Part shown: positions 1 through 64,000 of the stretch, piece by piece
How the letters are laid out: each line of letters begins with the position of its first letter
Position numbering within the stretch: the first letter of the stretch is position 1
NCBI RefSeq assembly: GCF_044324785.1
Contig: NZ_CP172127.1
Source: Escherichia coli
GTDB lineage: Bacteria > Pseudomonadota > Gammaproteobacteria > Enterobacterales > Enterobacteriaceae
DNA length: 64,000 nt
Strand: one strand, 5' to 3'
The notes under the pieces: generated by a model
Told to the model about the DNA's origin: nothing
Databases searched by the model: none
Seen by the model: the letters and a program-made list of their open reading frames with translations, nothing else
Made by a program: the position numbers and the translations under genes

Positions 1-78
1 CCGAAGAATGCTCCGGGATGTTTATCCACGCCCGGTCGTGCTACCTTTTATGTCCTCACAACAAAAAAGGATATTTTC

Positions 79-297
79 ATGTCAGAGATAGCCGAACTTA
101 AAGAAGAATTAGCTAAAGTTAGAGCTGAATTACATACCCACAAGGCATTGCTCTTAACCATTCTTCGTGATCTTCCTCCTCAAAAAGATAAATTTCTCTT
201 GAGAATTGGAGCGTCCGTTAACGATCTGAACCGCCCAGATATTCAGGAGTTAGGCACACTCATTCAATTTTTGCGGTTGCTAAATAACCGCAAATAG
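79..297 (+). CDS. hypothetical small protein (72 aa)
   Basis: ORF only; weak RBS; convergent and overlapping with 260..634; no recognisable motif. Confidence 0.3.
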   Translation: MSEIAELKEELAKVRAELHTHKALLLTILRDLPPQKDKFLLRIGASVNDLNRPDIQELGTLIQFLRLLNNRK

Positions 298-634
298 CAT
301 CAACATTAAGCCGGGTGCCGTCATGTTTATTGGCGGCATCAGTAGCTATTTGTAATATTTTTCTGACGTCATCAATACTTGTTCCCCGGGTTGTTTCGCA
401 CAGACTTTTGTCAATTGCGCAGAAAACTTCAAAAACTCCCGTAGCCAATTTTTCCCGTTCATCTGCTTTCAGAGTGATGACCGGAGAATATAGCGTAGTA
501 AAGGCTTCTCTGATTTCCTGCGCCATAGCTACTGGTGATTTTGTTTCGCAAAGCTGGGTGCTGAACTGCATCCGGTCACTCAGTAGATGAGCGGCGATCA
601 CCTGAATTTGTTGCGGTAAAGATTTAAATTCCAT
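260..634 (-). CDS. hypothetical early-leftward phage protein (about 125 aa from internal ATG)
   Basis: AGGAG RBS precedes internal Met (MEFKSLPQQ...); sits leftward of the repressor as in lambdoid PL operons. Confidence 0.5.
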   Translation of the reverse strand: MEFKSLPQQIQVIAAHLLSDRMQFSTQLCETKSPVAMAQEIREAFTTLYSPVITLKADEREKLATGVFEVFCAIDKSLCETTRGTSIDDVRKILQIATDAANKHDGTRLNVDAICGYLATAKIE

Positions 635-741
635 CGTTTGGTACTCCTGACACACTGGTCTGGGTTGCCCTTATCGCCGGGTAGCGGAACGTGTTTCTGA
701 ACAACTGCCGCTGGGTAAGCGTTGTTGATGAAAGCGACTTT

Positions 742-790
742 ACAATTTGTATTTGTAATGGTCAATGTATTTTTAAAAAATAATTTGTAG
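742..790. promoter_or_regulatory. putative left operator cluster (repeated TTGTAA / ATTTGTA half-sites)
   Basis: acaatttgtatttgtaat and aatttgtag repeats left of the repressor gene, same half-site as the right operator region. Confidence 0.35.
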
Positions 791-884
791 TTAGGGGCAA
801 AAAAATATTCACTGTGTAAAGGTGTTTTTGTGTTAGGGGGAAAGTTGCATGCCAGCAGCGGCTGGCCTGGAAATTTGAACTGAA

Positions 885-1313
885 CTATTTTGTCTGGTTT
901 TTGGCTTCAAGTAGTTCTTTTAGCAGTAGATCGAAGTGCTCTCTTTTTTCTTTTAGCTCATTGATTAGTTTATTTTTTTCGCTCTCAGGCAGTCCTCTGA
1001 ATAGTTGCAGTAGAGCCTGTTCTTGTGGGGTTAGTTCTTGATTGTAATTACCGGGGTGTAGCGTGGATTCATCCAAATATTCTCCTTCATTCATGAAGAA
1101 AAAATGAACAGGGTATCCGGTCACTTTTGCTAGCTTGTCTAATTTATCTTTTCTTGGCGTTACCCCATTACACCATGCCTGAACTGATTGAGCTGTAACC
1201 CCAATATGGCGAGCTAACTCAGATTGAGACCAGCCTAAGTCTTTTAGAATCCGTTGTAGTCGGCTAGCAAAAGCCATGTTTTTCGTTTTTGTGTTCATAC
1301 CGTAAGGATACAA
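885..1313 (-). CDS. phage repressor, XRE-family HTH (CI-like, short form without S24 peptidase domain)
   Basis: HTH segment SQSELARHIGVTAQSVQAWCNG; divergent from a Cro-like gene; true start probably internal Met (1298 or 1277), possibly leaderless. Confidence 0.7.
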   Translation of the reverse strand: MYPYGMNTKTKNMAFASRLQRILKDLGWSQSELARHIGVTAQSVQAWCNGVTPRKDKLDKLAKVTGYPVHFFFMNEGEYLDESTLHPGNYNQELTPQEQALLQLFRGLPESEKNKLINELKEKREHFDLLLKELLEAKNQTK

Positions 1314-1318
1314 GGTTT

Positions 1319-1376
1319 AATTGTAGGGAGCATTGCAAATATAATTTGTAATTACAGTTATGATTTGTAATGATGG
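1319..1376. promoter_or_regulatory. putative right operator / divergent promoter region
   Basis: near-palindrome ttgtaattacag plus ttgcaat and atttgtaat repeats between divergent repressor and cro-like genes. Confidence 0.45.
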
Positions 1377-1396
1377 CGCGGACACAAGGAGTCCAT

Positions 1397-1627
1397 ATGG
1401 ATAAACAACTGCAAGACAAAATTCTTTCCGTAATGAGTCAATCAGAGTTAGGTCGGCGATTAGGGAAAAAACCACAAACTGTGAGCCTCTGGTTCAAAGG
1501 ACGGGTTCCCGGTGAAGAGGTTTTGCGCACATCTGAAGCTCTTGAATGGCGCGTGACCCCTCATGATCTTAGACCGGATCTTTACCCAAACCCAGATGAC
1601 AGCTTGCCTAAAACGGAAGCAGCTTAA
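1397..1627 (+). CDS. Cro/YdaS-like HTH regulator
   Basis: AGGAG RBS then ATG at 1397; MDKQLQDKILSVMSQSELGRRLGKKPQTVSLWFKG resembles YdaS/Cro family; first rightward gene. Confidence 0.65.
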   Translation: MDKQLQDKILSVMSQSELGRRLGKKPQTVSLWFKGRVPGEEVLRTSEALEWRVTPHDLRPDLYPNPDDSLPKTEAA

Positions 1628-1685
1628 CTGTTGGTGAGCCCCAAATCTGATTAAGCGTAATCAATTTTTAGCGACAGGAGACGCT

Positions 1686-2162
1686 ATGGAAAACCCAGAG
1701 GAATTACAAAAAGAGATTTTGACCTGGGCGGCAAGGGCAGGGCAGGAACTCGTCACGATTGAAATCTGCCGGGCCTGGTTCAGTCAGGGACGCAATGATG
1801 AGTTGAGACTACATGAATTTGAGGACGCGGACGGCAACGTGGACTGGAGAGCCATCAACAACAATCGGCAGAAAATCTTTCGCTGGTTACGTGGCGAGAC
1901 AACGGCGGCGCGCCGAAAAACTCAGGTGCTGGCCAGTGTGATGAAAGCCGTGCTACCCGCAGAACGGCGTGCGCGTCTGGAGTCGCCGGGCGATCCTGTT
2001 TTGCTGGCAACGCTGGCGGCAAAAGAAGGGGTGGAAGCGATTAACGCTGTACATCTCCACTTCGCGCCAGAGATAACTATTCAGGAAATTGACGAAGCAA
2101 TAGCGGCGCTGGTAGCGACGCGAGGGGCAGTGATAAGCACTGCGCAAGGCCATCATGCATGA
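1686..2162 (+). CDS. YdaT-family (CII-like) regulator
   Basis: follows cro-like gene as in Rac ydaS-ydaT; family assignment by recollection of the sequence pattern. Confidence 0.5.
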   Translation: MENPEELQKEILTWAARAGQELVTIEICRAWFSQGRNDELRLHEFEDADGNVDWRAINNNRQKIFRWLRGETTAARRKTQVLASVMKAVLPAERRARLESPGDPVLLATLAAKEGVEAINAVHLHFAPEITIQEIDEAIAALVATRGAVISTAQGHHA

Positions 2163-2163
2163 G

Positions 2164-2204
2164 CGCCTGACCAGCGTTTAACTTATACCGAGGAAAGACC
2201 GATG
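2164..2204 (+). repeat. conserved ~40-bp intergenic motif, copy 1 (cgcctgaccagcgt..accgaggaaagacc.atg)
   Basis: near-identical to 4599..4636; each copy lies between a stop codon and the next ATG. Confidence 0.55.
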
Positions 2205-2426
2205 TTAAGACATATTGACCGCATTACCTGGCGTAACGGCTGGCACCTGAATGGACGCCCGGCACATGTTGCAGAGATCCGCCCCATATTCGATGGCCGC
2301 GTCGCAGCTGCACGTTCTGTATGGGAAAAGTACGAAGAAGAAAAAGCGAAACTGCGTGAGCAAAATCTCTCTGGCGCTGCCTATGAGGCTGGCTGTCGCG
2401 TTCTCTCAGAGGCTTTGGGCATATGA
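2202..2426 (+). CDS. hypothetical protein (74 aa)
   Basis: ORF preceded by GAGGAAAG RBS inside the conserved motif. Confidence 0.4.
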   Translation: MLRHIDRITWRNGWHLNGRPAHVAEIRPIFDGRVAAARSVWEKYEEEKAKLREQNLSGAAYEAGCRVLSEALGI

Positions 2427-3190
2427 ACATCCTCCCGTTACTTGATAGACCCATAGCCTTCCAGAGAAGTTTTATCCGTCTTGAAATTGGCGTGACTGCC
2501 GCATTGTTTCTGTCGCAGTTGACGTACTGGACAAACAGAACAACTGACGACGGCTGGGTGTATAAAACCCAGGATGAGTGGGAAGAGGAAACAGGGCTTT
2601 CACGATACGAGCAGGAGGGCGCCCGCAAAAAACTACGTGGTCTCGGCGTCTTGCTGGAACGTAAACAGGGCTTGCCTGCCAGGCTGTACTACAAAATCGA
2701 TAATGATGTGTTGTGCCAGCTACTTACGTCCGCATACAAGGATGCGGAAAAACCACATACAGGTGAGGGGAAAACCACCAGGCCTGTACGTGGAAAACCA
2801 ACAAACATTCTTACAGAGAATACAACAGAGATTACTACAGAGATTATTACTGATGGTGAATCGGCTGACGCCGACACCCAACAACCTGCCGACCAGAGAA
2901 TAAATTATCAGGTGATACTCGATACCTATCACGAGATTTTGCCAGAGATGCCACCAGTGAAAATCCTCACTGACGGCAGAAAAAAACACCTTCGCACTTT
3001 CTGGAAAAAATTCAATTTCAATGAGTCCCGTTGGCGGGCCTATCTGGAATTTATCGGTGGCAATTGTCGCTGGATGCTGGAGGACAGGCCAAATGGCAGG
3101 GGAGGATTCTGGCGGCGTAAAAATCTTGATTATCTGATTACCGAACGCTGCTACGTTTCGGTTAAGGAAGAACGCGCAAATGATAAATAA
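2423..3190 (+). CDS. phage replication initiation / replisome organizer protein
   Basis: position immediately upstream of and overlapping DnaB-like helicase; N-terminal region resembles replication organizer proteins. Confidence 0.5.
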   Translation: MNILPLLDRPIAFQRSFIRLEIGVTAALFLSQLTYWTNRTTDDGWVYKTQDEWEEETGLSRYEQEGARKKLRGLGVLLERKQGLPARLYYKIDNDVLCQLLTSAYKDAEKPHTGEGKTTRPVRGKPTNILTENTTEITTEIITDGESADADTQQPADQRINYQVILDTYHEILPEMPPVKILTDGRKKHLRTFWKKFNFNESRWRAYLEFIGGNCRWMLEDRPNGRGGFWRRKNLDYLITERCYVSVKEERANDK

Positions 3191-4595
3191 CGCGATTGCA
3201 CTGTACAGCGTTGACGCAGAACAGGCTGTTCTGGGCTGTCTGATGCTGAATACCGACCACGACAGAACCAATGCGGTATTTGCGTTACTGAAACCGGAAA
3301 CGTTTTATATCAATGCGCATCAGGTTATCTACCGGGAGATCAAAGGATTATTTCAAGCTGATAAACCAACTGACCTGATAACACTGACCGAACTGATGGA
3401 ATCGAAGGGGCTGTATGAGCGCGTGGGGGGATTCGCATACCTGGCTGAAATGAGTAAGGCGGCGATACCGGCCTCAATGGTCAACTACGCGAAAATTGTA
3501 CGTGAAAAAGCCATTCTTCGTTACGCCGTGGAAAAGTTGAATTCTTGTCTGGAGATTATGACCCAGCCTGCAGATATGACTGCTACTGACAGGATCAGCA
3601 CCGTTCAGCAAGTGATTGGACAGGTAGCTGAACATGCCCGTACCGGGCATAAGGGCGGTTTGCGTCCGGCAAGTGAAGTCGTCGATGACTGGATAGATGA
3701 CCTTGATCGCCGTTTCAATGATCCAGCACATGCAGCCGGACTAACGCTCGGAATCGAAAGCCTTGATCGCTTAATGGCACCAAAGCAGGCGTTAAGAGGC
3801 TCATTGGTCGTTATTGGTGCCCGGCCAAAAATGGGCAAGACAGCCGCGTTTAATAAAATTGCGGTGCATTTTGCTCTGAATCATCGTTTGCCGACGCTGG
3901 TATTTAGCCTGGAAATGACTGACAGAAGTCTCATTGAACGCATGGTTGCGCAGGAAGCAAAGGTCAATTCGGAGATTTTTTATCTTGGCCCTAACGATGA
4001 ATCTGAATTGAGTCTCGCAATAGCAAAGGCGGGGGAGATTGCCGAATCCAACATGATGATTGACAGCACGGCAGGCGTAACCCTTGCGCATATTGTCGCT
4101 GAATGCCGAAAGGTTAAGCGGATGCATGGCTCGGTTGGCCTGGTGGCAATTGACTATTTGACGCTGATGAAAACCGAAGCGGCAGAACGTCGGGATATTG
4201 CGTATGGCGATATCACAACCGGTTTGAAGAACCTGGCAAAAGAGCTGGATTGTGTTGTGGTCCTGCTGACGCAACTCAACCGAAAACTTGAAGAACGAGC
4301 AGATAAGCGGCCTAACCCGAGCGACAGTAAAGATACCGGGCAGATCGAACAAGATTGCGATGTCTGGATTGGCCTCTATCGTGATGCTGTTTATAACGAA
4401 AATGCCGACCCAAATCTCATGGAAATGTTGCTACGTCTGAACCGCGAAGGACCATCGGGAACAGCCTACGCCCTGATGAAAAATGGCTCAGTTATTGATA
4501 TCAGCGATGAGGAGGTTTATCGCCGTACCAACTACCGCTCAGAAAAAAATAAACGTTATTCCCGTAGCGATAATTCTCGCACAAATGAATTTTAA
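3180..4595 (+). CDS. replicative DNA helicase, DnaB family
   Basis: Walker A GARPKMGKTAA, DnaB-like N-terminal domain, 471 aa. Confidence 0.85.
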   Translation: MINNAIALYSVDAEQAVLGCLMLNTDHDRTNAVFALLKPETFYINAHQVIYREIKGLFQADKPTDLITLTELMESKGLYERVGGFAYLAEMSKAAIPASMVNYAKIVREKAILRYAVEKLNSCLEIMTQPADMTATDRISTVQQVIGQVAEHARTGHKGGLRPASEVVDDWIDDLDRRFNDPAHAAGLTLGIESLDRLMAPKQALRGSLVVIGARPKMGKTAAFNKIAVHFALNHRLPTLVFSLEMTDRSLIERMVAQEAKVNSEIFYLGPNDESELSLAIAKAGEIAESNMMIDSTAGVTLAHIVAECRKVKRMHGSVGLVAIDYLTLMKTEAAERRDIAYGDITTGLKNLAKELDCVVVLLTQLNRKLEERADKRPNPSDSKDTGQIEQDCDVWIGLYRDAVYNENADPNLMEMLLRLNREGPSGTAYALMKNGSVIDISDEEVYRRTNYRSEKNKRYSRSDNSRTNEF

Positions 4596-4598
4596 CCA

Positions 4599-4636
4599 CG
4601 CCTGACCAGCGTGAAATAACCGAGGAAAGACCAATG
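4599..4636 (+). repeat. conserved ~40-bp intergenic motif, copy 2
   Basis: matches 2164..2204 with a shorter internal spacer. Confidence 0.55.
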
Positions 4637-5044
4637 ACCACCACTCCAGGCAAATTAGAGTACCCGTCGGACAAAGGACACATAGACGACGGTAAAAACT
4701 ATCTCGACGTCATTTTGTGGAATATGAACGTCGGGCCACGTGCGCGCACTCGCGCGGTTTTTGTGCCAAGACCTAAAGCAGGCAATTTTTCAACCCCTGC
4801 TAAGCCTGCCCGTCAGGCATCCGTAGCCGCAGCGCCAGCAGTGAAACGTAAGGGCAAAACGCACACCGGGATCGCGATTCGCAGAAATGGTGAGCGGCAA
4901 GTAAAACTCCACGAAACAGCGACAACCTGGTGTGCTTCACCGCATGAAACTTACGACAAGATAACCGGGCAGCGCATTGGTGCGCCTGGTCGCTGTCGCC
5001 TGCTGTTGAGTTCCATCACTCCGATAGCAAAGAAAGGGGCGTGA
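4634..5044 (+). CDS. hypothetical protein (136 aa), basic C-terminal half
   Basis: ORF with RBS in conserved motif. Confidence 0.45.
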   Translation: MTTTPGKLEYPSDKGHIDDGKNYLDVILWNMNVGPRARTRAVFVPRPKAGNFSTPAKPARQASVAAAPAVKRKGKTHTGIAIRRNGERQVKLHETATTWCASPHETYDKITGQRIGAPGRCRLLLSSITPIAKKGA

Positions 5045-5045
5045 T

Positions 5046-5282
5046 ATGGCCGGGCAATCAGATTACCTGCCGCCCGGCTTACCACACAACCGCGCCAAAT
5101 GGCCCCAGGAATACCAGCTTAAAGAGCACTACGACATGCGAGCGGCGACGCTGATCCGCCAACTCTTTGAGAAACGTATTCCGAGGGGAAGCGTGATTGA
5201 GCAAATCGGAATGACGCCGGATACGTACCGGGAATTTTTCAGAGAGCGTCTGAACTACTGGAGAGGGGTGATGGAGCAATGA
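5046..5282 (+). CDS. hypothetical protein (78 aa)
   Basis: tightly packed with neighbours in same orientation. Confidence 0.4.
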   Translation: MAGQSDYLPPGLPHNRAKWPQEYQLKEHYDMRAATLIRQLFEKRIPRGSVIEQIGMTPDTYREFFRERLNYWRGVMEQ

Positions 5283-5590
5283 AATACAAACGGTGGGTGC
5301 GTGCGGAAGTCGTAATCATCAAACAATGTGCGGGCAGCATGACAGTTGAACGTATAGGGCAGCTTATTGGAAGAACCGGTGCAGCGGTACGCACAAAAGC
5401 GCGCGAGCTGAAAATCTGTATGTATCTGCGGGGTAATTATCACCAGTCAGCAAAATACTGCCAGGAGGATATCGAGCTGGCAAGGGAATTACATCAGTCG
5501 GGTATTAATCGCCAGGATATCGCAGAAAAACTCGAAATGCCGATCGGAGCGGTGAATCAGTTTGTTTATTTTGAGCGGAGGATTTCATGA
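5279..5590 (+). CDS. hypothetical protein, possible HTH DNA-binding (103 aa)
   Basis: overlapping start/stop with neighbours; two HTH-like segments. Confidence 0.4.
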   Translation: MKYKRWVRAEVVIIKQCAGSMTVERIGQLIGRTGAAVRTKARELKICMYLRGNYHQSAKYCQEDIELARELHQSGINRQDIAEKLEMPIGAVNQFVYFERRIS

Positions 5591-5811
5591 AAGAACTTTT
5601 TCTGGCATTTGTGCCCCGGTTTATTAATGACCAGATCGCACTGACTGATAATGGTGAACAATATGAAATTGCCTGCAGCATGGTGGATGTGAATCCGGGC
5701 GAACGGTATGACGCGATGTGTGACCTGAAAATATTCACCTGGCTGGGTTGGGCCATTCCGTGTGGAGAACCAACAAATATTCGCCCGTTTGAGGGCAGGG
5801 AGGCTGTATGA
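5587..5811 (+). CDS. hypothetical protein (74 aa)
   Basis: ORF; stop overlaps a further 38-aa Cys-containing small ORF starting at about 5808. Confidence 0.4.
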   Translation: MKELFLAFVPRFINDQIALTDNGEQYEIACSMVDVNPGERYDAMCDLKIFTWLGWAIPCGEPTNIRPFEGREAV

Positions 5812-5998
5812 GTGAATTGAAAATACGTCGCAAGGCAATAGCACGCGTTAAAAATCCATTACCAGTGCCCGCCGAATGCCATTTTTGTGGTGGGAATGTA
5901 CGGATTGGTACGTATGTATGGTGATTGCGGAGTGACGTAAAACGAATCGTTGTGGGTGTAATATCGTCAATATCATTGGTTTCCCGGAGGGAAAGGAC

Positions 5999-6220
5999 AT
6001 GTTTGGCGATAAACTGGAGTTACCACGGAACGGGCGGATAGTGCTCTATATTTCAGATTACAAAGTAACCAGGGCTGAGGTGTTGGAACCGGAAAAACAT
6101 CTGGTCACGTTACCGGACATTATTGAGTTGTATAAGCGGGTCGGATATGTGGACTTGCATCGCGATGATGTTCCCGTTGAGTGTATGGAATGTGAACACC
6201 GGAGGTTTGAAGTTGATTGA
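5999..6220 (+). CDS. hypothetical protein (73 aa)
   Basis: ORF with GGAGG RBS. Confidence 0.4.
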   Translation: MFGDKLELPRNGRIVLYISDYKVTRAEVLEPEKHLVTLPDIIELYKRVGYVDLHRDDVPVECMECEHRRFEVD

Positions 6221-6312
6221 ATTGACTTAGAAAAAGCCCGGGGCTATAGTTTCCGCGCAGCCGCAAAATCGGTTGCCGGGATTGGCGTCCCGGATATCTA
6301 AGTGACGCATAG

Positions 6313-6331
6313 CCGCGTTAGCGGTTTTTTT
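6313..6331 (+). terminator. putative intrinsic terminator
   Basis: ccgcgttagcgg hairpin followed by a T7 run. Confidence 0.45.
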
Positions 6332-6444
6332 ATGTGTTAGGCACGGCCACATTCGCATTATGGTGGGCTGTGTGGGGGCTTCTGCGGAAGCGCCGGGTTC
6401 ACTTAGCCGGTTACGCCAACCCTGCACAGTTCACCACCAGATGA

Positions 6445-7137
6445 TTGGCGTCGCTGGTGGTGATGAAAAAAACACTAAGTGAGGCCACTGCGATGACAAT
6501 CCAAATATCTGCGGAATCCCTTTCTCCGCTACATCATAACCAACTTCCCGTCATCACTACTGAATTGCTTGCCAGTTTGTATGGCACGGAAGTAAATGGT
6601 ATCCAGCAAAACTTCAAGCGCAACATCGCCAGATTTGTCGTAGGAAAGCATTTTTTTAAGCTGGAAGGTAATGAATTACGCGACTTCAAAAACAGACTGA
6701 CAGATAGTCAGTCAGTTGCTAAACATACCCGATCCCTCATTCTCTGGACAGAACGCGGCGCAGCTCGCCATGCCAAAATGCTGGAAACAGAACAGGCCTG
6801 GGAAGTTTTCGAAAAGCTGGAAGATTGTTATTTTAGCCAGCGTCCAGAGAGGCGGAGTACAACTACCGATGACCGTACTCCCTTACGTGATGCCGTTAAT
6901 ATGCTGGTCGGTAAGAAAGGCATGATGTATCCCGATGCCTACACCATGATTCATCAACGCTTCGCCGTCTCTCACATAGAACAACTGTCACAGACGCAAA
7001 TGTTAGAGGCGATTGAATACATCCACTGCCTGCTACTCGATGAAAATCAACCAACCATTCCAGATCACCACTATCAAAAATGGAAAAGTGACCAGAATGC
7101 GCCATGTTGCCAAAGGCGAACATCTGATGACCTTTGA
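6445..7137 (+). CDS. antirepressor-like protein with ORF6N-type N-terminal domain
   Basis: ELLASLYGTEVNGIQQNFKRNIARFVVGKHFFKLEGNELRDF pattern; C-terminal 30 aa look unnatural, possible frameshift into 7013..7270. Confidence 0.5.
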   Translation: MASLVVMKKTLSEATAMTIQISAESLSPLHHNQLPVITTELLASLYGTEVNGIQQNFKRNIARFVVGKHFFKLEGNELRDFKNRLTDSQSVAKHTRSLILWTERGAARHAKMLETEQAWEVFEKLEDCYFSQRPERRSTTTDDRTPLRDAVNMLVGKKGMMYPDAYTMIHQRFAVSHIEQLSQTQMLEAIEYIHCLLLDENQPTIPDHHYQKWKSDQNAPCCQRRTSDDL

Positions 7138-7270
7138 CGCTTTCAAAGAGATCGCTGAGCGGGCAGGGTATCTGGTGATCCACAGCGACAATCTGCGAAG
7201 TATGACACTGGATAAATTGATGGTAATGGGGAAAAAGTCTGCTGTATCCGTTGCTGATTCAGCATTTTGA
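7013..7270 (+). CDS. possible C-terminal continuation of antirepressor in +1 frame, or separate small gene
   Basis: protein-like ORF overlapping the 3' end of 6445..7137 in another frame. Confidence 0.3.
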   Translation: MNTSTACYSMKINQPFQITTIKNGKVTRMRHVAKGEHLMTFDAFKEIAERAGYLVIHSDNLRSMTLDKLMVMGKKSAVSVADSAF

Positions 7271-7300
7271 CAGGTTGAATGTTTGGCGCGGTTATACTCT

Positions 7301-7377
7301 ATTTGCGCTTAAAAAGGTATTTAGTCACAACCAGCACGAGGCCGAATACTCTGTCAAAGTACCGCCCATGTAAAACT
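7301..7377. repeat. direct repeat copy A (~77 bp), degenerate copy of the 3' end of gene 10899..11504
   Basis: about 92 percent identical to 10901..10978 with a 1-nt indel. Confidence 0.8.
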
Positions 7378-7447
7378 GTAACGTATGTACTTGATGACTA
7401 AGCTGGCACCAGGTTAACACCAGGCGCCAGCTTGAAGGAAACTTCAG

Positions 7448-8371
7448 TTATTGGTTTCTGAGGAAAGCGATTCTTGAAAGGGTCATTTGCGTCTGGCAGT
7501 CGACCATTTTCTTGACTTCAGCATCTGTTCCCTGCATTGAAACTTTACCGCACATAGCATCCTTAGTTTTGATCCACTGACGCTGAGAAGGCAGCAAATC
7601 TTTTTTCTTCGCCGGGGTTAACTTGCTCCAGACGGTACTCAAATCAGAGTCGGCATTCGCAAATGCCATTCGGGACTGATCAAGGCTGTCAGCTTTTTGT
7701 GGCTGAAGTTGTGCCTGTCTCTCTATTTGCTTCTCCGCCTCATACTTAGCCTGTTCCTGCGCCCTGAGTTGCACCTGTTGTTCCGCTTCAATTTGGCTCT
7801 GTTGGGCATCCTTAGCCTGCTGGATTTTCTGCTGCTCAACGATCGGGTTGATAATAGAAAGTGATGTCAGTAAAGCGGCGCCCACTGATATCGGATTATC
7901 AGAAGAGGTTTTTACAAAAACGTTTTTCTGATCGTCGGTCGCCTGCACGGTGTAGGTGATACGTTTGGAAAAGGCGTTTGCGTTGTTCTCCAAAAACAGG
8001 CTTTCCATTTGCTTGTCGAGATTACGATTAAAATTCTTTCTGTAATCATCAGAAAGCTGGACGTATTCGTTCGCAGGTAGAGTCATCGTCACGGTCCCTT
8101 CACAAGTTTTCATTGTGCTGCCCGTGTCACTTGATGTTGTGGAGATTTCAGAGATGGCTAGTTTGATCTTGTCCAATGTGCTTCGTTTGGTCTGATTAGT
8201 GACATCAGGGTATTTATCGACCTGTTCAGAGAGTCCTTCATAAGCAGATTTTTTTAATAAATCCATAAGCGCTGACTGGGTTATTTCCGAAGAACAACCG
8301 ATCACATCTTTTTTGTTATCACAGCCTGTAAGGGCAATGGCGAGTAAGAGTACTGAGTATTTTAATCTCAT
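7448..8371 (-). CDS. lipoprotein with C-terminal DUF1311 (LprI-like) domain
   Basis: lipobox LTGC after signal peptide; Gln-rich coiled coil; C-terminal QRQWIKTKDAMCG...DCQTQMTLSRIAFL pattern. Confidence 0.55.
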   Translation of the reverse strand: MRLKYSVLLLAIALTGCDNKKDVIGCSSEITQSALMDLLKKSAYEGLSEQVDKYPDVTNQTKRSTLDKIKLAISEISTTSSDTGSTMKTCEGTVTMTLPANEYVQLSDDYRKNFNRNLDKQMESLFLENNANAFSKRITYTVQATDDQKNVFVKTSSDNPISVGAALLTSLSIINPIVEQQKIQQAKDAQQSQIEAEQQVQLRAQEQAKYEAEKQIERQAQLQPQKADSLDQSRMAFANADSDLSTVWSKLTPAKKKDLLPSQRQWIKTKDAMCGKVSMQGTDAEVKKMVDCQTQMTLSRIAFLRNQ

Positions 8372-8996
8372 GAATTCCCTTTAGAGTAAGGATTGGTTTT
8401 TAAGACGCGGTCTGTAATCAGTTCCGAGAGCTACAGTAAACAACGCTGAGCACTGAACGCATCACAGGCAAGGTAAAGGCGATATCGGCAAAGGCTGTGA
8501 AACCTTTAATTCAACAGATGGAAACGGTATGCGCAGGATCCTGTAACGACGCTCCCAAAACCGGAAACCTGTAAGGCATGTTTTCGCTGCTGAACTTAAT
8601 ATACGAACCTGCACTATCATGAACATATTTTATATCGTTATACCCCGAGTGATTGTGCCCGGCAATGGATAGTGTCCTGGAGGAACTATTTCTACTGTAA
8701 AAGGTAGACATTTAATTTCAGTGTGGAATTATTCCCTGCTGTTAATAACCATGGCTCTATATGGCACCGAGCGGACTAGTTAACTTGCCTGAAAGCCGCT
8801 ATGAGTGAGGAGCGAATATTGGCACGAGAGGATACCTGAACCATTTTTTGGACATGCGCTAAAAGCGAATGATTAGTTTTATCGGAATATTTACAGTATA
8901 CTTACAAGGCAAGCTTGGCGTGCCGTCTTGGGCGAGATTGCTTAAATTATTTTGTGGATATATCATTCAAACAAAAGATAATAAAATGAGGTTGTT

Positions 8997-9194
8997 ATGT
9001 CATATATTCGCGTAGAGAAAGATGGCCTTCAGTATGAAGCAGAATACTTCCGTAAAGAGGATATGGTCACAGTCTTTGGGGTTAGAGGAGGGCATTCCAG
9101 CGTGGTTCTAAATGGAATGACAGAAGTCGCGGCTGCTCGTACTGCGTTACGAAATCTTATTAGAGAAAATCAGGTTGATCCTCTAACTGATTAA
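8997..9194 (+). CDS. hypothetical small protein (65 aa)
   Basis: ORF in AT-rich island, GAGG RBS. Confidence 0.4.
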   Translation: MSYIRVEKDGLQYEAEYFRKEDMVTVFGVRGGHSSVVLNGMTEVAAARTALRNLIRENQVDPLTD

Positions 9195-9398
9195 AAATAA
9201 GCCATCTTAACTGAGAGCATATTTTGATATAATTTAGATTAAATCTATTTTGAAGGTTAGTTTGGGATGAGAAGATTACATCAAAACCGTTATTACTAGC
9301 AATAAGTTGTGTAAATCAAATAATACATAATCATGTGGTAACATATACTAAGCGTAGTAAAGTTTTTATATATTCCTGTAACTTTGTGAGAAACTTCC

Positions 9399-10064
9399 AT
9401 GAAAGCCGACAACTTAAGAATTATAGAGAATGGCAAATATGTTTTCGATATGTTCTTGGATACTGGTGAATTTTACTATACAAGTCATGCCTTTGACACG
9501 AGAGAAGATGCAAAAAGCTGGATGGAAGAATGGCAGATTTGGGCAAATAATGTATCGAGTGGGAAAGTAAGTAGTATTTATTATATTTTACAAGTGCCTG
9601 ATACTTGGGCCGGTTCTTCAGATAAAAATAACCCTTACTCGGGACTTTATGTGAAAATAGGGCGTTCCAATAATGTGCTAAAAAGGTTGTCTAACCTGCA
9701 GACAGGTGCATTTGGTCAATTAATATTACACGCTTTGGAACCTGGTGGTTCAGAAAAAGAAAACTATCTTCATGAAAAATTTAGCAACGAAAGACGTCAA
9801 GGTGAATGGTTTGTTTGTACTAAGGAACTTACCAAGCATATATTTACAACATGGTTTAAAAACAAAATGCTCCCACCAGAACATCAAATAAAAATAATGC
9901 AGCTCGCAGAAAGAATAGGTATTTATTCGCATGTTCATACACTAATGGGGGGGAAGCCAGACTTAGTAAACCCATCTATTAGTGAACCTTGGGAATGCGA
10001 AAAATATGTTTTGGTTGATATGATTTATAGCTCTTTAGCAAAGCAAGTTAATCATAAAAAATAA
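9399..10064 (+). CDS. T5orf172 (MUG113, GIY-YIG-like) domain protein
   Basis: YVKIGRSNNVLKRLSNLQTG ... LHEKFSNERRQGEWF matches the T5orf172 signature; unknown flanking regions. Confidence 0.6.
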   Translation: MKADNLRIIENGKYVFDMFLDTGEFYYTSHAFDTREDAKSWMEEWQIWANNVSSGKVSSIYYILQVPDTWAGSSDKNNPYSGLYVKIGRSNNVLKRLSNLQTGAFGQLILHALEPGGSEKENYLHEKFSNERRQGEWFVCTKELTKHIFTTWFKNKMLPPEHQIKIMQLAERIGIYSHVHTLMGGKPDLVNPSISEPWECEKYVLVDMIYSSLAKQVNHKK

Positions 10065-10384
10065 AGTGTTACATTTTAACCATACAATTATTGATTCACT
10101 AATGAAGAGGTGATTTAAACGTATGAAGTTTTAATAAGCTCCAAGAATATTTTGTCATACATGGGTTAAAGAGTTATATAATAATATCTGCTTCTGGAAT
10201 ACAGCAGACAAGCACCTGCAGATAAAGGTCTGCTGAGAGCGAGAAGCGGATCATACGTTGGAAGTTGTTTAGGCAAATACGTTATAAACGTATTTGATTA
10301 AATTTACTTGGATCATAGTCTTCAATAACGCTTTATTATATTGTTTTTCATGCAGCAAACAGGTTTACAGGTAGGTAATAAGCT

Positions 10385-10789
10385 ATGAGTGGATGGAAAG
10401 AGTCTTTTACATTAGCAGAACAGATACAATTAGCATTAAATTTAGGTTATGAGGCTGTACCAGATGAAGAGGCATATACTGGGGCATACTTCATTAAAGG
10501 TGGTAAGAAGTGGATCTTTAACATCATCGGTCTCAAAAAGACATTGAATATATCTTCAGATGATGAACTAAGAGGGCAGGATTATGATGTTGATATGTAT
10601 TTCGAAATTCGCCAAAATTGGGCACAATACCAAGATATGATCTTTGGAAGCGAAGATATCACTCCTTCACCTAAAAATGAACTTACTTCAATTTACCATG
10701 ACCTGCAGGTAACGGATGAACCCAGGGAAATGGTGTATCTTTCTGATGGGATGTGGCTGGATCCCAACGGACGAATTGTACAACGATAG
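10385..10789 (+). CDS. hypothetical protein (134 aa)
   Basis: ORF in AT-rich island with long AT-rich leader. Confidence 0.4.
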   Translation: MSGWKESFTLAEQIQLALNLGYEAVPDEEAYTGAYFIKGGKKWIFNIIGLKKTLNISSDDELRGQDYDVDMYFEIRQNWAQYQDMIFGSEDITPSPKNELTSIYHDLQVTDEPREMVYLSDGMWLDPNGRIVQR

Positions 10790-10898
10790 CACTCGAACAC
10801 ACTCAGTAATCGTCTATAAGGCCAGCACTTGTTACTTGGTCATTTGGGGTTGCTGGTCTTCTCCATTAAATCGACTAAAGTCTGTTCCATAGAGAGAG

Positions 10899-11504
10899 TT
10901 ACTTGCGTTTAAAAAGGTATTTTGTCACGACCAGCACGAGGCCGAATACCTCTGTCAAAGTACCGCCCATGTACAACTGGAGCGTTAAGTCTTTAAATAC
11001 AAGCCATTCAGCACCAGTGGCAAAAAATACACCATTCATTATCAAAAGCTGGCAAGCAAGGATAATAAGGAACCATTTGCCATAGCGTTTTTTTAGATCG
11101 ATTTCAGCTTCAAAATCTTTGTTGTTGAGTTGTTTGCGCTCATGCTCAGTATCAAGTGAATTCACCTGTTTCACAGATGTGAACTCGGTCAAGATTTTAC
11201 TCTCAGTACGGGTGACTTGTTGAGAGGGGGTAGGAATTGGAATTCTTTTGATTGACGCAGCTACAGCCATTTTGCGAGCTTCGGCAGCTCTTTTTCTGGC
11301 TATTCCGTGAATACGGGCAGACGGTTTTTTTGGAGCATGCGAAACCTTTGTCTGAGGTGAAGTTTCGTCAGGAGACTGAACCGGAGTTTCATCCTCCTCC
11401 GGCTCAACCTCTTCTGCTAACTGACGGTGTAGGTTGAGGGAATCCTTCAGTCGGCGTGCAACTTCCTGTTTGAAACGGCTGTTAAAATCGTCATCCGATG
11501 GCAT
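10899..11504 (-). CDS. membrane-anchored protein (charged N-terminal region, two C-terminal TM helices), partner of ImmA-like peptidase
   Basis: start 9 nt after peptidase stop, RBS inside peptidase 3' end; hydrophobic segments WFLIILACQLLIMNGVFFATGA and LVLVVTKYLF. Confidence 0.55.
   Translation of the reverse strand: MPSDDDFNSRFKQEVARRLKDSLNLHRQLAEEVEPEEDETPVQSPDETSPQTKVSHAPKKPSARIHGIARKRAAEARKMAVAASIKRIPIPTPSQQVTRTESKILTEFTSVKQVNSLDTEHERKQLNNKDFEAEIDLKKRYGKWFLIILACQLLIMNGVFFATGAEWLVFKDLTLQLYMGGTLTEVFGLVLVVTKYLFKRK
10901..10978. repeat. direct repeat copy B (~78 bp), coding for the C-terminus of 10899..11504
   Basis: pairs with 7301..7377. Confidence 0.8.
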
Positions 11505-11513
11505 TCTAAAGCG

Positions 11514-12002
11514 TTACCCCAACCTCAAGTTCTTTAAACGATAAGTCATCGCATCGTCAGATACGCCAAAATGATGCGCCATTATATAACTTGGTTGGCC
11601 GTCAGCGTGCAGTTTTCTGACCTCATCTACCGGCATCAGAAGTTCTGCTGCGAACTTGTTCGCAAAAATTTCATCAGGATGCGTTCCGGCGCTTGCGGTT
11701 TCGCCACGTAAATCAACGTACTCATATTCATCGCTATGCGATGCTTGCCGGGCGATGTAATGCCCCAACTCATGCCCACATGAAAAACGTTGACGAACTT
11801 TGTTGTCATCACTGTTTAGAAAGATCGCTGGATCTTGATCTTTTTGTTTAATCAGTGCGCCAGAAACTTTCCCAGGAAGATCGGTAATAAAAACATCTAA
11901 TCCCATGTCGTGAGCAATTTTCGCTGGATCAACAGGGAAACCACGCCCGCACCAGAACGTGTCCAGCACTCGCCGGGCGTGCTCTCTTGGGTTGGTAGCC
12001 AT
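11514..12002 (-). CDS. ImmA/IrrE-family zinc metallopeptidase (DUF955)
   Basis: HELGHY zinc-binding motif and downstream EIFANKFAAELLMP segment. Confidence 0.7.
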   Translation of the reverse strand: MATNPREHARRVLDTFWCGRGFPVDPAKIAHDMGLDVFITDLPGKVSGALIKQKDQDPAIFLNSDDNKVRQRFSCGHELGHYIARQASHSDEYEYVDLRGETASAGTHPDEIFANKFAAELLMPVDEVRKLHADGQPSYIMAHHFGVSDDAMTYRLKNLRLG

Positions 12003-12075
12003 AGCTCCTCCAGTTACTGCATTACGATTATTGGTCGAAATATAGACAACATGTTCCGTACCACATTCCTGTAAA

Positions 12076-12094
12076 AGTGCAAATTCTGCACTTC
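12076..12094. promoter_or_regulatory. palindromic operator-like site upstream of the peptidase operon
   Basis: aagtgca-aattc-tgcactt, perfect 7-bp arms, about 75-90 bp upstream of the peptidase start. Confidence 0.4.
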
Positions 12095-12435
12095 TGGTAC
12101 GATATTAACTGTTAGTAGTAAAGTCTTCCAGATAAATCACTTTAAAATCGTGTGAATTGCTTGCTTTTTACGCTGCATTGTGGATGGCTCAATGTTTCCA
12201 GTAAAAACATACATGATAATCATGACATTAGTGGTTTTTTAGGCGTCCATCTGTTTCTTAAAAAAATGGATGCCACAAGCGCCCGGATGAGAACAGGAAG
12301 GGAAGGCTATTACATGTGTGATTTATTACATCTGTAAAAAAATACAGATCTAACCTGATCTTTTCATTGAAGTTTTTCTTGGTCCTGGATAGGATCTGGA
12401 GGTTGCGAAGATTTTAGAGTCGCATCAAAGGGAAA

Positions 12436-12461
12436 GCCCTGACAGCGCCAACTGTCAGGGC
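12436..12461. other. perfect 10-bp stem hairpin (gccctgacag / ctgtcagggc) in a 567-bp non-coding stretch
   Basis: inverted repeat with 6-nt loop; T-rich flank on minus strand. Confidence 0.5.
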
Positions 12462-12569
12462 CATACAAAAACATCGGTTAATGCTTTCGTTGAGATCTCG
12501 GTTTGGGAGATTACCTCAACCGGGATCCCGTGTAAAGCATTCATTGCCGAAAATGATATAGGTCAATGA

Positions 12570-12848
12570 ATGAAACACATCTGTAAAAAGTCACATCGTC
12601 ACGACAGTATGTTTGATGTTCTTTCCGCAAATCAGGGGAACGTTGGGCGGCACAAATGTTGTGGATGTGCCTATGATAAAGGTATGTGGCACGCATTAAT
12701 TGGCGTTCCACGTGCGGTTGATGACTCTGTTTTAGGTGATTTGCCCGAAAGCCAGGCCGGGCATGTACGTCATAAAGATGCTTTTGAAGCATATAACATG
12801 GGATATGACCATGGGATGCATAAAAAAGCCTACGGCATGGCCTCATAA
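12570..12848 (+). CDS. hypothetical Cys/His-containing protein (92 aa)
   Basis: ORF followed by a clear intrinsic terminator; antisense ORF 12541..12936 judged spurious. Confidence 0.45.
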   Translation: MKHICKKSHRHDSMFDVLSANQGNVGRHKCCGCAYDKGMWHALIGVPRAVDDSVLGDLPESQAGHVRHKDAFEAYNMGYDHGMHKKAYGMAS

Positions 12849-12868
12849 CCAGGTGTAACTTATTAACT

Positions 12869-12896
12869 AACCCGCTTCGGCGGGTTTTCTTTTTTA
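12869..12896 (+). terminator. intrinsic terminator
   Basis: aacccgcttcggcgggtt hairpin followed by ttcttttttat. Confidence 0.7.
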
Positions 12897-12966
12897 TAGA
12901 ACCCTGCGATGTGAAAACGAATAATAAATTGTGCAAATAGTGCAGTTTTTATTATTCGAGGTAATT

Positions 12967-13608
12967 ATGAAAACCTTCTATGAGGGCTGGCCTGAAACTT
13001 TCGTTAGCCGGTTAGATATGTTACGGGCGTTGGATGATCGCGGTTCGACCCGGAGGCTCTATCTTGAGCGGACCGGAGCAATATTTGGCGCTCTGGCAGA
13101 AGAGATACGTACAGCCGTTGCCGGGCATCCTGAAACTGACGCGAGTGAACTTGATATCGGGCCGCTATATCGCTATTACAAACGTGGAGAAAAGGGGGAT
13201 CCGCTGGCTGACTTACTTATTAAATTGGCTCCACCAACCTGTGAACGGGTTCGTATATCTCCTGAAGTGTACACAATCCCGTATCTGTTTTTTGCACTGT
13301 TGATAGCGCAAGGCGCTGACAACGATGCCCGAGATTTTTTCAATATGATGATGCGACCGTTGATCATCGCCTACCGCTTCAAACAACTGGCGCGCTACCT
13401 TGGCACGAAGGGCGGAGGACGACCACAGCACAGATTAAAAAGTGAAGCCATTGAACTGGCTGATCGTTTTTTTACTGAAAACCCGACTGCGCCATTATCG
13501 CGTGGTGTGCAATACATATCCGGTATTTTTGTGGCGAAATACTCCGATCCACCTGCAGCCTCGACGATTAGAAAATGGTTAATTTCAATTTACAGGAGTG
13601 ATAAATAA
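12967..13608 (+). CDS. hypothetical protein (about 213 aa from internal ATG with GAGGT RBS)
   Basis: ORF 12931..13608; better start at MKTFYEGW; no recognisable domain. Confidence 0.45.
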   Translation: MKTFYEGWPETFVSRLDMLRALDDRGSTRRLYLERTGAIFGALAEEIRTAVAGHPETDASELDIGPLYRYYKRGEKGDPLADLLIKLAPPTCERVRISPEVYTIPYLFFALLIAQGADNDARDFFNMMMRPLIIAYRFKQLARYLGTKGGGRPQHRLKSEAIELADRFFTENPTAPLSRGVQYISGIFVAKYSDPPAASTIRKWLISIYRSDK

Positions 13609-13759
13609 TGACCATAAACGGTTTAATCCCCTATAAAACCGTTTAATAAAATTCACGACGTGAATATAATTGTTCATTATTCCCTCATTGTATCTGGCGT
13701 TATGACAAATGCCATAAAATACTGTATAAATGTACAGGCGGTGGCGTTAGGGGGAAGAC

Positions 13760-13939
13760 ATGAATATTCAAGAATCTATAGGCGAACTACCGGAAACATG
13801 CCGGGCTGTTATCAAGCGTAAGGACGGACACATCGTTGGTGTGCGTGTTCTGACTGATGATGAACGGATTGCCAGCCTGATGGCGTTTCTCGAGTTGGCA
13901 GAAATAGCTGGATATACTATTACACCCCCTGACGCGTAA
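13760..13939 (+). CDS. hypothetical small protein (59 aa), below ORF-track threshold
   Basis: GGGGGAAGA RBS then ATG; translation MNIQESIGELPETCRAVIKRKDGHIVGVRVL... Confidence 0.35.
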   Translation: MNIQESIGELPETCRAVIKRKDGHIVGVRVLTDDERIASLMAFLELAEIAGYTITPPDA

Positions 13940-14016
13940 AACACGGTATAATATCGGTGCTGGATTGAACACCCGGCACCATTTTCTGAACACTGCCGCG
14001 CCACCTGGAGTTAACC

Positions 14017-14613
14017 ATGGCGCAGCATTCATTTATCAGGGTATCCGGCGGTTCGCTAATACCCGCGACACCAGACACGCAACGCTGGTTGACTGAACGA
14101 GTCAAACCAGGTGCTGTTGTGTATGCAGATTTCAAACAGGCGCGTAATCCCGCGTTTCATCGTAAATTTTTCTCACTTCTCAACCTGGGCTTTGATTACT
14201 GGCATCTCTCCGGAGGGGCTATTTCTCCTGCAGAGCGCGAACTGGTTCACGGCTACGTTAAGTTACTGGCTTATTACGGTGGGCATGGTGATGTCATGGC
14301 TGAGCTGGCTGATCAGTATCTTCTCGATGAGTCGGAAAAGCGCGCGGGGAATATCAGTGCGGTTAAGTCGTTCGAGGCGTTTCGCGCCTGGGCGACTATG
14401 GAAGCTGGATTTTATGACGTTCATCAGATGCCAGACGGCAGTGTGATGCGCGTACCTCGTTCAATCTCGTTTGCTGCGATGGACGATCTTGAGTTCGGTC
14501 AACTGTATTCAGCCGTTTTAGATGTGCTGTGGAATTATATTTTGTTCCGCACGTTTGCCTCTCAGGAGGCCGCTGAAAATGCCGCCGCGCAGCTGCTGGA
14601 TTACACATCATGA
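14017..14613 (+). CDS. DUF1367-family phage protein (YbcN-like, nin-region type)
   Basis: position upstream of YbcO-like and Q-like genes; sequence pattern recalled from DLP12 ybcN homologues. Confidence 0.5.
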   Translation: MAQHSFIRVSGGSLIPATPDTQRWLTERVKPGAVVYADFKQARNPAFHRKFFSLLNLGFDYWHLSGGAISPAERELVHGYVKLLAYYGGHGDVMAELADQYLLDESEKRAGNISAVKSFEAFRAWATMEAGFYDVHQMPDGSVMRVPRSISFAAMDDLEFGQLYSAVLDVLWNYILFRTFASQEAAENAAAQLLDYTS

Positions 14614-14903
14614 AAAAAATCGACCTGAGAAAAGCTGCACGCGGTCGCGCTTGTACTGTGCGTATCCCCGGTGTGTGCAATCACAATCCTGAAACCAGTG
14701 TACTGGCTCACTACCACCTCGCCGGAACATGCGGAACAGCAATCAAACCACACGATATGCAGGGCGCTATCGCCTGCAGTGCGTGTCACGATGCTATCGA
14801 CGGACGTACAAAAACAGATTACGAGCGTGATTCCTTATTACTGATGCACACAGAGGGCGTTTTAAGGACGTTGGCCATCTGGCGTAACGAGGGATTCATC
14901 TGA
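14610..14903 (+). CDS. DUF1364-family putative nuclease (YbcO-like)
   Basis: LRKAARGR.C.VRIPGVCN.NPETSVLAH ... ACSACHD.ID closely matches YbcO of DLP12 as recalled. Confidence 0.6.
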   Translation: MKKIDLRKAARGRACTVRIPGVCNHNPETSVLAHYHLAGTCGTAIKPHDMQGAIACSACHDAIDGRTKTDYERDSLLLMHTEGVLRTLAIWRNEGFI

Positions 14904-15574
14904 TGAGTAACGAGTATTTGTTGGAATATACCCGCATAAAACTGCGCGCTGCATTGCGGGATTTGTCTGGTGGTTCTAAGGGGCAGCTGGAAGCATTGTG
15001 TGAGCACCCGCCGGCAGACAAAAACGCATATCCACGCAAACATATTCATCGTGTGCAACTGGAGGACCGGACCGTTGATGCTCTGGTTACGCCAGTTTAC
15101 GCCCTGGAAAGTTTCAGCAGACGTCGTCCCGCGCCGCCGATGAATGATTTTGAATTCGCTGATTCATCGTGGCGCCGCGCCGTGAATTCGCTCGACGTTA
15201 GCCAGCAGGCGTGGTTGCGCTATTGCTACGGTGGTCACCTGGCGTTCAAACACCAAACAGCTATTTGTGAGGCTGTCTGGAGTCGCTATAAAGGACACAT
15301 CCCCGCGTCAACTCAGAGAAAAGTAGCTAAGCGCCTGCTTTCGTTGGTGTGGTTGTCCGTGCAGGCGGTTGCAGCAGCAAATAAACGCGAGGATTTTAAG
15401 GAGATGGCTGGATCTGCGCTAGCTGGAATGTTGTCTGTTTCTCGTTCCACCTGGTGCGAAACATACTCCCCGCACTGGGTAGGAATGAAAGAGGCGGTGA
15501 GAGCACTTGATGAAATGGCACTTCTTGCAACTTTGCATCATTATCAAAACCATTTAGACGACGTTTGCGTATAA
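14903..15574 (+). CDS. late-gene antitermination protein Q-like
   Basis: position between nin-like genes and the late promoter/lysis cassette; 223 aa. Confidence 0.5.
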   Translation: MSNEYLLEYTRIKLRAALRDLSGGSKGQLEALCEHPPADKNAYPRKHIHRVQLEDRTVDALVTPVYALESFSRRRPAPPMNDFEFADSSWRRAVNSLDVSQQAWLRYCYGGHLAFKHQTAICEAVWSRYKGHIPASTQRKVAKRLLSLVWLSVQAVAAANKREDFKEMAGSALAGMLSVSRSTWCETYSPHWVGMKEAVRALDEMALLATLHHYQNHLDDVCV

Positions 15575-15577
15575 TGC

Positions 15578-15606
15578 TTGCAAAACCGAACAAAACAGGC
15601 CATATT
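15578..15606 (+). promoter_or_regulatory. putative late promoter (PR'-like)
   Basis: ttgcaa, 17-bp spacer, catatt immediately after Q stop. Confidence 0.35.
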
Positions 15607-15642
15607 AAACGCTAATTTGGTATGTTGCCAAATTTCTAAGAA

Positions 15643-15671
15643 CCTCGCCACGGCGGGGTTTTGTCGTTTCT
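15643..15671 (+). terminator. putative tR'-like terminator downstream of late promoter
   Basis: cctcgcc..ggcgggg hairpin followed by ttttgtcgttt. Confidence 0.45.
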
Positions 15672-15935
15672 GAATCAGGAAAAATCATGTCTGAACCTCT
15701 AACCGCTGGCGTTGCTGCTGGCTCGGCGGGGGTGACGTTTGCTGCGTTATTTCCTGAGGCAACACCTGCAGTGATGATCTGTGCGCTGGCAGGCGCAGCT
15801 CTCTATGTGTTGTCGTCCGGGCAGCATCGATTCTGGAAGCAGGTTAGACTGGCCCCCTGAATCTCCAGACAACCAATATCACTTAAATAAGTGATAGTCT
15901 TAATACTAGTTTTTAGACTAGTCATTGGAGAGCAG

Positions 15936-16301
15936 ATGATTGATGTCTTAGGACCGGAGAAACGCAGACGGCGTACTACACAGGAAAAGATCGCTATTGT
16001 TCAGCAGAGTTTTGAACCGGGAATGACGGTCTCCCTTGTTGCCCGGCAACACGGTGTGGCAGCCAGCCAGTTATTTCTCTGGCGCAAGCAATACCAGGAG
16101 GGAAGTCTTACTGCTGTGGCCGCAGGAGAGCAGGTCGTTCCTGCCTCTGAACTTGCTGCTGCCATGAAGCAGATTAAAGAACTCCAGCGCCTGCTCGGCA
16201 AAAAAACGATGGAAAATGAACTCCTTAAAGAAGCCGTTGAATACGGGCGTGCAAAAAAGTGGATAGCGCACGCGCCCTTATTGCCCGGGGATGGGGAGTA
16301 A
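15936..16301 (+). CDS. insC: IS2 transposase OrfA (InsC)
   Basis: [53 protein letters not shown]. Confidence 0.9.
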
Positions 16302-17164
16302 GCTTAGTCAGCCGTTGTCTCCGGGTGTCGCGTGCGCAGTTGCACGTAATTCTCAGACGAACCGATGACTGGAAAGATGGTCGCCGCAGCCGTCACTCAG
16401 ATGATACGGATGTGCTTCTCCGTATACACCATGTTATCGGAGAGCTGCCCACGTATGGTTATCGTCGGGTATGGGCGCTGCTTCGCAGACAGGCCGAACT
16501 TGATGGTATGCCTGCGATCAATGCCAAACGTGTTTACCGGATCATGCGCCAGAATGCGCTGTTGCTTGAGCGAAAAACCGCTGTACCGCCATCGAAACGG
16601 GCACATACTGGCAAAGTGGCCGTGAAAGAAAGCAATCAACGATGGTGCTCTGACGGGTTCGAGTTCCGCTGTGATAACGGAGAAAAACTGCGAGTCACGT
16701 TCGCGCTGGACTGCTGTGACCGTGAGGCACTGCACTGGGCAGTCACTACGGGCGGCTTCGACAGTGAAACAGTACAGGACGTAATGCTGGGAGCGGTGGA
16801 ACGCCGCTTCGGCAACGAGCTTCCGGCGTCTCCAGTAGAGTGGCTGACGGATAATGGTTCATGCTACCGGGCTAATGAAACACGGCAGTTTGCCCGGATG
16901 TTGGGGCTTGAACCGAAGAACACGGCGGTGCGGAGTCCGGAGAGTAACGGCATAGCAGAGAGCTTCGTGAAAACGATAAAGCGTGACTACATCAGTATCA
17001 TGCCTAAACCAGACGGGTTAACGGCAGCAAAGAACCTTGCAGAGGCGTTCGAGCATTATAACGAATGGCATCCGCATAGTGCACTGGGTTATCGCTCGCC
17101 ACGGGAATATCTGCGGCAGCAGGCCAGTAATGGGTTAAGTGATAACAGGTGTCTGGAAATATAG
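16259..17164 (+). CDS. insD: IS2 transposase OrfB (InsD)
   Basis: 301-aa DDE transposase overlapping insC in -1 frame. Confidence 0.9.
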
Positions 17165-17405
17165 GGGCAAATCCACAGGTTATTTTCGCACTCATTTCGT
17201 TTGTTGGCGGTGTGTATTGCGCTGAGACAGCATCAGCCATCATTACCGGTATTCTGAACGCGGTGCTGAGTCACCTGAACCCTCCCGTAACAGTAAAAGT
17301 CTCTCCCGCCATTGGTGCACTGGTTGCATCAGTAATCAGCGTTACATCACTGTTGCGGATCATGTCACAAGCTCGTTTATGGAAATCAGATAAGGGGATG
17401 AAATA

Positions 17406-17678
17406 ATGACCCTGCACTCTGTCCTCATTAATGCCAATGCAATTATCTGTCTGATGCTGGCACTGCGGTTGATGTTTTTTCAAAAAACAGGCCGCTATCG
17501 TTTTTTCATCTCACTAACTGCTTACCTGGCGATTCTGTCTGCTGCGTGGATAGCCCTACGAATTTTTTATGGGAAATATACGCAGGTTGATCCCGCAGAG
17601 TTCTTTCTCAACCTCACCATCTGTATTGCTGTCTGGCGGGCACGAGGGAATATTTCAAAAATAACAGGAGACAGGTAA
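17406..17678 (+). CDS. small membrane protein, holin/antiholin-like
   Basis: 90 aa with two hydrophobic helices; start overlaps the disrupted holin stop (ATAATGA). Confidence 0.45.
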   Translation: MTLHSVLINANAIICLMLALRLMFFQKTGRYRFFISLTAYLAILSAAWIALRIFYGKYTQVDPAEFFLNLTICIAVWRARGNISKITGDR

Positions 17679-18160
17679 TGACGGATCCTAAATGGCTAAT
17701 TGAGGCTCGAAAAAACCTCGGCATTCGGGAAATGAAAGGGAAGCAACATGCTGCAGAAATTGTGCAGTACTGGAAAGATATCAAACGCGGCGGCATTAAG
17801 GATGACGAAACACCGTGGTGCTCCGCCTTCACAGGAGCAATGCTGGAACGTGCAGGTATTCGCTCAACGCGTTTTGAGTCTGCGAATTCTTATCTCGATT
17901 GGGGTAATGAACTGAAGGAACCCGCCTATGGATGCATTGCTATTCTGTCTCGGTCTGGCGGTGGTCACGTCGGCTTTGTTGTCGGGAAAAATGCCGCCGG
18001 GGATTTAATGATTTTGGGGGGCAACCAGGCAGATGAAGTAAATATCAAAGCTTTTCCGAGCTCACGAGTTACCGGCTATCGCTGGCCTGTTGATGTGCTG
18101 GATGTGCCGTCAACCTTGCCGCTGCTGATGGGAGGTGAATTATCAACTTCGGAGCAGTAA
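17678..18160 (+). CDS. putative endolysin, CHAP/NlpC-P60-like cell-wall peptidase (TIGR02594-type)
   Basis: ETPWCSAF Cys and GGGHVGFVVG His motifs; position after holin genes. Confidence 0.55.
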   Translation: MTDPKWLIEARKNLGIREMKGKQHAAEIVQYWKDIKRGGIKDDETPWCSAFTGAMLERAGIRSTRFESANSYLDWGNELKEPAYGCIAILSRSGGGHVGFVVGKNAAGDLMILGGNQADEVNIKAFPSSRVTGYRWPVDVLDVPSTLPLLMGGELSTSEQ

Positions 18161-18162
18161 CC

Positions 18163-18354
18163 ATGAAAAAGTTCTTTCTACTGGCAGCGTTGGTGCTTGC
18201 GGGTTGCTCAAACACGACGTACACGGAAGCAACGCATCCCAACGGCACGACCGTAAAGCACATTTCTATCGCACCGGGTACGAAGATCACAACCGCAAGT
18301 GGTGGCTGTATCGACTCTGCCGGGGCTGCGGCTTCATGCCCATTGGATCAATGA
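18163..18354 (+). CDS. small lipoprotein, possible spanin component
   Basis: signal peptide with lipobox LAGC; directly follows endolysin. Confidence 0.45.
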   Translation: MKKFFLLAALVLAGCSNTTYTEATHPNGTTVKHISIAPGTKITTASGGCIDSAGAAASCPLDQ

Positions 18355-18552
18355 GGGTAATTGGCATAGGCAATTTAACCGTATAAGTGCGCCTTCACCG
18401 GCTTCCTGCAAATAAGTGCATTTCGTAATTTATAAAGTTCTAAGAAGCAAGTCCATAAGCTTAACATTACAGCACAAACGATCTGTTTTTAGTTCTATGG
18501 GTGTTCTCTTTTTTCGGGAATATATTTTAGTAACCAGAATTAAATTCTAAAA

Positions 18553-18577
18553 GGCCTCGCAACTGCGGGGCTTTTTT
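18553..18577 (+). terminator. intrinsic terminator after lysis cassette
   Basis: gcctcgc-aact-gcggggc hairpin plus tttttt. Confidence 0.55.
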
Positions 18578-18730
18578 ATATCCGTATTTCGCTGCGCACC
18601 GCATGCGCATATCAACCACCGAACCAAACCCTTTGGAATGAGCCGTTGAGGATGTCAGTTAGTGCTGGCGAGCCTCGGTGGGCTGACTTCCTATGCGGCA
18701 ACGGTTCATCTCAAAGAGTAGGTACACGCT

Positions 18731-19228
18731 ATGAAATCATTAACCCTCTTCAATCAACCAATCCGCGTCGGGGATGATGGCATGATCTGCCTCACCGACA
18801 TGTGGAAAGCCAGCGGCAAAAGTGACGCTGAATCGCCGTACCACTATCTGCGAAACAAGCAGACCAAAGAGTTCCTTGTCGAGCTGGAGAAAAACCACGA
18901 ATCTGTGGTTTTCACTGCCCGCGGCGTACACGGCGGAACCTATGGCGGGAAGTTTGTTGCTTACGATTATGCGGCTTGGTTAAACCCAGGGTTCAAGTAT
19001 GCAGCCTATAAAGTACTCGATGACTACTTCACCGGAGAGCTTCGGCATCGTAATAGCTTAAGTGCGCAGCTCAACATGAAGTGTTATGAGTTTGACCAGA
19101 AGAAAGACATGGCGAGCTTCTGTGGGCAAGGACTCGCGGCATGGCGTTATACAAAGCCTGTGCTGATCGCTGAGATGAACACCTTGGCAAACCAACTGCA
19201 GATTACGCTCCCTGGACTTCCTGGATGA
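18731..19228 (+). CDS. KilA-N domain protein
   Basis: N-terminal FNQPIRVGDDGMICLTDMWKASGKSDAESPYHYLRNKQTKEFL. Confidence 0.55.
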   Translation: MKSLTLFNQPIRVGDDGMICLTDMWKASGKSDAESPYHYLRNKQTKEFLVELEKNHESVVFTARGVHGGTYGGKFVAYDYAAWLNPGFKYAAYKVLDDYFTGELRHRNSLSAQLNMKCYEFDQKKDMASFCGQGLAAWRYTKPVLIAEMNTLANQLQITLPGLPG

Positions 19229-19467
19229 GTAATCGCGTCATCGAATGCGCCTCCAGAGCGGGGCGTGACTTCTCAGAGTTCATGAAAGGCGAGAAGGGTA
19301 TGGAGGACGCGCTGTCCTCGGTGAATCAGTTTGGCGAGCAGATTCGACTCAACGGCTGCGTCAATCATCACTTTGTCAGTTACATGATGCGTAACGCGAT
19401 CATGCAGGCATTCATGGACATGGCAAGCACTGAGAAAAAAGAAGAGCGCCGACGTAAACGAGCGTAA
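19225..19467 (+). CDS. hypothetical protein (80 aa)
   Basis: start overlaps stop of KilA-N gene. Confidence 0.4.
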   Translation: MSNRVIECASRAGRDFSEFMKGEKGMEDALSSVNQFGEQIRLNGCVNHHFVSYMMRNAIMQAFMDMASTEKKEERRRKRA

Positions 19468-19617
19468 GCAAAAGCTGAGTAGTCATTCCAAAGCTCATCC
19501 CCGGGCGGGCTTGATAATGGATAGTCATCACAGATTTAAAATGTGGCAATGAAGTCTCTTTAATAAGCCAATTCTTAGCATTATTCTGACCTCTCCAATT
19601 GAAAAGGAGGTTGAGTA

Positions 19618-19809
19618 ATGTCAGATGAAATCCGTCGCTGTAAAATCGTCAGTATGTATGAACAACCCGAGGGAACGTTCATTAAGTTCGCTCCAGTGAA
19701 ATTCTATGACGAAGGCAACAACCCTCATGTCGGCGAGCAAGCAATCGTAGAGATGGATAACGGCAAAGTGATTACCGTAAACCCGGGTGAGATTCACTTT
19801 ATTAAATAG
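19618..19809 (+). CDS. hypothetical protein (63 aa)
   Basis: AAGGAGG RBS; followed by terminator. Confidence 0.45.
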   Translation: MSDEIRRCKIVSMYEQPEGTFIKFAPVKFYDEGNNPHVGEQAIVEMDNGKVITVNPGEIHFIK

Positions 19810-19830
19810 TGACAAAACTGATTGTGATGA

Positions 19831-19853
19831 AACCCACTGCGGTGGGTTTTTTA
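19831..19853 (+). terminator. intrinsic terminator
   Basis: aacccactgcggtgggtt hairpin plus tttttatt. Confidence 0.7.
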
Positions 19854-19883
19854 TTGCCATCACCATGGGCAGACCCATCGTAA

Positions 19884-19913
19884 TGGCAAAAGCAGGGCGA
19901 GGTTATCGCCCTG
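19884..19913 (-). terminator. intrinsic terminator for minus-strand operon 19918..20420
   Basis: cagggcga..tcgccctg hairpin followed on minus strand by cttttg. Confidence 0.5.
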
Positions 19914-19917
19914 TGTC

Positions 19918-20187
19918 TTAACCGCGTGCCTCACGACCCTCCTCGTCCTCAGGTACACGATATCGCCAGTATTTGTCCGGCCTAACCCAAACAACATCCC
20001 CGCCGCTATCAACTCTGAACTTATTTATGACTTTTGTTGAAAGTGCTTGGTTGCCGTCTGCATTTTCCTTCAAATGTTGCTCATTACCAACTTTGACCAA
20101 ATAATCAACGACGTCCTGCTGGTATAAGCATCCATCTTTTTGCAGTGCAGATAACATCCAATTTGATACATCTGCAACATCTAACAC
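19918..20187 (-). CDS. hypothetical protein (89 aa)
   Basis: second gene of minus-strand pair. Confidence 0.4.
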   Translation of the reverse strand: MLDVADVSNWMLSALQKDGCLYQQDVVDYLVKVGNEQHLKENADGNQALSTKVINKFRVDSGGDVVWVRPDKYWRYRVPEDEEGREARG

Positions 20188-20201
20188 AGTGGTTGATTGG
20201 G

Positions 20202-20420
20202 TTATGGCTTTGGGATGAATTTATCTAACGACTCTTCTGGGAAATTACCACTGTCTAATTTCCTTCCTGCAAACCATTGGCAACGGTAGTTACCATTGAA
20301 GGTATCCGATAAGGTAGTAAGTGGTTTTTCAACAGTCATTGCTGGGCCACCTGATTTCAATACGACTAGCTCCCCTTTATTAAATTTTGCAACTGGAGTT
20401 TGTGAAGGTGCTTTAGCCAT
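20202..20420 (-). CDS. DUF2158-family small protein (YodC-like paralog)
   Basis: KGELVVLKSGGPAMTVEK ... YRCQWFAGRKL ... FPEESL parallels host YodC (57562..57744). Confidence 0.55.
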   Translation of the reverse strand: MAKAPSQTPVAKFNKGELVVLKSGGPAMTVEKPLTTLSDTFNGNYRCQWFAGRKLDSGNFPEESLDKFIPKP

Positions 20421-20757
20421 TTTATGTCCTTAAAAGTTAGTGATATGACAATGATTAGATGGCGACAATAGGTATAAATTTCAATAATAACAACTTGACT
20501 TAGCTCACAAAATTTAAAGGAAATCTTATGGCAAAACCGGACTGGGGAGCACTGCAACACCAGTTCCTCGCCGTCCATGCCAAAACGGGTATATCACCGA
20601 AAGAATGGTGTGACGCGTAGGGACTGAGCTTCGCAACAGCCGCCGACGTATAAAAAACAATTGCGCAATGTGCCAAAGAGCTGGTGCCTGATGTAAGAGA
20701 CGTTTTACTTAAACGAGAGGCCGCCTTTTTGTTTTAAGACGGCACACCTTCAACAGG

Positions 20758-21003
20758 TTAAGGTAACCGATTTGACCATTTAGTTGCGCGCCAGTTGTTC
20801 TGAATCATAATCTCCTCGAGTATCTCATCTGAAGGCTCTGCTTCGCCGCTTAACCATTCTCTTAAAGTTGGACAATGCAGGTAAGAGGAGTTCGCACGAT
20901 AAAAAGATACGATGGTTTCCTCTGATAACTTCTCAGGAAATTTTTTGGGGTCAGCTTCTTTTAATATTACGCTCATTAAGGCTTCGATTTTTTCTTTGTT
21001 CAT
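20758..21003 (-). CDS. hypothetical protein (81 aa)
   Basis: ORF only. Confidence 0.35.
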   Translation of the reverse strand: MNKEKIEALMSVILKEADPKKFPEKLSEETIVSFYRANSSYLHCPTLREWLSGEAEPSDEILEEIMIQNNWRATKWSNRLP

Positions 21004-21374
21004 TTTTTTGTGTGCTCATGGTTGTTGCTTTTCTGTAAGAATATCAATAATTTCAAGATATATACACATAGGGAAAACTTTGTTCGGTAGTCTATCGATA
21101 CAGCGCAAAAGGATGGCTCGCTGCCAAAGTGAAAGCTTACGCTGATAATGAGATACACAAAGCTGATGTATGCAAACAAGTACGCCGCGAGGCTACAGTC
21201 GAGTTTGATGAACCTGATGCGAGCCCCCGATTCCTGTCCTGAAAGGGATATAGCCCCCCTGGTCGCGGGTCCTTTCCGAAATTCAAAACACCGAGGGTCG
21301 GTAGACGCGCAAAAACTCACTCGTTTTTAGTATTTTTTCATTTTGGGTATTTCCGGTTCCGGTGAGGATTTTTA

Positions 21375-21941
21375 ATGGCAAGTCAGGCTGAGGTCGCAGC
21401 ACATTTACTGCTATCTGATCGTCGTCTGCGCGATCTTGCAAAACTTCCGGGAGCCCCAGTCCCCCAAGGACGTGGCGATTGGGAACTTGACGCATGGCGC
21501 CATTTTTATATTCGTTATCTCCGGAGCAATAGACGCGACACAACTAGTAATGACGAACCGGAAGCTGGGGACAATTCTCCCGAAAAAAATCGCGAGCAGT
21601 GGTTGAAAAATGAGGAACGGCAGGAGCGAATCCTGATGGCTCGCGTGAAACGCCGCATTCTTGCTAAACGCTACGCGCCAATTGAATTAATCAGCGTATC
21701 TGTATCTCGCGTCGCAGTTGAATTACGTACCCGTGTCGAATCGTGGCCACCACGGTTAAAAAAGGTGTGGCCGGAAATGCCGCAGGAGGCGAGCAGTGTA
21801 TTACGAGAGGAGCTGGCAATAGCCCTGAATGAACTGGCAGACATACGAATCGACTTCAGCGATTACGATGTCAGCGATATCGAACGCGATCTCGACAGGG
21901 TTGAATCCCTTGCGCGTGACGATACCGATGACGGGGGTTGA
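21375..21941 (+). CDS. terminase small subunit
   Basis: position immediately upstream of and overlapping gpA-like large terminase; acidic C-terminus. Confidence 0.55.
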   Translation: MASQAEVAAHLLLSDRRLRDLAKLPGAPVPQGRGDWELDAWRHFYIRYLRSNRRDTTSNDEPEAGDNSPEKNREQWLKNEERQERILMARVKRRILAKRYAPIELISVSVSRVAVELRTRVESWPPRLKKVWPEMPQEASSVLREELAIALNELADIRIDFSDYDVSDIERDLDRVESLARDDTDDGG

Positions 21942-23790
21942 GTGGGCTGATAAACATTTTTATCTTCCCGAAGGCTCAAGCCATATTGCTGGCCACTGGA
22001 CGACTCAGCCGGTCCAGGTAGTGATGTTAAATATGATGACTAACGACGCGATAAAAATCGTGTCTGTTCGCAAATCAGCTCGTCTCGGTTATACAAAAAT
22101 ACTCGTCGCGGCGCTGCTCTATTTCGCTGAGCACAAAAAACGTAGTGCCGTGGTCTATCAGCCTATCGATGACGAATCGGATGGATTTGTCGCCGACGAG
22201 GTTGACCCCGCTATCGCCGAAATGCCGGTGATTCAGAAAATTTTCCCAGACTGGGATAAAAGCAACGAGCGTAACAATCTCCAGCGCAAAGAGATGAGCG
22301 GCGCAATTATTGATTTTCGCGGCGCGAGTACGCCGGGGAATTTTCGTCGACTGACGAAACAGGTTGTCGAAGGTGACGAGGTCGACGGCTGGCCGCTGGA
22401 GGTCGCTAAAAAAGGTAAAGGCGAAGGCTCGCCAATTGAGCTGGCGCTCGTTCGAATTAAGGGCGCAGCATACCCGAAAGCGATTTTTGGTTCGACGCCG
22501 ACCGTTACTGGCAAAAGCCATATAGAAATGTTGGAAGACGCGGCTGATCTGACGTTTCGTTTTTACCTGAAGTGTCCGCATTGTGGCGAGGAGCAGGTCC
22601 TGGTATTTGGTTTCGACGGTATCGAATACGGTCTCAAGTGGGATGACAGCCTGCAGACCAACGAGTCGAAATCGTCGTCCGCGTATTACCAGTGCTGCCA
22701 CTGCCCGGAGCATTTTTACTATCGCGATCTCGAAAAAATGGAGCTCGGGGGGCGCTGGATAGCCGAGGACTGCACCTGGACCCGAGACGGAATCCATTTT
22801 TTTGATCATGACAGTGGCGTCGTTCGCGCGCCGAAACACGCGGCGATCGTGATAAACGCCCTGTATTCACTAAACCTTGATGGATGGGGCGAGATTGTCA
22901 GCGAGTGGCTGAAAGCGAAGGGCGACCCACTCAAAGAAAAAACGTTTCATAACACGACGCTCGGCGAGCTTTGGAGCGACGTGGCCAGCGAGCAGCTGGA
23001 GCACGATATTCTGGTTAATCGCCGGGAAAAATACGCCAGCCAGGTTCCTGACGGTGTTGTTTATATAACCGGCGGCATCGACTCTCAGACGTCCGGGCGC
23101 TACGAGTGTTACGTGTGGGGCTGGGGAGCTGAGGAAGAGTGCTGGCTGATTGATAAAACAATCGTCCTCGGTCGCTACGACGAAGAGGACACGCTGCAGC
23201 GTGTCGACGGAGTGATTCGCAAACAATACCGGCGCAGCGACGGGACCACAATCGGCGTCAGCCGCTGGGCGTGGGATACCGGCGGTATAGATGCGCAGGT
23301 TGTTTATAACCGCTCGCTGAAACTCGGTCCGCTGTGGGTCATTCCAATTAAAGGCGCAAGCTCATACGGCCAGCCAGTCGTAAATATGCCGCGTACACGT
23401 AACGCGAATAAAGTTTATTTGTCGTTAATCGGTACTGACACAGCAAAAGATTTGCTCGCGATGCGCCTGCCACTGGAACCAGACCCAAAATCAGCGACAC
23501 CGGGTGCAATTCATTTTCCAAACGACGACGAAAAATTCGGCACAACAGAGGCAAAACAGCTCGTCTCTGAAGTTCTGATCCCGAAACTCATTAACGGTCG
23601 CGTCGTTTACCGCTGGGACAACCAGGGGCGGCGAAATGAGGCGCTCGACTGCTGGGTATACGGGCTGGCAGCGCTGCGTATCAGTAAAATTCGTTTCCAG
23701 CTCAATCTCGAGACGCTCGCTGAGCAACGGAAAAAATCACAAAACAAACTGTCTCTCGAGGAGATGGCGAGAATGCTCGGAGGGAGCTAA
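21829..23790 (+). CDS. terminase large subunit (lambda gpA family)
   Basis: VEWADKHFYLPEGS, VRKSARLGYTKIL, CPHCGEEQ, ITGGIDSQ, WGWGAEEECWLID, VIPIKGAS, RRNEALDC all parallel lambda A; start may be internal Met near 21928. Confidence 0.9.
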   Translation: MNWQTYESTSAITMSAISNAISTGLNPLRVTIPMTGVEWADKHFYLPEGSSHIAGHWTTQPVQVVMLNMMTNDAIKIVSVRKSARLGYTKILVAALLYFAEHKKRSAVVYQPIDDESDGFVADEVDPAIAEMPVIQKIFPDWDKSNERNNLQRKEMSGAIIDFRGASTPGNFRRLTKQVVEGDEVDGWPLEVAKKGKGEGSPIELALVRIKGAAYPKAIFGSTPTVTGKSHIEMLEDAADLTFRFYLKCPHCGEEQVLVFGFDGIEYGLKWDDSLQTNESKSSSAYYQCCHCPEHFYYRDLEKMELGGRWIAEDCTWTRDGIHFFDHDSGVVRAPKHAAIVINALYSLNLDGWGEIVSEWLKAKGDPLKEKTFHNTTLGELWSDVASEQLEHDILVNRREKYASQVPDGVVYITGGIDSQTSGRYECYVWGWGAEEECWLIDKTIVLGRYDEEDTLQRVDGVIRKQYRRSDGTTIGVSRWAWDTGGIDAQVVYNRSLKLGPLWVIPIKGASSYGQPVVNMPRTRNANKVYLSLIGTDTAKDLLAMRLPLEPDPKSATPGAIHFPNDDEKFGTTEAKQLVSEVLIPKLINGRVVYRWDNQGRRNEALDCWVYGLAALRISKIRFQLNLETLAEQRKKSQNKLSLEEMARMLGGS

Positions 23791-24023
23791 TGACCGCGCG
23801 CGAGGTTTTAACAGAACGGCTGCTGGAAGCGGAAATCGCTCTGCACAAATTATTAACGGGTAAATCGACCGTGTCGCTGTCTCACGGCGATTCAGCGGGA
23901 AATAACCGGAGCTATCAGTACTCCCAGGCGAGTATTGAACAGCTCCGAACGTACATTATCGAGCTGAAATCACAGCTCGGTCTGAGTACGGGACGCCGCC
24001 GTCCCGTGGGAGTTCGATTATGA
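23790..24023 (+). CDS. head-tail joining protein (lambda gpW-like)
   Basis: size and LHKLLTGK...YI.ELK.Q.G pattern as lambda W; follows terminase. Confidence 0.65.
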   Translation: MTAREVLTERLLEAEIALHKLLTGKSTVSLSHGDSAGNNRSYQYSQASIEQLRTYIIELKSQLGLSTGRRRPVGVRL

Positions 24024-25594
24024 CTGCTCCACAGCAGCTGCTCGGGCCTGACGGTAAAACGCCACTACGCCGTTTTGCGGGGTATAACGGCGGCGGTCCC
24101 GGTTTCGGTGGCCAGCTGATTGACTGGAATGCGCCACAGCAAAGCGCCGATGCGGCACTGCTGCCTAATTTTTATCGCGGTAACGCGCGAGCAGACGATC
24201 TCGTTCGCAATAACGGTGTCGCGTCGAACGCCGTGCAGCTGCACCAGGATCATATTGTCGGCAATCTGTTTAAATTGAGTTATCGCCCTAACTGGCGTTA
24301 CCTAGGGATATCTCGCGAGGACGCCAGGGCGCTGGCGCGTGACGTTGAGGTCGCGTGGACTGAATACGCTGAGGACCCTCACTGCACGATTGATATCGAG
24401 CGGAAACGGACGTTCACAATGATGATCCGCGAGGGTGTGGCCACTCACGCGTTTAACGGTGAAACCTGCGTACAACCGGTCTGGGAAAGCAGTACCGGTA
24501 GCGTTTTTCGGACGCGATTCAAAATGGTTTCGCCGAAACGGATTCGAAATCCGGGTTACGCAGCTGACACCCGATTTCGCCGCGCCGGTGTTGATATCGA
24601 TAAAAATGGAGCCGCAGTGGGCTACTGGATAGCCGAGGACACCTATCCACTCGGTGGAATCGGCAAGTGCCGGCGTATACCAGCGCAGCTCAGCAGCGGC
24701 AGACACGCATTCATTCACATATTCGAGCCGCTCGAGGACGGACAGACCCGCGGAGATAACATTTTCTACAGCGTCATGGAGCGCCTGAAAATGCTCGACA
24801 CACTGCAGCAAACACAGCTGCAGAGCGCGATTGTTAAGGCCATGTACGCCGCGACAATCGAATCAGAGCTCGATAGTCAGCAAGCGTTTGAATATATCGC
24901 CGGCGCGGGTACTGATATCGACTCGAACCCACTGAATTCGTTTATTCAGAGTTACGTGACGTACTACAACGGCGCAAATATCAAGCTCGGTGGTGTGAAA
25001 GTTCCTCATCTGCATCCCGGCGACAAACTCAGTTTACAGACCGCTCAGAATGCTGATGCTGGTTTTAGTTCACTGGAAAAATCACTCCTGCGTTACGTTG
25101 CAGCTGGCGTTGGCGCGTCATACGAAGAACTTAGCCGGGACTACAGCCAGGTCAGTTACTCCAGCGCCCGGGCCAGTGCTAACGTCAGCTGGCGATTTTT
25201 CATGGGGCGTCGACGTTTTATCGCCGCGCGACAGGCTTCGCTGATGTTCTGCTGCTGGTTTGAGGAGGCGCTGGCGCGCGGGATTATCACTCTGCCCCGC
25301 TCCGCGGTTCGGTCGTTTTACGAGGCGCGGAACTCCTGGACGAATGCCCTCTGGATCGGCGCTGGACGTATGGCCATCGATGGGCTGAAGGAGGTTCAGG
25401 AGAGCGCCATGAGAATCACGACCGGCCTCAGCACGTATCAGAACGAACTGGCGCTGCAGGGACAGGATTACGAGGAGGTTATGGAGCAACAGGAATACGA
25501 AATTCAGCGCCGGCGTGAAATGGGGCTGAGCGAACCGTCATGGTCTGTATCTCACTCCTCAAATACCAACGATAACGGCTGGGGAGGTAACTGA
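24020..25594 (+). CDS. portal protein (lambda gpB family)
   Basis: 524 aa, gene order and similarity to lambda B. Confidence 0.85.
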   Translation: MTAPQQLLGPDGKTPLRRFAGYNGGGPGFGGQLIDWNAPQQSADAALLPNFYRGNARADDLVRNNGVASNAVQLHQDHIVGNLFKLSYRPNWRYLGISREDARALARDVEVAWTEYAEDPHCTIDIERKRTFTMMIREGVATHAFNGETCVQPVWESSTGSVFRTRFKMVSPKRIRNPGYAADTRFRRAGVDIDKNGAAVGYWIAEDTYPLGGIGKCRRIPAQLSSGRHAFIHIFEPLEDGQTRGDNIFYSVMERLKMLDTLQQTQLQSAIVKAMYAATIESELDSQQAFEYIAGAGTDIDSNPLNSFIQSYVTYYNGANIKLGGVKVPHLHPGDKLSLQTAQNADAGFSSLEKSLLRYVAAGVGASYEELSRDYSQVSYSSARASANVSWRFFMGRRRFIAARQASLMFCCWFEEALARGIITLPRSAVRSFYEARNSWTNALWIGAGRMAIDGLKEVQESAMRITTGLSTYQNELALQGQDYEEVMEQQEYEIQRRREMGLSEPSWSVSHSSNTNDNGWGGN

Positions 25595-26901
25595 TGCCGT
25601 GGAACAATTTTCCGCACCTCGCCGCCAGGGCGTTCAATCAACCGCTTTTGCTGGAGCCCGCCTACGCGCGGGTGTTTTTTTCAGCGCTGAGCGACCGGTT
25701 CGGTACCGGGCGACTGATTGATACAGCGTCCGGAGAGGTAATGAACAGCGACGAAATGAACGCGCTCGCGATGGGGTGGGACAGCAGCGAGCGAACACGC
25801 CAGAAATCGTATCGCGTGGAGCGTGGTATAGCCGTTCTGCCTGTTACCGGGACGCTGGTTCATAAATTGGGTTATATCAATCCGGTCAGCGGGATGAGCG
25901 GTTACGACGGAATCGCAAAACGTCTGCAGCAGGCGATTTCTGATCCCGATGTTAAGGGGGTCTTGCTGGATATTGACTCCCCTGGCGGTGAGGTCGCCGG
26001 CGCGTTTGATACCGCTGATCTAATCGCCCGGGCGCGAGAGCAAAAACCGGTGTGGGCGCTGGCCAGCGATACGGCCTGCAGCGCCGCCTATTTGCTGGCG
26101 TCAGCGTGCTCGCGCAGGCTGATAACGCAGACCGGCACGGTTGGTTCAATCGGTGTCCTGATGGCTCACCGCTGCGTCGAAAAAGCGCTGGAGATTGCTG
26201 GCGTTGACGTGACGCTGATTTACGCCGGTGCACGCAAGGTCGACGGAAATCCTTACTCACAGCTGCCCGACGACGTTCGCGACGAATTCCAGCTGAGTAT
26301 TAACAGCACGCGCGAGCAGTTCGCGCAAAAAGTCTCGGATTATACCGGGCTGAAAAAATCCAGGGTGCTGGCCACTGAGGCCGCAGTATTTATCGGCGCG
26401 GACGCGATTAAATCTGGTCTCGCTGATCAACTCGTTAATTACGCGGACGCTATTGCAGTGATGGCCGACGCACTGAAACCAAAAATGGAGCGATTTATGC
26501 CAGGTACAGAAACCACGGCGGAGACCACGACCACAGAACAAACCGCGGCCACGACTACGGTCGCGCAGATTGAGTTCAACGAGAAACAGATTCGCGCTGA
26601 CGCTGTGTCGAGCGAACTGGCGCGCGTGATGGCCATCATCAATTGTCCCGAGGCCGTCGGGCGCGAGGCGCAGGCAAAAGCGCTCGCCGGCGTCCCCGGG
26701 ATGACCGTCGAGCAGGCGCAGCTGGTCCTCGCGGCAGCACCGCAAACGGCGCAGGCGCGGACAGAAACGGCGCTCGATACACTAATGAGCACTGAATCAC
26801 CGGCGACTATTCAGGATGCCGGCAGCATTACGGCAACAGGAACAACCGCAAACGTCTCGATGCTTGTCGCGGCAGGGCGTTCAATTTTAGGGGATGAATG
26901 A
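25594..26901 (+). CDS. head maturation protease / scaffold (lambda gpC-like, S49 ClpP-like)
   Basis: S49 peptidase core plus Ala/Thr-rich scaffold-like C-terminus. Confidence 0.8.
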   Translation: MPWNNFPHLAARAFNQPLLLEPAYARVFFSALSDRFGTGRLIDTASGEVMNSDEMNALAMGWDSSERTRQKSYRVERGIAVLPVTGTLVHKLGYINPVSGMSGYDGIAKRLQQAISDPDVKGVLLDIDSPGGEVAGAFDTADLIARAREQKPVWALASDTACSAAYLLASACSRRLITQTGTVGSIGVLMAHRCVEKALEIAGVDVTLIYAGARKVDGNPYSQLPDDVRDEFQLSINSTREQFAQKVSDYTGLKKSRVLATEAAVFIGADAIKSGLADQLVNYADAIAVMADALKPKMERFMPGTETTAETTTTEQTAATTTVAQIEFNEKQIRADAVSSELARVMAIINCPEAVGREAQAKALAGVPGMTVEQAQLVLAAAPQTAQARTETALDTLMSTESPATIQDAGSITATGTTANVSMLVAAGRSILGDE

Positions 26902-27230
26902 TGACCACAGAAACGTATAGCCCGGATGATTTTATTCTGGGACCTGATCTCGTTGTGACGACCGTCGGTCATTTTCAGGGTGGGATCAACGTACCCCGGC
27001 TGACACCGATTATGCTAGACGCTACCGCCGGCACGTTTAAAGTCTGGGACGGTTCAGTCGGTAAGGCCATTGGCCTCACAGCCACCGCAGTTAATACGGG
27101 TTCCAGTTCTGCAGACTGCTCGTACTACAAATCAGGCTCGTTCCGTTACACGGCGATCAATTGGGGTACGGTTACCGACGTAGCTAAACGCAAATCAGCG
27201 TTTGCTGGTACGCCAGTCAGCGTCGGCTGA
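26898..27230 (+). CDS. head decoration protein (lambda gpD-like)
   Basis: PLMLD...W.G...YKSG.FRY...W......KR.AFAGT pattern as lambda D. Confidence 0.75.
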   Translation: MMTTETYSPDDFILGPDLVVTTVGHFQGGINVPRLTPIMLDATAGTFKVWDGSVGKAIGLTATAVNTGSSSADCSYYKSGSFRYTAINWGTVTDVAKRKSAFAGTPVSVG

Positions 27231-27251
27231 TGGCAAAAAAACTCAAAACAA

Positions 27252-27277
27252 GCCGCCTCCGGGCGGTTTTTTTATAC
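27252..27277 (+). terminator. intrinsic terminator / attenuator before major capsid gene
   Basis: ccgcc-tccg-ggcgg hairpin plus ttttttt. Confidence 0.6.
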
Positions 27278-27288
27278 AGGATATCTAA

Positions 27289-28323
27289 ATGAGCGATTCG
27301 TTTACTACGTCAGAACTCATTACCGCGACACAGCAGGTATTTAAGTTCAATCCGTTATTTTTAAGACTTTTTTTTCGTGAGACATACACGTTTACGAGCG
27401 AAGAGGTTTTTCTGGATAAAATCCCGGGAAAAGTGAACATGGCCGTGTACTGCGCGCCGATGATCACCGGCAAAGTTGACCGCACTCGCGGCTATTCAAC
27501 GAACCATTTCAAACCGGGTTACACGAAGCCGAAACACACGATCAATCCGAATATGAGCATCAAGCGCGCCGCAGGTGAGCAGATTGGCCAGCCGGAAACG
27601 CCGGTCGAACGTCGTGCAAAAATTATCATGCAGAACCTGCTCGACGAGGAGCTCAGCATCAGTCAGCTCGAAGAGTTCCAGGCAGTGCAGGCGGTTCTGT
27701 ACGGTAAATACACCGTCTCTGGCAGCAATATCGAGACCTATGAGATCGATATGAGCCGCAGCGCGACGAATAACGTCACTCAGTCCGGTTCGACAGCTTG
27801 GTCGACTCAGGACGCAGAAACGTATGACCCGAGCGACGATATCGAATCCTATGCGGACCTCGCCTCCGGTGCTGTTAACGTGATAATTATGGACGGTAAA
27901 GCCTGGAAGCAGTTGAAGCGCTTTAAAAAATTCTGGACGACACTGGATACGCGCCGTGGCTCAAACAGCCAGCTCGAAGTCGCGCTGAAAAACCTGGGCG
28001 ATGTCGTTAGCTTTAAGGGCTATTACGGCGACACGGCGCTGTTCGTTTACAAGGGGCAATATATTGACCCTGTAACAGGCACTGAAACGCGTTATATGCC
28101 GGATAACACGATGATCCTGGGCAACACAAAAAATCGCGGACTCCGCACCTATGGCGCGATCCAGGACGAGGACGCGCTGAAAGAGGGTATCTGCGAGGCC
28201 ACGCGTTATCCAAAAGTCTGGACTACGACCGGCGATCCGGCAGTGACGCAGACAATGACCCAATCCGCGCCAGCGATGGTCCTCACCGACGCCGACGCGT
28301 TTGTCGTCGTAAAAATCGCGTAA
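27289..28323 (+). CDS. major capsid protein (lambda gpE family)
   Basis: FKFNPLFLRLFFRE, IPGKVNMA, RRAKIIMQNLLDEEL, TRRGSNS, NTKNRGLRTYG parallel lambda E. Confidence 0.9.
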   Translation: MSDSFTTSELITATQQVFKFNPLFLRLFFRETYTFTSEEVFLDKIPGKVNMAVYCAPMITGKVDRTRGYSTNHFKPGYTKPKHTINPNMSIKRAAGEQIGQPETPVERRAKIIMQNLLDEELSISQLEEFQAVQAVLYGKYTVSGSNIETYEIDMSRSATNNVTQSGSTAWSTQDAETYDPSDDIESYADLASGAVNVIIMDGKAWKQLKRFKKFWTTLDTRRGSNSQLEVALKNLGDVVSFKGYYGDTALFVYKGQYIDPVTGTETRYMPDNTMILGNTKNRGLRTYGAIQDEDALKEGICEATRYPKVWTTTGDPAVTQTMTQSAPAMVLTDADAFVVVKIA

Positions 28324-28346
28324 GAGCCGAAAGGCTCTTTTTTTAG
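28324..28346 (+). terminator. intrinsic terminator after major capsid gene
   Basis: agagcc-gaaa-ggctct hairpin plus ttttttt. Confidence 0.7.
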
Positions 28347-28355
28347 GGAATTAGC

Positions 28356-28769
28356 ATGAGCACAAAAACAGAATTGCTGGCGCGCATTGACGATTTGAGC
28401 GCCCAGCTCGGTCGCGAATTGCCGCGCAGCGGGACTATTGCTGAACTGGAATCAATCGTCGCTGGCGCTGAGTCAGAGCTCGATATTCTGAACGAGCAAT
28501 CCGGTGACGCGAGTGATGCCAACATTAATGCGAACGCATCAGATGAAACTGATGATGACAGCGCAGAACAACCGTCAATCGCGAGCACGACGTCACAACC
28601 AGAACTGTCTCCCGCTACGCGCCGCGTTAAGCTGCGTAACACGCTGGATGTATATCACTACGTGAACGGGCGTCGCGTTCGCGAGATTGTTGCCGCTGGC
28701 CGTGAAATTGTTGTTGATTCACCAGAGGTTGCAGACCTCATCGCAGCTGATCACGTTTACGCTCTATGA
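28356..28769 (+). CDS. DNA packaging protein (lambda gpFI-like)
   Basis: N-terminus MSTKTELLARIDDLSAQLGRELPRSGTIAELESIVA resembles lambda FI. Confidence 0.55.
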   Translation: MSTKTELLARIDDLSAQLGRELPRSGTIAELESIVAGAESELDILNEQSGDASDANINANASDETDDDSAEQPSIASTTSQPELSPATRRVKLRNTLDVYHYVNGRRVREIVAAGREIVVDSPEVADLIAADHVYAL

Positions 28770-29146
28770 GCTACTACGATGACCTCCGGGCCGGCGATGA
28801 GGAGATGATTCTGGAGTGGGGACGGCCCGTTAAATTACGCGGTAAAACCGCCCCCATTATCGCTATTTTCAACGAGCCTTACGCGCGCGTTGACGTTCCT
28901 CACGCTGGTTTTATTACCGGTACAGTAACGAGCCTGACGGCGCTCTCAGACGACGTCGCTGGCATTGTTGCGCGTGACGTCGTCCAGGTTCCAAAGCAGC
29001 GCAGTATCGCTGATGACGGCTCAGTTACCTGGTCTTGTTGGACCGATTACGTTGTTAAAGAGCCTCAACCTGATGGCACAGGGCTCACGAATATTTTTTT
29101 AGAGCCTCACACGTCCAGCGAAAACAGCGAGTATTCAAAATACTAA
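28766..29146 (+). CDS. head completion / head-tail connector protein (FII-position)
   Basis: position after FI-like gene. Confidence 0.4.
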   Translation: MSYYDDLRAGDEEMILEWGRPVKLRGKTAPIIAIFNEPYARVDVPHAGFITGTVTSLTALSDDVAGIVARDVVQVPKQRSIADDGSVTWSCWTDYVVKEPQPDGTGLTNIFLEPHTSSENSEYSKY

Positions 29147-29167
29147 GTGGGACCGCGGTCCCACTTA
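29144..29167. other. 24-bp perfect palindrome (taagtgggaccgcggtcccactta) at head/tail module junction
   Basis: perfect inverted repeat overlapping the stop codon; no T-run. Confidence 0.6.
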
Positions 29168-29177
29168 AGGGGGAACC

Positions 29178-29858
29178 GTGGCCGATTTACGTAGTAACGC
29201 GCAGATGTTCGATATCGATGTTTCGGCGCTGGAGCAGCTCAGAGTCGAAATCAGCGCGACGCAACATCAGATGCTGATGGCATACAACAGAGCGCTGAAC
29301 CGAACTGCAAAGCATATGCACCGAATTTCAGCAGGAATTATTTTGACTGCACTGGCAGCTAAAAATCATAAGGCCGTAAATAAACGAATCAAACCGTTCA
29401 TTAAGCGCCGCAATTTTACGAAAGAAGGGGCAGGAGATCTGAGTAGCGTAAAACTCTGGTACGGCCTGAACGATTTCCGTGTATCTGAGCTAAAGGGGCG
29501 ATTACAAAATCCCAGGAAGCAGAAGCAGCCTCGCAATCCAGAGACCGGTCAATTTTTGAAAACAAAAAAAGGCGCTCGAGGGGCAACTTTTACGCCCAAA
29601 AGTGCAGGGCTGGCGATGATTAGTTGGCCAGATTCATTCGTAGCGAAACGCTACGGTGCGAAAAGCGTCTGGATTCGACTGGCTCGCGGAGGAATCGAAG
29701 AGGCTCGCGTACCTGTGCACGACGCGCTTGAGGATGCTATCGATGATTATATTTTTGAAAACATTGGCCCTGTTTTCATGGACTTTTTTGAGAAAGATTT
29801 GCGCGGTCGAGTGAAAGGACGCGTTCACGTAGACCCTAAAACAGGTAAACGATTATGA
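29178..29858 (+). CDS. hypothetical virion morphogenesis / tail completion protein
   Basis: GTG start with GGGGGAA RBS; first gene of tail module. Confidence 0.4.
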   Translation: MADLRSNAQMFDIDVSALEQLRVEISATQHQMLMAYNRALNRTAKHMHRISAGIILTALAAKNHKAVNKRIKPFIKRRNFTKEGAGDLSSVKLWYGLNDFRVSELKGRLQNPRKQKQPRNPETGQFLKTKKGARGATFTPKSAGLAMISWPDSFVAKRYGAKSVWIRLARGGIEEARVPVHDALEDAIDDYIFENIGPVFMDFFEKDLRGRVKGRVHVDPKTGKRL

Positions 29859-30391
29859 GCGGACTGGATGCATTTGACGAATATCTTGATCGCGTTAAAG
29901 GCGCGGTTTTACAAATACCGTTCATCAAAACATTCGGAATTTATCCAGAAATTCCGGCAGGATTTGAAACGCCAGCTCTGTTCCTGGAAATCAGCAACTG
30001 GTCACAGAGTGACGAATCGGTTCCAGGCTCAATTCAGTCAGTCGAGCTGTCGTGTAATTTGTATTTGCTGCGTGAGTTTGCTGCGGATCGGTACGGACTG
30101 AAATCGCAGAATGCAGCGCTCTATATGACGAGCTGGATTAATGGGCGAATGTTTGGTGCCGGAACTAAACCAGCAAAATTCAGCGACGCGGAACCGTGTG
30201 ACTGGATTAAAAACGGGCAGTCAGTCGGCTCGCATTCAGTTCAGTGCGTGTCGTTCACGCAGGTTGTCGGCGTTGGTCCCGATATTTTCGATTATCCCTC
30301 ACAGGGAACACTGAAAAATATATACGTCGGAATAGCGCCAGATATCGGCGCAGAACACGAGAGCGACTACTATGGCCCAATCGGACGATGA
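29855..30391 (+). CDS. hypothetical tail-associated protein
   Basis: coupled to neighbours in tail operon. Confidence 0.4.
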   Translation: MSGLDAFDEYLDRVKGAVLQIPFIKTFGIYPEIPAGFETPALFLEISNWSQSDESVPGSIQSVELSCNLYLLREFAADRYGLKSQNAALYMTSWINGRMFGAGTKPAKFSDAEPCDWIKNGQSVGSHSVQCVSFTQVVGVGPDIFDYPSQGTLKNIYVGIAPDIGAEHESDYYGPIGR

Positions 30392-31277
30392 TGAGTATGC
30401 GGCAGCGGAGAACGCGCGCCGGCTGCGTGACGCAGTTAAACGCGGCACTATAGCTGCAGTTAAAATGAATCCTCCTCGCTGCCGCGTCTCATTTGGCGGC
30501 GAGCACCAGTCAGGCTGGCTGCAGTGGTTCACGCACGCGACATCGGAACGAGTGGACTGGAGCGCTCCATCAGTGGGTGATCCCGTTACCGTTGTTTCTG
30601 AGGGCGGGGACACGCGAAATGGGGTTGTCATGCTCGGATTACATATTGACAACAAAGCACCGCCCAGCACTGACCCTCACGACCACGTCACCGCATACTG
30701 TGACGGCGCAACGCTAACCTATAACACAGAAAACCACACGCTCATCTGGCAAGGAGTACCGGACGGCGTAGTAAAAATACTCGGTGAGTCTGAAATAGAA
30801 ATATTCGGACGTGCAGACGTTACTATTAATAGCGAAAACGTTGTCAATATTCACGGTGGAAAATTAATTAACGCAGACGCTGACATTATTAATGTGACAG
30901 CAACAGACACAATTAACGCACATGCTGATTTAGTGAACGTTATAGCAACGAGTTCTGTTAGTGTTACTGCTGCGAACAGAATATCGCTGACAGCTCAAAC
31001 AATCAGTGCGTGGGCTCCGGGTGGGATAACACTAGCTGGTCCAACGCATATCACCGAGACATTAATTGTAGATAAATTAGCGACATTCCGTAACGATATT
31101 TCTGTCACTGGAGATAACGGTGGAACAGGTAATATCACAACTCGCGGTAGTGTGTTAGCAGGACAAGAGGTGCAGGATCGGCAAGGCACAATAACTGAAG
31201 TCCGCACAACGTATAACGGACACACTCATACATACCCGGACGGGGAAACACAACAACCGAACCAACCGATGGCGTAA
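30372..31277 (+). CDS. baseplate central spike protein (P2 gpV / Mu gp45-like)
   Basis: position before W-J-I; beta-helix-like repeats; C-terminal YNGHTHTYPDG motif. Confidence 0.65.
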   Translation: MAQSDDDEYAAAENARRLRDAVKRGTIAAVKMNPPRCRVSFGGEHQSGWLQWFTHATSERVDWSAPSVGDPVTVVSEGGDTRNGVVMLGLHIDNKAPPSTDPHDHVTAYCDGATLTYNTENHTLIWQGVPDGVVKILGESEIEIFGRADVTINSENVVNIHGGKLINADADIINVTATDTINAHADLVNVIATSSVSVTAANRISLTAQTISAWAPGGITLAGPTHITETLIVDKLATFRNDISVTGDNGGTGNITTRGSVLAGQEVQDRQGTITEVRTTYNGHTHTYPDGETQQPNQPMA

Positions 31278-31279
31278 AT

Positions 31280-31621
31280 ATGCTTGGAATGGACCGTAAC
31301 ACTGGTAAACCTTTATCCGGGGTTGACCATATTCGTCAGTCTATCGTTGATATTTTAACGACTCCGCTGGGAACACGTGTAATGCTGCCGGAATATGGAA
31401 GCAAATTATTTGACCTCGTTGATAATCCCACAGATCCATCGCTTGCTATGCGAATAATTATGGAAAGCGCTGGCGCAATAGCACGCTGGGAGCCACGCGT
31501 CAGAATTGACAGAATAAATGTGTTAGCAGTGGATATCGGGAAAATAACAATATTAATTATCGCAACAGATATCGAAACACAACAGCGATTAGAGTTTAAT
31601 AATATGGAGCTGATATTTTGA
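31280..31621 (+). CDS. baseplate assembly protein W (GPW/gp25 family)
   Basis: 113 aa; SIVDILTTPLGTRVMLPEYGSKL pattern. Confidence 0.75.
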   Translation: MLGMDRNTGKPLSGVDHIRQSIVDILTTPLGTRVMLPEYGSKLFDLVDNPTDPSLAMRIIMESAGAIARWEPRVRIDRINVLAVDIGKITILIIATDIETQQRLEFNNMELIF

Positions 31622-32538
31622 TAACATCAACAGTTCAGAATTCGATAGTGAAAACTATTGATATGAGTCTGCTGCCGCCGCCAGCATTCGTTAAAACCCC
31701 GTTATTTTCAGATGTTAAATCTAAGCTACTGTCAGATCTGCAGATATTATATCCACAATTTAACGCACTCCTGGAGTCAGACCCGGCAGTTAAACTGCTG
31801 GAAATAGTTGCATACAGAGAAATCATTATTACAGCTCGGGTAAATCAGGGGATGTTCGCGGTGTTACTCGCGTTTGCAAAAGGGAGTGACCTCGACCAGA
31901 TTGGCGCTAATTTTGACTGTCTGCGGCTGTTGATAACGCCAGCTAATCCTGACGCAATCCCCCCGACTGAGGCGGTTTACGAGAGTGACGACGAGTATCG
32001 TCATCGCATACAGCTATCATGGTATGCGCGGAATACTGCTGGCAGTACGAACGCGTATAACTATTTCGCGCTATCGAGTGATCCAGACGTTTTGTCTGCT
32101 CAGGCATACGGCCCCCCCGTGACCCAACCTGGATACGTCGATATGTATGTCCTGTCGCGAACCGGCGACGGCACTCCGCCTCAATCACTACTGAATACAG
32201 TTAATGCAGCGCTGTCTCCTGATGACACCCGACCGCTAACCGATTTCGTTACAGTAAAACCTGCGTCGAACCTGAATTACCGGGTTGAGGCCGTTATCGT
32301 AGCGGGGCTCGGTCCCGACCAGAACGTGTTGCTCGACGGTGCTCAGAGCGATTTAGCTATATACGTGGCTACACAACATAAAATCGGGGCGACGGCAGCT
32401 CTGTCGGGAATTTACGATGCGATACACCGTGACGGCACTGAGCGTGTGATTCTGATATCGCCAACAGAGGATGTGATCGCTGGCGTCGGACAGGCCCCGC
32501 ACTGCACAGAAATCAAACTCAGCGTGCAAATGGGGTAG
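31618..32538 (+). CDS. baseplate protein J
   Basis: size and order as P2 J. Confidence 0.75.
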   Translation: MITSTVQNSIVKTIDMSLLPPPAFVKTPLFSDVKSKLLSDLQILYPQFNALLESDPAVKLLEIVAYREIIITARVNQGMFAVLLAFAKGSDLDQIGANFDCLRLLITPANPDAIPPTEAVYESDDEYRHRIQLSWYARNTAGSTNAYNYFALSSDPDVLSAQAYGPPVTQPGYVDMYVLSRTGDGTPPQSLLNTVNAALSPDDTRPLTDFVTVKPASNLNYRVEAVIVAGLGPDQNVLLDGAQSDLAIYVATQHKIGATAALSGIYDAIHRDGTERVILISPTEDVIAGVGQAPHCTEIKLSVQMG

Positions 32539-32540
32539 CC

Positions 32541-33167
32541 ATGACAAGTCAAAGCGTACTGCCTCCGAACGCAATAACCCCCGAGAGAGCGCTGGAATCT
32601 GTTTTATCTCACGTTGGCGATCTGCCTGGCGATATTCGAATTATTAAAAATCCCGATTTGTGTCCTGCAAATCTGTTGCCGTGGCTGGCGTGGGAATACG
32701 CCGTCACCTACTGGAACCCCGACTGGAGCGAGCAGCAAAAACGCGAAATTATTAAAGCAGCTGCGTGGCAGAACAAGCACCGCGGAACGCGTGGAGCTGT
32801 TGAACGAGCGTTATTAACAGTTGGATTTGAGAGCAAAATGAGAGAGTGGTTTGAAGCCACGCCGAGGGACGACCCGTATACATTCGCAATTAAAATATAT
32901 CTGCTAAAAAGTATAGGGTTAGATTTAGAGCTATTGAATACATTTATAGCGCAAATATTTGATGCAAAAAATTGTCGTTCATTATTAAAGGAAATAAATT
33001 TCGAAACGGGTGTCGATGGTGAGTTTTTTATAGCCGGTACACCTTACGCGAAAATAGACGTAAACGTCCCAGCAGACGGCGACGGCGGTGTAAAAATTAA
33101 CGGCGGGCTATATATATCGGGCTCACCAATTGTTAGTTTAAATGTGGAGATAGGGCCAAATGGCTGA
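32541..33167 (+). CDS. tail protein I (baseplate)
   Basis: size and order as P2 I. Confidence 0.7.
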   Translation: MTSQSVLPPNAITPERALESVLSHVGDLPGDIRIIKNPDLCPANLLPWLAWEYAVTYWNPDWSEQQKREIIKAAAWQNKHRGTRGAVERALLTVGFESKMREWFEATPRDDPYTFAIKIYLLKSIGLDLELLNTFIAQIFDAKNCRSLLKEINFETGVDGEFFIAGTPYAKIDVNVPADGDGGVKINGGLYISGSPIVSLNVEIGPNG

Positions 33168-34284
33168 AAATAAAATTTACGCAGTACTGACAGACCGTGG
33201 CGCACAACTCGAGGCCGCTGCCCTGGCGTCAGGCGTTCCAGTGGTGCTGAACAAATTTGTTATCGGTGACGCGAACGGAAACGACGATGTAACACCAGAC
33301 CCTGCACGAACAGCATTAATTCACGAGACGTATCGCGGTGATATTAAATCGTCAGAAAATAGCGGTAATCAGGTTATTTTTACGCTATACGTACCACCGG
33401 AAACCGGCGGCTATACTATCCGCGAAGTGGGAATACTGACAGATAAAGGTGAACTGTACTCTGTAGCGCGTTCGCCGGATATTTTAAAACCCACGGACAG
33501 TAACGGCGCGCTGATTTCAATCACGTATAAATACACTCTCGCGGTGTCCAGCACCTCTACAGTTAATGTTGTAGTATATGACAACTACGTAACTCCCGAA
33601 GCAGCTGACAAAAAATATTTGCAGATAAGTAAAAACTTATCTGAAATTTCCGCAAATGGTGAAACTGCTCAGCAGGCTGCGCGGAAAAATATTGGTATAG
33701 ATGGGGATGTTGCATATAGAGATAAGAGTAATACATTTACAACTCAAAACACTTTCAAAGACGATGTTTTTTTTGAAGATATTTTGATTTCTAAAAAACA
33801 AATAAATATAAATAAACCAGATACCAACTTGACATTATTTTCGCTTGCGGGCTGGTCAGATGTGAGCGGTGATTATTTAGAAGTGTCGACGCGGGGGGGA
33901 AATAATCAAAACGTTTTTTATAGATTACGCGGAATTCACTATGACGGCCTGGTGTTACTGTGCGGCGGGCAGACGTATAAATATTGGAATGAGGGAAATC
34001 TTAAACCGGTTAAAACGATTAACGGGAAGTCCCCAGACGCTAACGGGAACGTCGCAATAACAGTAAGTAGCTCAGGGATACAGAACGTCCAGCTTGGCGC
34101 AGAGGTTGCTCACACACCGGCGAGTAATGAGGTTACGTGGGACTTTAAATGTCCGACCGGCTGTGTTCTTACTGGGATATATGTTCAGGAAACCGGCGAC
34201 AGCTCAGCTGATAATATCGGCGGTGTTTATTATAAACCGATCCAAAAATACATTAATAATGTATGGACTACGATTTCCGGATGA
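33160..34284 (+). CDS. tail fiber protein
   Basis: conserved N-terminal fiber domain, AT-rich variable C-terminal half. Confidence 0.7.
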   Translation: MAENKIYAVLTDRGAQLEAAALASGVPVVLNKFVIGDANGNDDVTPDPARTALIHETYRGDIKSSENSGNQVIFTLYVPPETGGYTIREVGILTDKGELYSVARSPDILKPTDSNGALISITYKYTLAVSSTSTVNVVVYDNYVTPEAADKKYLQISKNLSEISANGETAQQAARKNIGIDGDVAYRDKSNTFTTQNTFKDDVFFEDILISKKQININKPDTNLTLFSLAGWSDVSGDYLEVSTRGGNNQNVFYRLRGIHYDGLVLLCGGQTYKYWNEGNLKPVKTINGKSPDANGNVAITVSSSGIQNVQLGAEVAHTPASNEVTWDFKCPTGCVLTGIYVQETGDSSADNIGGVYYKPIQKYINNVWTTISG

Positions 34285-34287
34285 GTT

Positions 34288-34866
34288 ATGCAAAATTTAA
34301 AATCATTTAAGCTTGTAAAACCTAAAACGAAATTACTTAAACTTAGCGAGTCTGACGGACAAAATGTTTTGTATCTTCAGTCCGAAGACGGCCTGGATTG
34401 GTATGAATGCCAGTCACTGTATCGCGATGACACAGTAAAAATAATGTACGACAAAGAAAACATTATTCGATCAGTTGTTGATCGCCCGGTCCCGGAGCGA
34501 GGAAATACCTATTCTGTGAGCATGTTTTTCCCGATTGATATGAGTGTTACGGAGGTTGAGTTGAGCACATATCCTTCTGAGCTAACTCTCGACGGATCGT
34601 GGAAATTTGTTGACGGTGATGTATATCAAGATGAGCTCATTGTAAATGAGCGTATTTACAAAGAAAACTCCAAAAAAATTAATGAATTAGTCCGAGAGGC
34701 TCAGTCAGCAATTCTAAATTTACAAACGGCCATAGAGATTGATATTTCATCAGATGGTGATGAGGAAAAATTAATAGAATGGCGACGGTACCTGTGCGCG
34801 CTGAATAAAATAACAGCCACGGATCTGAGTCAGTCCCCACTTAACACGCCTTTACGACCAGCATAA
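34288..34866 (+). CDS. tail fiber assembly chaperone
   Basis: immediately downstream of fiber gene. Confidence 0.5.
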   Translation: MQNLKSFKLVKPKTKLLKLSESDGQNVLYLQSEDGLDWYECQSLYRDDTVKIMYDKENIIRSVVDRPVPERGNTYSVSMFFPIDMSVTEVELSTYPSELTLDGSWKFVDGDVYQDELIVNERIYKENSKKINELVREAQSAILNLQTAIEIDISSDGDEEKLIEWRRYLCALNKITATDLSQSPLNTPLRPA

Positions 34867-34878
34867 ATAGGGTACCTA

Positions 34879-36384
34879 ATGAGCACTAATTTTTTACACG
34901 GTATTCGCACGCTCGAATACGACGACGGCACAAAAGAGATTAGCACGGTAGATATTTCAGTTATCGGGATTGTTGGTACTGCACCGGATTCCGCGCAATC
35001 AACCAGTTCCGAGTTAATAACAGGGAGTGCTATTTTAAAAAACCGCCTGAAATTCACGGCGACGGGACAGGGGGTGAACGGCAATTCATGGAGCGTAGAG
35101 ATTCTCGAAACCGATCCGGACGGCTGCACGGCACTGTGGAGTGATATGCCCGACGGGAGTCGACGTTTATCAATATCAGTCGCACCGGCATCCGGCTCGC
35201 ACGGATACACCCCAGCAGAAATCGTGCAGGCAGTCACAATAGCAAACCCGCCTCCGGACCAATTATTTTTAACAATTACGGCAGTAGATGTCGAGGAGGA
35301 CGCGGGAAATGTGACTGCCTCACCGTTGCAATATTTAAGCGGCGGCAGTGATGAGGCGTTCCCAATTAATACCCCCGTACTTGTTGCCGGGAGTCCAAAA
35401 AAATCCGCTTTACTGGGTGAGCGCGGCACGTTGCCGAAAGATATTGCCGATATTTTCAATCAGGACAACGCCTTGCTTGTTGTTGTACGAGTAAAAGATG
35501 ACAAAGACACAACAAAACAACAGCAAAATATTATCGACGGTGTCAAGCAGCTGGAAAAATCGAAACAGTTAACCGAAGTCACACCGCGTATTATTATTGC
35601 ACCAGATTTTAGCGCAATTGATGCGATAGCCGCTCAGCTTGAGGTGGCCGCAAATAAACTCCGGGGGGTGTGTTATATAGACTCTCCGCGCGCTGCTACC
35701 CCTGCAGACGTTGTGAATCGCCGGCAAAAACTCGGCGGACGTGCTGAGTTGTTGCGTCCCCGTGTTTATTCAACTAGCGACGTCGGGGGGCAATCAAGAC
35801 CGTATTCTGCCATCGCTGCTGGTTTACGAGCCAGAATTGATAATGAAAAAGGGTTTTGGTGGAGTAAGTCGAATCAAAATATTTATGGAATAACAGGGCT
35901 TGAGCAGGTTGATGATTTCATTATTGGCGAGACAAACTGCACAGCGAACCTGCTGAACGCTAGTCAGGTCAGCACCATCATTCGCTATGACGGATTCCGA
36001 CATTGGGGTAACTATCTGTGCAGCCTGGATCCGCAATGGTCGTTTGAATGCGTTCGTCGAACAGCTGACGTAATTGAGGATTCTATAGCCCGGGCAATGA
36101 TGACCGATTTTATTGATCGCCCGATAGACCTGCATCTCGGAACAGACGTTGTCGAGTCGATAAACGCGTATCTGCATAAATTAGAGGAGCAGGGTGCGAT
36201 TAACGGAGGGCGTGCGTGGTTAGACGGTGAGCTGAATACAAAAGAAAGTCTGGCCGCTGGCAATCTTTATATTAATGTTGATTTTGGTCCGAAATCTCCG
36301 GCACAAACAATTACGTTAATGTACCGCATTAATAATGACTATACAGTTGAAGCACTAGCCTCACTTTTTAAAGAAACAGCCTGA
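34879..36384 (+). CDS. contractile tail sheath protein
   Basis: N-terminus MSTNFLHGIRTLEYDDGTKEISTVD resembles P2 FI / Mu L. Confidence 0.85.
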   Translation: MSTNFLHGIRTLEYDDGTKEISTVDISVIGIVGTAPDSAQSTSSELITGSAILKNRLKFTATGQGVNGNSWSVEILETDPDGCTALWSDMPDGSRRLSISVAPASGSHGYTPAEIVQAVTIANPPPDQLFLTITAVDVEEDAGNVTASPLQYLSGGSDEAFPINTPVLVAGSPKKSALLGERGTLPKDIADIFNQDNALLVVVRVKDDKDTTKQQQNIIDGVKQLEKSKQLTEVTPRIIIAPDFSAIDAIAAQLEVAANKLRGVCYIDSPRAATPADVVNRRQKLGGRAELLRPRVYSTSDVGGQSRPYSAIAAGLRARIDNEKGFWWSKSNQNIYGITGLEQVDDFIIGETNCTANLLNASQVSTIIRYDGFRHWGNYLCSLDPQWSFECVRRTADVIEDSIARAMMTDFIDRPIDLHLGTDVVESINAYLHKLEEQGAINGGRAWLDGELNTKESLAAGNLYINVDFGPKSPAQTITLMYRINNDYTVEALASLFKETA

Positions 36385-36401
36385 TAATTCGGAGAGTAAA
36401 T

Positions 36402-36914
36402 ATGTCAGACAGCAACGCTTACCGCGCGTTTGCGCTATTCGTGCAGGGCGAACGGGTTTTAAATTGTACTGAATATACTCCTGTCGATATGAAAATAATC
36501 GAGGACGAGTTTAAAACAGGCGCGATGGATACAGCTATCACATTAGATGGCGGTATGGAGAAAATGTCAGCCAGTTTTAAAGTTTCGGGTTCTGATTCTG
36601 GTGTTATGAGCTATTTCGGGTTAATACCGGGAGTCAAGACGCGGTTTGAAATTCGTAGTGCGTACACAGACTCCTATGGAATAAATTTTGAGCGTATTGA
36701 TACCTACGAGGGACTTATTACGGCAATCACTGATGACGCTCAGGGGACTGATTCAAAATCGTCAGTGGGGCAATCAGTAACGATTGCGCCGAGCTATTAT
36801 AAACGAGTTCAAAATGGACGAATTATTTACGAAATTCATCCTGCAAAAATGAAACGCGTTATCAACGGTGTTGATGTTCTTGCGGGCGTCGCTCGAATCC
36901 TTCATGTATATTAA
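36402..36914 (+). CDS. tail tube protein
   Basis: 170 aa following sheath. Confidence 0.8.
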   Translation: MSDSNAYRAFALFVQGERVLNCTEYTPVDMKIIEDEFKTGAMDTAITLDGGMEKMSASFKVSGSDSGVMSYFGLIPGVKTRFEIRSAYTDSYGINFERIDTYEGLITAITDDAQGTDSKSSVGQSVTIAPSYYKRVQNGRIIYEIHPAKMKRVINGVDVLAGVARILHVY

Positions 36915-36926
36915 AAGGTAAGTAAA

Positions 36927-37208
36927 ATGGAATCCTTATTAGACAGTATGACTATTACGCTCTCTCGACCGTTTATTATTAAGGGCGAGAGCTGCGATAC
37001 AATTACTATTCGCGAACCCAAATTACGCGACCGCATTATGTTCAGTAACGATAAAAGCAGTCTTGAAGAGCGGACAGCGACAATGCTGGCGCGCCTGGCA
37101 AATCTGGAAAGAGAGGATTTATATGCGCTCCCCGCGTGCGATTACGATCAACTGGAGGCCGCGTTTAACGAACTGGTAAAGCACCCGAAAGACCGACATC
37201 AGATATAG
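36927..37208 (+). CDS. tail assembly chaperone (P2 gpE-like)
   Basis: 93 aa between tube and tape measure; -1 frame open for about 55 codons from 37169 to 37335. Confidence 0.6.
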   Translation: MESLLDSMTITLSRPFIIKGESCDTITIREPKLRDRIMFSNDKSSLEERTATMLARLANLEREDLYALPACDYDQLEAAFNELVKHPKDRHQI

Positions 37209-37316
37209 TTATTCTGATTCCGTTTATTGCGAAAAAACTTGCCATCCCGCCTGATACGCAAATGGACCTGCCGTATCGGGTTTTTAATTTCTATGTAGAC
37301 GAGGTCATGAAAACCG

Positions 37317-38957
37317 ATGGCTATTTCTCAAAACTTTAAAACGCAGGTTGTATTCGGGGGGCGAATAGACCCGTCGTTTCGGCGCGGTACAACAGAACTC
37401 AACGACGCCATTCGGCAGACGTCGTCTACTGTCGGAAAATTAACGAAAAGCCAGGATAAATTAAAAGACAAAATCGCAGCAATGAAACTGGCAGGTAAAG
37501 ATGTCTCTGATTTATCTGCTCAATATCAAAAGCTGGACCGTCGGATAAAGGCGACAACGCAGGACCAGGAGGCGCTGAATACCCAGCTTGCTAAAAAACA
37601 GCGGCTGGAGAAGTGGACGGGGCGCGCAAAAGGTGCTGCAAAATGGGGCGGACGAGCCGCCGCAGGTGCGGTGAGGGCCACGGGACGGGGTATCAAATGG
37701 GGGACGCTGGGGGCCGTGGGTCTGCTCGGCGGCGCGGCTGCTGGCGCGCTGGCAATGAATGCAGAGACGTCAGAAAAACTCGGTCTGGCGAAGTCCTACG
37801 GTGTTGGCATCGAAAAATACGCTGCGTGGGAAAATATTGGTAAAGCTGCGGGCCTGAACGGCGAAAATGTTGGTGACCTGTCAGAAGAACTTACAAATAA
37901 AATCGGCGAAATCGGAAACGAAAAAAACCTGAACCCCATGTTGTTTCAAATTGGCTTGACAAAAAAACGGATGGCTAAATGGGATCGAGAAAAACAGTTC
38001 AATGAAGTTATGCGGCGTATCTCTGAAATGAAGGATGATCAACAGGCGGCGAGTCTGGCTGATCAGCTAATGGGGGGAGAGGCTAATAAAATAATGACCT
38101 ATATGCGGGCGACTGGTAAAAGCTGGGAGCAGACTATGTCGGACGCTCAAAAATCAAACCTGCTAACGAAAGAAGGGGCTGAGGGTGCAGCGCGCGCGCA
38201 CGTATCCGTCACGAATCTGTGGGGGGCAATCACATCGGGGCTGGCAGATACTCTCGGCAAAATCGGAGGGGAACTCGCGCCGACGTTTGACGCTATGCGA
38301 GACGGGCTGGCATCCTGGTTTAAAGAGAATCAAGGGGGGGTTGTTGATAGTATTAAAGAATGGGTTAAGCCAGAAAATATGAAAAAACTTTGGGAGGGGA
38401 TAGTCAGTTTTGGCGAGGCGTGCGTTAAATTCGGAAAAATAATTTGGGCAGTCGTAAAAAAACTGGAGTGGTTAATCCCGGACGAGAAAACAGACGAGGA
38501 ACAGCGCGTATATAACGAAGAATATAATAAAGCGTATCAGGAATTCATGGATAGTGGTGGTAAATATTCACCGAACCCAGGACTGGCAGCAGATAATGTA
38601 GCAAAAGCAAAAGCCGACGAAGCCGTGGATAATATGCGACACCCTGAACGTCTTGCTCGTGCAAAATCACAGGCTGAATCAATGCTCTCGTTTGCTAACC
38701 CGTTTACTGGATTAATAAATAAAGACTCAACGCCTGAATCACAAAACTCAGCAACGTTGAATATTGACGCGCTGAGACAGGCAGTCGCAACTCCAGCGCC
38801 AGAGCAAAACAATAAAATTGAAATCAATATTATCGGAGCAGCAGATCCACAATCAACACAGCAGGCTGCCGCATCGGGTGTGCTCGACGGGCTGAGACAG
38901 GTTGCGAGTTCGTACAATCGTGGTGCAATGTTTGATAAACCAGCGGCGGCGGGGTGA
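37317..38957 (+). CDS. tail tape measure protein
   Basis: 546 aa, coiled-coil and Gly/Ala-rich segments. Confidence 0.7.
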   Translation: MAISQNFKTQVVFGGRIDPSFRRGTTELNDAIRQTSSTVGKLTKSQDKLKDKIAAMKLAGKDVSDLSAQYQKLDRRIKATTQDQEALNTQLAKKQRLEKWTGRAKGAAKWGGRAAAGAVRATGRGIKWGTLGAVGLLGGAAAGALAMNAETSEKLGLAKSYGVGIEKYAAWENIGKAAGLNGENVGDLSEELTNKIGEIGNEKNLNPMLFQIGLTKKRMAKWDREKQFNEVMRRISEMKDDQQAASLADQLMGGEANKIMTYMRATGKSWEQTMSDAQKSNLLTKEGAEGAARAHVSVTNLWGAITSGLADTLGKIGGELAPTFDAMRDGLASWFKENQGGVVDSIKEWVKPENMKKLWEGIVSFGEACVKFGKIIWAVVKKLEWLIPDEKTDEEQRVYNEEYNKAYQEFMDSGGKYSPNPGLAADNVAKAKADEAVDNMRHPERLARAKSQAESMLSFANPFTGLINKDSTPESQNSATLNIDALRQAVATPAPEQNNKIEINIIGAADPQSTQQAAASGVLDGLRQVASSYNRGAMFDKPAAAG

Positions 38958-39382
38958 CAATGAGTGATGCAATAAACGGTGCTGAGGATATCATGCTCGG
39001 TTTGGGTGATTTCATTTTTGCTATATCAACAGTAGCGTACAACAAACTGCAACGTAGTGACGCCTGGCGCTGGGCTCAGCAAACACGATTCGGGAAAAAC
39101 GACGCATTGCAGATAACCGGACGACCGAACCCCACAATCACGATCGATGGGAAAATAAACGCGTTATTCCTTGATGGGTGCGGCATTGGCTTGTTAACAG
39201 ATTTGCGGGCACTGGGGAACTCGGGAGAACCCCAGCAACTGGTGCTGGGGACCGGGGAGGTGAAGGGGTACTGGGTTATCAGGGAGTTAACAGAAACGCA
39301 AAACAGTTTTCTGAAAGGAGGGACCCCAAAATCGCAGGACTTTTCACTCACGCTCGAATATTATGGAGCTTCGCTAGATTAA
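38954..39382 (+). CDS. tail protein U
   Basis: pattern matches P2 gpU family. Confidence 0.7.
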   Translation: MTMSDAINGAEDIMLGLGDFIFAISTVAYNKLQRSDAWRWAQQTRFGKNDALQITGRPNPTITIDGKINALFLDGCGIGLLTDLRALGNSGEPQQLVLGTGEVKGYWVIRELTETQNSFLKGGTPKSQDFSLTLEYYGASLD

Positions 39383-39544
39383 TACAAAATCAAGCGCTAC
39401 CAGAGCACTTAACAAGTATAAAAATAATAAAAAAAACTACGAGCATAAATGTAAAACAACCTGATGGTATTTTTTTTTGACGCCGAAATACTAATACCTC
39501 TCCGACTACTAAAATTAATTCTCATTATGAAATCCTTTTAATTA

Positions 39545-39769
39545 ATGGGGCCCCAAATGATTACATACACTACACGGGACGGTGACCGTCTCGATCAGAT
39601 CTGCCTTGCTGTCTACGGGAGAACAGCAAAAACGACAGAAACCGTGTTATATCAGGTTTTAAATTACGGCGTAACGGATATGTGTGCCGTGTTTCGTGCA
39701 GGAGAAAAAATTGTTTTACCAGAAATCGACCCCGAACCGGCTAAAAAAGAAACGCAATTATGGGATTGA
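39545..39769 (+). CDS. tail protein X (LysM-like)
   Basis: DRLDQICLAVYGRT ... ETVL pattern as P2 gpX. Confidence 0.7.
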   Translation: MGPQMITYTTRDGDRLDQICLAVYGRTAKTTETVLYQVLNYGVTDMCAVFRAGEKIVLPEIDPEPAKKETQLWD

Positions 39770-39772
39770 TGA

Positions 39773-40816
39773 ATGAGTGATTACGTAAATACTGGCGTGG
39801 AAGCATGGAAGCCCAATTTTTATATATCTGCTGATAATGAAAACATCACGGATAAAATAAGAAAAGGTTTGATCAATATCACGCTCACAGATTATGGTGG
39901 TTCGAGTAAACAGACAGACGAATTACGCGTAGCAATCGTTTCTGAAACTCTGAAAATTCCGGCCCGCGGAGTAAAAATCAGTATTGGGCTCGGTTTCGGT
40001 AATCAGATAATTGATAAGGGTGTATACATCGTTGATGGTGCGAGCAGTGGCGGTGAACCCCGGGTAGTTGATTTCACAGCAAAAGCAGCTCCGATGAACG
40101 CATCAAAAGGCTCTCCGACAGTTCAGAGCAAAAAAACTCGCTCCTGGAGCGACGTCACTGTCAGCAATATCGTTGCAACAATAGCGAGCGATAACGGGCT
40201 AAAACCTCGCGTATCAAAGCGGTTTGCAGACAACATTATCACGCAGCTCGATCAAGTCGGCGAGTCAGATATGCACCTGATGTCGCGGCTCGCAACGAGA
40301 TTCGATGCGGTGAGTAAACCCGCGGGCGGGTACTGGATATTCCTGCCGCGCGGCGCGGGCGAATCTGTTAGCGGAGCACCGCTTCAGCACTACACGCTCA
40401 CGCGTCGTGATAACTCAAGCTGGGGTTATTCGAGAAATGGACAAAACGGTGATAGTGGCGGAGGTGGCGAAAATGCGGAGCCAACGTATTTGATCAAATA
40501 TCACGATACAGCAACGGGGCAGATCAAAGAATTGCGTACGGGCAGTGGCGGCGATCCTGTAATCGAGTGGCCGGCAGTGGAGCCGTCGCTTGATGCAGCG
40601 AAAGAAGCTGCGCCAGGACTCAAGGGCGGTGCAGCTAAAAAAGAGTTCTCCATGACTTACACGACGCCCGCGACGCTCGATTTAGTATCGCTGACTGCAG
40701 AATGCAAAGTCACAACACAAGGATTCGGGACAGAGGAGGACCGAGACTGGACAATCAATACGTTGACGCTGACGCTGGCTGAAAACGGATTCTCTGCGCG
40801 ACTGTCGCTGGAGTAA
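39773..40816 (+). CDS. tail protein D (late control D family)
   Basis: 347 aa, last gene of P2-like tail order. Confidence 0.8.
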   Translation: MSDYVNTGVEAWKPNFYISADNENITDKIRKGLINITLTDYGGSSKQTDELRVAIVSETLKIPARGVKISIGLGFGNQIIDKGVYIVDGASSGGEPRVVDFTAKAAPMNASKGSPTVQSKKTRSWSDVTVSNIVATIASDNGLKPRVSKRFADNIITQLDQVGESDMHLMSRLATRFDAVSKPAGGYWIFLPRGAGESVSGAPLQHYTLTRRDNSSWGYSRNGQNGDSGGGGENAEPTYLIKYHDTATGQIKELRTGSGGDPVIEWPAVEPSLDAAKEAAPGLKGGAAKKEFSMTYTTPATLDLVSLTAECKVTTQGFGTEEDRDWTINTLTLTLAENGFSARLSLE

Positions 40817-40821
40817 ATGAA

Positions 40822-42648
40822 ATGGCAATAATATCGGGTGTATACGCAAATGGGGTCGGCGAGCCCGTTGTCGGCGTTCAGTTAGTATTAACAGCACGGG
40901 TCACGAGTTCACGCGTAGTAATGACCACTGTTGTAGAGCAAGAAACAGGCGCGGCGGGTGAGTACAAATTTGATATGAAGCCCGGAGTTTACGTTGTCAC
41001 TGCTAGTGCGGCATATCTCGGCGTGATTAACGTTAACCCGGACAGTGTTGACGGCACGTTAAACGACTATTTGACTAATTTTAGCGCAGACGAACTGACG
41101 CCAGCTGCGTTGGCGGAGATCCAGGAACTCGTTGCCACAGCACAAGCCGCTGCCAGTGTTGCCAGCGCCGCCGCAACGGAGGCCAGGCAGAATGCCGCCG
41201 CCGCCGCTGCTGCTGCGCAGATTTCGACGGCAGCGGCAGGGAGCGCCAGATTTGAGAATTTTGACGAAATTATCAATGTCAATACAACAGCAATGCTGGA
41301 GCTGGAAAAACCGGAGGTGTTAGATCCGGATATTGCAATAACTATCACAGAGACGATTAATTATAACTATATTGGCCCGGTAAACGGATTTTGCGACGTT
41401 ACTAGCCCGCTTGAATATAAAATTCAAATGTACGCCTACACAACAGGCGAATATTTTAACGGCGAAACAAATTTAACAGCGGACGGGAAGTTTTCTTTTA
41501 AACGTTCCTGGGCTGGTGCAAAACAATTCAGATTGGTGCGCGTAGCAGATAGTAAATGGATCACTACGCTGGAATACCCGCTGTGTATTCGCAGTTACTG
41601 GATGCCCGCTGACGCCGATCCCGAGGTAGTCAGCGTCATGAAAGACCGTTGCTACACATATGATCAGGCGTGCGCGGCGCTGGCTCTCATGGCGCAGAAT
41701 CACGAGGCGGTAGAGCGTTATGTTACGGGTCTGTGCGCCCTGGTGGGTGAAAACGGCGGCATTAAATTTTTTGTTAACCGGCTGTCCGCACAGTCCTCCC
41801 GCGAATATTACCGCACGGGTAACGCGGCGTGGGTGTTGTACGCCCTGGCATTCTATCTGAGCAAATACCCTACCGGCAGTAACGCTGAGTTAGCGCGCGC
41901 GAAATTAAACGCCGGGCTAACCTGGCTGGACGGTCTGAAGGTTGACGCCAGCGGCGACCCGCGCCACGGCTTATACATGGGCGGCAACGGTAAATATCTG
42001 GAGGACGGATCATTTGATCCGAATTATGTTGCGACCTGGTGCGCGCTCGAGCACAACGTTGATATTTATTTTTTATTCGAACTCGTTGGACGGTTAACCG
42101 ATTTTACCGGATACGAACTGCGAGCCACCACGCTGGCTGCAAATATCGTGGAAAAATTCTGGATTGAGAGCGAGGGGCGATTCCGGCAGGGCGTGCACAT
42201 TGACGGCCCGGACAACGCCGCAGCGCTGGATCAATCGAGTTGGGGCGGGATATTCGCAGTAAAAGCCGCGCCGGAGTTGGCGGAAAAATGCCGCCGTTAT
42301 ATGGAAAGATTCCGGTTCGGCACACTGGAGAGCACCGGTTATACACCGTATCACCCGGACTACGGATACAGCGGCCATAGCCGTGGCGTGTGGACCGAGG
42401 GTACAGCGGGTGTAGCACTATTCGAACGTGCGCTAGGGAACGAGCAGAGAGCTACCGATCTGATCGCGGGATTAAAACCACTGCGTAATGAATACGGCTA
42501 TCGCGACTCATGCGACGATAAAAAATACGACACACTGCCGGACTGGCCGTCGACTACAAACACCGCTTGGGTTATTTTAACATGCAAGCCGGCGGGGTTT
42601 TGGTGCGTAGATTTCCCGGTATTGGACGTTGGTATCGTCAGGTACTGA
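40822..42648 (+). CDS. side-tail-fibre-like N-terminal domain fused to putative (alpha/alpha)6 glycoside-hydrolase-like domain
   Basis: N-terminal ~100 aa parallel lambda Stf N-terminus; Ala-rich linker; ~400-aa C-terminal domain with glycosidase-like character. Confidence 0.5.
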   Translation: MAIISGVYANGVGEPVVGVQLVLTARVTSSRVVMTTVVEQETGAAGEYKFDMKPGVYVVTASAAYLGVINVNPDSVDGTLNDYLTNFSADELTPAALAEIQELVATAQAAASVASAAATEARQNAAAAAAAAQISTAAAGSARFENFDEIINVNTTAMLELEKPEVLDPDIAITITETINYNYIGPVNGFCDVTSPLEYKIQMYAYTTGEYFNGETNLTADGKFSFKRSWAGAKQFRLVRVADSKWITTLEYPLCIRSYWMPADADPEVVSVMKDRCYTYDQACAALALMAQNHEAVERYVTGLCALVGENGGIKFFVNRLSAQSSREYYRTGNAAWVLYALAFYLSKYPTGSNAELARAKLNAGLTWLDGLKVDASGDPRHGLYMGGNGKYLEDGSFDPNYVATWCALEHNVDIYFLFELVGRLTDFTGYELRATTLAANIVEKFWIESEGRFRQGVHIDGPDNAAALDQSSWGGIFAVKAAPELAEKCRRYMERFRFGTLESTGYTPYHPDYGYSGHSRGVWTEGTAGVALFERALGNEQRATDLIAGLKPLRNEYGYRDSCDDKKYDTLPDWPSTTNTAWVILTCKPAGFWCVDFPVLDVGIVRY

Positions 42649-42676
42649 CAATTATAATTTTTGGAGTTTTTTATAC

Positions 42677-43096
42677 ATGGTCGTTAAAAATATTCTTGCC
42701 TTTGGGATTATGTGTGCGCTTGCTGGTTGTGCAACCAAGCCAGTCTCAAACGAGCAGGCTACTCCCGTTCCAGAAAAACAGGTAATCAATAGCGCAATAC
42801 TCGAAAAAAGAGATGGGACAGGAGAGGTGATCATCAAGCGTGATTCGGGTTTCTTTGGGAGCGCGTGCTTTTCCCGTGTTTATGTTGATGGTAAAGAGGT
42901 GGCAGATTTAGGTACAGCTCAGAAAGTCGTTGTATACCCAACGATTGGTGATCATGTCTTCAGCGCGTGGCCAAAAGGAGTATGTGGTGGTGGCATGAGT
43001 GAGCAGGCGGGCAAGGTGACAACAGATCGTACTTTGATGTATCGCATAGGTTACGGTTCAAACGGTGAATATGGCATTCACCCAACTGCGTTTTAA
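42677..43096 (+). CDS. lipoprotein (about 139 aa from internal ATG), prophage-end cargo
   Basis: GGAG RBS then MVVKNILAFGIMCALAGCATK with lipobox; last gene before att. Confidence 0.5.
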   Translation: MVVKNILAFGIMCALAGCATKPVSNEQATPVPEKQVINSAILEKRDGTGEVIIKRDSGFFGSACFSRVYVDGKEVADLGTAQKVVVYPTIGDHVFSAWPKGVCGGGMSEQAGKVTTDRTLMYRIGYGSNGEYGIHPTAF

Positions 43097-43253
43097 CTGT
43101 GTTGGGTATGCGATTTTATTCGCATACCCCTTAGGGCAATTGACGATACTTCCAAATGACCATTATTTTACGTGTGGCCTCGATGTTGCGCACATGAGAG
43201 TTCTATATTCTTTCAAACAGGATTATCCCATTGATTTAATTATACTTTCGTAT

Positions 43254-43314
43254 GGTCTCGAAAACCGGAGTAGGGGCAACTCTACCGGGGGTTCAAATCC
43301 CCCTCTCTCCGCCA
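43254..43314 (+). other. 3' fragment of tRNA-Ser (anticodon CGA; anticodon loop to CCA), putative prophage attachment-site remnant
   Basis: ggtctcgaaaaccggagtaggggcaactctaccgggggttcaaatccccctctctccgcca matches the 3' part of a serU-type tRNA-Ser; 5' acceptor/D-arm absent. Confidence 0.6.
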
Positions 43315-43983
43315 CTTTATCAATGACTTATCTCCCGACTTCCCGCCTTGCTTTTCCTAAACAGAACAATCGTAGAATATTCTTGAAGGGTTAGATCGTC
43401 ACTGTTTTCTGTTCGATACTGTGACATTCAGCACTTGATTCGCTATGGATCTGACAGGAAGGTTTCGAGCGAAAATCTGCAGTTATTCAGTCGTTTTCTT
43501 ATCGCTCACCATTATTCTTTTAGACATTCATCCTATGAAACTGCCGCAAAGTTGGTGGTGGGAACTGAAGTTGCGTAGAGAAGGGGGCAATAATTGAGCC
43601 AAAAAAGGAACGCGGCCGTCAGATTAAAGCCGCGGGACAAAGTCCATAATTTCCAAGAGTTGTTGAATTTCCCAGCTTTTTTGAAAGCCTTTGTATCATA
43701 CTAACAAGTAAAAAAGGTTTAAATACCAAAATTAACCTATATTTCTGGTTAGCTTTACCATGACAGATGACTTGCTTCTGGAGACATTGGCGCTGCCAGT
43801 CTGTATTGGTGAGTTGTGTATTTATTGTTCGCCGCTTTCTCGGTTTTTTTCTACAGACATAATAAAAAAGACACGTCTCAAGCATGAGCGTGTCTGAGTT
43901 TGTTTTATTTATTTGTCTTGGTAAATTATTGTCGTTACTACCAGGCACTGTTCTGTTAAATAATTGAAGTCAGCGCAAAAAAA

Positions 43984-44634
43984 TCAATGAGACATCATCT
44001 CCTCGACCACTTCTTCGCTACTCAACTGATAGGGATAATACGTTGGCCAGTTTTCCATTTCATTTAATAAAGATTGCTGTGAATCATTACCCATAAAAAT
44101 GTGAAAATGAGATGATTTTCGTGGTGCAATTATATGATCGCTAAATTGAATATATTTAGGGGCTTTGCTTTCAGGATCTTTACATTCGAATAAGTAACGA
44201 ACGCCTTTCTTGCCTGATTTATAGGTGAGTATTTTGTATCCATCATAATCATATTTACAGGATGTTGTTTCATTATTTCTATGGAATTCAACAATGCCGT
44301 CCTCAATGCCAATCATCTCGATATCTGTCACATAACCTTTGCGATAATAATCTTTAATTTCAGCAAATGTTTTAGTTTTATCTGCATCCGCTTTCTTCTG
44401 AAAGACGGGGTCAAGTTTGCCACTTTGCAGTAAAGGATAAACGGATTGCCAGACTCCATCCCAGTCACTGAGCGTTCGGTTTTGTACATTGGCATCATCA
44501 AAAACACCATTAGCAGCTTTTTGTTCGACCTCTGTTAAGGGTTTGCCGTGTGAGTGATGACCATGCGAAAAGGCAGGAGCGCTAACAATAAAGACACCTA
44601 AAGCAACAGCCAGTTTATGAAGACGAATCGCCAA
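43984..44634 (-). CDS. zinT: zinc/cadmium-binding periplasmic protein ZinT
   Basis: 216 aa; signal peptide then HGHHSHG. Confidence 0.85.
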
Positions 44635-44670
44635 AACAGTTTCCTCCAGAGTTAATGTATATGATGTGTA

Positions 44671-44687
44671 ATGTTATATTGTAACAT
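44671..44687. promoter_or_regulatory. putative Zur box in zinT promoter
   Basis: atgtta-tattg-taacat imperfect palindrome about 40 bp upstream of zinT. Confidence 0.45.
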
Positions 44688-44821
44688 ATAACAAAATGCA
44701 ACAACTCTTAGGAGACAAGAGAATAGTTATCTCAGGTGTGCTTATCTATCTTATTGAAATAAAATAAATTATGTCGATGATTTGAGGTTGATGACAAACG
44801 AAACATAACTTGATGTGATCT

Positions 44822-44858
44822 GCGTAGGCCGGATAGGGCGCTCGCGCCGCATCCGGCA
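44822..44858. repeat. REP (repetitive extragenic palindromic) element
   Basis: gcgtaggccggatagggcgctcgcgccgcatccggca. Confidence 0.6.
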
Positions 44859-44890
44859 GGGATAACGCGTACTTTGTCGGCAATATGAAG

Positions 44891-45526
44891 TTATACAGAT
44901 AATTTGTTGTGAACCTGCTTGCGTAACCGGTTAAAAAGGGAACGCAACTTCTTATACCGTAAGGCTAAAAGCAGTACAGCCAGCCCAGCGTAGATGAGTG
45001 GCTGCGGTGAAATAATCTTCACTGACCACAGATAATGTACTGGGGCAAGGATCGCGACAAGATAGACGAAGTTATGCAACTGTTGCCAGTTTTTGCCGAG
45101 TTTTCGCTGCATCGCCTGGGTTGAAGTGAACGCTAAAGCAAGCAAAATTATCCAGCTGATAATACCTAACGTTAAATAAGGCCGGGTAATTAACTCCTTG
45201 CCTAATAACGCCAGATTATTCACGCCCAGCTCCAGTAATGCGTAACTGGTTAAATGCAGTGTCGCCCAGGCAAAGCACCATAAGCCTAACAGGCGGCGAG
45301 TGCGTATCAATAACGGCTGTTTTGCGTAGCGTGCCAGAGGTGTGATTAACAAGGTCGCCAGCAAAAATTTCAGTGCAGTGCGACCAGTAAAATGCTGAAT
45401 ATCTTTCACCGGATCGGCACCCAATCCACCGTGATTAATCGCCCAGACCAGCCAGAGAAACGGCAACAATCCGGCAAGATGCAGGCAAACTTTCAGCCAT
45501 GTCACCTGTTTTGCTGTCAGACGCAT
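44891..45526 (-). CDS. msrQ: methionine sulfoxide reductase heme-binding subunit MsrQ
   Basis: 211-aa polytopic membrane protein adjacent to msrP. Confidence 0.9.
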
Positions 45527-46537
<1,011 letters not shown>

Positions 46538-46639
46538 TCACACTTTTTTGTCTTTAGCCAGCAAGAGCCGTTTACTGTTAATCTGTCAGGGAGTCACCTC
46601 CCTAACAGTAGCAGAGATCTGCTTTTACATATTTATGCA

Positions 46640-47053
46640 TTAACTGCCACGATAGGTTGAATACCCATATTGGCTAAGTAATAAAGGCACATGATAATGC
46701 TCGTTCACTTTATTAATATGAAATTCAACGGGGATCTCAGGGAAGAAACTTTCAAGATTTTGTTTCTTGAAATAGTCCCCGGTTTTAAATACGACACGGT
46801 AATCGCCCGTAGTTGCAGTTTGCTCGGGCCACAGTGCCTTAATTCGTCCATCCTTATCTGTTTTGGCGGTATTAAGTTGTAACCAGCCGTTATCCGCTTT
46901 CTTTTCAAGAGTGACTGTCACGTCGGCAGCGGGTTTTCCTGTTTGCTGGTTCAAAATGTGCACGCTAAGAATGTTTTGTTGTGCAGCATAGACCAAAGAA
47001 GGTAATGAAAATGCAGCCGTTACTACGGAGAGTACTAAATAACGCTTTAACAT
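46640..47053 (-). CDS. hiuH: 5-hydroxyisourate hydrolase (transthyretin-like)
   Basis: 137 aa; C-terminal YRGS. Confidence 0.85.
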
Positions 47054-47185
47054 GTTTATATCCTTGTCATGTGAATGAGTTTTGAGGATAGCGAAAAAGC
47101 GTCCAGGGTAACCTTACAGAAGCATTACAATTTTGTAATGAACCAGGCTGTTTCTATAACATATGATTTATGGCATATTATTTTC

Positions 47186-47857
47186 ATGAAGATTCTACTT
47201 ATTGAAGATAATCAAAGGACCCAGGAATGGGTAACGCAGGGGCTTTCCGAAGCGGGTTATGTCATTGATGCCGTTACTGATGGCAGAGATGGGCTTTATC
47301 TTGCGCTGAAGGATGATTATGCATTGATCATTCTGGATATTATGCTTCCGGGTATGGATGGCTGGCAGATCTTACAAACGTTAAGAACGGCAAAGCAAAC
47401 TCCTGTTATTTGCCTTACTGCAAGAGATTCTGTCGATGACAGAGTCAGAGGGCTGGACAGTGGGGCAAATGATTATCTGGTAAAACCTTTTTCATTTTCT
47501 GAGTTGCTGGCAAGGGTTCGGGCACAATTAAGGCAACATCACGCTTTGAATTCAACATTAGAAATCAGCGGCTTAAGAATGGACTCTGTTAGTCAAAGTG
47601 TGAGCAGGGACAATATCAGTATTACACTGACGCGCAAGGAGTTTCAGTTACTTTGGCTACTGGCCTCCAGAGCTGGCGAAATTATACCCAGAACGGTTAT
47701 TGCGAGTGAAATTTGGGGAATCAACTTTGATAGTGATACCAATACGGTGGATGTCGCCATTCGCAGGCTCCGCGCAAAAGTTGATGATCCTTTTCCTGAA
47801 AAGCTAATCGCCACAATCCGGGGGATGGGCTATTCATTCGTAGCGGTAAAAAAATAA
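47186..47857 (+). CDS. hprR: two-component response regulator HprR
   Basis: OmpR-family receiver plus winged helix; start taken at MKILLIEDN. Confidence 0.85.
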   Translation: MKILLIEDNQRTQEWVTQGLSEAGYVIDAVTDGRDGLYLALKDDYALIILDIMLPGMDGWQILQTLRTAKQTPVICLTARDSVDDRVRGLDSGANDYLVKPFSFSELLARVRAQLRQHHALNSTLEISGLRMDSVSQSVSRDNISITLTRKEFQLLWLLASRAGEIIPRTVIASEIWGINFDSDTNTVDVAIRRLRAKVDDPFPEKLIATIRGMGYSFVAVKK

Positions 47858-49215
47858 TGAAAAGATTATCTATAACCGTCCGTTTAACCTTGCTTTTTAT
47901 ATTGCTGCTGTCTGTTGCTGGCGCTGGAATTGTCTGGACTCTCTATAATGGCCTGGCAAGTGAGTTGAAATGGCGCGATGATACAACACTCATTAACCGG
48001 ACAGCGCAGATCAAGCAGTTGTTAATTGATGGGGTAAATCCAGATACGTTACCTGTGTACTTTAACCGGATGATGGATGTTAGTCAGGATATCTTGATCA
48101 TTCATGGTGATGGCATCAATAAAATTGTTAACCGGACGAATGTCAGTGATGACATGTTAAATAACATACCTGCTACTGAGACAATCAGCGCAGCTGGCAT
48201 TTACAGAAGCATTATTAATGACACTGAGATAGATGCTTTACGAATTAATATTGATGAAGTTTCGCCATCATTAACGGTTACTGTGGCTAAATTGGCTTCA
48301 GCCAGACATAACATGCTTGAACAGTATAAAATTAATAGCATTATAATTTGCATTGTCGCCATTATACTGTGCTCAGTATTAAGTCCGTTGTTAATCAGAA
48401 CGGGGTTACGAGAGATCAAAAAGTTGAGTGGTGTAACGGAAGCGCTGAATTATAACGATAGCCGAGAGCCTGTTGAGGTTAGCGCATTACCGAGAGAACT
48501 AAAACCTCTTGGGCAGGCGTTGAATAAAATGCACCAAGCCTTAGTCAAAGATTTTGAACGCCTAAGTCAATTTGCTGACGATCTCGCTCATGAACTTAGA
48601 ACGCCAATTAATGCATTACTGGGTCAGAATCAGGTTACGCTCAGTCAAACCAGAAGTATCGCTGAATATCAAAAAACAATTGCCGGAAACATTGAAGAGC
48701 TGGAAAATATTTCGCGGTTAACAGAGAACATACTGTTTCTTGCCAGGGCAGATAAAAACAATGTTTTGGTGAAACTGGATTCGCTTTCTCTCAATAAGGA
48801 AGTCGAAAATTTGTTGGACTATCTTGAATACCTTTCAGACGAGAAAGAGATTTGCTTTAAGGTCGAGTGCAATCAGCAAATCTTTGCGGATAAAATTTTA
48901 CTGCAACGAATGTTATCGAATCTTATTGTTAACGCTATTCGATATTCACCAGAAAAATCGCGCATTCAGATAACCAGTTTTCTTGATGCCAACGGCTCTC
49001 TTAATATTGATATCGCCAGCCCTGGAACGATAATTAATGAGCCTGAAAAACTCTTCCGTAGATTTTGGCGGGGAGATAATTCGCGTCATTCCGTAGGTCA
49101 GGGACTTGGTCTTTCTTTAGTCAAAGCGATTGCCGAATTGCATGGGGGAAGTGCTACGTATCACTATCTCAATAAGCATAACGTGTTCCGAATTACGTTA
49201 CCGCAAAGAAATTAA
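47857..49215 (+). CDS. hprS: sensor histidine kinase HprS
   Basis: two TM helices, H-box ELRTPIN, ATPase motifs; overlaps hprR stop. Confidence 0.85.
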   Translation: MKRLSITVRLTLLFILLLSVAGAGIVWTLYNGLASELKWRDDTTLINRTAQIKQLLIDGVNPDTLPVYFNRMMDVSQDILIIHGDGINKIVNRTNVSDDMLNNIPATETISAAGIYRSIINDTEIDALRINIDEVSPSLTVTVAKLASARHNMLEQYKINSIIICIVAIILCSVLSPLLIRTGLREIKKLSGVTEALNYNDSREPVEVSALPRELKPLGQALNKMHQALVKDFERLSQFADDLAHELRTPINALLGQNQVTLSQTRSIAEYQKTIAGNIEELENISRLTENILFLARADKNNVLVKLDSLSLNKEVENLLDYLEYLSDEKEICFKVECNQQIFADKILLQRMLSNLIVNAIRYSPEKSRIQITSFLDANGSLNIDIASPGTIINEPEKLFRRFWRGDNSRHSVGQGLGLSLVKAIAELHGGSATYHYLNKHNVFRITLPQRN

Positions 49216-49322
49216 TATATGTCTTCAGTACGCCTTAAATTAACCATGAAAAAACGCAGCTACGTCGTGAGTATTAACGTGGCTGCGATTGATTATGCGC
49301 TTACATTACAATGTAACAGGGA

Positions 49323-50174
49323 TTAACTCGAGTAAGCGGCCAGCATTTCCTGCGCCGCCAGTTTACCCAACGCATTCGCTGCGAAAGGACTGTCGCCGGT
49401 GAGAACTTTACGGTCCTTATGTACTCGTCCGGTGATGTCGTCATTAATGATGTTCATGCCCATTTTCTTCAGCTCTTCGCCGAAGTACCAGGTGAGATGA
49501 CCCGGCATATAGCCTATCTCTGGCGTTTGTTTGTCTGCGGCGTCTGGGAATGCGCAAATGGAATAACCATTCAGTGGGTTATCGCCGTGGCGAAGCGCCA
49601 GAAAAGCCGCCGGGCCGTGGCAAAGGGAGATAACAAAACGGTCATTTTTGATTGCCCACTGTAAAGCGGCAGCTACGTCCTGGCTTTCAGGTAAACCAAT
49701 AAGTGCGCCATGACCACCAGGAACAAAGATTGCTGCATATTCGCTGTCAGCGTTGAGGCTGGCGACAACATCCGCGAGTTTCTTCGGATTGCGGAACAAC
49801 GATTTATGCTGCTCAAAGAATGGCATTACTTTTTCATCTTTGTGCGGCATAGCCCAGTATTCAAACTTGGTCATCAGACCGGAAATGGTCGCCACTTCGA
49901 ATTCGAAACCTGCAGCATGGAGATGATACAACGGCAGCAACGTTTCAATCGGATGGTTACCGGTCGAGAACAGTTTTCCGTTATCGGTCGGCAAATAACG
50001 TTCGTCCGCGGCGATCACCAGAATTTTATGTTTACCGCGATACGGTTTTGGATAGTCCACGCCATCAAGATCAGAGACAGGACTGGTATATTGGCTAAGC
50101 GAATATTCTGAAGGGAAGAATGCATTATCTTCAGCAATATCGACCTGCGGATTTTTACTTGTTTGAACAGTCAT
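49323..50174 (-). CDS. hchA: Hsp31 glyoxalase/chaperone HchA
   Basis: 283 aa DJ-1/PfpI family. Confidence 0.9.
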   Translation of the reverse strand: MTVQTSKNPQVDIAEDNAFFPSEYSLSQYTSPVSDLDGVDYPKPYRGKHKILVIAADERYLPTDNGKLFSTGNHPIETLLPLYHLHAAGFEFEVATISGLMTKFEYWAMPHKDEKVMPFFEQHKSLFRNPKKLADVVASLNADSEYAAIFVPGGHGALIGLPESQDVAAALQWAIKNDRFVISLCHGPAAFLALRHGDNPLNGYSICAFPDAADKQTPEIGYMPGHLTWYFGEELKKMGMNIINDDITGRVHKDRKVLTGDSPFAANALGKLAAQEMLAAYSS

Positions 50175-50765
50175 AGTGTATTCCTTATTGTTGCTTAGTT
50201 AGGGTAGTCACTATATTTGCGACTGAGCTGGTCGCTATTTTTAACCAGGCTGGAAAATTGAGTCAATATATCGAAAGCGGTAGTCGGCGGGTGTAAGTAT
50301 GTAATGATGATGCTGCACTGGTGTTGAATATTATTCACGCCAAATTTTCCTTATTGAGCTACGTCGTCGCAAGTGGCCTCAATGATTTTAGACCATTATC
50401 AAAGGTACGGGGCGGCGGGGAGAGATTTAGTTATGTGGAATATTATGGTACTGATGAATATTTATATCCCGGATTGGCAGAGAAAAAGCTTTTTTCATGC
50501 ACTATTTTTGCAAATATTTCTATATGGGAGGCGGTTTTGTTGCGGATTAATTCATAAAGAAATGCATTTGGGTGTTGGCTGGAAGAGACGCTAGTAGATT
50601 TTATTGAGCCAGGAGGGGCGGGGTAATGTGCTGTATCGATATGCTTTGGCAATTGCGTGTGCCGCAGATGGAGATGAAATGCCAATAAAAAAGCCTGAGT
50701 TCGATGAGGGACGAACTCAGGCTATTGTTATGTTTTACAGTAACACGCCGCAGCGCGTTGGCTGA

Positions 50766-51881
50766 TTAGAACTGGTAGACGATACCAACTGCAAACTGGT
50801 CATCAGCTGCTGCGCCAGTAATGGCGGCGTCATCTTTATCCAGCATGTTGAATTTGTATGCAGTATAAACGTTCATGTTCTTATTGAAGTAGTACCAGGT
50901 ACCAACTTCAATGTAGTTCACACGGTCAGCGTCAACATATCTATGTCCAGGTACACCTTTGATATCTTTACCTTTAGAATACACATAACCTAAGGACGGA
51001 CGCAGACCAAAGTCGAATTGATACTGAACAACCGCTTCAAAGTTCTGGGTTTCATTGATAAGTTGATCACGCATTATTGTATTGCCTTCTCGATCGGCAA
51101 CACCTGTATCAATAGAACCCGGAGTCATATTACGAGTTTCACCGTACATTACAGCTGCGTAGACATTGTTCGCGTCATACTTTGCAGCCAATGACCACAG
51201 TTCAGCATTTGAACCGTTTCCATCGGCAACTTGATCGTTGGTGCGATCAGATTTGCTATATGCACCAACGATACCAAAACCATTGATGTTATAGTCTACA
51301 GACAACGCATAGCCGTCACCATTTTGTTTCTTAGTGCTACGGTTGCTGTTTTTGCCTTGGTACTGAATCGCAAAATCAAGACCATCAACCAGGCCAAAGA
51401 AATCATAGTTACGGTAGGTTGCAACACCGTTGGTACGACCATTCATGAAGTTGTCAGCGGAAGCCCAGGAATCGCCACCCCATTCAACTAACATATCGGT
51501 ATAAGCTGCGGCATCATAAGCAACACCGTAGTTACGGCCATAGTCAAATGATCCTAACTCGTTATATTTCAAACCGGCGAAGGTTAAACGGGTTTTTTCC
51601 TGGTTTTCACCTTCAGGTTTGCTGGCGTCGAGGTTGTATTCAAACTGACCGAAACCAGTCAGTTCGCTGGTGATTTGGGTTTCACCTTTAACACCGAAAC
51701 GAGCATAGGAGGTATCTTCGTTTTCGCTGTTATTATCATCAGTATTTGACCAGATGCGTTCGCCAACCATCTTGCCGTAGAAATCAACTTTATTGCCATC
51801 TTTATTATAAATTTCAGCCGCATTTGCTGCGCCAGCAACTAATAACGCCGGGACCAGCATTGCCAGAACTTTTCTTTTCAT
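50766..51881 (-). CDS. yedS: OmpC-family outer membrane porin (yedS-like, apparently intact)
   Basis: signal peptide [22 protein letters not shown]-terminal VGIVYQF; uninterrupted ORF. Confidence 0.75.
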
Positions 51882-52447
51882 TATGTATTCCCTTGTGATT
51901 ATAATCTTCATGAATATATCAATAAGTGCCGTTATCCAAAAAAAAGCACATTTGGATACTATTCTATGAAGTTCATTTTATTTTAAGGATTACATGTAAC
52001 AAATGTATTTAAAAGATTTCAAAATGTTTCTAATCTATTTAATATAATTCAGAATTATGAATTCTAGATATAAATATTCATGATAATTATGAATATATAT
52101 CAATATGTTATGAGTTGATTGGAAAGATAGGAAGTATCAATGATTGCGGCGCTAAACGGCTGATGTGATCACGCGCACATTAATGAAGGCATAAAAAAAA
52201 GCCGGCATCATGCCGGCCCAAAAAATATAAACAAGACGATAAAAGGCTAATAACGGGGTTATCATGACACAGAAATCAAAAAAGGTATAATTGAATTCGC
52301 TGCTAATATATTGTTTAGGTGAATTAATAAAACCATTACCATAGATAATAATAAATCTTCATTGCTGTTTTTCCGGTAATTATTGCCGTTGCGCAAAAAT
52401 TATCTATTTGTTCAAAAAATGATTGAGTCTTGACTGGCTCATCCAAT

Positions 52448-52813
52448 GTGGAAAAATGTGACTTTTATCACATAATAGTACTAAGTCTGAATTTTCCGGG
52501 TTATCTCAAAATGGAATACGGTTCGACAAAGATGGAAGAGAGACTCTCTCGCAGCCCTGGCGGCAAATTGGCTTTGTGGGCTTTCTATACATGGTGTGGC
52601 TATTTTGTCTGGGCAATGGCGCGTTACATCTGGGTGATGAGCCGGATCCCCGAAGCCCCCGTGTCGGGATTTGAAAGCGATTTAGGCTCTACCGCGGGAA
52701 AGTGGTTAGGGGCACTGGTCGGCTTTTTATTTATGGCACTGGTCGGGGCATTGTTAGGCAGCATTGCCTGGTACACCCGACCTCGTCCCGCACGTAGCAG
52801 ACGCTATGAATAA
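52448..52813 (+). CDS. yedR: inner membrane protein YedR
   Basis: small two-TM protein; GTG start assumed (121 aa). Confidence 0.6.
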   Translation: MEKCDFYHIIVLSLNFPGYLKMEYGSTKMEERLSRSPGGKLALWAFYTWCGYFVWAMARYIWVMSRIPEAPVSGFESDLGSTAGKWLGALVGFLFMALVGALLGSIAWYTRPRPARSRRYE

Positions 52814-52852
52814 AAACTGCTAAGGTTGCGACTCTTTGGCAACGGAGCGCGT

Positions 52853-53548
52853 ATGGACGTACAACACTGGCAGGCACAGTTCGAAAACTGGTTGAAAAAC
52901 CATCATCAGCACCAGGACGCGGCCCATGACGTATGTCATTTTCGCCGTGTCTGGGCTACGGCACAGAAGCTGGCGGCAGATGACGATGTCGATATGCTGG
53001 TGATTTTAACCGCCTGTTATTTTCACGATATTGTGATCCTGGCGAAAAATCATCCACAACGGCAGCGTTCTTCAATCCTGGCGGCAGAAGAAACGCGTCG
53101 CCTGCTCCGTGAAGAGTTCGTGCAATTTCCGGCGGAGAAAATTGAGGCCGTTTGTCATGCCATTGCCGCGCACAGTTTCAGCGCGCAAATCGCCCCCTTA
53201 ACAACGGAAGCTAAAATCGTCCAGGATGCGGATCGGCTGGAAGCCCTGGGGGCGATTGGCCTGGCGCGCGTGTTTGCCGTTTCAGGGGCATTGGGCGTGG
53301 CGCTGTTTGATGGCGAAGATCCGTTCGCACAGCATCGCCCGCTGGATGATAAACGCTACGCGCTGGATCATTTCCAGACTAAGTTGCTGAAGCTACCGCA
53401 AACCATGCAAACCGCAAGAGGCAAGCAGCTGGCGCAGCACAACGCGCAATTTTTAGTCGAGTTTATGGCGAAGCTCAGTGCCGAACTGGCGGGGGAGAAT
53501 GAAGGTGTCGATCACAAGGTGATAGATACGTTTTCACCCGTGGGCTGA
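52853..53548 (+). CDS. yedJ: HD-domain phosphohydrolase YedJ
   Basis: HD motif; ATG with GGAG RBS. Confidence 0.75.
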
Positions 53549-53614
53549 GCGCGTGGCCCTAAATGGCTGTAATTATGTTAACCTGTCGGCCATCTCAGAT
53601 GGCCGGTTAAATCT

Positions 53615-55033
53615 ATGCAGGAAAATATATCAGTAACCGATTCATACAGCACCGGGAATGCCGCACAGGCAATGCTGGAGAAACTGCTGCAAATTTATGA
53701 TGTTAAAACGCTGGTGGCGCAGCTTAATGGTGTGGGTGAGAATCACTGGAGCGCGGCAATTTTAAAACGTGCGCTGGCGAATGACTCGGCATGGCACCGT
53801 TTAAGTGAGAAAGAGTTCGCCCATCTGCAAACGTTGTTACCCAAACCACCGGCACATCATCCGCATTATGCGTTTCGCTTTATCGATCTATTTGCCGGAA
53901 TTGGCGGCATCCGTCGCGGTTTTGAATCGATTGGCGGACAGTGCGTCTTTACCAGCGAATGGAACAAACATGCGGTTCGCACTTATAAAGCCAACCATTA
54001 TTGCGATCCGGCGACGCATCATTTTAATGAAGATATCCGCGACATCACCCTCAGCCATAAAGACGGCGTGAGTGATGAGTCGGCGGCAGAACATATTCGT
54101 CAACACATTCCTGAACACGATGTATTACTGGCCGGTTTTCCTTGTCAGCCATTTTCGCTGGCTGGCGTATCGAAAAAGAACTCGCTCGGGCGGGCGCACG
54201 GTTTTGCCTGCGATACCCAGGGCACGCTGTTCTTTGATGTGGTGCGCATTATCGACGCGCGTCGTCCGGCGATGTTTGTGCTCGAAAACGTCAAAAACCT
54301 GAAAAGTCACGATAAAGGAAAAACGTTCCGCATCATCATGCAGACGCTGGACGAACTGGGCTATGACGTGGCTGATGCAGAAGATAACGGGCCAGACGAT
54401 CCGAAAATCATCGACGGCAAACATTTTCTGCCGCAGCACCGTGAACGCATCGTGCTGGTGGGTTTTCGTCGCGATCTGAATCTGAAAGCCGATTTTACCC
54501 TGCGTGATATCAGCGAATGTTTTCCTGCGCAGCGAGTGACGCTGGCCCAGCTGCTGGACCCGATGGTCGAGGCGAAATATATCCTGACGCCGGTGCTGTG
54601 GAAGTACCTCTATCGATATGCGAAAAAACATCAGGCGCGCGGTAACGGCTTCGGTTATGGAATGGTTTATCCGAACAATCCGCAAAGCGTCACGCGTACG
54701 TTGTCTGCGCGTTATTACAAAGATGGCGCAGAAATTTTAATCGATCGCGGCTGGGATATGGCAACGGGTGAGAAAGACTTTGACGATCCGCTGAATCAGC
54801 AACATCGCCCACGTCGGTTAACGCCTCGGGAATGCGCGCGTTTAATGGGGTTTGAAGCGCCGGGAGAAGCGAAATTCCGCATTCCGGTTTCGGACACTCA
54901 GGCCTATCGCCAGTTCGGTAACTCGGTGGTCGTACCGGTCTTTGCCGCGGTGGCAAAACTGCTTGAGCCAAAAATCAAACAGGCGGTGGCGTTGCGTCAG
55001 CAAGAGGCACAACATGGCCGACGTTCACGATAA
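53615..55033 (+). CDS. dcm: DNA-cytosine methyltransferase Dcm
   Basis: 472 aa; FAGIGG and PCQ motifs. Confidence 0.9.
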
Positions 55034-55484
55034 GGCCACACGCAGCAAAAATATGCGCGCGATTGCCACGCGTGATACGGCGATTGAGAAGCGCCTCGCC
55101 AGTTTGTTAACCGGGCAGGGACTGGCGTTTCGCGTTCAGGACGCGGATCTCCCCGGACGCCCGGATTTTGTCGTTGATGAATATCGCTGCGTGATATTTA
55201 CCCACGGCTGCTTCTGGCACCATCATCACTGCTATCTGTTTAAAGTGCCTGCGACTCGAACCGGGTTCTGGCTGGAGAAGATAGGTAAAAATGTTGAGCG
55301 CGATCGCCGCGATATCAGTCGCTTGCAGGAACTCGGCTGGCGCGTATTGATTGTCTGGGAGTGTGCGTTACGTGGGCGCGAGAAGCTGACGGATGAAGCG
55401 CTTAGCGAGCGTCTGGAAGAGTGGATCTGCGGCGAAGGAGCCAGCGCGCAGATCGACACGCAGGGGATTCATTTACTCGCTTGA
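55014..55484 (+). CDS. vsr: very-short-patch repair endonuclease Vsr
   Basis: [28 protein letters not shown]; starts inside the 3' end of dcm in another frame. Confidence 0.9.
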
Positions 55485-56393
55485 TGCGTCCTGAATAACG
55501 GGCGCAACTACGGGTTTGGCCGGGAAGAGATATTTTCCCAACGTGACCAGTACCACCGCGAAGACAATCACGCCGAGCGCCAGCCATTCAATCTTCGACA
55601 GCGTCTCTCCGCCCAGTCCCGTACCCAGCAAGACCGCGACCACAGGGTTAACGTAGGCGTAGCTGGTGGCGAGAGCCGGACTGACGTTGCGGATTAAATA
55701 CATATAAGCGTTAATGGCGATAATCGAACCAAACAGCGCCAGATAGCCGACCGCAAGGAAGCCTGAAAGGGAAGGGAGCGCCGTCAGTTTTTCACCCGCA
55801 ATCATCGACGCGATCATTAACACCACGCCTGCCGCAAGCATCTCAATCGCACCCGCCATCATCCCTACAGGTAAGGTAATGCGCGAGCCATAAACTGAGC
55901 CAAACGCCCAGCTAATCGAGCCGATTAAAATCAGAATCGCGCCCCACGGATTGCCGCTTAAATTTCCACCGCTATTGAGCATGATGATTCCGGCAAGTCC
56001 AATGGCGATACCCACCCATTCCAGTTTGCGCGTTTTAATGCCAAACAGGCGGCTGAAGCACAGGGTAAAGAGGGGCACGGTTGCAACCACTACGGCGGCG
56101 ATGCCGGAAGGAACATTTTGATGTTCGGCAACCGTTACCATGCCATTACCGACAGCCAGCAATAACAGGCCAATCAGCGCGGCATTGAGCAGCGGACGTA
56201 GCGGGGGGAGCTTGTGTCCGCGCAGTAGCAAAAATGCCAGCAATAAAATACCGGCTGCCAGGAATCGCACGCCCGCCATCATTAACGGCGGCCAGCTTTC
56301 CACGCCAATCCGAATGACAAAATAGGTTGAGCCCCAAATGATATACAACGCAAACAGCGCGCCAAAAAGCGGTAACAACTGGCGGAAACGCAT
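55473..56393 (-). CDS. yedA: EamA-family (DMT) transporter YedA
   Basis: 306-aa 10-TM protein. Confidence 0.8.
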   Translation of the reverse strand: MRFRQLLPLFGALFALYIIWGSTYFVIRIGVESWPPLMMAGVRFLAAGILLLAFLLLRGHKLPPLRPLLNAALIGLLLLAVGNGMVTVAEHQNVPSGIAAVVVATVPLFTLCFSRLFGIKTRKLEWVGIAIGLAGIIMLNSGGNLSGNPWGAILILIGSISWAFGSVYGSRITLPVGMMAGAIEMLAAGVVLMIASMIAGEKLTALPSLSGFLAVGYLALFGSIIAINAYMYLIRNVSPALATSYAYVNPVVAVLLGTGLGGETLSKIEWLALGVIVFAVVLVTLGKYLFPAKPVVAPVIQDASSE

Positions 56394-56565
56394 AATCCCT
56401 CACGGTGGAAATAAAAAGGTGGTTCATAGTAAACGTGAAAATCATTCTGCTGGCGAGAGATATAATTGCACTTGATTGTTAAAAAAATGTTGACCTGTGA
56501 AGCAAGTATCAGAGCTGCCGTTTTTGCTTCATACTTACACCCTTCAACAATAAAAATGAGAGGGA

Positions 56566-57483
56566 ATGCTTTTGGCCGGGAGTAGTTTACTGACGTTGCT
56601 CGATGATATCGCCACACTGCTGGACGATATTTCCGTGATGGGCAAACTGGCGGCGAAGAAAACCGCCGGTGTATTAGGGGATGACTTATCGCTCAATGCG
56701 CAACAAGTTTCAGGCGTGCGGGCCAACCGGGAACTTCCCGTGGTCTGGGGCGTGGCGAAAGGATCGCTGATCAATAAAGTGATTCTGGTGCCGCTGGCGC
56801 TGATCATCAGTGCGTTTATCCCGTGGGCGATTACGCCACTGTTGATGATTGGCGGCGCGTTTCTCTGCTTTGAAGGGGTAGAGAAAGTGCTGCATATGCT
56901 GGAGGCGCGTAAACATAAAGAAGATCCGGCGCAGAGTCAGCAGCGTCTGGAGAAGCTGGCGGCGCAGGATCCGCTGAAGTTTGAAAAGGACAAAATAAAA
57001 GGGGCGATTCGTACCGATTTTATATTGTCTGCGGAAATCGTCGCCATCACGCTGGGGATTGTGGCAGAAGCGCCGTTGCTTAATCAGGTGCTGGTGCTTT
57101 CAGGCATCGCGCTGGTAGTGACCGTGGGCGTCTACGGTCTGGTAGGGGTTATCGTTAAGATTGATGACCTGGGGTATTGGTTGGCGGAAAAATCCAGCGC
57201 GCTGATGCAGGCATTAGGTAAAGGGTTATTGATTATCGCGCCCTGGTTGATGAAAGCGTTATCGATTGTCGGCACGCTGGCGATGTTCCTCGTCGGCGGC
57301 GGGATTGTGGTACATGGTATTGCGCCGCTGCATCACGCCATTGAACATTTCGCCGGGCAGCAAAGTGCAGTGGTGGCGATGATATTACCGACTGTTTTAA
57401 ATCTGATTCTTGGATTTATCATCGGCGGCATCGTGGTGCTGGGAGTGAAAGCAGTAGCGAAAATGCGCGGTCAGGCACATTAA
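56566..57483 (+). CDS. yedI: inner membrane protein YedI (DUF808)
   Basis: 305 aa. Confidence 0.75.
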
Positions 57484-57561
57484 TACTCGCACTGGCTATT
57501 ATGCAAAATTCGCCATCTTCAACTAAGGTGAACAAGTTTCACTCGAAAAAAGGAGGCGAGT

Positions 57562-57744
57562 ATGAGCTTTATGGTTAGTGAGGAAGTTACGGTTAAAGAG
57601 GGCGGCCCGCGGATGATTGTCACCGGATACTCCAGCGGTATGGTTGAGTGTCGTTGGTATGACGGTTACGGGGTCAAGCGGGAAGCTTTTCATGAAACCG
57701 AGCTTGTTCCAGGGGAGGGGAGTCGTCCTGCGGAAGAAGTTTGA
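57562..57744 (+). CDS. yodC: DUF2158 small protein YodC
   Basis: 60 aa MSFMVSEEVTVKEGGPRMIVTGYSSGMVECRWYDGYGVKREAFHETELVPG. Confidence 0.8.
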   Translation: MSFMVSEEVTVKEGGPRMIVTGYSSGMVECRWYDGYGVKREAFHETELVPGEGSRPAEEV

Positions 57745-57914
57745 AAGGGTATCATTAACACCAGGCCGGATCACATCCGGCCTGGTGTGCCAATGCCTGC
57801 AATGAATGATAGTCGCGTCTTATCATGCCACCATTATAAAATTATCGCTGTTTTGCGGTACGTTATCGCCGGGTTATGCCAGAATCATAAAAAAGCAGGT
57901 TGGGAGTCGTCAGG

Positions 57915-60439
<2,525 letters not shown>

Positions 60440-60618
60440 TTACCAGGATGATTCTCAAAACAGCACAAATTATCAAAGATGATTTTTTCGGGAGCGATCC
60501 CGTTGACGCCAGAGCCACCAAGGGGTGACGCGCGTCACATTTCTATTCATAAGTAGCGTTAATCATTCATATCACGAATATTTTCTTGTCAGCGAAAAAA
60601 ATTGCGGATAAGGTGATG

Positions 60619-60705
60619 AACACATCAGATTTCCTGGTGTAACGAATTTTTTAAGTGCTTCTTGCTTAAGCAAGTTTCATCCCGACCCCCTCAGGGTCGG
60701 GATTT
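60619..60705 (+). ncRNA. dsrA: small regulatory RNA DsrA
   Basis: aacacatcagatttcctggtgtaacgaattttttaagtgcttcttgcttaagcaagtttcatcccgaccccctcagggtcgggattt matches DsrA including its terminator hairpin. Confidence 0.9.
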
Positions 60706-60718
60706 TTTTATTGTGCAT

Positions 60719-60946
60719 TCAACGATTCACTTCAGAGACGCTGAAGTCATGAATATCCAGTTCGAAGGCATCCGCCAATTCACGCCATGTATGATATTCA
60801 CGTCCATCGACGCTAACGTGTTCAGAATCGTTCTGGCTGCGATGAACTTCGCTTTCGCTAATTTCATTGATCGCCGCCAGCAGGGCATCGACATCGACGC
60901 TGACCTCACGTTTTGCGGTATCGCTGTACTCTTTTGCGGTTTTCAT
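60719..60946 (-). CDS. yodD: small protein YodD
   Basis: 75 aa from MKTAKEYSDTAKREVSVD. Confidence 0.7.
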   Translation of the reverse strand: MKTAKEYSDTAKREVSVDVDALLAAINEISESEVHRSQNDSEHVSVDGREYHTWRELADAFELDIHDFSVSEVNR

Positions 60947-61018
60947 CATCTTTCCTCGCAACCGTTACTCTGTTGTTGCCGCCAGTCGTTAAGTCCGCCT
61001 GGCATCTCTTAAGTATAG

Positions 61019-61297
<279 letters not shown>

Positions 61298-61340
61298 TCT
61301 AATTCAGCCTGACTGGTGGGAAACCACCAGTCAGAATGTG

Positions 61341-61964
61341 TTAGCGCATGTTGACAAAAATACCATTAGTCACATTATCCGTCAGTCGGACGACATGGTA
61401 GATAACCTGTTTATTATGCGTTTTGATCTTACGTTTAATATTACCTTTATGCGATGAAACGGTCTTGGCTTTGATATTCATTTGGTCGGAGATTTGAATG
61501 GTACCCTGACCTGCCATCCACATTCGCAACATACTCGATTCGGTTCGGCTCAATGATAACGTCGGCATATTTAAAAACGAGGTTATCGTTGTCTCTTTTT
61601 TCAGAATATCGCCAAGGATATCGTCGAGAGATTCCGGTTTAATCGATTTAGAACTGATCAATAAATTTTTTCTGACCAATAGATATTCATCAAAATGAAC
61701 ATTGGCTATTGCCATAAAAACGATAAATAACGTATTGGGATGTTGATTAATGATGAGCTTGATACGCTGACTGTTAGAAGCATCGTGGATGAAACAGTCC
61801 TCATTAATAAACACCACTGAAGGGCGCTGTGAATCACAAGCTATGGCAAGGTCATCAACGGTTTCAATGTCGTTGATTTCTCTTTTTTTAACCCCTCTAC
61901 TCAACAGATACCCGGTTAAACCTAGTCGGGTGTAACTACATAAATCCATAATAATCGTTGACAT
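61341..61964 (-). CDS. rcsA: capsule synthesis regulator RcsA (LuxR-type)
   Basis: 207 aa with C-terminal LuxR HTH. Confidence 0.9.
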
Positions 61965-62253
61965 GGCATACCCTCACTCAATGCGTAACGATAATTCCCC
62001 TTACCTGAATATTTCATCATGACTAAACGGAACAACATGGGTCACCTAATGCGCCACTCTCGCGATTTTTCAGGCGGACTTACTATCCCGTAAAGTGTTG
62101 TATAATTTGCCTGGAATTGTCTTAAAGTAAAGTAAATGTTGCGATATGTGAGTGAGCTTAAAACAAATATTTCGCCGCAGGAGTATCCTGGAAGATGTTC
62201 GTAGGTATTATTTTTCGGATAATCCTTAGGATAACATGATAAACGTTACGGAA

Positions 62254-63039
62254 TTATATTAATGGCAATTCACTAATAATATCAGCCAGCAAATTAAACA
62301 TCTCACTGAATAAATGTTCGCAAAAAGGCGCAATTAACGGCATTAATGCCGCCATTAAAGAGATACCGACAGTCAGAGTTAATGGAAATCCAATAACAAA
62401 AATGGATAATTGCGGAGCCATACGATTAAGTAAACCTAATGCCAGATTCAGGGTCAGCAGCAGAGTAATGAGCGGTAACGCCAGCATCAGCCCGTTAAGG
62501 AAAATCAAACTCCCTGCTTTGGTGAGTGCCAGAAACGCATTGCTGTTCAACGGTTCGCCACCAATTGGCAGGGTGTGAAAGGTATCGACCAGCAGTGAAA
62601 TCAACCATAAATGACCGTTAAATGTCAGGAACAGCAGTAACGCCAGCATATCCATGATACGCGCTAAAACGGGCATATTGAGATGGCTGGCCGGATCGAC
62701 AAACGTCGCAAATGACAGCCCCATTTGCAGACCGATAATTTCACCAGCGGTTCGCACAGCGGCAAAGGCAAATTGCATGGTAAAACCAAGCGCAATGCCG
62801 ATCAGGATCTGCTGCACGGCCAGCCACAGAGCAAAGAACGAAAAAACAGGAACATCGTTGGCAGGTAATGATGGGGCAATAGCGAACGTGATCATCATTG
62901 CCAGACCCAGTTTTACCCGTTTCGGCACGCTGCGTTCGCTCAGAATTGGCGCGGTAGAAATGAGCGCCAGCACGCGCAGTAACGGCCAGAAGTACAGACT
63001 TAGCCAGGAAAGCCATTGATCGCTTGTCACCTGCAACAT
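62254..63039 (-). CDS. fliR: flagellar export apparatus protein FliR
   Basis: 261-aa polytopic membrane protein. Confidence 0.9.
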
Positions 63040-63047
63040 TGTACGGG

Positions 63048-63317
63048 CTACCCGATGATATACGGCAGGTTAGTGAACAAGGTGCGGACGTAATCCAGCA
63101 ACAGATTGAGCATCCACGGTCCGGCAATAATAATGGCGATAAATACGGCGATGATTTTCGGAATAAACGACAGCGTCATTTCGTTGATCTGCGTGGCGGC
63201 CTGCAAAATACTGATGATAAGGCCCGTGACCAGCGCCACCAGCAACAGTGGGGCAGCCAGTGCCAGCGCGACTTTCATCGCTTCAGTCCCCATCATCATG
63301 ACCGATTCAGGTGTCAT
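63048..63317 (-). CDS. fliQ: flagellar export apparatus protein FliQ
   Basis: 89 aa. Confidence 0.9.
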
Positions 63318-63326
63318 TTTGCCTCT

Positions 63327-64000
63327 CTAGCTGTAAAAGCTCTGCGCCAGCGAACCGACCAGCAATTGCCAGCCATCCACCAGTACAAACAGCATCAGTT
63401 TAAAGGGCAGAGCAATGGTGGCTGGGGGAACCATCATCATCCCCAATGCCATCAACACGCTGGCAATCACCAGGTCGATAATCAAAAACGGAATGAAGAT
63501 CGTGAAGCCTATCTGAAATGCGGTTTTCAACTCGCTGGTCACGTAGGCTGGGAGCAAAATGCGCATCGGCACGGCTTCAGGTCCCTGCAACGGGCCGGTA
63601 TTCGCTAGTCTGGCAAACAACCCTAAATCCGCCTCACGGGTCTGACGCAGCATAAACTCACGTAGCGGCTGCGCCCCTTTTTCCAGCGCCTCCTGCATTG
63701 AGATTTTCTCTTCGCTGAATGGCTGGTACGCATCGACATAAATTTTGTCGATCACCGGTGACATAATAAAAAAGGTCAAAAACAGTGCCAGCCCCAGCAA
63801 TACCTGGTTAGGTGGCGCGGAGGGCGTTCCCAGCGCGTTACGCAATAAACCAAAAACAATGATGATGCGGGTGAAACTGGTCATCATCAGTAAAATTGCC
63901 GGAATAAACGTCAACGAGGTGATGAACACCAGCGTCTGCACCGGGAGCGACCAGCTTTGTCCACCGCCAGGCAGCGGCTGGCTGGTGATACCCGGCAGTT
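63327..64000 (-). CDS. fliP: flagellar export apparatus protein FliP (5' end cut by window edge)
   Basis: ORF continues upstream of first in-window Met; last in-window codons encode the FliP signal region. Confidence 0.85.

Follow-up and report, generated by a model that had tools for sequence, protein, structure and literature searches.

The closest described relatives of ORF221, the nuclease-like protein at the centre of this locus, are nucleases deployed in conflicts between mobile elements, a setting that resembles the role we propose for it. The ICP1/PLE T5orf172 proteins (Odn/Gp88, homing endonucleases and CapR) have PF10544 and catalytic Arg and Glu residues in common with ORF221, and the activity of Odn needs the equivalent Glu (E180A). 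These proteins couple the nuclease core to a domain that binds specific DNA sequences (RepA_N or zinc fingers) and belong to virulent phages, in whose genomes they lie near essential genes, whereas ORF221 has a YegP-like N-terminal domain, a helical C-terminal domain and no zinc finger, and occurs as prophage, island or integron cargo. The defence systems PD-lambda-1/SNIPE, PD-T4-3 and Uzume are likewise single polypeptides with a GIY-YIG-type nuclease effector, found in mobile-element hotspots, and defence by SNIPE depends on its catalytic Glu (E414A). At 221 aa, ORF221 is much smaller than these proteins and differs in domain layout; it has neither the transmembrane segment nor the DUF4041 of SNIPE, and it matches none of the three PADLOC models at E<=0.1. 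Its single PADLOC match is to the single-gene candidate PDC-S57, a weak hit (E 0.0037, residues 83-157) that covers the T5orf172 core only, scores under any membership threshold and does not extend to the flanking domains, which the two proteins do not have in common.

The setting of the gene also has precedents. Hotspots of the P2/P4 type (PMC9122126) and the 'morons' of lambdoid phages, like the slot described here, hold alternative AT-rich cargo, including defence genes, at a fixed backbone position. Such hotspots have already been catalogued, but how their cargo is exchanged still largely lacks an explanation. The term 'inverted repeats' is absent from the hotspot papers retrieved; compared with these systems, the shared ~68-nt element that appears to punctuate the cargo here would be an added layer.

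The locus lies in the window, a 64,000-nucleotide stretch of Escherichia coli DNA. Our explanation of the whole, to which we give slightly better than even chances, is that of a variable prophage slot in which ORF221 would act as a self-sufficient anti-phage nuclease and a neighbouring stem-loop would serve as a DNA boundary element.

A variable prophage slot filled by two cassettes

Judged by sequence comparison, the segment at 8772-10876 is the variable LprI-ORF201 cargo slot of a lambdoid E. coli prophage (Table 1). Its GC content lies below the 46-48% of the flanks and the ~47% of the backbone. Homology with a JJ1886/ST131-type prophage covers 4001-8771 and returns from 10877; in that prophage another gene, of 232 aa, occupies the slot, and ~430 further E. 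coli genomes have some other single gene at this place. An 86-bp direct repeat (7300-7384 / 10900-10985) was considered as the cassette ends and set aside as a backbone feature that prophages with different cargo have as well.

Three ORFs of 65, 221 and 134 aa lie in the slot, as the earlier note described, with upstream non-coding, AT-rich leaders of ~225, 204 and 320 bp for ORF65, ORF221 and ORF134, respectively. The dN/dS values against diverged homologues (0.11-0.23) indicate purifying selection on all three alike. The genes are, on the pattern of homology, separate mobile cassettes stacked in the slot and form no single system. Two cassettes, apparently acquired independently, would fill it: one at ~8820-10251, holding ORF65 and ORF221 between copies of a ~68-nt imperfect-palindrome element, and one carrying ORF134. 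A CapP-like ImmA is also encoded within the window, according to PADLOC.

Table 1. Coordinates of the cargo slot and its features within the window
Feature	Position	Strand	Description
~68-nt element (left copy, degenerate)	8752..8819	+	Backbone/cargo crossover 8771 inside
Variable cargo slot	8772..10876	.	36.4% GC; two cassettes inside
ORF65	8997..9194	+	65 aa, small family, confident beta4-alpha fold
ORF65-ORF221 spacer	9195..9398	+	Least conserved part of block, 65% identity with indels
ORF221	9399..10064	+	Three-part T5orf172/MUG113 (GIY-YIG superfamily) nuclease-like protein
3' tail of ORF65+ORF221 block	10065..10185	+	81-86% conserved; invariant TTATATAATAATA tract
~68-nt boundary element (right)	10186..10251	+	Stem-loop; right end of ORF65+ORF221 cassette
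Second small hairpin	10268..10302	+	Across junction of two cassettes
ORF134 cassette	10279..10872	+	ORF134 at 10385-10789; independently mobile

ORF221 as a candidate stand-alone defence nuclease

ORF221 is most likely a stand-alone anti-phage nuclease, a prediction drawn from sequence. HMM searches assign it to MUG113 (PF13455, E 1.1e-9) and to T5orf172 (PF10544, E 9.2e-7), the family named in the earlier note, and both annotations are found on 33 of 33 full-length homologues. The beta-beta-alpha-beta-alpha core fold of the GIY-YIG superfamily is present. The T5orf172 motif quoted previously is also there, but the conserved core opens before it, with the invariant strand SIYYILQVP (residues 58-66), and the N-terminal extension is therefore ~55 aa long.

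The family is rare and widely scattered, and combines a YegP-like N-terminal domain, a GIY-YIG/T5orf172 core and a helical C-terminal domain. The N-terminal domain, which is acidic and YegP/DUF1508-like, may support dimerisation or sense nucleic acid or infection; a sensor role has been proposed for DUF1508 in Menshen NsnA. The core is basic and would act through Tyr61/62, Lys86-Ile-Gly88, Arg96 and Glu136; a conserved, helical C-terminal domain follows it. Arg96 and Glu136 do not vary among 28 sequences, whose identity falls as low as 39%, and by fold position, as distinct from residue-level superposition, they are the likely equivalents of R27/E75 of I-TevI and E180 of Odn. They are candidate active-site residues open to direct testing. 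No mechanism of DNA binding or target specificity is evident in ORF221, nor is one of self-protection against it.

Full-length relatives extend to cyanobacteria and one archaeon and are carried by integron cassettes and chromosomal islets; in Vibrio vulnificus the homologue forms an integron cassette on its own, flanked by attC repeats. At 6 of 8 distant loci of the family, PADLOC places known defence genes within ~2 kb, as a raw count; the neighbours are type II R-M, PDC-S70 with an AriA/HEC-01-like ATPase, PDC-S03, Csx1 with Csm4, a methyltransferase with a DrmC-like protein, and PDC-S52. A PARIS-like AAA_15+DUF4435 pair and Shango SngC are further defence associations of the family. This link to defence islands is one of guilt by association, and ORF221 itself matches no validated PADLOC defence model. 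Over 23 ORF221 loci the only recurrent neighbour is ORF65, and this only in the clade of at least 88% identity.

As an effector, ORF221 would be a nuclease that needs no partner, a single polypeptide from the T5orf172 branch of the GIY-YIG superfamily, and would most likely protect the lysogen by cleaving invading phage or other foreign DNA. We infer both the nuclease activity and the defence role. Should it prove a working defence nuclease, its compact 221-aa architecture of YegP-like and T5orf172 domains would join the immune repertoire.

ORF65 and the block that it shares with ORF221

ORF65 is modelled with confidence by AF2 (pLDDT 94.4) and has no match in Pfam, PHROG, PADLOC or NCBIfam. 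Its family comprises only 28 clusters among 1.84 billion representatives, and tblastn finds it in neither the plasmid nor the sequenced phage collection. Membership of the CsrA/RsmA family was considered and rejected, the profile or fold match with an equivalent of the RNA-binding Arg44 being absent; kinship with the N-terminal domain of ORF221 was likewise dismissed (hhalign probability 0.2%).

ORF65 and ORF221 move as a single 1.35-kb block, found at 84-96% identity in five unrelated contexts. Megablast finds no match to the block DNA in phages. The spacer between the two genes shows no significant structure, and a 1.2-kb insert between ORF221 and the element at one Citrobacter locus is merely an IS3-family element.

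A ~68-nt element at the cassette boundary

The stem-loop described in the earlier note is present, with inverted repeat arms at 10186-10209 and 10228-10251, and homology of the block stops at this element in five contexts. It scores 86.9 bits against the covariance model. Folded as RNA it reaches -28.8 kcal/mol (z = -4.5), a stability that none of 200 shuffles equals. The element stands at both ends of the block, the left copy being degenerate. That copy, assigned by alignment and by eye alone with no covariance-model hit at E<=1, can be aligned to the element that occupies the corresponding place in locus L059, as well as to left-end copies from L045, L031 and L025.

The hairpin had been read as a leader exerting post-transcriptional control of the third gene. 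This part of the earlier note is not supported: the hairpin accompanies the ORF65+ORF221 block even in loci that lack ORF134, does not precede ORF134 in its other settings, and belongs to a family of cassette-boundary repeats in which base pairs do not covary. A known RNA family was rejected for lack of any Rfam match at E<=1, and a terminator for lack of a U-tract and of a call in the terminator scan. Compensatory changes were also sought and rejected, since Morganella has an A.A mismatch and formal counts are not above shuffles.

The family comprises 98 copies in 70 viral contigs, these loci having been ascertained by a pattern taken from the element itself, and its arrays lie within prophages and integrative islands. 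Copies are intergenic (2 of 98 fall within ORFs), and adjacent pairs are co-oriented in every case (28/28). The intervals between them mostly contain one ORF, giving cassettes of 1-2 genes, and the enclosed genes run with the element in 13 cases and against it in 14. Two copies bracket a complete ShosTA system, and 7 of 10 cassette ORFs sampled have no known family. The consensus contains GTCCGCT/AGCGGAC four times in alternating orientation, flanked on the 5' side by A (.73), A/G (.65/.30) and then Y, and on the 3' side by G (.43) or A (.37), T (.81) and T (.68). Base-pair covariation is not above shuffles with either 13 or 83 sequences, a pattern that suggests a site for DNA recombination or boundary marking, with attC-like architecture.

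Alternative readings of the cargo genes and of the element

The earlier note had joined the three genes into one defence or toxin module, with the hairpin controlling the third, and had stated that the idea would fall if the trio never co-occurred elsewhere. The genes are indeed co-oriented, adjacent and AT-rich in common, and the hairpin is thermodynamically significant. However, all three are found together only in one prophage lineage, in 17 of 5426 E. coli genomes, and the model is thus already refuted on its own terms; ORF134 is moreover an independent module found alone elsewhere, its relatives stand beside no other ORF221 homologue, and the hairpin, which pairs without covariation, moves with ORF221 and not with ORF134. 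We consider the three-gene module extremely improbable. A fusion of all three ORFs in phrog_8130 (434 profile positions) was also dismissed, the homologues all being 198-242 aa. What survives of the proposed nuclease-like effector working with small proteins is the T5orf172/GIY-YIG fold and the defence-gene neighbours, while the joint three-gene module does not; adjacent AT-rich genes in a hotspot need not constitute a system. A narrower pairing, in which ORF65 is a regulator, immunity factor or adaptor of the nuclease, or more broadly a conserved first gene ahead of interchangeable effectors, is possible but doubtful. ORF65 lies 244-255 bp upstream of ORF221 in 7 of 7 loci with a homologue at least 88% identical, these loci representing 5 unrelated contexts with both genes within one cassette. 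Relatives of ORF65 also stand, similarly oriented, ahead of other effector-like genes, whose products are an FRG protein at L016 (PDC-S15 match at 6e-33), an MBL-fold protein with an LmuA-like C-terminus at L025, and, in E. coli Nissle (L024), a protein of 441 aa. Two-gene systems forming single cassettes between elements do exist, ShosTA being an example. Yet ORF65 is missing beside 16 of 16 ORF221 relatives of at most 76% identity, including the single-gene integron cassette of Vibrio; the spacer is long (204-350 bp) and variable besides being the least conserved segment; in strain S40 a pseudogene of ORF65 precedes an intact MBL gene, and in Citrobacter ORF65 has no co-oriented partner; and the 7/7 co-occurrence could reflect recent common descent of one 1.35-kb block. 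ORF221 might instead be a selfish, free-standing homing endonuclease that spreads by cutting cognate sites lacking it, comparable in this to the T5orf172 genes found in ICP1 and in T5-like phages. Putative homing endonucleases of the T5orf172 class are abundant among phages (PMC10448857), and the ORF221 gene is polymorphic for presence in the prophage slot. The phage enzymes cluster beside essential genes, and ~87% of them carry CapR/DUF723/DUF4397 zinc-finger DNA-binding domains (PMC10448857), whereas ORF221 has no Pfam match to these domains, only 2 cysteines in all, and a different conserved architecture in its N- and C-terminal domains. Homing is also inadequate because the ORF65+ORF221 block occupies five non-homologous contexts, to which relatives add integron, islet and inovirus-end locations. 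Full-length relatives are, in addition, almost missing from phage collections: none covering 80% of the query occurs in 50,697 phage genomes, and 3 occur among 2.9 million viral contigs. We regard homing as improbable and retain ORF221 as a predicted self-sufficient defence nuclease.

For the stem-loop, we favour a DNA-level boundary and recombination element between cassettes over an RNA leader, and it may mediate cassette exchange. It might alternatively be passive, either as a transcription terminator or insulator common to 'moron' units or as a short conserved boundary where general or phage-encoded homologous recombination shuffles modules. The element is intergenic and sits at module ends, and lambdoid phages are mosaics joined at short conserved sequences; no recombinase lies consistently near it, and its outer triplet is degenerate. 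A terminator, however, fits poorly with the missing U-tract and uncalled scan. The uniform orientation of adjacent elements, with genes facing either way, is unexpected for terminators, and the 7-mer, repeated four times in alternating orientation with conserved AAY/RTT flanks, resembles a set of protein-binding sites. We consider a passive role somewhat unlikely. The more specific proposal, in which the stem-loop belongs to an undescribed family of attC-like recombination sites, each made of four alternating GTCCGCT boxes, that organise cargo arrays, is tentative and rather unlikely as it stands. Integron attC sites (59-base elements) are imperfect palindromes of 57-141 nt built from two inverted-repeat 'simple sites', R''-L'' ... 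L'-R', and the element, an imperfect palindrome of ~65-70 nt here, may resemble them in this layout and in an outer inverted triplet AAY...RTT (similar to the AAC ... GTT of attC but degenerate), and it resembles them in its position between 1-2-gene cassettes in co-oriented arrays, with cassette homology ending at its 3' end. The ORF221 homologue in Vibrio is, in turn, a true integron cassette. On the other hand, the core 7-mer is GTCCGCT and not GTTRRRY, the canonical GTT is present in just 43% of copies, and the ORFs of integron cassettes, which are promoterless and lie next to intI/attI/Pc, are mostly co-oriented whereas the genes enclosed here have no orientation bias. No intI/attI platform is evident in the annotated element loci examined. 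YagK/YfjJ 'inovirus Gp2' proteins, which are possible recombinase candidates, are encoded on several of the islands.

If the element were an attC-like site, the accessory genes and defence genes carried by enterobacterial prophages and integrative islands would be organised as directional arrays of mobile 1-2-gene cassettes, including ShosTA, ApeA-adjacent genes and the YegP-T5orf172 nuclease family as a candidate single-gene anti-phage effector, through an integron-like gene capture inside phages served by a putative recombinase. The boundary element we favour could explain how defence cargo is swapped in prophage and island hotspots, and a sequence signature bracketing cassettes would aid the discovery of new cargo genes.

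The ORF134 cassette

ORF134 is acidic (pI 4.4), and family searches matched it to no known family. The 590-bp module that carries it recurs at 81-84% identity in two other genera: the Proteus copy has a prophage integrase and ApeA as neighbours, and the Citrobacter copy lies where a P2-like prophage ends, in the P2 ogr/D-end hotspot. In these other mobile-element slots it stands alone, never again beside an ORF221 homologue. The second small hairpin at the junction of the two cassettes (z = -4.8), a feature absent from the earlier note, has only its right arm within the conserved ORF134 module.

A variable cargo slot filled with separable modules

The window carries a lambdoid prophage of Escherichia, in which three ORFs of 65, 221 and 134 aa (ORF65, ORF221 and ORF134) lie in a segment of 36% GC between flanks of 46-48%. 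To the left of this segment the backbone encodes an ORF6N protein and an LprI-like protein; to its right lie the genes for a 201-aa membrane protein (ORF201) and an ImmA/IrrE peptidase, a pair present in 449 E. coli genomes. The common JJ1886/ST131-type prophage is homologous to the window over 4001-8771 and again from 10877, with a different 232-aa membrane protein in between. Because homology breaks there around other cargo, the intervening region is a variable slot. Among 5426 complete E. coli genomes, 17 have the 2.1-kb stretch 8800-10900 at ≥99% identity, chromosomal every time; megablast against 50,697 deposited phage genomes gave no match. In an annotated copy, whose prophage is integrated next to tRNA-Ser/mtfA, the replication genes lie to one side of it and the Q antiterminator to the other.

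All three ORFs are present as the earlier note described and are under purifying selection (dN/dS 0.11-0.23, against homologues differing at 25-51% of synonymous sites). Each also occurs outside this arrangement. The block of ORF65 and ORF221 is found in five unrelated contexts: the window prophage; a CP4-57-like island of Enterobacter and Klebsiella; Morganella, beside icd; Citrobacter and a viral contig, downstream of the Shango SngC helicase; and an Enterobacter islet. When all ORFs within 3.5 kb of ORF221 homologues were clustered across 23 loci, the sole recurrent neighbour was ORF65, which stood beside the homologue in 7/7 loci at ≥88% identity and 0/16 at ≤76%; ORF134 showed no recurrence. 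By the earlier note's own refuting condition, the proposal of a single three-gene module therefore fails; the three genes stand together only because cassettes happened to be stacked here. Overall, the observations of the earlier note are confirmed, whereas its interpretation stands only in part.

Coordinates of the features discussed (window positions unless a locus from another genome is named; occurrence from DNA comparison)
Feature	Position	Strand	Occurrence or identity
ORF65	8997-9194	+	
ORF65 module	8930-9231		by itself in Citrobacter and Providencia
ORF221	9399-10064	+	
ORF221 coding region	9432-10083		by itself in Enterobacter cloacae
ORF65+ORF221 block	8901-10250		five unrelated contexts, 84-96% identity
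ORF134	10385-10789	+	
ORF134 module	10279-10872		alone in Proteus and Citrobacter braakii
Hairpin element	10186-10251		
Degenerate left element copy	about 8752-8819		
Cargo slot	8772-10876		
ORF201	10899-11504	-	
ImmA/IrrE gene	11514-12002	-	
CRISPR spacer matches	about 10910-11796 and 11907-11939		two E. coli genomes
86-bp direct repeat	7300-7384 and 10900-10985		92% identity
Backbone, LprI-like gene to slot	8372-8771		97% conserved with JJ1886-type prophages
ORF65 relative and ABC-3C system, L024	3571-8854		E. coli Nissle 1917, selC island
ORF65 relative and ABC-3C system, L016	5001-10198		Providencia
Other T5orf172 and ATPase genes of the block-carrying island, L009	5176-6892	-	Enterobacter/Klebsiella
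Other T5orf172 and ATPase genes of the block-carrying island, L012	1-717 and 3060-6124		Enterobacter/Klebsiella
151-aa ORF, L045	4325-4780		Enterobacter
151-aa ORF, L002	5228-5683		Enterobacter

A recurring boundary element

The most interesting part of the locus is the hairpin. It had been taken as a control structure in the leader of ORF134; it is an element that recurs at the boundaries of cassettes arrayed in prophages and islands. The inverted repeat itself is real, far exceeding shuffled sequence in stability (-28.8 kcal/mol, z -4.5). Its 3′ end coincides with the end of the ORF65+ORF221 block in every context, while element copies (L031, L044) or a half copy (L045) mark the left end. 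In the window, the backbone/cargo crossover at 8771 falls within the degenerate left copy, and the JJ1886-type prophage has a copy exactly at the left slot boundary. The hairpin on its own matched sites without annotation in another 50 E. coli genomes. One E. coli locus has three copies flanking DJ-1, DinB and NUDIX genes, and another copy lies inside a Shedu/HEPN island. The Proteus order is ORF134 homologue, element, 371-aa gene, element, ApeA.

A strict pattern search picked out 76 viral contigs with the element, and a covariance model built from 13 copies, which recovered additional copies not used in building it (including the one at the JJ1886-type slot boundary), placed 98 best-strand copies in 70 loci among these pattern-selected contigs. 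Only 2 of the 98 fall within ORFs of ≥120 aa, though such ORFs make up 67% of the sequence. At least two copies are present in 21 of the 70 loci, and all 28 adjacent pairs are co-oriented, spaced 0.3-3.2 kb apart in the 27 intervals analysed and 5.8 kb in one further pair. Single ORFs occupy 16 of the 27 intervals, and enclosed ORFs are co-oriented with the element (13) or opposite (14). One interval encloses a complete ShosTA system (ShosT 9e-290, ShosA 1.5e-191) and another an HNH effector-like protein; of ten sampled cassette ORFs, seven lacked any family match.

Pairing within the element is not maintained by compensation: across 83 unique copies, paired cells reached 82.6%, against 81.6 ± 0.45% after shuffling, and neither pair types nor double changes exceeded the shuffles; a 13-sequence test agrees. 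Four GTCCGCT/AGCGGAC boxes alternate in orientation along the consensus, between conserved 5′ CAAY and 3′ RTT flanks. This architecture recalls integron attC sites, with their two simple sites and AAC/GTT triplets; however, the core sequence differs, GTT occurs in only 43% of copies, and gene orientation between copies is unbiased. Given the lack of compensatory pairing, the repeated boxes and this qualified likeness, we interpret it as a cassette-boundary or recombination site acting at the DNA level. Neither an IntI platform nor another recombinase was identified for it, and homologous exchange at a conserved boundary sequence is a live alternative explanation. A limited full-text literature search found no published description of the element.

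ORF221 as a candidate defence nuclease

ORF221 matches Pfam MUG113 (1.1e-9) and T5orf172 (9.2e-7), and phrog_8130 along its entire length. Its three protein parts are conserved together, with invariant residues Y61, Y62, K86-I87-G88, R96, E121, H125, R132-R133, G135-E136-W137-F138, H147, N191-P192, W198 and D207, and the AF2 model is confident (pLDDT 89.6, pTM 0.85). DUF1508 domains form dimers and, at the N-termini of Menshen NsnA proteins, are proposed single-stranded nucleic-acid sensors. The family is rare, with 16 of about 100,000 species representatives in a pattern-limited search and three full-length copies in 2.9 million viral contigs, and scattered over Gammaproteobacteria, Cyanobacteria, Acidobacteria and Flavobacterium; Foldseek also found the architecture in a thaumarchaeon.

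The T5orf172 domain of ICP1 Odn is an active nuclease whose cleavage is abolished by E180A, and the single-gene defence systems SNIPE/PD-lambda-1, PD-T4-3 and Uzume use GIY-YIG nucleases as their effectors. ORF221 does not match the PADLOC models of these systems, its sole match being a weak one to candidate PDC-S57. In contrast to 87% of phage T5orf172 homing endonucleases, it has no zinc-finger DNA-binding domains. Homologues form a single-gene cassette flanked by attC repeats in Vibrio vulnificus, cargo at an inovirus prophage end in a Colwellia MAG, and a neighbour of a PARIS-like AAA_15+DUF4435 pair in E. cloacae. Strong PADLOC matches lie within about 2 kb in 6 of 8 distant loci scanned (a raw count): type II R-M; PDC-S70 with an AriA/HEC-01-like ATPase; PDC-S03; Csx1 with Csm4; a methyltransferase with a DrmC-like protein; and PDC-S52. 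ORF221 is thus most likely a nuclease that works without partners against phages or mobile elements, its activity being inferred, and plausibly represents a new family of single-gene defence nucleases.

The Enterobacter/Klebsiella island with the block encodes two further T5orf172-domain proteins, of 268 aa (with a 302-aa partner) and 420 aa, and an AAA_15/DUF2813 ATPase with a 302-aa partner; the island appears to collect T5orf172 genes. In two Enterobacter loci with different outer flanks, a 151-aa ORF without family match lies upstream of the ORF221 homologue, with the ORF65 module placed between the two genes in L045. This ORF is another small module that sometimes accompanies ORF221-type nucleases.

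ORF65 and ORF134

Neither ORF65 nor ORF134 has a match in Pfam, PHROGs, PADLOC, NCBIfam or a PDB sequence search. ORF65 is a real small protein, confidently predicted to adopt a β4-α fold (pLDDT 94.4), from a tiny family of 28 clusters among 1.84 billion representatives, all of 60-89 aa. A possible relation to CsrA was considered and rejected. Relatives occur in 109 E. coli genomes, versus 17 with ORF221, as the first gene ahead of varied co-oriented genes. These encode a 441-aa protein beside an ABC-3C system (Nissle 1917), an FRG protein matching PDC-S15 (Providencia), and an MBL-fold protein with an LmuA-like C-terminus beside an anti-phage dGTPase (lambdoid prophage). In the last case two stop codons make ORF65 a pseudogene, and an element copy lies immediately upstream of the unit. 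The Citrobacter ORF65 has no co-oriented partner, and conservation within the block is lowest in the ORF65-ORF221 spacers (204-350 bp). Given its distribution, ORF65 may be a portable accessory or regulator for effectors; it is not required across the ORF221 family. In each of two different islands an ORF65 relative adjoins an ABC-three-component (CTD1/MComp1/AAA_15) conflict system, on a different side in each.

The ORF134 module adjoins a prophage integrase and ApeA in Proteus and occupies the ogr/D end hotspot of a P2-like prophage in Citrobacter braakii. ORF134 is strongly acidic (pI 4.4) and is a candidate small defence or anti-defence protein.

Features of the prophage backbone

In PADLOC, the 162-aa ImmA/IrrE metallopeptidase hits CapP, a protease associated with CBASS (E 1.6e-25); its partner ORF201 belongs to phrog_5346 and has a hydrophobic C-terminal region. 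No HTH partner adjoins the pair, which could serve the prophage in regulation or in defence. CRISPR-array spacers match this region, one of 33 nt at 100%, and the prophage family has therefore been a target of type I CRISPR immunity. The stretch between the LprI-like gene and the slot holds no convincing ORF, only short overlapping minus-strand ones (e.g. 8511-8711). The 86-bp repeat places a second copy of the 3′ end of ORF201 downstream of the LprI-like gene, bracketing that gene and the slot. It is a backbone feature shared with JJ1886-type prophages, and could be left over from an older insertion or act as a substrate for deletion.

Follow-up and report, generated by a model that had tools for sequence, protein, structure and literature searches.

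Two minus-strand genes encoding a 162-aa peptidase and a 201-aa membrane protein make up the coding part of a discrete 1.39-kb cassette in a lambdoid prophage of Escherichia coli (Table 1). The cassette sits in the moron region, between the replication genes and Q and antisense to them, in the 64-kb window (the whole stretch of DNA that was analysed). Its limits are set by homology blocks: one locus (L037) matches at 98.7% over 10877..12264 and an ST131 locus (L061) over 10877..12258, each in an otherwise different prophage context. The initial annotation had described two ORFs of these lengths with a 9-nt gap and an HEXXH motif in the first product, and the ORF coordinates and the HELGH sequence agree with it exactly. 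Its placing of a ribosome-binding site inside the 3′ end of the peptidase gene holds weakly, in that the candidate stretches GGGG (11517..11520) and GAGG (11523..11526) lie 12 and 18 nt from the membrane-gene ATG, a longish spacing. Translational coupling, which it also proposed, is better supported by comparison: at 38 of 39 loci the two genes lie -14 to +15 nt apart, and at the remaining one (L031) the membrane gene has decayed.

Table 1. Features of the cassette, with coordinates in the window
Feature	Coordinates	Strand	Basis or remark
Whole mobile cassette (promoter/5′ region, peptidase, putative membrane toxin)	10877..12264	-	1.39 kb; homology blocks end here
Putative rmrT-like toxin, 201 aa, N-in/C-in, two-TM	10899..11504	-	phrog_5346, family alignments A1/A2, hhalign
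TM helix 2, residues ~173-196, LYMGGTLTEVFGLVLVVTKYLF; T182, E185, G188 invariant	10917..10988	-	alignments, AF2
TM helix 1, residues ~144-164; Q152, N157, G164 conserved	11013..11075	-	hydropathy, AF2, invariant columns
V-x-x-L-D motif, residues 112-118 (KQVNSLD), predicted peptidase-docking or cleavage segment	11151..11171	-	conservation, AF2
Intergenic spacer, 9 nt	11505..11513	-	sequence; peptidase stop TAA 11514..11516, then spacer, then membrane-gene ATG
Putative rmrA-like antitoxin, stand-alone M78 zinc peptidase, 162 aa	11514..12002	-	ORF, Pfam
SD-like G-run in last peptidase codons	11517..11526	-	sequence
Third zinc ligand E111	11670..11672	-	family alignment
HELGH zinc-binding/catalytic motif (H77, E78, H81)	11760..11774	-	family alignment
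Cassette-specific upstream region, putative own promoter and 5′ leader	12003..12264	-	kept in ST131 and viral-contig copies
7-bp-arm palindrome AAGTGCA-GAATT-TGCACTT, possible hairpin flanked by CGTACC/GGTACG	12075..12093	.	sequence

The cassette contains no XRE or HTH gene; the nearest is a CI-like gene at 885..1313, about 10 kb away, in agreement with the initial annotation, which had remarked on a membrane protein in the partner position. The CI-like protein is short (142 aa) and has no S24 domain. The same prophage encodes an anti-repressor (6244..7137) under C4/IsrK antisense control, which could explain how a prophage with so short a CI is induced. A remnant of another copy of the cassette lies at 7303..7378 and suggests cassette turnover.

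The sequence upstream of the peptidase gene shows no relationship to its counterparts in other cassette lineages, and a sequence scan with inspection gave no convincing match there to a LexA box or a strong sigma-70 consensus. The palindrome reported in this region is real, lies one base from the position first given for it (12076..12094), and is statistically unremarkable, the window holding 76 perfect 7-bp-arm inverted repeats with loops of 3-8 nt versus 22 +/- 5 in shuffles. It is confined to this cassette lineage. A Salmonella locus (L007) has a different hairpin in its place (AGAAGC...GCTTCT) with the outer arms kept, and the palindromes of other lineages are TTGTATACAA, CTTGTACAAG and TATACAG-A-CTGTATA. 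An operator function was considered but set aside because the lineage upstream regions are unrelated, the hairpin folds no better than shuffled sequences (z of -1.6 and +0.7), palindromes are this common in the window, and the cassette has no gene for a DNA-binding protein.

The peptidase and its membrane partner

The 162-aa protein matches PF06114 (Peptidase_M78) over residues 32-157 with an E value of 2e-17, the Pfam family that had been expected for it, and M78 is its sole detected domain, with neither HTH nor GAF. Its best PADLOC model is capP (1.6e-25, profile positions 3-151 of 242), and the PADLOC RmrA profiles, which are 357-400 positions long, align to it from about position 145 onward, that is, in their peptidase part only. 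The top structures in Foldseek are CapP (7T5T) and IrrE (3DTE), with 8SLN also matched. Residues H77, E78, H81 and E111 are invariant in all 30 paired family members, and the 30-residue spacing from H81 to E111 matches that of CapP H100/E129. The peptidase thus has an M78 fold whose catalytic residues are unbroken, and the family has presumably retained catalysis. An apparent HTH extension on the peptidase of a Rhodococcus MAG was discounted: the long ORF is upstream read-through with no HTH-like sequence.

In ImmA/ImmR and IrrE/DdrO, ImmA-family proteases cleave XRE repressors. These two systems and CapP/CapH share the HExxH plus Glu zinc site with the window peptidase, but their proteases have or adjoin an XRE repressor as substrate, whereas the partner here is a membrane protein. 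CapP and IrrE moreover carry a C-terminal GAF domain that the window peptidase lacks (162 aa versus 278 for 7T5T). The CapP, IrrE and ImmA proteases are activated by ssDNA or stress and turn transcription on, while the protease of the window would be protective. Neither here nor at the other loci does the cassette contain or adjoin an HTH gene that could correspond to CapH, and it has no conserved neighbour that would correspond to a regulated defence operon (CBASS etc.).

The 201-aa partner matches phrog_5346, whose function is unassigned there, over its full length (6e-129) and belongs to a family of 313 protein clusters from several phyla; Pfam, NCBIfam and PADLOC gave no match to it (PADLOC none at E<=1, RmrT profiles included). 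The charged N-terminal region and two C-terminal hydrophobic helices first ascribed to it are borne out by residue counts (26 K+R and 24 D+E in the N-terminal 140 residues), by Kyte-Doolittle peaks at residues ~150-157 and ~184, and by AF2 helices at 119-164 and 172-197. From its N terminus the protein runs through a helix, a linker that is variable and disordered, a conserved motif predicted to serve in docking and a juxtamembrane helix to the TM hairpin. Many family members have only some 25-30 poorly conserved residues ahead of the V-x-x-L-D motif. Within the motif, V114 is nearly invariant and L117 and D118 are invariant in an Enterobacterales alignment, and 'LD(P)' is the sole cytoplasmic motif conserved family-wide.

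AF2 models of the membrane protein fused to the peptidase and alone were compared by pLDDT and secondary structure. In the fusion, residues 109-118 have a pLDDT of 86 and a beta-strand forms at 112-114, whereas in the protein alone the segment is coil, with a score of 51 for block 101-110 and of 58 for block 111-120. Since the segment is ordered only when modelled with the peptidase, direct peptidase contact is predicted, and the models suggest docking of the peptidase on the V-x-x-L-D motif, which directly precedes the membrane domain. We infer that the docked strand may be placed in the active-site cleft.

Distribution and kinship with RosmerTA

Genome and viral scans with an alignment of the membrane-protein family (A3) as query returned 39 loci (24 genomic and 15 full-length viral), from Escherichia to Desulfobacterota, and in every one the peptidase gene stands directly upstream on the same strand. 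Six further distant loci show the same order of peptidase and 2TM gene. All-against-all clustering of flanking ORFs found no conserved third gene or XRE partner, only local synteny among the Pseudoalteromonas loci. Elsewhere the pair lies beside integrases, after Q, and in P4-like and Tn7-like elements; its settings outside prophages include a Pseudoalteromonas chromosome next to flagellar genes and an integrase remnant near SPI-5. The cassette is matched by E. coli CRISPR spacers. About 430-450 of 5,426 complete E. coli genomes carry the pair, and many of the sampled E. coli carriers are O25b:H4-ST131 human isolates. Literature searches by accession and keyword for the exact proteins found nothing.

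Both genes are related to the RosmerTA pair of Gordonia phage Kita. The peptidase is 43.5% identical to Kita gp32 (RmrA_D25) over 93% of its length, and gp32 scores 166.6 bits against the peptidase family HMM. The toxin relationship is seen with profiles only: a tblastn search of 50,697 phage genomes with the 2TM protein gave no match, whereas Kita gp33 (RmrT_D5) scores 39.5 bits against the 2TM family profile, and hhalign joins the family to gp33 over the juxtamembrane region and both TMs (probability 96.5%, E 8.7e-10; 23% identity between the membrane protein and the Kita toxin in the alignment). Kita RmrT_D5 depolarises and permeabilises E. coli, its toxicity is partly neutralised by RmrA_D25, and the operon protects against Bas54 and Bas59 of the BASEL phages, a narrow range; AlphaFold failed to model the Kita toxin-antitoxin complex (pDockQ 0.05) (Ernits et al., PNAS 2023, PMC10440598).

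Like the window pair, the Kita system has a short stand-alone M78 peptidase (178 aa, a 179-codon ORF) encoded directly upstream of a small protein that ends in a two-TM hairpin. Its carrier is a temperate phage, in which it lies near the integrase. The gene order is the same, with a 4-nt overlap in Kita and a 9-nt gap here. Kita is an actinobacterial phage whereas the window family belongs to proteobacterial prophages, and the long linker and N-terminal helix seen in the 201-aa enterobacterial form are missing from the Kita toxin. In canonical RosmerTA a Zn-peptidase antitoxin (RmrA, ~360-400 aa) likewise adjoins a toxin of otherwise unknown function, and the antitoxin gene is essential or hard to delete (Millman et al. 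2022). Canonical RmrA differs from the window peptidase in its N-terminal Xre HTH, and the toxin gene is frequently upstream. Members of NetFlax node D25 are said to have an HTH 'often', but, because the validated Kita RmrA_D25 has none, an N-terminal HTH is not universal in RosmerTA. The current PADLOC RmrT and RmrA models do not return a complete RosmerTA call for the window pair. The peptidases of Mycobacterium phage Che9c (gp32/gp33 region) and of a P2 variant (P2DC1_00041/42) fall in the same clade of ~160-170-aa proteins, at 149 and 103 bits against the family HMM, and are likewise followed by a small predicted-TM protein, but these partners have no detectable homology to the 2TM family. 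By these comparisons the two pairs appear to illustrate partner swapping rather than identity.

The initial annotation had presented the pair as novel while taking a match to an already named system as counting against this, and Kita RosmerTA, a named and tested system to which both genes are homologous, is such a match. The pair is a previously unlabelled RosmerTA member, not a new kind of system. The more general suggestion of a two-gene abortive-infection module is supported: the pair is a self-contained prophage moron of the toxin-antitoxin/abortive-infection type. Less can be said for another of its suggestions, in which the peptidase is a displaced ImmA that cleaves the CI-like protein of 885..1313 to induce the prophage; the membrane protein would then be a sensor or anchor. 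The cleavage of XRE repressors established for ImmA-family proteases and the short, S24-less CI speak for such a role; yet the pair is a discrete cassette that travels as a unit, with unrelated repressors and outside prophages, and this prophage owns an anti-repressor under C4/IsrK control. The Kita pair also functions in E. coli without a phage repressor, and loss of an induction protease should do no harm, in conflict with the insertion data that follow. We consider this reading extremely improbable.

Insertion tolerance in ST131

The peptidase gene of the ST131 strain EC958, EC958_2158 (COG2856/DUF955, 'predicted Zn peptidase'), counts as one of the essential genes specific to EC958 in Phan 2013 (Table S3), and the gene order of the cassette was confirmed in EC958. 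In a uniform TraDIS re-analysis of two ST131 libraries, in which a score of 0 or below denotes essentiality and all values belong to a 96%-identical ST131 copy of the cassette rather than to that of the window, the peptidase gene scored -0.084 and -0.072. These scores sit at the threshold, insertions being depleted about 7-29 fold but still present. The 2TM gene, by comparison, tolerates insertions (2.72 and 3.71), and the upstream neighbour gene scored 3.91 and 4.80. Neither clpP nor lon is essential in the ST131 TraDIS data, so the ClpP/Lon dependence of other RosmerTA systems finds no counterpart there; clpP essentiality in particular sets the RosmerTA hosts E. coli E101 and the Pectobacteriaceae cases apart from ST131 carriers.

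Because insertions are depleted in the peptidase gene and not in the 2TM gene, and because the Kita peptidase neutralises its toxin, the peptidase is better read as an antitoxin than as an activator that licenses the membrane protein. Licensing was the main idea of the initial annotation. In a fuller version of that scheme, a peptidase as latent as ImmA, IrrE and CapP would respond to a phage or DNA-damage signal by cutting the N-terminal region from an inert membrane protein, which would then form a pore in the manner of protease-activated bacterial gasdermins. Every stand-alone M78 peptidase characterised so far is activated by a signal and turns a response on, CapP and IrrE are the nearest structures to this one, and the predicted docking motif falls exactly at the junction of the variable N-terminal part with the conserved membrane domain, as licensing would have it. 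Protease loss should then be harmless, though, which the insertion profiles of both libraries contradict, and the Kita toxin is toxic by itself and relieved by its peptidase. The peptidase also has no counterpart of the GAF sensor domain found in CapP and IrrE, and the short stretch before the motif in many family members leaves little for an inhibitory domain. Profile and Foldseek searches found no sequence or fold similarity of the pair to gasdermins. Licensing is accordingly quite improbable in our judgement.

Proposed mechanism and implications

We favour, with a probability of roughly 0.7, the view that this lambdoid-prophage moron is a toxin-antitoxin/abortive-infection cassette of the RosmerTA type and of the Kita RmrA_D25:RmrT_D5 subtype, in which the peptidase is the antitoxin and the membrane protein a depolarising toxin. 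This interpretation draws on homology to a tested system, for the peptidase gene as well as for the membrane-protein gene, on the strict pairing of the two, on the intact catalytic residues, and on the antitoxin-like depletion of insertions in native hosts. In the lysogen, the upstream region of the cassette itself would drive expression. The C-terminal hairpin of the toxin, two polar-faced TM helices with Q152, N157, T182, E185 and a GG motif, may oligomerise in the inner membrane and, once oligomerised, would dissipate the membrane potential. The cytoplasmic peptidase, made first from the tightly coupled upstream cistron, would act as antitoxin by docking on V-x-x-L-D, immediately before the juxtamembrane helix, and most probably by cutting there, so that the pore-competent form does not build up. 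When particular phages infect the cell, this protection would be removed, the protease being inhibited or out-titrated or its synthesis shut off; the membrane would then depolarise and the infected cell would die or arrest before phage release, giving this ortholog a defence phenotype. In its most specific form the proposal is that of a proteolytic guard, in which a site-specific cut at V-x-x-L-D neutralises the toxin and infection is sensed as proteolysis that is lost or competitively blocked. We advance this version tentatively, at somewhat short of even odds.

The same genes could instead form a pure addiction pair that merely stabilises the prophage or serves competition between mobile elements, with no native role in phage defence. 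Such a pair would be expected on mobile or horizontally acquired DNA, where this one always resides, and would show the antitoxin-like essentiality of the peptidase; the narrow defence of the Kita homolog, confined to two BASEL phages, and the turnover suggested by the remnant copy also fit. On the other hand, RosmerTA systems repeatedly score as defence systems, and the cassette occupies typical moron/defence slots. Addiction without defence therefore seems to us rather unlikely, and since both roles are compatible, the distinction is one of emphasis more than of mechanism.

Assignment to RosmerTA gives a function to a pair annotated as 'ImmA/IrrE metallo-endopeptidase + hypothetical protein' and missed by current defence-system profiles. 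It also explains the published but uninterpreted ST131-specific essentiality of EC958_2158. The pair further provides a native E. coli model, amenable to genetics, for antitoxin restraint and phage triggering in RosmerTA, one that comes with a specific predicted docking or cleavage motif. The proteolytic guard, if true, would be the first concrete mechanism for RosmerTA protease antitoxins, and in a native E. coli (ST131) model. On the same condition, some 8% of complete E. coli genomes, ST131 for the most part, would carry an unannotated membrane-depolarising abortive-infection system of relevance to phage therapy.

The gene pair and its homologs

The window sequence bears out the two minus-strand reading frames of the initial annotation, a 162-aa peptidase gene and a gene for a 201-aa membrane protein that begins 9 nt past the peptidase stop. 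The peptidase matches Pfam PF06114 (Peptidase_M78; 2e-17), the profile that annotation had expected, as well as phrog_87 'metallo-protease'. Its match to the PADLOC capP profile (1.6e-25) is restricted to profile positions 3-151 of 242, and in the PADLOC RmrA profiles the peptidase part alone is aligned, beginning near position 145 of 357-400. The peptidase fold corresponds to that of CapP (7T5T) and IrrE/PprI, although the C-terminal GAF domain of those proteins is missing. Since H77, E78, H81 and E111 are invariant in 30/30 non-redundant pairs, catalysis is under selection. The 201-aa protein gave no match in Pfam, PADLOC or NCBIfam and is a full-length member of phrog_5346, whose function is annotated as unknown. 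The two C-terminal hydrophobic helices noted earlier are recovered both by hydropathy (peaks at residues ~150-157 and ~184) and by AF2 (helices 119-164 and 172-197). Together with a short inter-helix loop (AEWLVFKD) and a KRK tail, these predictions indicate an N-in/C-in hairpin preceded by a cytoplasmic N-terminal region of ~140 residues.

Features of the cassette and its prophage surroundings
Feature	Coordinates	Strand	Basis or remark
Discrete cassette	10877..12264		copies in other prophage backgrounds
Peptidase ORF	11514..12002	-	162 aa
HELGH motif of peptidase	11760..11774	-	sequence
Membrane-protein ORF	10899..11504	-	201 aa
Palindrome	12075..12093		sequence
Short CI-like repressor gene	885..1313		
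Antisense-controlled Ant module	6244..7137	+	P1 immI/Gifsy-like
c4-a1b1 targets	6244..6296	+	Rfam
IsrK	6257..6331	+	Rfam
C4 antisense RNA	6356..6441	+	Rfam
Anti-repressor gene	6445..7137	+	phrog_4792, 1e-112
Toxin-gene remnant	7303..7378	-	77 nt, 93.5% identical to 10903..10979
LprI-like gene	7448..8371		
GIY-YIG-family gene	9399..10064		
134-aa ORF	10385..10789		
Terminator-like hairpin	12435..12462	-	12-bp stem, 7 GC pairs
225-aa ORF	12931..13608	+	full-length phrog_5215, WP_000847617.1-like

Exhaustive searching placed the membrane protein in a family of 313 clusters at the 50% identity level, the majority of which are 105-150 aa long and aligned to residues ~110-201 only. In the Enterobacterales members an N-terminal helix leads, through a linker whose length varies widely, to a conserved 'QV..LD' segment; a juxtamembrane helix and two TM helices that are almost invariant follow. 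At every locus found via the membrane protein (24/24 genome and 15/15 full-length viral loci) a ~162-aa M78 gene lies immediately upstream on the same strand, and 38 of the 39 have an intact membrane gene at a distance of -14 to +15 nt from it. The exception, in a Bathymodiolus japonicus methanotrophic symbiont (L031), has an intact 162-aa peptidase and a 54-codon membrane-gene remnant past a 165-nt gap, an orphan-antitoxin-like decay state consistent with loss of the toxin before the antitoxin. A search begun from distant peptidase homologs returned the same pairing. Hosts include Escherichia, Serratia, Salmonella, Pectobacterium, Pseudoalteromonas, Silvimonas, Nitrospirae, Desulfobacterota and one Rhodococcus MAG, with the pair located after Q in a Serratia prophage, adjoining the integrase of a Rac-like prophage, near SPI-5 alongside an integrase remnant, in P4-like and Tn7-like elements, and amid flagellar genes in Pseudoalteromonas. 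Neither a third gene family nor an XRE gene is conserved beside it in the loci compared, and the pair is a strict, mobile two-gene unit.

The copy in the Serratia marcescens prophage (L002, ~5350..5500) lies on the late-operon strand between Q and the lysis genes, the position of the stx genes in Stx phages, and is preceded by a terminator-like hairpin with a T-run; by analogy, it may also be expressed through Q antitermination in lytic growth.

Relationship to the RosmerTA system of phage Kita

In RosmerTA systems the antitoxin is an ImmA-type Zn-peptidase, and the toxins paired with it are diverse. In a validated example, from Gordonia phage Kita, the gene for a short M78 peptidase (RmrA_D25, gp32) precedes that for a small transmembrane toxin (RmrT_D5, gp33), which depolarises and permeabilises E. 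coli membranes and is partly neutralised by RmrA_D25 (PMC10440598). The window peptidase shares 43.5% identity with Kita gp32 across 93% of its own length; gp32 scores 166.6 bits with the peptidase family HMM, and gp33 scores 39.5 bits with the profile of the two-helix (2TM) family. Alignment of that family to gp33 by hhalign (96.5% probability, E 8.7e-10) extends over 81 columns, from the juxtamembrane helix through the two TM helices. The gene order is the same, although the Kita genes overlap by 4 nt. Because both genes are homologous to the Kita pair, the window module is best classed, by sequence, as a proteobacterial member of the Kita-type RosmerTA subtype. The earlier reading as a two-gene abortive-infection module was partly right about the kind of module, and its supposed novelty gives way to homology with a named and tested system. 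With its current profiles PADLOC would miss the window module. The Kita operon gives protection from phages Bas54 and Bas59 (PMC10440598); for the window pair, a purely addictive role is inseparable from defence on the present evidence.

Short M78 peptidases of the same clade also precede small predicted membrane proteins in Mycobacterium phage Che9c (L068, 27464..28359), where the pair adjoins a HicAB-like module, and in a P2 variant (L067, OU784750.1 31040..32216). These partners lack homology to the 2TM family, which fits the toxin-swapping described for RosmerTA.

Insertion data from ST131 and the direction of control

Among 5,426 complete genomes of E. coli, ~430-450 contain the cassette; many sampled carriers are labelled O25b:H4-ST131 or are human isolates, and these share ~96% identity. 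In EC958 a 77-aa gene is followed by the peptidase (WP_000224749.1) and the 2TM gene (WP_001138663.1). The original EC958 TraDIS study listed EC958_2158 ('COG2856 predicted Zn peptidase, DUF955'), a tag assigned here to the cassette peptidase by annotation and gene order and not by sequence, among EC958-specific essential genes, together with the prophage XRE repressor EC958_2173; the neighbours 2157 and 2159 were non-essential. When two independent ST131 libraries were re-analysed uniformly, with essentiality scored as log2(insertion index/cut-off) and values <=0 denoting an essential gene, the peptidase gene scored -0.084 (EC958) and -0.072 (NCTC 13441), the 2TM gene 2.72 and 3.71, and the upstream 77-aa gene 3.91 and 4.80. 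Because insertions are about 7-29 fold rarer in the peptidase gene than in its neighbours, the pattern is that characteristic of an antitoxin gene preceding a toxin gene that is expressed, and from the depletion it follows that the lysogen expresses the operon. Neither clpP nor lon is essential in these libraries, a point on which the ST131 carriers differ from the hosts of some other RosmerTA systems.

The initial annotation had proposed the opposite direction of control, with the protease licensing a membrane effector. Such activation would be in line with the behaviour of ImmA, IrrE and CapP, but it conflicts with both the TraDIS pattern and the Kita toxicity and neutralisation data, which point to the peptidase as antitoxin.

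In a model of the pair fused through a linker and built from a paired alignment, the membrane-protein segment TSVKQVNSLD (residues 109-118) forms a short beta-strand with pLDDT 86, whereas in the control (the same 30 sequences without the peptidase) the segment is coil and blocks 101-110 and 111-120 score 51 and 58. The N-terminal helix and TM hairpin are equally confident either way. The 'LD(P)' of this segment is the only cytoplasmic motif conserved family-wide. We infer that the peptidase may bind the segment in substrate fashion and cleave there.

Downstream of the cassette, ST131 carries a 232-aa protein that is not in the window (WP_000536231.1, EC958_2160, phrog_5606; L061 7840..8538, EC958 2070693..2071391). 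It has a weak PADLOC RTasTM match (1.8e-5), and its gene scores as essential in EC958 (-0.60) and not in NCTC 13441 (1.73). The equivalent window slot (~9399..10789) holds the GIY-YIG-family gene and the 134-aa ORF.

Prophage setting and significance

The window comprises a lambdoid prophage of Escherichia, whose DNA is about 97% identical to that of E. coli prophages, and a chromosomal flank that starts at about 44.9 kb (msrQ/msrP side) and contains rseX and dsrA; an E. whittamii protein matches the membrane protein at 100% identity. The pair, in antisense orientation, sits with other small variable genes in the stretch that separates the replication genes from the Q antiterminator. An alternative role for the peptidase, as a displaced ImmA acting on the CI-like repressor, conflicts with the independent mobility of the cassette and is unnecessary because the prophage encodes an anti-repressor behind IsrK and C4 antisense RNAs. 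These elements and the c4-a1b1 targets lie directly upstream of the anti-repressor gene in an antisense-controlled Ant module, which probably explains inactivation of the short CI. The suggested link between peptidase and repressor is judged wrong.

The palindrome upstream of the peptidase is real, although it was first placed one base off. Because the window contains 76 such inverted repeats (22 in shuffles), it carries no weight alone, and its hairpin is predicted to fold no better than shuffles. About 260 nt 5' of the peptidase are cassette-specific and kept in ST131 and viral copies; the Salmonella copy has another inner hairpin within retained outer CGTACC/GGTACG arms. The upstream regions of other cassette lineages are unrelated, some with different palindromes, and no consensus promoter was found in the cassette upstream region.

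Several further features surround the cassette. The strong terminator-like hairpin lies in window-specific DNA just past the border, at a distance of about 430 nt from the peptidase on its upstream side, where ST131 has the 77-aa gene (WP_000536919.1). The 225-aa ORF (function unknown) is kept beside the cassette in E. coli copies and matches no defence profile. A remnant of the membrane-toxin gene 3' end, directly downstream of the LprI-like gene, explains the 'second place' in most E. coli carriers and viral loci L052-L060; it points to replacement of an earlier cassette at a second moron slot. Annotated CRISPR-array spacers of several E. coli genomes (H79-H81, H93) match the cassette at 97-100% identity, with at least three distinct protospacers within 1.1 kb of coding sequence (~10916..10948, ~11764..11796 and 11907..11939).

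These results describe a widespread and unlabelled 2TM-peptidase family. The family accounts for a gene scored as 'essential' in ST131, offers for RosmerTA a predicted docking or cleavage motif that is open to testing, and provides a native E. coli model for the RosmerTA mechanism.

Follow-up and report, generated by a model that had tools for sequence, protein, structure and literature searches.

Comparison of prophage sequences indicates that a hairpin at positions 12436-12461 of the Escherichia coli window analysed here (the whole 64,000-nt stretch, taken from contig NZ_CP172127.1) most likely terminates an antisense RNA of about 75 nt. This RNA would lie across part of the long leader belonging to a small prophage gene that is itself mobile. 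Positions 12265-12569 hold the regulatory sequences of a small cassette that moves between prophages, and we consider it likely that a cis-antisense RNA and a structured leader jointly control the gene for a 92-aa protein in this cassette. Since gene and RNA are conserved as one cassette across enterobacterial prophages, the RNA probably controls expression of the gene.

Two modules and a mobile cassette

In the first-pass annotation the 567 bp from 12003 to 12569 were treated as a single intergenic unit that might hold a regulatory structure for the island genes. Neither view is supported. The region is made up of two unrelated modules with a joint at approximately 12264, and the hairpin belongs neither to the peptidase operon nor to island regulation but to an exchangeable cassette that includes the downstream 92-aa gene. 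The features of both modules are:

12003-12264, minus strand: promoter and 5' UTR region of the ImmA/IrrE (CapP-like) peptidase operon, from co-inheritance with the peptidase gene
12075-12093, no strand: perfect palindrome AAGTGCA-AATTC-TGCACTT, candidate operator of the peptidase operon, from a repeat search
12265-12897, plus strand: exchangeable moron cassette (control region, 92-aa gene and terminator), from genome comparison
12303-12337, plus strand: type I-E CRISPR protospacer (12306-12337) with AAG PAM (12303-12305), from spacer identity
12570-12848, plus strand: gene for a 92-aa Cys/His-rich protein of phrog_3941, from a PHROG profile match
12869-12897, plus strand: predicted intrinsic terminator of the cassette mRNA (AACCCGCTTCGGCGGGTT followed by TTCTTTTTTA), from a terminator scan

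The left module accompanies the peptidase gene in 436 E. coli genomes, with 95-99% identity, and its homology stops at approximately 12264 in 416 of them. Positions 12265-12569 accompany the 92-aa gene in only 20 E. coli genomes (the cassette as a whole is present in only 20-21 out of 5426). The peptidase itself matches Peptidase_M78 and capP; upstream of ImmA homologues with 81-89% identity no conservation of the left module is seen, their upstream regions being unrelated. The left 260 bp serve the peptidase operon as promoter and 5' UTR region, and they contain a single candidate operator, a palindrome. This palindrome, already noticed near the peptidase promoter in the first pass, is indeed present and has a related copy (GTGCAAATAGTGCAG) at 12931-12945. 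Both copies are retained in the majority E. coli variant L002, and the number of motif occurrences is not significant (4 matches with at most one mismatch in the 64-kb window against 2.7 expected).

The earlier description of the region as free of ORFs is upheld in the sense that no conserved ORF was found. The longest ORF is 61 aa (GTG start, 12152-12337) and spans the mosaic junction at 12264, so that it cannot be a conserved gene. All ORFs of at least 20 aa in the region were listed and ORF conservation was checked in 32 homologues without finding a conserved peptide: among ORFs of at least 12 codons none is common to more than 14 of the 32, and lengths vary. The scan for small ORFs that had been proposed along with the description therefore yielded no conserved candidate.

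Salmonella phage BIS08P22 carries a homologous cassette (68.6% identity) downstream of its cI gene, and the cassette is also found in prophages other than the P22-like ones. The majority variant in E. coli has the same flanks with a different cargo between them. Approximately 245 nt upstream of the gene are conserved in about 50 prophage loci (Salmonella P22-like, Pantoea, Citrobacter, Yersinia, Rahnella and Gilliamella), which retain both facing sigma-70-type promoters; over about 35 loci this stretch is conserved as well as the coding sequence (70-77% identity). E. coli AF39 has, in its CRISPR array on the iap side, a 32-nt spacer that matches the protospacer of the cassette at 100% identity.

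The 92-aa protein matches phrog_3941 over profile positions 1-85 (E = 2.6e-42), while profile searches of Pfam, NCBIfam, PADLOC and PDB gave no match. Its conserved residues are C5, H9, GRHKCxGC and SQAGxVRHKDAFEAY, and it is hydrophilic, lacks a hydrophobic segment and belongs to a family of 81-92 aa. Its AlphaFold model is good (pLDDT 84.5). The family comprises about 275 clusters at 50% identity; it is unnamed and may be Zn-binding. Proteins of this type occur without the RNA in 44 loci, in DpnII-type (GATC) restriction-modification (R-M) cassettes, and members are elsewhere fused to DndB-like, WYL or HNH domains, a pattern more in keeping with an accessory protein that binds nucleic acid than with a toxin.

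A predicted antisense RNA on the minus strand

The elements assigned to the minus strand of the control region are:

12427-12502, minus strand: predicted cis-antisense sRNA of about 75 nt, from its fold, covariance model R1, covariation and a G·U to A·C ratio of 71:1
12435-12462, minus strand: H2, terminator hairpin of the predicted antisense sRNA, from the terminator scan, covariation and fold energies
12466-12489, minus strand: H3, internal hairpin of the predicted sRNA, from covariation and fold energies
12508-12536, minus strand: P-, predicted sigma-70 promoter of the sRNA, from the conserved pattern TTTACA-17-TAnnnT

The perfect 10-bp stem with a 6-nt loop and a T-rich flank on the minus strand, which was the main observation of the first pass, is borne out (GCCCTGACAG / CGCCAA / CTGTCAGGGC, 12436-12461). 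By our own arithmetic about 0.003 perfect 10-bp stems with a loop of 3-8 nt are expected in 567 bp, and about 0.4 in the whole 64-kb window, so the significance of H2 comes from its conservation and not from its perfection. Read on the minus strand, H2 has 12 pairs (7 G-C, two G·U) and a 4-nt loop, followed by TTCCCTTTGA. The terminator scan reports it on the minus strand only, as one of just two terminator-like sites in 11400-13200, even though the U-tract in its tail (UUCCCUUU) is broken by CCC and is weak for an intrinsic terminator. H2 is able to fold on the plus strand too, where it continues into CAUACAAAAACA, which is not a U-tract. The adjoining AAGGGAAAG is invariant; this conservation exceeds the needs of a mere U-tail, and the sequence may have an additional role on the plus strand.

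From 5' to 3' the predicted sRNA consists of a tail with GAGAUCUC, H3, H2 and a U-rich tail. The 5' tail, in which GAGAUCUC is palindromic, is single-stranded in the predicted structure. The fold has an energy of -31.6 kcal/mol (z = -5.96), and for a 161-nt stretch the minus strand reaches z = -6.64 against -4.35 for the plus strand. Covariance model R1, the kind of check suggested at the outset, has matches in 53 loci; all are in minus-strand orientation, and they precede the gene by 60-150 nt.

The hairpin is conserved, a point on which the first-pass idea was to stand or fall: some 35 distinct homologous sequences keep the stem through compensatory changes, both sides having changed at 10 of the 12 pairs of H2 (96.8% of cells paired), and at 5 of the 7 pairs of H3. 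Taken together, H2 and H3 have double changes in 15 of 19 pairs, 96.2% of cells paired (73.6% in shuffles) and 129 compensatory cells (34 in shuffles, with 0 of 500 shuffles as high), although the pairing figures are inflated because the model was used to fit the alignment, and the shuffle counts are not probabilities because the sequences are phylogenetically related. The covariation score is 0.582 against at most 0.127 for slid controls, and RNAalifold independently predicts the same helices.

The strand can be read from the wobble pairs. As minus-strand RNA the two hairpins contain 71 G·U cells against 1 A·C, and pairing amounts to 96.2% of cells against 85.2% as plus-strand RNA; the ratio of 71 to 1 argues that H2 and H3 were selected as minus-strand RNA. 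The minus-strand fold is also the more stable one in 17 of 21 homologues for H2 and in all 18 for H3. For two homologues, L119 and L128, the plus-strand energies are -12.7 and -13.6 kcal/mol against -22.3 and -22.8 kcal/mol on the minus strand.

P- has a -35 box TTTACA (12536-12531), a 17-nt spacer and a -10 box TAATCT (12513-12508), with a predicted start at about 12502, and lies approximately 40 nt upstream of H3. The same geometry recurs in every lineage: TTTACA (TTTACT in Gilliamella), exactly 17 nt, and TAnnnT, with a wholly divergent spacer sequence. In the present locus the -10 box agrees with the consensus at only 3 of 6 positions, and a consensus promoter scan returned no promoters, both P- and its plus-strand counterpart P+ falling under its threshold. 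Anatomy, conservation, covariation, strand specificity and promoter conservation are in silico observations, and the conserved P-, the covariation and the minus-strand-specific G·U asymmetry lend comparative support to the initial guess of a small RNA or regulatory structure.

The element does not correspond to a catalogued family. Rfam 15 (sar, ctRNA, istR and isrK included) gave no match at the gathering threshold in 11900-13000, and no family at a permissive E-value either: the best hit, to sar, covers the bare hairpin only and scores 19.6 bits (E = 0.56), where the family's gathering score is 43. Literature searches on antisense control of DpnII-type systems and on prophage morons or type I toxin-antitoxin modules turned up no description of the cassette. 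STnc6030 (BTP1 RNA) was considered as the same element and rejected, being a 786-nt RNA antisense to a tailspike gene according to its paper.

A predicted structured leader and a proposed mechanism

On the plus strand, and at the GATC sites, the following features were delineated:

12357-12360, no strand: GATC (Dam site), 7 nt upstream of the P+ -35 box, kept in 31 of 33 homologues
12367-12395, plus strand: P+, predicted sigma-70 promoter of the mRNA, from the conserved pattern TTGAnn-16/17-TAnnAT
12393-12396, no strand: GATC, kept in 14 of 33 homologues
12401-12569, plus strand: predicted structured 5' leader of the 92-aa gene, about 168 nt, from the fold of 12400-12600
12404-12424, plus strand: leader hairpin H1 (TGCGA...TCGCA), from per-sequence folds
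12480-12541, plus strand: long-range helix P3, AAUGCUUU (12480-12487) with AAAGCAUU (12534-12541), from RNAalifold
12494-12497, no strand: GATC at sRNA position +6, kept in 33 of 33 homologues
12524-12527, no strand: GATC in the P- spacer, kept in 23 of 33 homologues
12538-12572, plus strand: H5, hairpin predicted to sequester the SD (AGG, 12560-12562) and the start codon (12570-12572), from per-sequence folds

P+ combines a -35 box TTGAAG (12367-12372), a 17-nt spacer and a -10 box TAGGAT (12390-12395), with a predicted start at about 12401. Every lineage has its pattern at the corresponding place, and this holds for Gilliamella and the other divergent lineages as well. The first-pass annotation had suggested divergent promoters; the predicted promoters that flank the hairpin instead converge, at a distance of approximately 100 bp.

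The plus strand of 12400-12600 folds at -63.6 kcal/mol (z = -4.35). Since MAFFT alignments are structurally inconsistent for H1 and H5, and since the two alternative pairings of P4 are neither of them universal, the plus-strand structure was based on per-sequence folds. A hairpin at the position of H1 occurs in 22 of 22 homologues despite differing sequences, the plus-strand form being the more stable, and an equivalent of H5 that covers the SD is likewise found in 22 of 22 (-8 to -15 kcal/mol, plus-strand biased). P3, predicted by RNAalifold from an alignment fitted to no structure, encloses the P4 stem or stems and has its 5' arm within the sRNA target; 99.4% of its cells are paired, with 32 plus-strand-specific G·U cells and double changes in 2 pairs. 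These segments are more stable on the plus strand (H1 in 16 of 19, P3/P4 in 15 of 17 and H5 in 16 of 19 unique homologues), and this bias, opposite to that of H2 and H3, serves as a within-locus control.

In the mechanism that we propose, P+ would drive an mRNA of the 92-aa gene whose leader of about 168 nt is composed of H1, P3/P4 and H5, the last of these burying the SD site and the AUG. From the facing P- an RNA of about 75 nt would be read in antisense, with 12502 and about 12427 as its ends and H2 as its Rho-independent terminator. With an mRNA start at the conserved P+, sense and antisense RNAs would overlap, with perfect complementarity of the sRNA to leader nucleotides 27-101. Pairing would probably be nucleated by the complementary H2 loops or by the sRNA 5' tail, and would disrupt P3 and form a duplex. 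Expression of the 92-aa protein might then be lowered because the RBS hairpin is left in place or strengthened, or through cleavage of the duplex; collision of convergent polymerases is a possible further route. When the sRNA target is blocked in a model, RBS accessibility is lower in 22 homologues against 4; the predicted effect is small (mean -0.07), with a change of only -0.02 in the leader of this locus itself. The existence of both transcripts, as well as the sign and route of regulation, we infer from these comparisons.

GATC sites are dense throughout the control region (3-5 per 270 nt against 0.6-1.6 in shuffles, a 3- to 6-fold excess), and P+ is flanked by them in divergent lineages too. 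It might be speculated, though we regard it as doubtful, that the cassette is a methylation-aware switch, in which a solitary copy of the protein has been captured under an antisense RNA and GATC-studded facing promoters. If so, Dam methylation state and the sRNA would together gate expression of the 92-aa protein, and phage lysogeny would be tied to DNA methylation and restriction by a new layer of regulation. Should the protein bind DNA that contains GATC, it might be an orphan R-M controller or an anti-restriction factor, and the conserved palindrome at the sRNA start (GAGATCTC / GTGATCAC) is one candidate site for it.

Phage-encoded regulatory RNAs form a short list, to which the predicted pair would add a well-supported antisense-RNA/leader family that Rfam lacks. 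It would also mean that an accessory gene (moron) can bring its own post-transcriptional control when hopping between prophage slots, here from downstream of cI in P22-like phages to the nin-region slot in this E. coli prophage. The analysis further flags a small protein family linked to GATC restriction-modification and defence loci, and tight control in prophages suggests that the dosage of its members matters. The 78-aa 'hypothetical protein' annotated across the element in phage BIS08P22 (UWV16653.1) is probably spurious.

Rival readings and known systems

A special case of the antisense-RNA explanation is a type I toxin-antitoxin module, in which the 92-aa protein would be toxic and the RNA its antitoxin, as in hok/sok, with stabilisation of the prophage or abortion of infection as the outcome. 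The layout is indeed reminiscent of hok/sok and ldr/rdl (a short antisense RNA inside a long structured leader, a sequestered SD, an antisense RNA with its own terminator), and the cassette is mobile and occupies accessory prophage slots. Type I toxins are nearly all hydrophobic, however, whereas the present protein is Cys/His-rich and no small hydrophobic peptide, and its relatives dispense with the RNA in the DpnII-type loci and occur in fusions; we therefore hold this special case to be unlikely.

Much the same data can be read without a functional antisense RNA, the hairpin being only an insulating terminator or else part of a plus-strand cis-regulatory leader (a thermosensor, or a protein-binding or riboswitch-like element). 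The plus-strand-specific P3, H1 and H5, the ability of H2 to fold on that strand and the fact that the promoters are predicted only are all compatible with this. Against it stand the wobble asymmetry of H2 and H3, their destabilisation on the plus strand in many homologues (such as L119 and L128) and the plus-strand tail CAUACAAAAACA; moreover, a passive terminator leaves the fixed 17-nt P- near H3 in every lineage unexplained, which makes this reading improbable. Still further removed is an element acting as DNA (a protein-binding palindrome, a cruciform or a recombination site) or a small unannotated ORF, which we consider very improbable. It is true that cassette junctions are nearby, that GAGATCTC and the GATC sites could be bound by protein, and that BIS08P22 carries an annotated ORF across the element. 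Yet the stem varies freely in sequence while pairing is maintained and loop length changes, as expected of an RNA helix and not of an operator, and a G·T asymmetry is meaningless in duplex DNA. As for the ORF, frames are shared by at most 14 of 32 homologues with varying lengths, and that of BIS08P22 matches no Pfam or PHROG family.

Control of the 92-aa gene by a cis-antisense RNA and a structured leader has parallels in several known systems. In hok/sok (parB of plasmid R1, with chromosomal and prophage homologues such as hokW-sokW) Sok is antisense to the structured hok leader. Shared with it are an antisense RNA of about 65-75 nt (here predicted) that is transcribed within the mRNA leader it targets, from a constitutive-type promoter of its own, and whose single-stranded 5' tail precedes a terminator hairpin; a target with long-range pairing and a sequestered ribosome-binding site; and a location on mobile elements including prophages. 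The differences are that a hydrophilic 81-92-aa Cys/His protein takes the place of a membrane toxin of about 50 aa, that the ORF comparison revealed no mok-like overlapping frame, and that the sRNA has two hairpins and no sequence or Rfam similarity.

Phages encode several cis-antisense RNAs, such as lambda OOP (to cII), P22 sar (to the ant RBS) and P22 sas. The predicted RNA resembles these in size (about 70 nt), in its GC-rich terminator hairpin at the end and in overlapping a regulatory or accessory transcript by the immunity region, the P22-like cassette being located directly downstream of the repressor gene. Its target is the middle of a long 5' leader, whereas sar acts on the RBS and OOP on a 3' end, and it belongs to a mobile moron and not to the core lysis-lysogeny circuit.

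Facing promoters for an mRNA and a short antisense RNA (predicted in our case), with GATC sites at the promoters, are reminiscent of IS10 RNA-OUT/RNA-IN with its Dam-sensitive pIN, although the overlap here lies about 100 nt inside the leader and leaves the RBS uncovered. Restriction-modification genes, too, are known to be controlled by antisense RNAs that start at reverse promoters (reviewed in PMC12707154), and EcoRI and Eco29kI are examples of antisense control in such systems. Neither a transposase nor a restriction enzyme is regulated here; what the cassette has in common with the restriction-modification systems is a protein family that is itself associated with restriction-modification.

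The hairpin and its mosaic surroundings

The perfect hairpin described in the first-pass annotation is present exactly as noted, with the sequence GCCCTGACAG-CGCCAA-CTGTCAGGGC at 12436-12461 (H2 hereafter). On the minus strand it extends to 12 pairs, with TTCCCTTTGA following, and 11400-13200 contains only one other terminator-like site. The longest ORF of the region counts 61 aa (GTG start), and no ORF of at least 12 codons is common to more than 14 of the 32 homologues.

The window comprises a lambdoid prophage of E. coli plus chromosomal flank. The genes surrounding the region have counterparts among the replication, DUF1367, DUF1364, Q and lysis genes of related prophages, and an Rfam scan of the window places DsrA at 60619 and RseX at 52194.

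Genes bordering the studied region.
11514-12002, minus strand: ImmA/IrrE metallopeptidase gene (Peptidase_M78, E = 1.4e-17; top PADLOC match capP, 1.6e-25)
12570-12848, plus strand: 92-aa ORF, right-hand neighbour of the region

Using megablast against 5426 complete E. coli genomes, matches to 11900-12700 were obtained in 436 genomes, of which only 20 cover the full length; the match ends at about 12264 in the other 416. The stretch 12250-12580 is found in 20 genomes only, and the 92-aa gene always accompanies it. In the majority variant (L002) identical flanks surround a different cargo, a 77-aa minus-strand gene. Its left flank retains ...AAAATACAGGTCTAACCTGATCTTATCGTTGAGA, the counterpart of the stretch running to the -35 of the predicted plus-strand promoter P+, and its right flank picks up again before aaacgaataataaattgtgcaaatagtgcag. 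Since L002 matches up to the -35 and then passes into unrelated cargo (5340-5400 against 12333-12378 of the window), the recombination junction of the cassette swap lies inside the promoter. From the genome split and the cargo swap it follows that 12003-12264 goes with the peptidase operon, and that an exchangeable moron cassette spans 12265 to about 12897. The predicted hairpin RNA is part of a mobile cassette, not of the peptidase operon.

The left part, 12003-12264, is conserved among near-identical prophages only; in ImmA homologues of 81-89% identity the upstream DNA is unrelated. The operator-like palindrome pointed out earlier could be located (AAGTGCA-N5-TGCACTT, 12075-12093), and a related copy is found at 12931-12945, ahead of phrog_5215, which is the next conserved gene; both copies flank the cassette insertion point; the motif count within the window is not significant. 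The preferred reading of this part is a promoter and 5' UTR of the peptidase that include a candidate operator. At 12918-12960, immediately upstream of the phrog_5215 gene (12967-13608), a second GTGCAAAT...TGCAG motif falls within an inverted repeat (CGAATAATAAA ... TTTATTATTCG, about 11 bp), a possible operator or leader hairpin.

Several further observations concern the same prophage. The CapP-like ImmA/IrrE peptidase operon (10899-12002, minus strand) is without an adjacent HTH/XRE partner gene; the operon partner of the peptidase is a 201-aa protein with a hydrophobic C-terminal region (phrog_5346). Rfam matches to isrK (80.4 bits), C4 antisense RNA (74.5 bits) and its a1/b1 target (52.9 bits) cluster at 6244-6441, upstream of a 230-aa ORF, and form a second antisense-RNA control module. 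Directly past the Q antiterminator gene, at 15891-17164, two overlapping ORFs have translations resembling OrfA and OrfB of an IS3-family (IS2-type) transposase. Because related prophages carry holin genes in this place, an IS element appears to interrupt the late/lysis operon. Finally, the iap-side type I-E CRISPR array of E. coli isolate AF39 (NZ_OZ547136) carries a 32-nt spacer that matches 12306-12337 at 100% identity, and a canonical AAG PAM (12303-05) precedes this protospacer; given this perfect match, E. coli has acquired immunity against this very cassette.

Conserved layout and predicted facing promoters

A distant blastn search of phage genomes identified Salmonella phage BIS08P22 (Lederbergvirus) with 68.6% identity to 12325-12801. 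Its cassette copy comes immediately after the cI repressor gene, and the homology begins 245 nt upstream of the start codon. Pairwise comparison of H2 with the window reveals three compensatory changes (T-A to A-T, C-G to A-T and A-T to G-C). A 78-aa ORF annotated across the element in this phage (UWV16653.1, L003 3923-4159) was considered and set aside: it overlaps the promoter, H1 and H2, matches no family in Pfam or PHROG and lacks conservation as a reading frame, and the hypothetical protein is probably a mis-annotation judging by these comparisons.

A protein-alignment search of genome and viral collections yielded 145 loci. In about 35 of these (Salmonella, Pantoea, Citrobacter, Yersinia, Rahnella and Escherichia whittamii), identity to the window reaches 69-77% over the upstream 220-245 nt, which can be aligned along their whole length and show the layout listed below.

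Conserved layout from the alignment, in plus-strand order, with the two promoters predicted from conservation.
Leftmost: A-tract region, often after the terminator of the upstream gene
12367-12395, plus: TTGAnG, 17 nt, TAnnAT (P+, predicted; start about 12401)
12404-12424: H1, variable hairpin
Between H1 and H2: AAGGGAAAG, invariant
After AAGGGAAAG: H2, stem sequence freely variable, loop length variable
After H2: AAAAACA ... AATGTTTT
After AATGTTTT: TTGAGATCTC, invariant
After TTGAGATCTC: GAGATTAnCTCAA
After GAGATTAnCTCAA: TGTAAAG, invariant
12538-12572, plus: hairpin pairing the SD site, often the AUG too, with an upstream anti-SD (H5)
-35 at 12536-12531, -10 at 12513-12508, minus: P-, predicted promoter of the antisense sRNA (start about 12502)

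P+ takes the form TTGAnn, 16-17 nt, TAnnAT at the equivalent place in all lineages. P- reads CTTTACA (TTTACT in Gilliamella), exactly 17 nt and TAnnnT, and precedes the match to the sRNA covariance model R1 in every lineage. Its -10 varies (TAATCT, TAGTCT, TACTCT, TAGACT, TACGAT, TAGAAT) and its spacer diverges (window, CGGGATCCCGGTTGAGG; Gilliamella, TAAAAAGAAAACGAATA). A consensus promoter scan at a 9-of-12 threshold returned none in the region; as P+ and P- both fall below this threshold, their support is conservation and not scores.

Dam (GATC) sites occur at 3- to 6-fold enrichment in the prophage control region (12347-12527 and homologous loci), and four of them are conserved in position: just upstream of the P+ -35 (31/33 homologues), at the sRNA 5' end (position +6; 33/33), in the P- spacer (23/33) and at the P+ -10 element (14/33). 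In divergent lineages GATC sites flank P+ even where the surrounding sequence differs.

Strand preference and covariation

Each segment was folded on both strands for about 20 unique homologues. The differences in stability, caused by G·U pairs, alternate within a single 170-nt stretch, which serves as an internal control.

Number of homologues in which each strand is more stable, and mean folding energies (kcal/mol, plus / minus).
H1: plus 16/19, minus 3/19; -8.2 / -5.5
P3/P4: plus 15/17, minus 2/17; -21.4 / -17.5
H5: plus 16/19, minus 3/19; -11.9 / -8.0
H2: plus 4/21, minus 17/21; -18.2 / -20.8
H3, neighbour of H2: plus 0/18, minus 18/18; -3.4 / -6.3

In several homologues (L119, L128, L093, L102 and L010), what reads as a C·A mismatch in plus-strand H2 becomes a G·U pair when the minus strand is folded. 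Comparatively, this pattern says that selection acts on two predicted RNAs, one being a plus-strand leader and the other a minus-strand RNA spanning exactly H3 and H2.

Model R1 describes the minus-strand segment (5' tail, H3, H2, tail) and was seeded by seven Pantoea-type sequences. It matches in 53 loci, all opposite to the gene strand and 60-150 nt upstream of the gene, with L095 as sole exception (a plus-strand match to a bare H2 hairpin). The window holds one match (12424-12508, minus strand, 49.8 bits, E ≈ 8e-9), and far more divergent sequences, from Gilliamella and from other divergent viral-contig lineages, are reached at 24-30 bits.

Covariation was evaluated on 35 distinct, mutually related sequences in an alignment fitted to R1. 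Standard pairs occupy 96.2% of the pair cells (against 73.6% in shuffles), both-sided changes occur at 15/19 pairs, and 129 cells are compensatory against 34 ± 5 in shuffles, a number reached by 0/500 shuffles. The covariation score drops from 0.582 to at most 0.127 when the 3' partners are slid, and RNAalifold finds the same two helices on the same alignment. Among 636 pair cells, 541 are Watson-Crick, 71 G·U and 1 A·C, and a plus-strand reading cuts pairing to 85.2%; alignment fitting cannot create such a 71:1 bias. Altogether, the earlier suggestion that the hairpin may mark a small RNA gains strong comparative backing from covariation, strand-specific G·U pairs and conserved promoter geometry.

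The predicted sRNA runs from 12502 to 12427 (76 nt; -31.6 kcal/mol, z = -5.96) and would fold into a 12-nt free 5' tail, H3 (11 pairs), H2 (12 pairs) and a UUCCCUUU tail. Its 5' tail always contains a palindrome (12492-12499; alignment A6) of which both halves change between lineages (GAGATCTC, CGAGATCTCG, GTGATCAC, GAGCTC); it may act as an operator, bound by a dimeric protein where the sRNA begins, or as an element for RNA pairing.

Proposed regulation, the 92-aa protein family and known antisense RNAs

On an unfitted MAFFT alignment of the plus-strand leader, RNAalifold predicts a long-range helix P3, AAUGUUUU with AAAGCRUU (12480-87 with 12534-41), which encloses the P4 stem(s). P3 is 99.4% paired, including 32 G·U cells for which a minus-strand reading would give mismatches, and the Yersinia/Rahnella lineage contributes double changes; inside it, the alternative pairings TTGAG/CTCAA or GATCTCG/CGAGATC occur, neither being universal. 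H5 buries the SD site in 22/22 homologues. As the 5' arm of P3 lies within the sRNA target and its 3' arm overlaps the 5' arm of H5, sRNA pairing should favour full H5 in the leader. When the sRNA target is blocked in a partition-function model, the RBS becomes less accessible in 22 homologues against 4; on average the change is small (-0.07), and the window's own leader hardly responds. The likely sign of regulation is therefore repression, which might proceed by RBS occlusion, duplex cleavage or convergent-polymerase collision.

The 92-aa protein is real and conserved (phrog_3941, E = 2.6e-42 from profile position 1), with invariant residues C5, H9, GRHKCxGC and SQAGxVRHKDAFEAY. It has no family in Pfam, NCBIfam or PADLOC and no PDB sequence match. 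An exhaustive profile search gave 275 clusters at 50% identity, mostly stand-alone proteins of 80-95 aa; in some members (P0068, P0079, P0103, P0086, P0107) the same domain of about 80 aa is fused to DndB-like (DNA-sulfur modification-associated), WYL or HNH_2 domains. These fusions suggest that the domain may be a nucleic-acid-binding or sensing module of defence systems.

In 44 loci the phrog_3941 gene is located inside DpnII-type restriction-modification cassettes, next to a DpnII endonuclease (PF04556), a D12-class Dam-like methyltransferase (PF02086) and an N6_N4 methyltransferase (PF01555). All are outside the prophage lineages with the RNA element (Enterobacterales and Gilliamella), and the element is present in 0/44. 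These homologues (L018-L085, e.g. L019 2094-4128 and L018 470-4142) derive from Bacteroidota, Bacillota, spirochaetes, Neisseria and other groups, with variable gene order. Possibly, a protein associated with GATC restriction-modification is linked here with a GATC-rich, antisense-gated promoter region, which is context and not proof.

The predicted RNA element is outside every described family. Rfam 15 gives nothing at the gathering threshold in the region, the best permissive match being the bare hairpin to sar (19.6 bits, against a gathering score of 43), and literature searches turned up no description of the element. The BTP1 RNA STnc6030 was ruled out as the same element, being a 786-nt transcript from the strand opposite the tailspike gene. 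Since the 92-aa protein is without toxin features, the label of a type I TA system was not adopted. The predicted element is here likened to the cis-antisense RNAs of the Sok, OOP and sar type.

Follow-up and report, generated by a model that had tools for sequence, protein, structure and literature searches.

A probable SOS-controlled antirepressor module next to a swappable moron cassette in a lambdoid prophage of Escherichia coli

The region 12570-13939 of the window (the whole stretch of DNA analysed, 64,000 nucleotides) probably contains two unrelated things, a backbone module formed by ORF2 and ORF3 and a separate moron cassette with ORF1. The reading that we favour, and that we consider likely as a whole, is that ORF2-ORF3 is the SOS induction module of a lambdoid prophage and ORF1 is a moron. 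Judging from the sequence, ORF3 is most likely an SOS-induced antirepressor that would trigger prophage induction; its role would then be a core one, and not that of cargo. A preliminary description had listed three plus-strand ORFs here, and all of them are present at the coordinates of Table 1, each being conserved elsewhere as a protein. It had also treated them as one block at the right edge of an accessory island, without any core phage function. Neither point can be maintained: the true edge is at 12868/12869 and not at 13939, and ORF3 matches the LexA-controlled antirepressors of the Rem/GftA type.

Table 1. Location of the features discussed in the text (positions in the window).
Feature	Position	Strand	Basis or remark
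Prophage repressor, 130 aa from M13 of the 142-aa ORF 885-1313	885-1277	-	Pfam HTH_3 only
Replaceable ORF1 cassette (promoter, structured leader, ORF1), ~610 bp	12259-12868	+	blastn breakpoints against L042 and L004
Second CTGT-N8-ACAG motif, CTGTAAAAAAATACAG	12332-12347		Ends 20 nt upstream of the ORF1 promoter -35
ORF1 sigma-70-like promoter: TTGAAG, 17 nt, TAGGAT	12367-12395	+	Kept in every ORF1 locus, with TAGTAT or TATAAT at the others
12-bp G+C-rich hairpin of the ORF1 leader	12435-12462		On the minus strand, intrinsic-terminator look with tail UUUCCCUUU; z = -3.45
Second leader element: outer stem AATGCTTT/AAAGCATT around TTGAGATCTC...GAGAT..CTCAA hairpin	12480-12541	+	Alignment of 13 leaders
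9-bp perfect inverted repeat CATTCATTG / CAATGAATG	12538-12572	+	Predicted pairing of leader and ORF1 start codon
ORF1, 92 aa	12570-12848	+	Candidate zinc ligands C5, H9, C30, C33; motifs GRHKCxGCA, SQAGxVRHKDAF
Intrinsic terminator AACCCGCTTCGGCGGGTT + T run, left landmark of the conserved backbone	12869-12895	+	Homology breakpoint, fold
ORF2, 213 aa, all-alpha	12967-13608	+	Motif GGGRPxHRLK, then candidate three-helix homeodomain-like HTH, residues ~150-206
Two palindromic 9-mers AAACNGTTT, 20 bp start to start	13616-13624 and 13636-13644		Comparison with relatives
Palindrome ATTCACG-A-CGTGAAT	13651-13665		Not conserved in relatives
ORF3 promoter: -35 ATGACA (13702-13707), 17-nt spacer, -10 TATAAA (13725-13730)	13702-13730	+	Sequence reading
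LexA (SOS) box TACTGTATAAATGTACAGGC, overlaps the ORF3 -10	13720-13739		16/20 consensus positions, CTGT-N8-ACAG core intact
ORF3, predicted Rem/GftA-family small antirepressor, 59 aa	13760-13939	+	PHROG and hhalign matches
Hairpin GGTGCTGG(N9)CCGGCACC (13956-13980) + AUUUUCU, between ORF3 and the DUF1367 gene	13956-13987	+	Fold scan
DUF1367 protein, homologue of Gifsy IrsA (STM1020), synteny anchor	14017-14613	+	Pfam DUF1367, 5.5e-77

The backbone carrying ORF2 was found in about 420 of 5,426 complete E. coli genomes, and homology with these genomes starts exactly at the terminator at 12869. This terminator has a 7-bp G+C-rich stem (12869-12886) with five G-C pairs, a GNRA-like 4-nt loop and the tail TTCTTTTTT, and its sequence is also present upstream of rem in the K-12 Qin prophage. 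The terminator seen after ORF1 is real, but it is not ORF1's own, since it opens a backbone shared by genomes without ORF1. The presence/absence comparison across relatives that the preliminary description had proposed gave a divided result, with the ORF1 segment swappable and ORF2 and ORF3 constant from 12869 on. Hence, the inference of cargo, defence or anti-defence, holds for ORF1 only, ORF2 and ORF3 being conserved backbone.

Pfam and NCBIfam scans gave no match for ORF1, ORF2 or ORF3, in a Pfam set that lacks PF27490 and in which Rem itself is unmatched. This absence of matches, together with the annotation of all three as hypothetical, could be taken to mean that all of them are defence or anti-defence morons, accessory cargo from the island edge without a core phage role, and the adjoining variable island does carry an ImmA/CapP-like protease, a T5orf172-domain protein and others. 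For ORF1 that view is supported. Nevertheless, ORF2 and ORF3 lie inside the backbone whatever the cargo is, ORF3 shares its PHROG with the antirepressor Rem, its LexA box is conserved and its gene neighbourhood resembles that of Gifsy, and no PADLOC-DB defence model matches any of the three ORFs at E <= 0.1, so that this explanation is very unlikely for the region as a whole. The neighbouring ImmA/IrrE protein matches PADLOC capP. The "hypothetical" label is found for the three ORFs both in RefSeq and in phage records.

ORF3 belongs to a family of proteins of 59-66 aa. The PHROG profile search placed it in phrog_340 (1.6e-20), the same group as Rem (4.4e-21), which has been shown experimentally to be the antirepressor of DicA in the Qin prophage of E. 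coli K-12 (PMC10448788). Both proteins are small, and hhalign aligned the ORF3 family with Rem (88.7%, E 2.6e-6) over nearly the whole of ORF3, the similarity being remote (~27% over 48 residues). Regarding the genomic setting, both are nin-region genes that follow the same terminator sequence and have Q a few genes downstream, and the cognate repressor is in both cases a short DicA-type HTH protein; the Qin order terminator, rem, ydfU, Q resembles that of the window. The two systems also differ: ORF3 has 59 aa versus 83 aa in Rem, it has a canonical LexA box whereas no CTGT-N8-ACAG motif was seen upstream of K-12 rem, and the ORF2 partner and the DUF1367 neighbour are present at ORF3 but not at rem.

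GftA, GfoA and GfhA, the LexA-controlled antirepressors of the Salmonella Gifsy prophages (PMC3121763), are the other close parallel. Direct comparison of ORF3 with GftA gave nothing by BLASTP and only 4% by hhalign, and therefore the link was made via Rem and a Klebsiella intermediate, a 77-aa bridge protein that matches the ORF3 family at 94.8% (hhalign) and GftA with an E of 3e-7. In a single pre-stated comparison of GftA with the PHROGs, phrog_340 was the third best of 38,880 (E 0.23). Moreover, the relative P0060 has a faint precomputed match to the Pfam family PF27490 (Rem). P0064 and P0069, two long hits of the exhaustive ORF3 search, were dropped as false positives because they are low-complexity repeat proteins.

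The position of the ORF3 gene fits this parallel. It is not in the immunity region but in the nin region, behind a terminator and upstream of irsA/DUF1367 and Q. As in the Gifsy prophages, a short non-cleavable repressor goes with a small antirepressor encoded outside the immunity region, the LexA box is preceded by a terminator, and the antirepressor gene is immediately upstream of an IrsA/DUF1367 gene, whose product is 56% identical to STM1020 of Gifsy-2; the repressor is in turn homologous to GtgR. Gifsy-2 has its genes and sites in this order as well, namely terminator, LexA box, antirepressor, IrsA/DUF1367, ..., Q (PMC3121763). The differences are that the ORF3 operon lacks dinI, that ORF3 starts with ATG and gftA with a non-canonical GUG, that Gifsy-2 has no ORF2, and that the similarity between ORF3 and GftA is detectable only through the intermediate. 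Tum of coliphage 186 and AntC of N15 are also LexA-controlled antirepressors as cited in PMC3121763. They share with ORF3 the SOS control, predicted in the case of ORF3, through a LexA box on the antirepressor promoter instead of repressor self-cleavage, and they differ in the phage type (P2-like and N15) and in the proteins, which are larger or unrelated.

The preliminary description contained neither the LexA box over the ORF3 -10 nor the conserved hairpin after ORF3. The ORF3 promoter was missed by the promoter scan because the scan requires a T at position 6 of the -10. In a LexA pattern search, the box at ORF3, perfect at 13720-13737, showed 0 mismatches to the test pattern, with 0.21 matches expected at <=2 mismatches; of the consensus TACTG(TA)5CAGTA, it matches 16 of 20 positions. 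The CTGT-N8-ACAG core occurs only twice in the 64-kb window. ORF3 homologues of 58% and 51% identity also have the box in front of them, as does the 77-aa relative in Klebsiella. It is present before homologues in loci L001, L004, L006-9, L010-13, L026-30, L039 and L042, even where the flanking DNA is otherwise unrelated (L010-13). The hairpin downstream of ORF3, possibly a partial terminator or an attenuator, shows compensatory changes in L029 and L030, and a similar one precedes irsA in Gifsy-2.

The prophage repressor is a DicA/GtgR-like HTH protein with no S24 peptidase domain according to Pfam. It shares 32% identity over the full length with K-12 DicA (E 1e-17) and 33% identity over 91% of its length with the Gifsy-1/-2 repressor (GtgR). 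Since the repressor has no self-cleavage domain, some antirepressor is required, and this repressor is the target of ORF3 predicted from the sequence. Both ORF3 and the repressor are 100% identical in the ST131 prophage. In the prophage of the window, an IS lies in the holin.

It could be argued that ORF3 is SOS-regulated but acts as another small effector (a DinI-like modulator of RecA/LexA, a division inhibitor or a toxin), with induction driven otherwise, for instance by the ORF6N-domain protein encoded at 6445-7137 of the window, a type often annotated as antirepressor. The homology of ORF3 to validated antirepressors is remote, and DinI is also encoded in the Gifsy LexA operons but is dispensable for induction (PMC3121763). 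Furthermore, three other candidates of remote similarity, YpjJ, YeeT and YkfH, had no antirepressor activity on DicA in K-12 (PMC10448788), and therefore remote similarity alone does not guarantee function. On the other hand, the alignment with Rem is nearly full length and within the same PHROG, ORF3 occupies the gftA slot adjoining IrsA/DUF1367, and the repressor needs some antirepressor. Neither of the two CTGT-N8-ACAG motifs of the window is near the ORF6N gene, and thus this gene is not visibly coupled to SOS. An effector of another kind has, in our opinion, only a slim chance of being correct, and ORF3 is taken here as the putative antirepressor.

The switch model was built on elements that were computed directly, namely the LexA box, the promoter geometry, the conservation of the box, the family membership, the synteny and the repressor type, and from them we infer LexA binding, the contact between ORF3 and the repressor, and induction. 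In the lysogen, host LexA would sit on the box overlapping the ORF3 -10. After DNA damage, RecA would become active, LexA would cleave itself and the 59-aa ORF3 protein would be made. ORF3 could then bind the short non-cleavable DicA/GtgR-like repressor and remove it from its operators, which would open early lytic transcription, the early promoters being at about 1313-1370. ORF2, for its part, might bind the two AAACNGTTT palindromes located after its own stop codon and tune the antirepressor promoter or the incoming transcripts.

Concerning ORF2, the 213-aa ORF with a strong RBS of the preliminary description was confirmed, with GAGG 5 nt before the ATG. Its family is narrow and enterobacterial, with 60-95% identity. 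A LexA-boxed antirepressor gene always follows ORF2 at a distance of 149-151 nt, even when the downstream genes are different. The C-terminus has an HTH-like structure with weak HTH_32 matches, and sequence-profile searches of the PDB with ORF1 and ORF2 gave chance matches only; that ORF2 is a DNA-binding protein with a C-terminal homeodomain-like HTH is weakly supported.

The perfect 9-bp inverted repeat reported after ORF2 does exist and is slightly longer (10 bp perfect, 13615-13624 / 13636-13645), but it really consists of two self-palindromic 9-mers. Four other lineages keep the motif and its 20-bp spacing despite divergent spacers and flanks, and with unpaired centre bases. When the intergenic regions of the window and Klebsiella were compared, only the pair of AAACNGTTT copies at 20-bp spacing and the LexA box were in common. 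The motif is absent where ORF2 is absent, a co-occurrence that could be simple linkage. The pair is possibly a set of candidate ORF2 operators. As operators of the prophage repressor the sites were ruled out, because the motif is absent from the immunity region. The other palindrome of this intergenic region, at 13651-13665, is probably incidental since it is not conserved in relatives.

The repeat at 13615-13645 could instead be an RNA hairpin that weakly terminates or stabilises the ORF2 transcript, with ORF2 as an ordinary early protein of the nin region. The region 13615-13645 folds at -13 kcal/mol, better than all 200 shuffles (z = -4.2), and six consecutive T follow the second copy in Klebsiella. 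Some 95-120 bp separate the AAACNGTTT sites from the transcription start of ORF3 downstream, a long distance for a repressor. The loci bearing ORF2 are all enterobacterial and fairly close, and the proximity of ORF2 and ORF3 could reflect shared descent only. However, the stem is A/U-rich with only two G-C pairs, there is no U tract in the window, and the centre bases of the two copies are unpairable (C/C or A/C) in four of five lineages, whereas the AAAC/GTTT dyad is intact within each copy and the spacing is still exactly 20 bp. In addition, ORF2 adjoins a LexA-boxed antirepressor even where this is of another type and other genes lie downstream. A hairpin with an ordinary ORF2 is therefore a doubtful explanation, although a more serious one than the other alternatives considered in this work, and the AAACNGTTT copies are kept as possible operators.

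ORF1 is a different case. It is a soluble, basic Cys/His protein with 37 homologues in Enterobacterales, and it is likely a zinc-binding protein. C5 and H9 are invariant in the family, which indicates that the 92-aa start is correct and the RefSeq call of 79 aa too short. The AF2 model is confident and has no structural neighbour in a Foldseek search with the AlphaFold DB left out. At this locus the cassette is present in only 20 of the 5,426 complete E. coli genomes and is replaced by other small genes in ST131 and E24377A, the ST131 slot being occupied by a different 77-aa gene. ORF1 is thus a genuine swappable moron dropped into a variable slot left of the backbone terminator.

Elsewhere, the ORF1 homologues are found in the moron/defence slot between cI and N of Cronobacter, Salmonella and other enterobacterial prophages, the slot that holds lambda rexAB, BTP1 bstA and sieB. 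One of them adjoins a KilA-N/BstA_C gene and others are near SieB. The homologue P0050, also in the cI-N slot, is named Yersinia enterocolitica. Because of this habitual place, the best guess for ORF1, by analogy, is an exclusion or defence-type role in which it would be expressed by the lysogen. Nevertheless, ORF1 has no sequence or fold similarity to the rexAB, bstA or sieB products, and the ORF1 of the window is in the nin region and not beside the repressor.

The ORF1 leader is structured and ~170 nt long. Its G+C-rich hairpin has four stem variants among the loci, with compensatory changes in 4 of 10 pairs, and the second leader element is conserved in sequence in the 13 leaders aligned. 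A leader of this type also precedes a different, unrelated Bro-N-type gene in L033, so it is portable. The CTGT-N8-ACAG motif upstream of the ORF1 promoter has the same offset in Enterobacter L025; it is possibly a LexA site, or else it may belong to an A-tract UP element. Since it is off the conserved promoter and degenerate in the cI-adjacent subfamily, SOS control of ORF1 is not claimed.

These elements could also be read as an antisense-RNA-controlled (type I toxin-antitoxin-like) or SOS-controlled cassette in which a minus-strand RNA blocks ORF1 translation, given that the G+C-rich hairpin covaries and is terminator-like on the minus strand only, that the ORF1 start codon can be sequestered by the 9-bp repeat and that the CTGT-N8-ACAG motif is present upstream. 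Such a cassette is quite unlikely. No convincing minus-strand promoter was found for an RNA ending at the hairpin, an Rfam scan of 9-18 kb showed no known RNA, the upstream motif degenerates in the cI-adjacent subfamily, the same leader stands before the unrelated gene of L033, and the protein is soluble, basic and probably zinc-binding, not a small hydrophobic toxin. A type I toxin-antitoxin system was accordingly rejected for ORF1, a soluble basic protein without an antisense promoter whose leader serves another gene, and ORF1 is retained as a moron.

A more ambitious reading combines two proposals, ORF2 as a third component of the switch that gates the antirepressor via the AAACNGTTT pair, and ORF1 as a new zinc-binding fold with a portable leader. 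Both together are unlikely to hold. In P22, immI consists of mnt-arc-ant with the sar antisense RNA, so that the antirepressor gene has dedicated small DNA-binding regulators encoded on its flanks. By analogy of logic, this arrangement is a model for the possible role of ORF2 and the AAACNGTTT sites, where ORF2 may give the phage its own input alongside host LexA, as Mnt/Arc at immI. The components differ: Arc and Mnt are ribbon-helix-helix proteins and Ant is large and not LexA-controlled, while ORF2, of 213 aa, is helical, has a putative homeodomain-like HTH and shows no homology to them. Under the same combined reading, the ORF1 leader would possibly be antisense-regulated, and prophages may reuse it for different lysogen-expressed genes.

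With regard to annotation, ORF3 can be changed to putative antirepressor and ORF2 to antirepressor-linked HTH protein, and the ORF1 start codon should move 13 codons upstream. About 8% of complete E. coli genomes carry this prophage backbone, ST131 included. As the repressor is unable to self-cleave, the identity of the SOS-controlled antirepressor tells how DNA-damaging antibiotics would induce the prophage, and the identification of ORF3 points to a single small gene whose deletion would lock it. Finally, the Rem family gains a candidate signal: the trigger of K-12 Rem is unknown (PMC10448788), and the member described here is, judging from its promoter, wired to LexA.

The window holds an E. 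coli-type lambdoid prophage, in which the replication genes come after the immunity region and the order beyond ORF3 is DUF1367, YbcO/DUF1364, Q and the lysis genes. The three ORFs occupy the final 1.4 kb ahead of DUF1367. The prophage repressor (130-142 aa) carries HTH_3 as its sole domain and shows end-to-end homology with both DicA (E 1e-17) and the Gifsy repressor. Therefore, it cannot be inactivated through RecA-stimulated self-cleavage, and an antirepressor is required.

Features of the prophage and of its three-ORF stretch (window coordinates)
Feature	Position	Description
Immunity region	~0.9-2.2 kb	short HTH repressor, YdaS-like Cro analogue, YdaT-like protein
Variable island	~6-12.8 kb	ORF6N protein, LprI-like lipoprotein, T5orf172-domain protein, ImmA/IrrE peptidase and membrane protein
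T5orf172/MUG113 (GIY-YIG-like) domain protein	9399-10064	221 aa, in variable island; Pfam 6.4e-10 and 4.4e-07
Two-gene operon	10899-12002	- strand; ImmA/IrrE M78 metallopeptidase gene, then 201-aa protein gene
Second CTGT-N8-ACAG motif, CTGTAAAAAAATACAG	12332-12347	ends 20 nt upstream of ORF1 promoter -35
ORF1 promoter	12367-12395	TTGAAG, 17 nt, TAGGAT
G+C-rich hairpin, ORF1 leader	12435-12462	four stem variants; compensatory changes in 4/10 pairs
Second stem-loop, ORF1 leader		sequence-conserved
9-bp repeat, ORF1 leader		able to sequester start codon
ORF1	12570-12848	92 aa, +
Imperfect inverted repeat	12918-12958	18 nt, 83% complementary; just upstream of ORF2 ribosome-binding site
ORF2	12967-13608	213 aa, +
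Two copies of AAACNGTTT		each with its own dyad; starts 20 bp apart
ORF3 promoter		-35 ATGACA, 17 nt, -10 TATAAA; -10 overlapped by LexA box
LexA box, TACTGTATAAATGTACAGGC	13720-13739	in 151-nt spacer before ORF3; CTGT-N8-ACAG core intact
ORF3	13760-13939	59 aa, +
IS2-like element	15847-17175	IS3-family OrfA/OrfB, ORFs 15891-16301 and 16259-17164

Regarding other parts of the prophage, the metallopeptidase (162 aa) matches the PADLOC capP model (1.6e-25), and its 201-aa partner (phrog_5346) has a hydrophobic C-terminal end. The pair is kept in the ST131 prophage and may constitute a DNA-damage-sensing protease with an effector; within the window, the DNA upstream of the pair shows no gene for an HTH partner. 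The IS2-like insertion hits the first holin gene downstream of Q (reference: strain GF131), and the late/lysis operon is probably disrupted in this prophage copy.

The preliminary description reported three plus-strand ORFs, a terminator after ORF1, a strong ribosome-binding site before ORF2 (GAGG in the sequence) and an inverted repeat, all of which were found where it had placed them, and conservation marks each ORF as a real gene. When 12400-14100 was compared by megablast with 5,426 complete E. coli genomes, 444 matched, with ORF1 covered in only 20 of them. In about 400 genomes, many ST131 among them, the match begins exactly at 12869, where the terminator stem starts. Direct comparison revealed that ST131 has an unrelated segment in place of 12259-12868, carrying a minus-strand gene of 77 aa with its own hairpin (12482-13000 in the ST131 prophage L042), and that E24377A has other cargo there and a decayed vestige of the 3' end of ORF1. 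Hence, the variable island ends with ORF1, and the terminator, ORF2 and ORF3 belong to the backbone. The three genes had been taken together as cargo, which holds for ORF1 only. The ORF1 slot, whose right-hand limit is the 12869 terminator, is a small gene-swap hot spot. In K-12 Qin the same terminator sequence lies upstream of rem, and the Gifsy-2 LexA box has a similar terminator ahead of it.

ORF3 is a member of a protein family 59-66 aa in length and matches phrog_340 (1.6e-20), as does Rem (4.4e-21), the K-12 Qin antirepressor whose relief of DicA repression has been demonstrated by experiment (PMC10448788). The ORF3-family profile aligned with Rem with 88.7% probability. Direct comparison of ORF3 with GftA, the LexA-controlled antirepressor of Gifsy-2, found no link; a 77-aa Klebsiella protein, whose gene has a LexA box of its own upstream, gives a transitive link, with 94.8% probability against the ORF3 family and E 3e-7 against GftA. 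Synteny agrees with this likeness: the Gifsy-2 order is terminator, LexA box, dinI, gftA, irsA (PMC3121763); the protein encoded directly after ORF3 and the Gifsy irsA homologue are both DUF1367 proteins, 56% identical to each other, and ORF3 adjoins irsA/DUF1367 as gftA does.

Only two CTGT-N8-ACAG cores are present in the 64-kb window. The LexA box is at the same position in GF131, E24377A and ST131, and also precedes 58%-identical ORF3 homologues and 51%-identical ones from metagenomic phages with otherwise unrelated flanks. Directly 3' of ORF3 lies a hairpin that shows compensatory changes, and the Gifsy operon model would suggest that transcription may run on past ORF3 into DUF1367 and Q. 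We read ORF3 as the LexA-controlled antirepressor of this prophage; the sequence shows how the gene is wired for regulation and to which family it belongs, and its protein contacts are the part that we infer. Distant ORF3-like genes (37-39% identity) were also observed in the Stx2a phage Stx2_95 (L003 4477-4659) and in a further 20 records of Stx/E. coli phages, where they belong to the leftward early operon and an S24-type cI lies ~2 kb away. They recall Fels-1 fsoA, an antirepressor under phage-repressor, not LexA, control.

ORF2 represents a narrow enterobacterial family (60-95% identity). At every locus retrieved via its homologues (E. coli, Salmonella, Klebsiella), a small LexA-boxed gene of the ORF3 superfamily starts 149-151 nt after the ORF2 end. 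This pairing is kept in Klebsiella despite a 77-aa-type antirepressor, and the downstream genes there are NinB/NinE/NinG, not DUF1367/YbcO. ORF3 homologues also occur without ORF2 (loci L010-13), and likewise gftA and rem. Profile and PDB-sequence searches gave no match for ORF2. Its predicted structure is all-helical (pLDDT 74.7, pTM 0.53), with a conserved GGGRPxHRLK motif followed by the final three helices, which in the model resemble transposase or homeodomain-type HTH domains; Pfam HTH_32 matched three family members weakly. A RecX-like reading was rejected.

The inverted repeat of the preliminary description consists of the two AAACNGTTT copies. Four other lineages keep both copies and their spacing with a different spacer sequence, and in them the centre bases of the two copies cannot pair (C/C or A/C), which favours a pair of protein-binding dyads over a hairpin under selection. 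The intergenic sequence common to the window and the Klebsiella locus comprises the two AAACNGTTT sites and the LexA box only. We propose that ORF2 could bind both sites, which lie ~95-120 bp upstream of the ORF3 start; linkage could by itself account for their co-occurrence with ORF2. Separately, the 12918-12958 repeat overlaps a GAATAATAAAT block that three lineages keep at 48-50 nt upstream of the ORF2 start, and is a candidate promoter/operator or leader hairpin of ORF2.

The search for ORF1 homologues found 37 in Enterobacterales. In the alignment of 22 of them, the first invariant residues are C5 and H9, both dropped by the RefSeq call for the orthologue at L001 9210-9449 (79 aa from Met14). 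Their invariance validates the 92-aa start, so the annotated start should move 13 codons upstream (window 12570-12608). In prophages of Cronobacter, Salmonella and other enterobacteria, the homologues occupy the rexAB/bstA/sieB slot between N and the S24-type cI repressor; in Enterobacter they lie in the nin region. Our best guess is an accessory, lysogen-expressed role.

An upstream region of ~240 nt is common to all ORF1 loci, and its structured leader has no Rfam family; the 12435-12462 hairpin is terminator-like on the minus strand only. The same leader (window 12367-12569) occurs on one viral contig (L033 2314-2530), ahead of a Bro-N/ANT-like gene (259 aa) that is unrelated to ORF1 and adjoins cI. 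This suggests that the leader may be a portable expression cassette for cI-proximal morons. The CTGTAAAAAAATACAG motif has the same offset in the Enterobacter locus L025, is degenerate in cI-adjacent ORF1 loci, and could be either a LexA site or an A-tract UP element.

Gifsy, 186 and N15 already provide examples of the LexA/antirepressor mechanism itself, and to the Rem/GftA kind of antirepressor ORF3 adds a new predicted member that is wired to LexA. For ORF1 and for ORF2 there is now a specific, testable hypothesis each.
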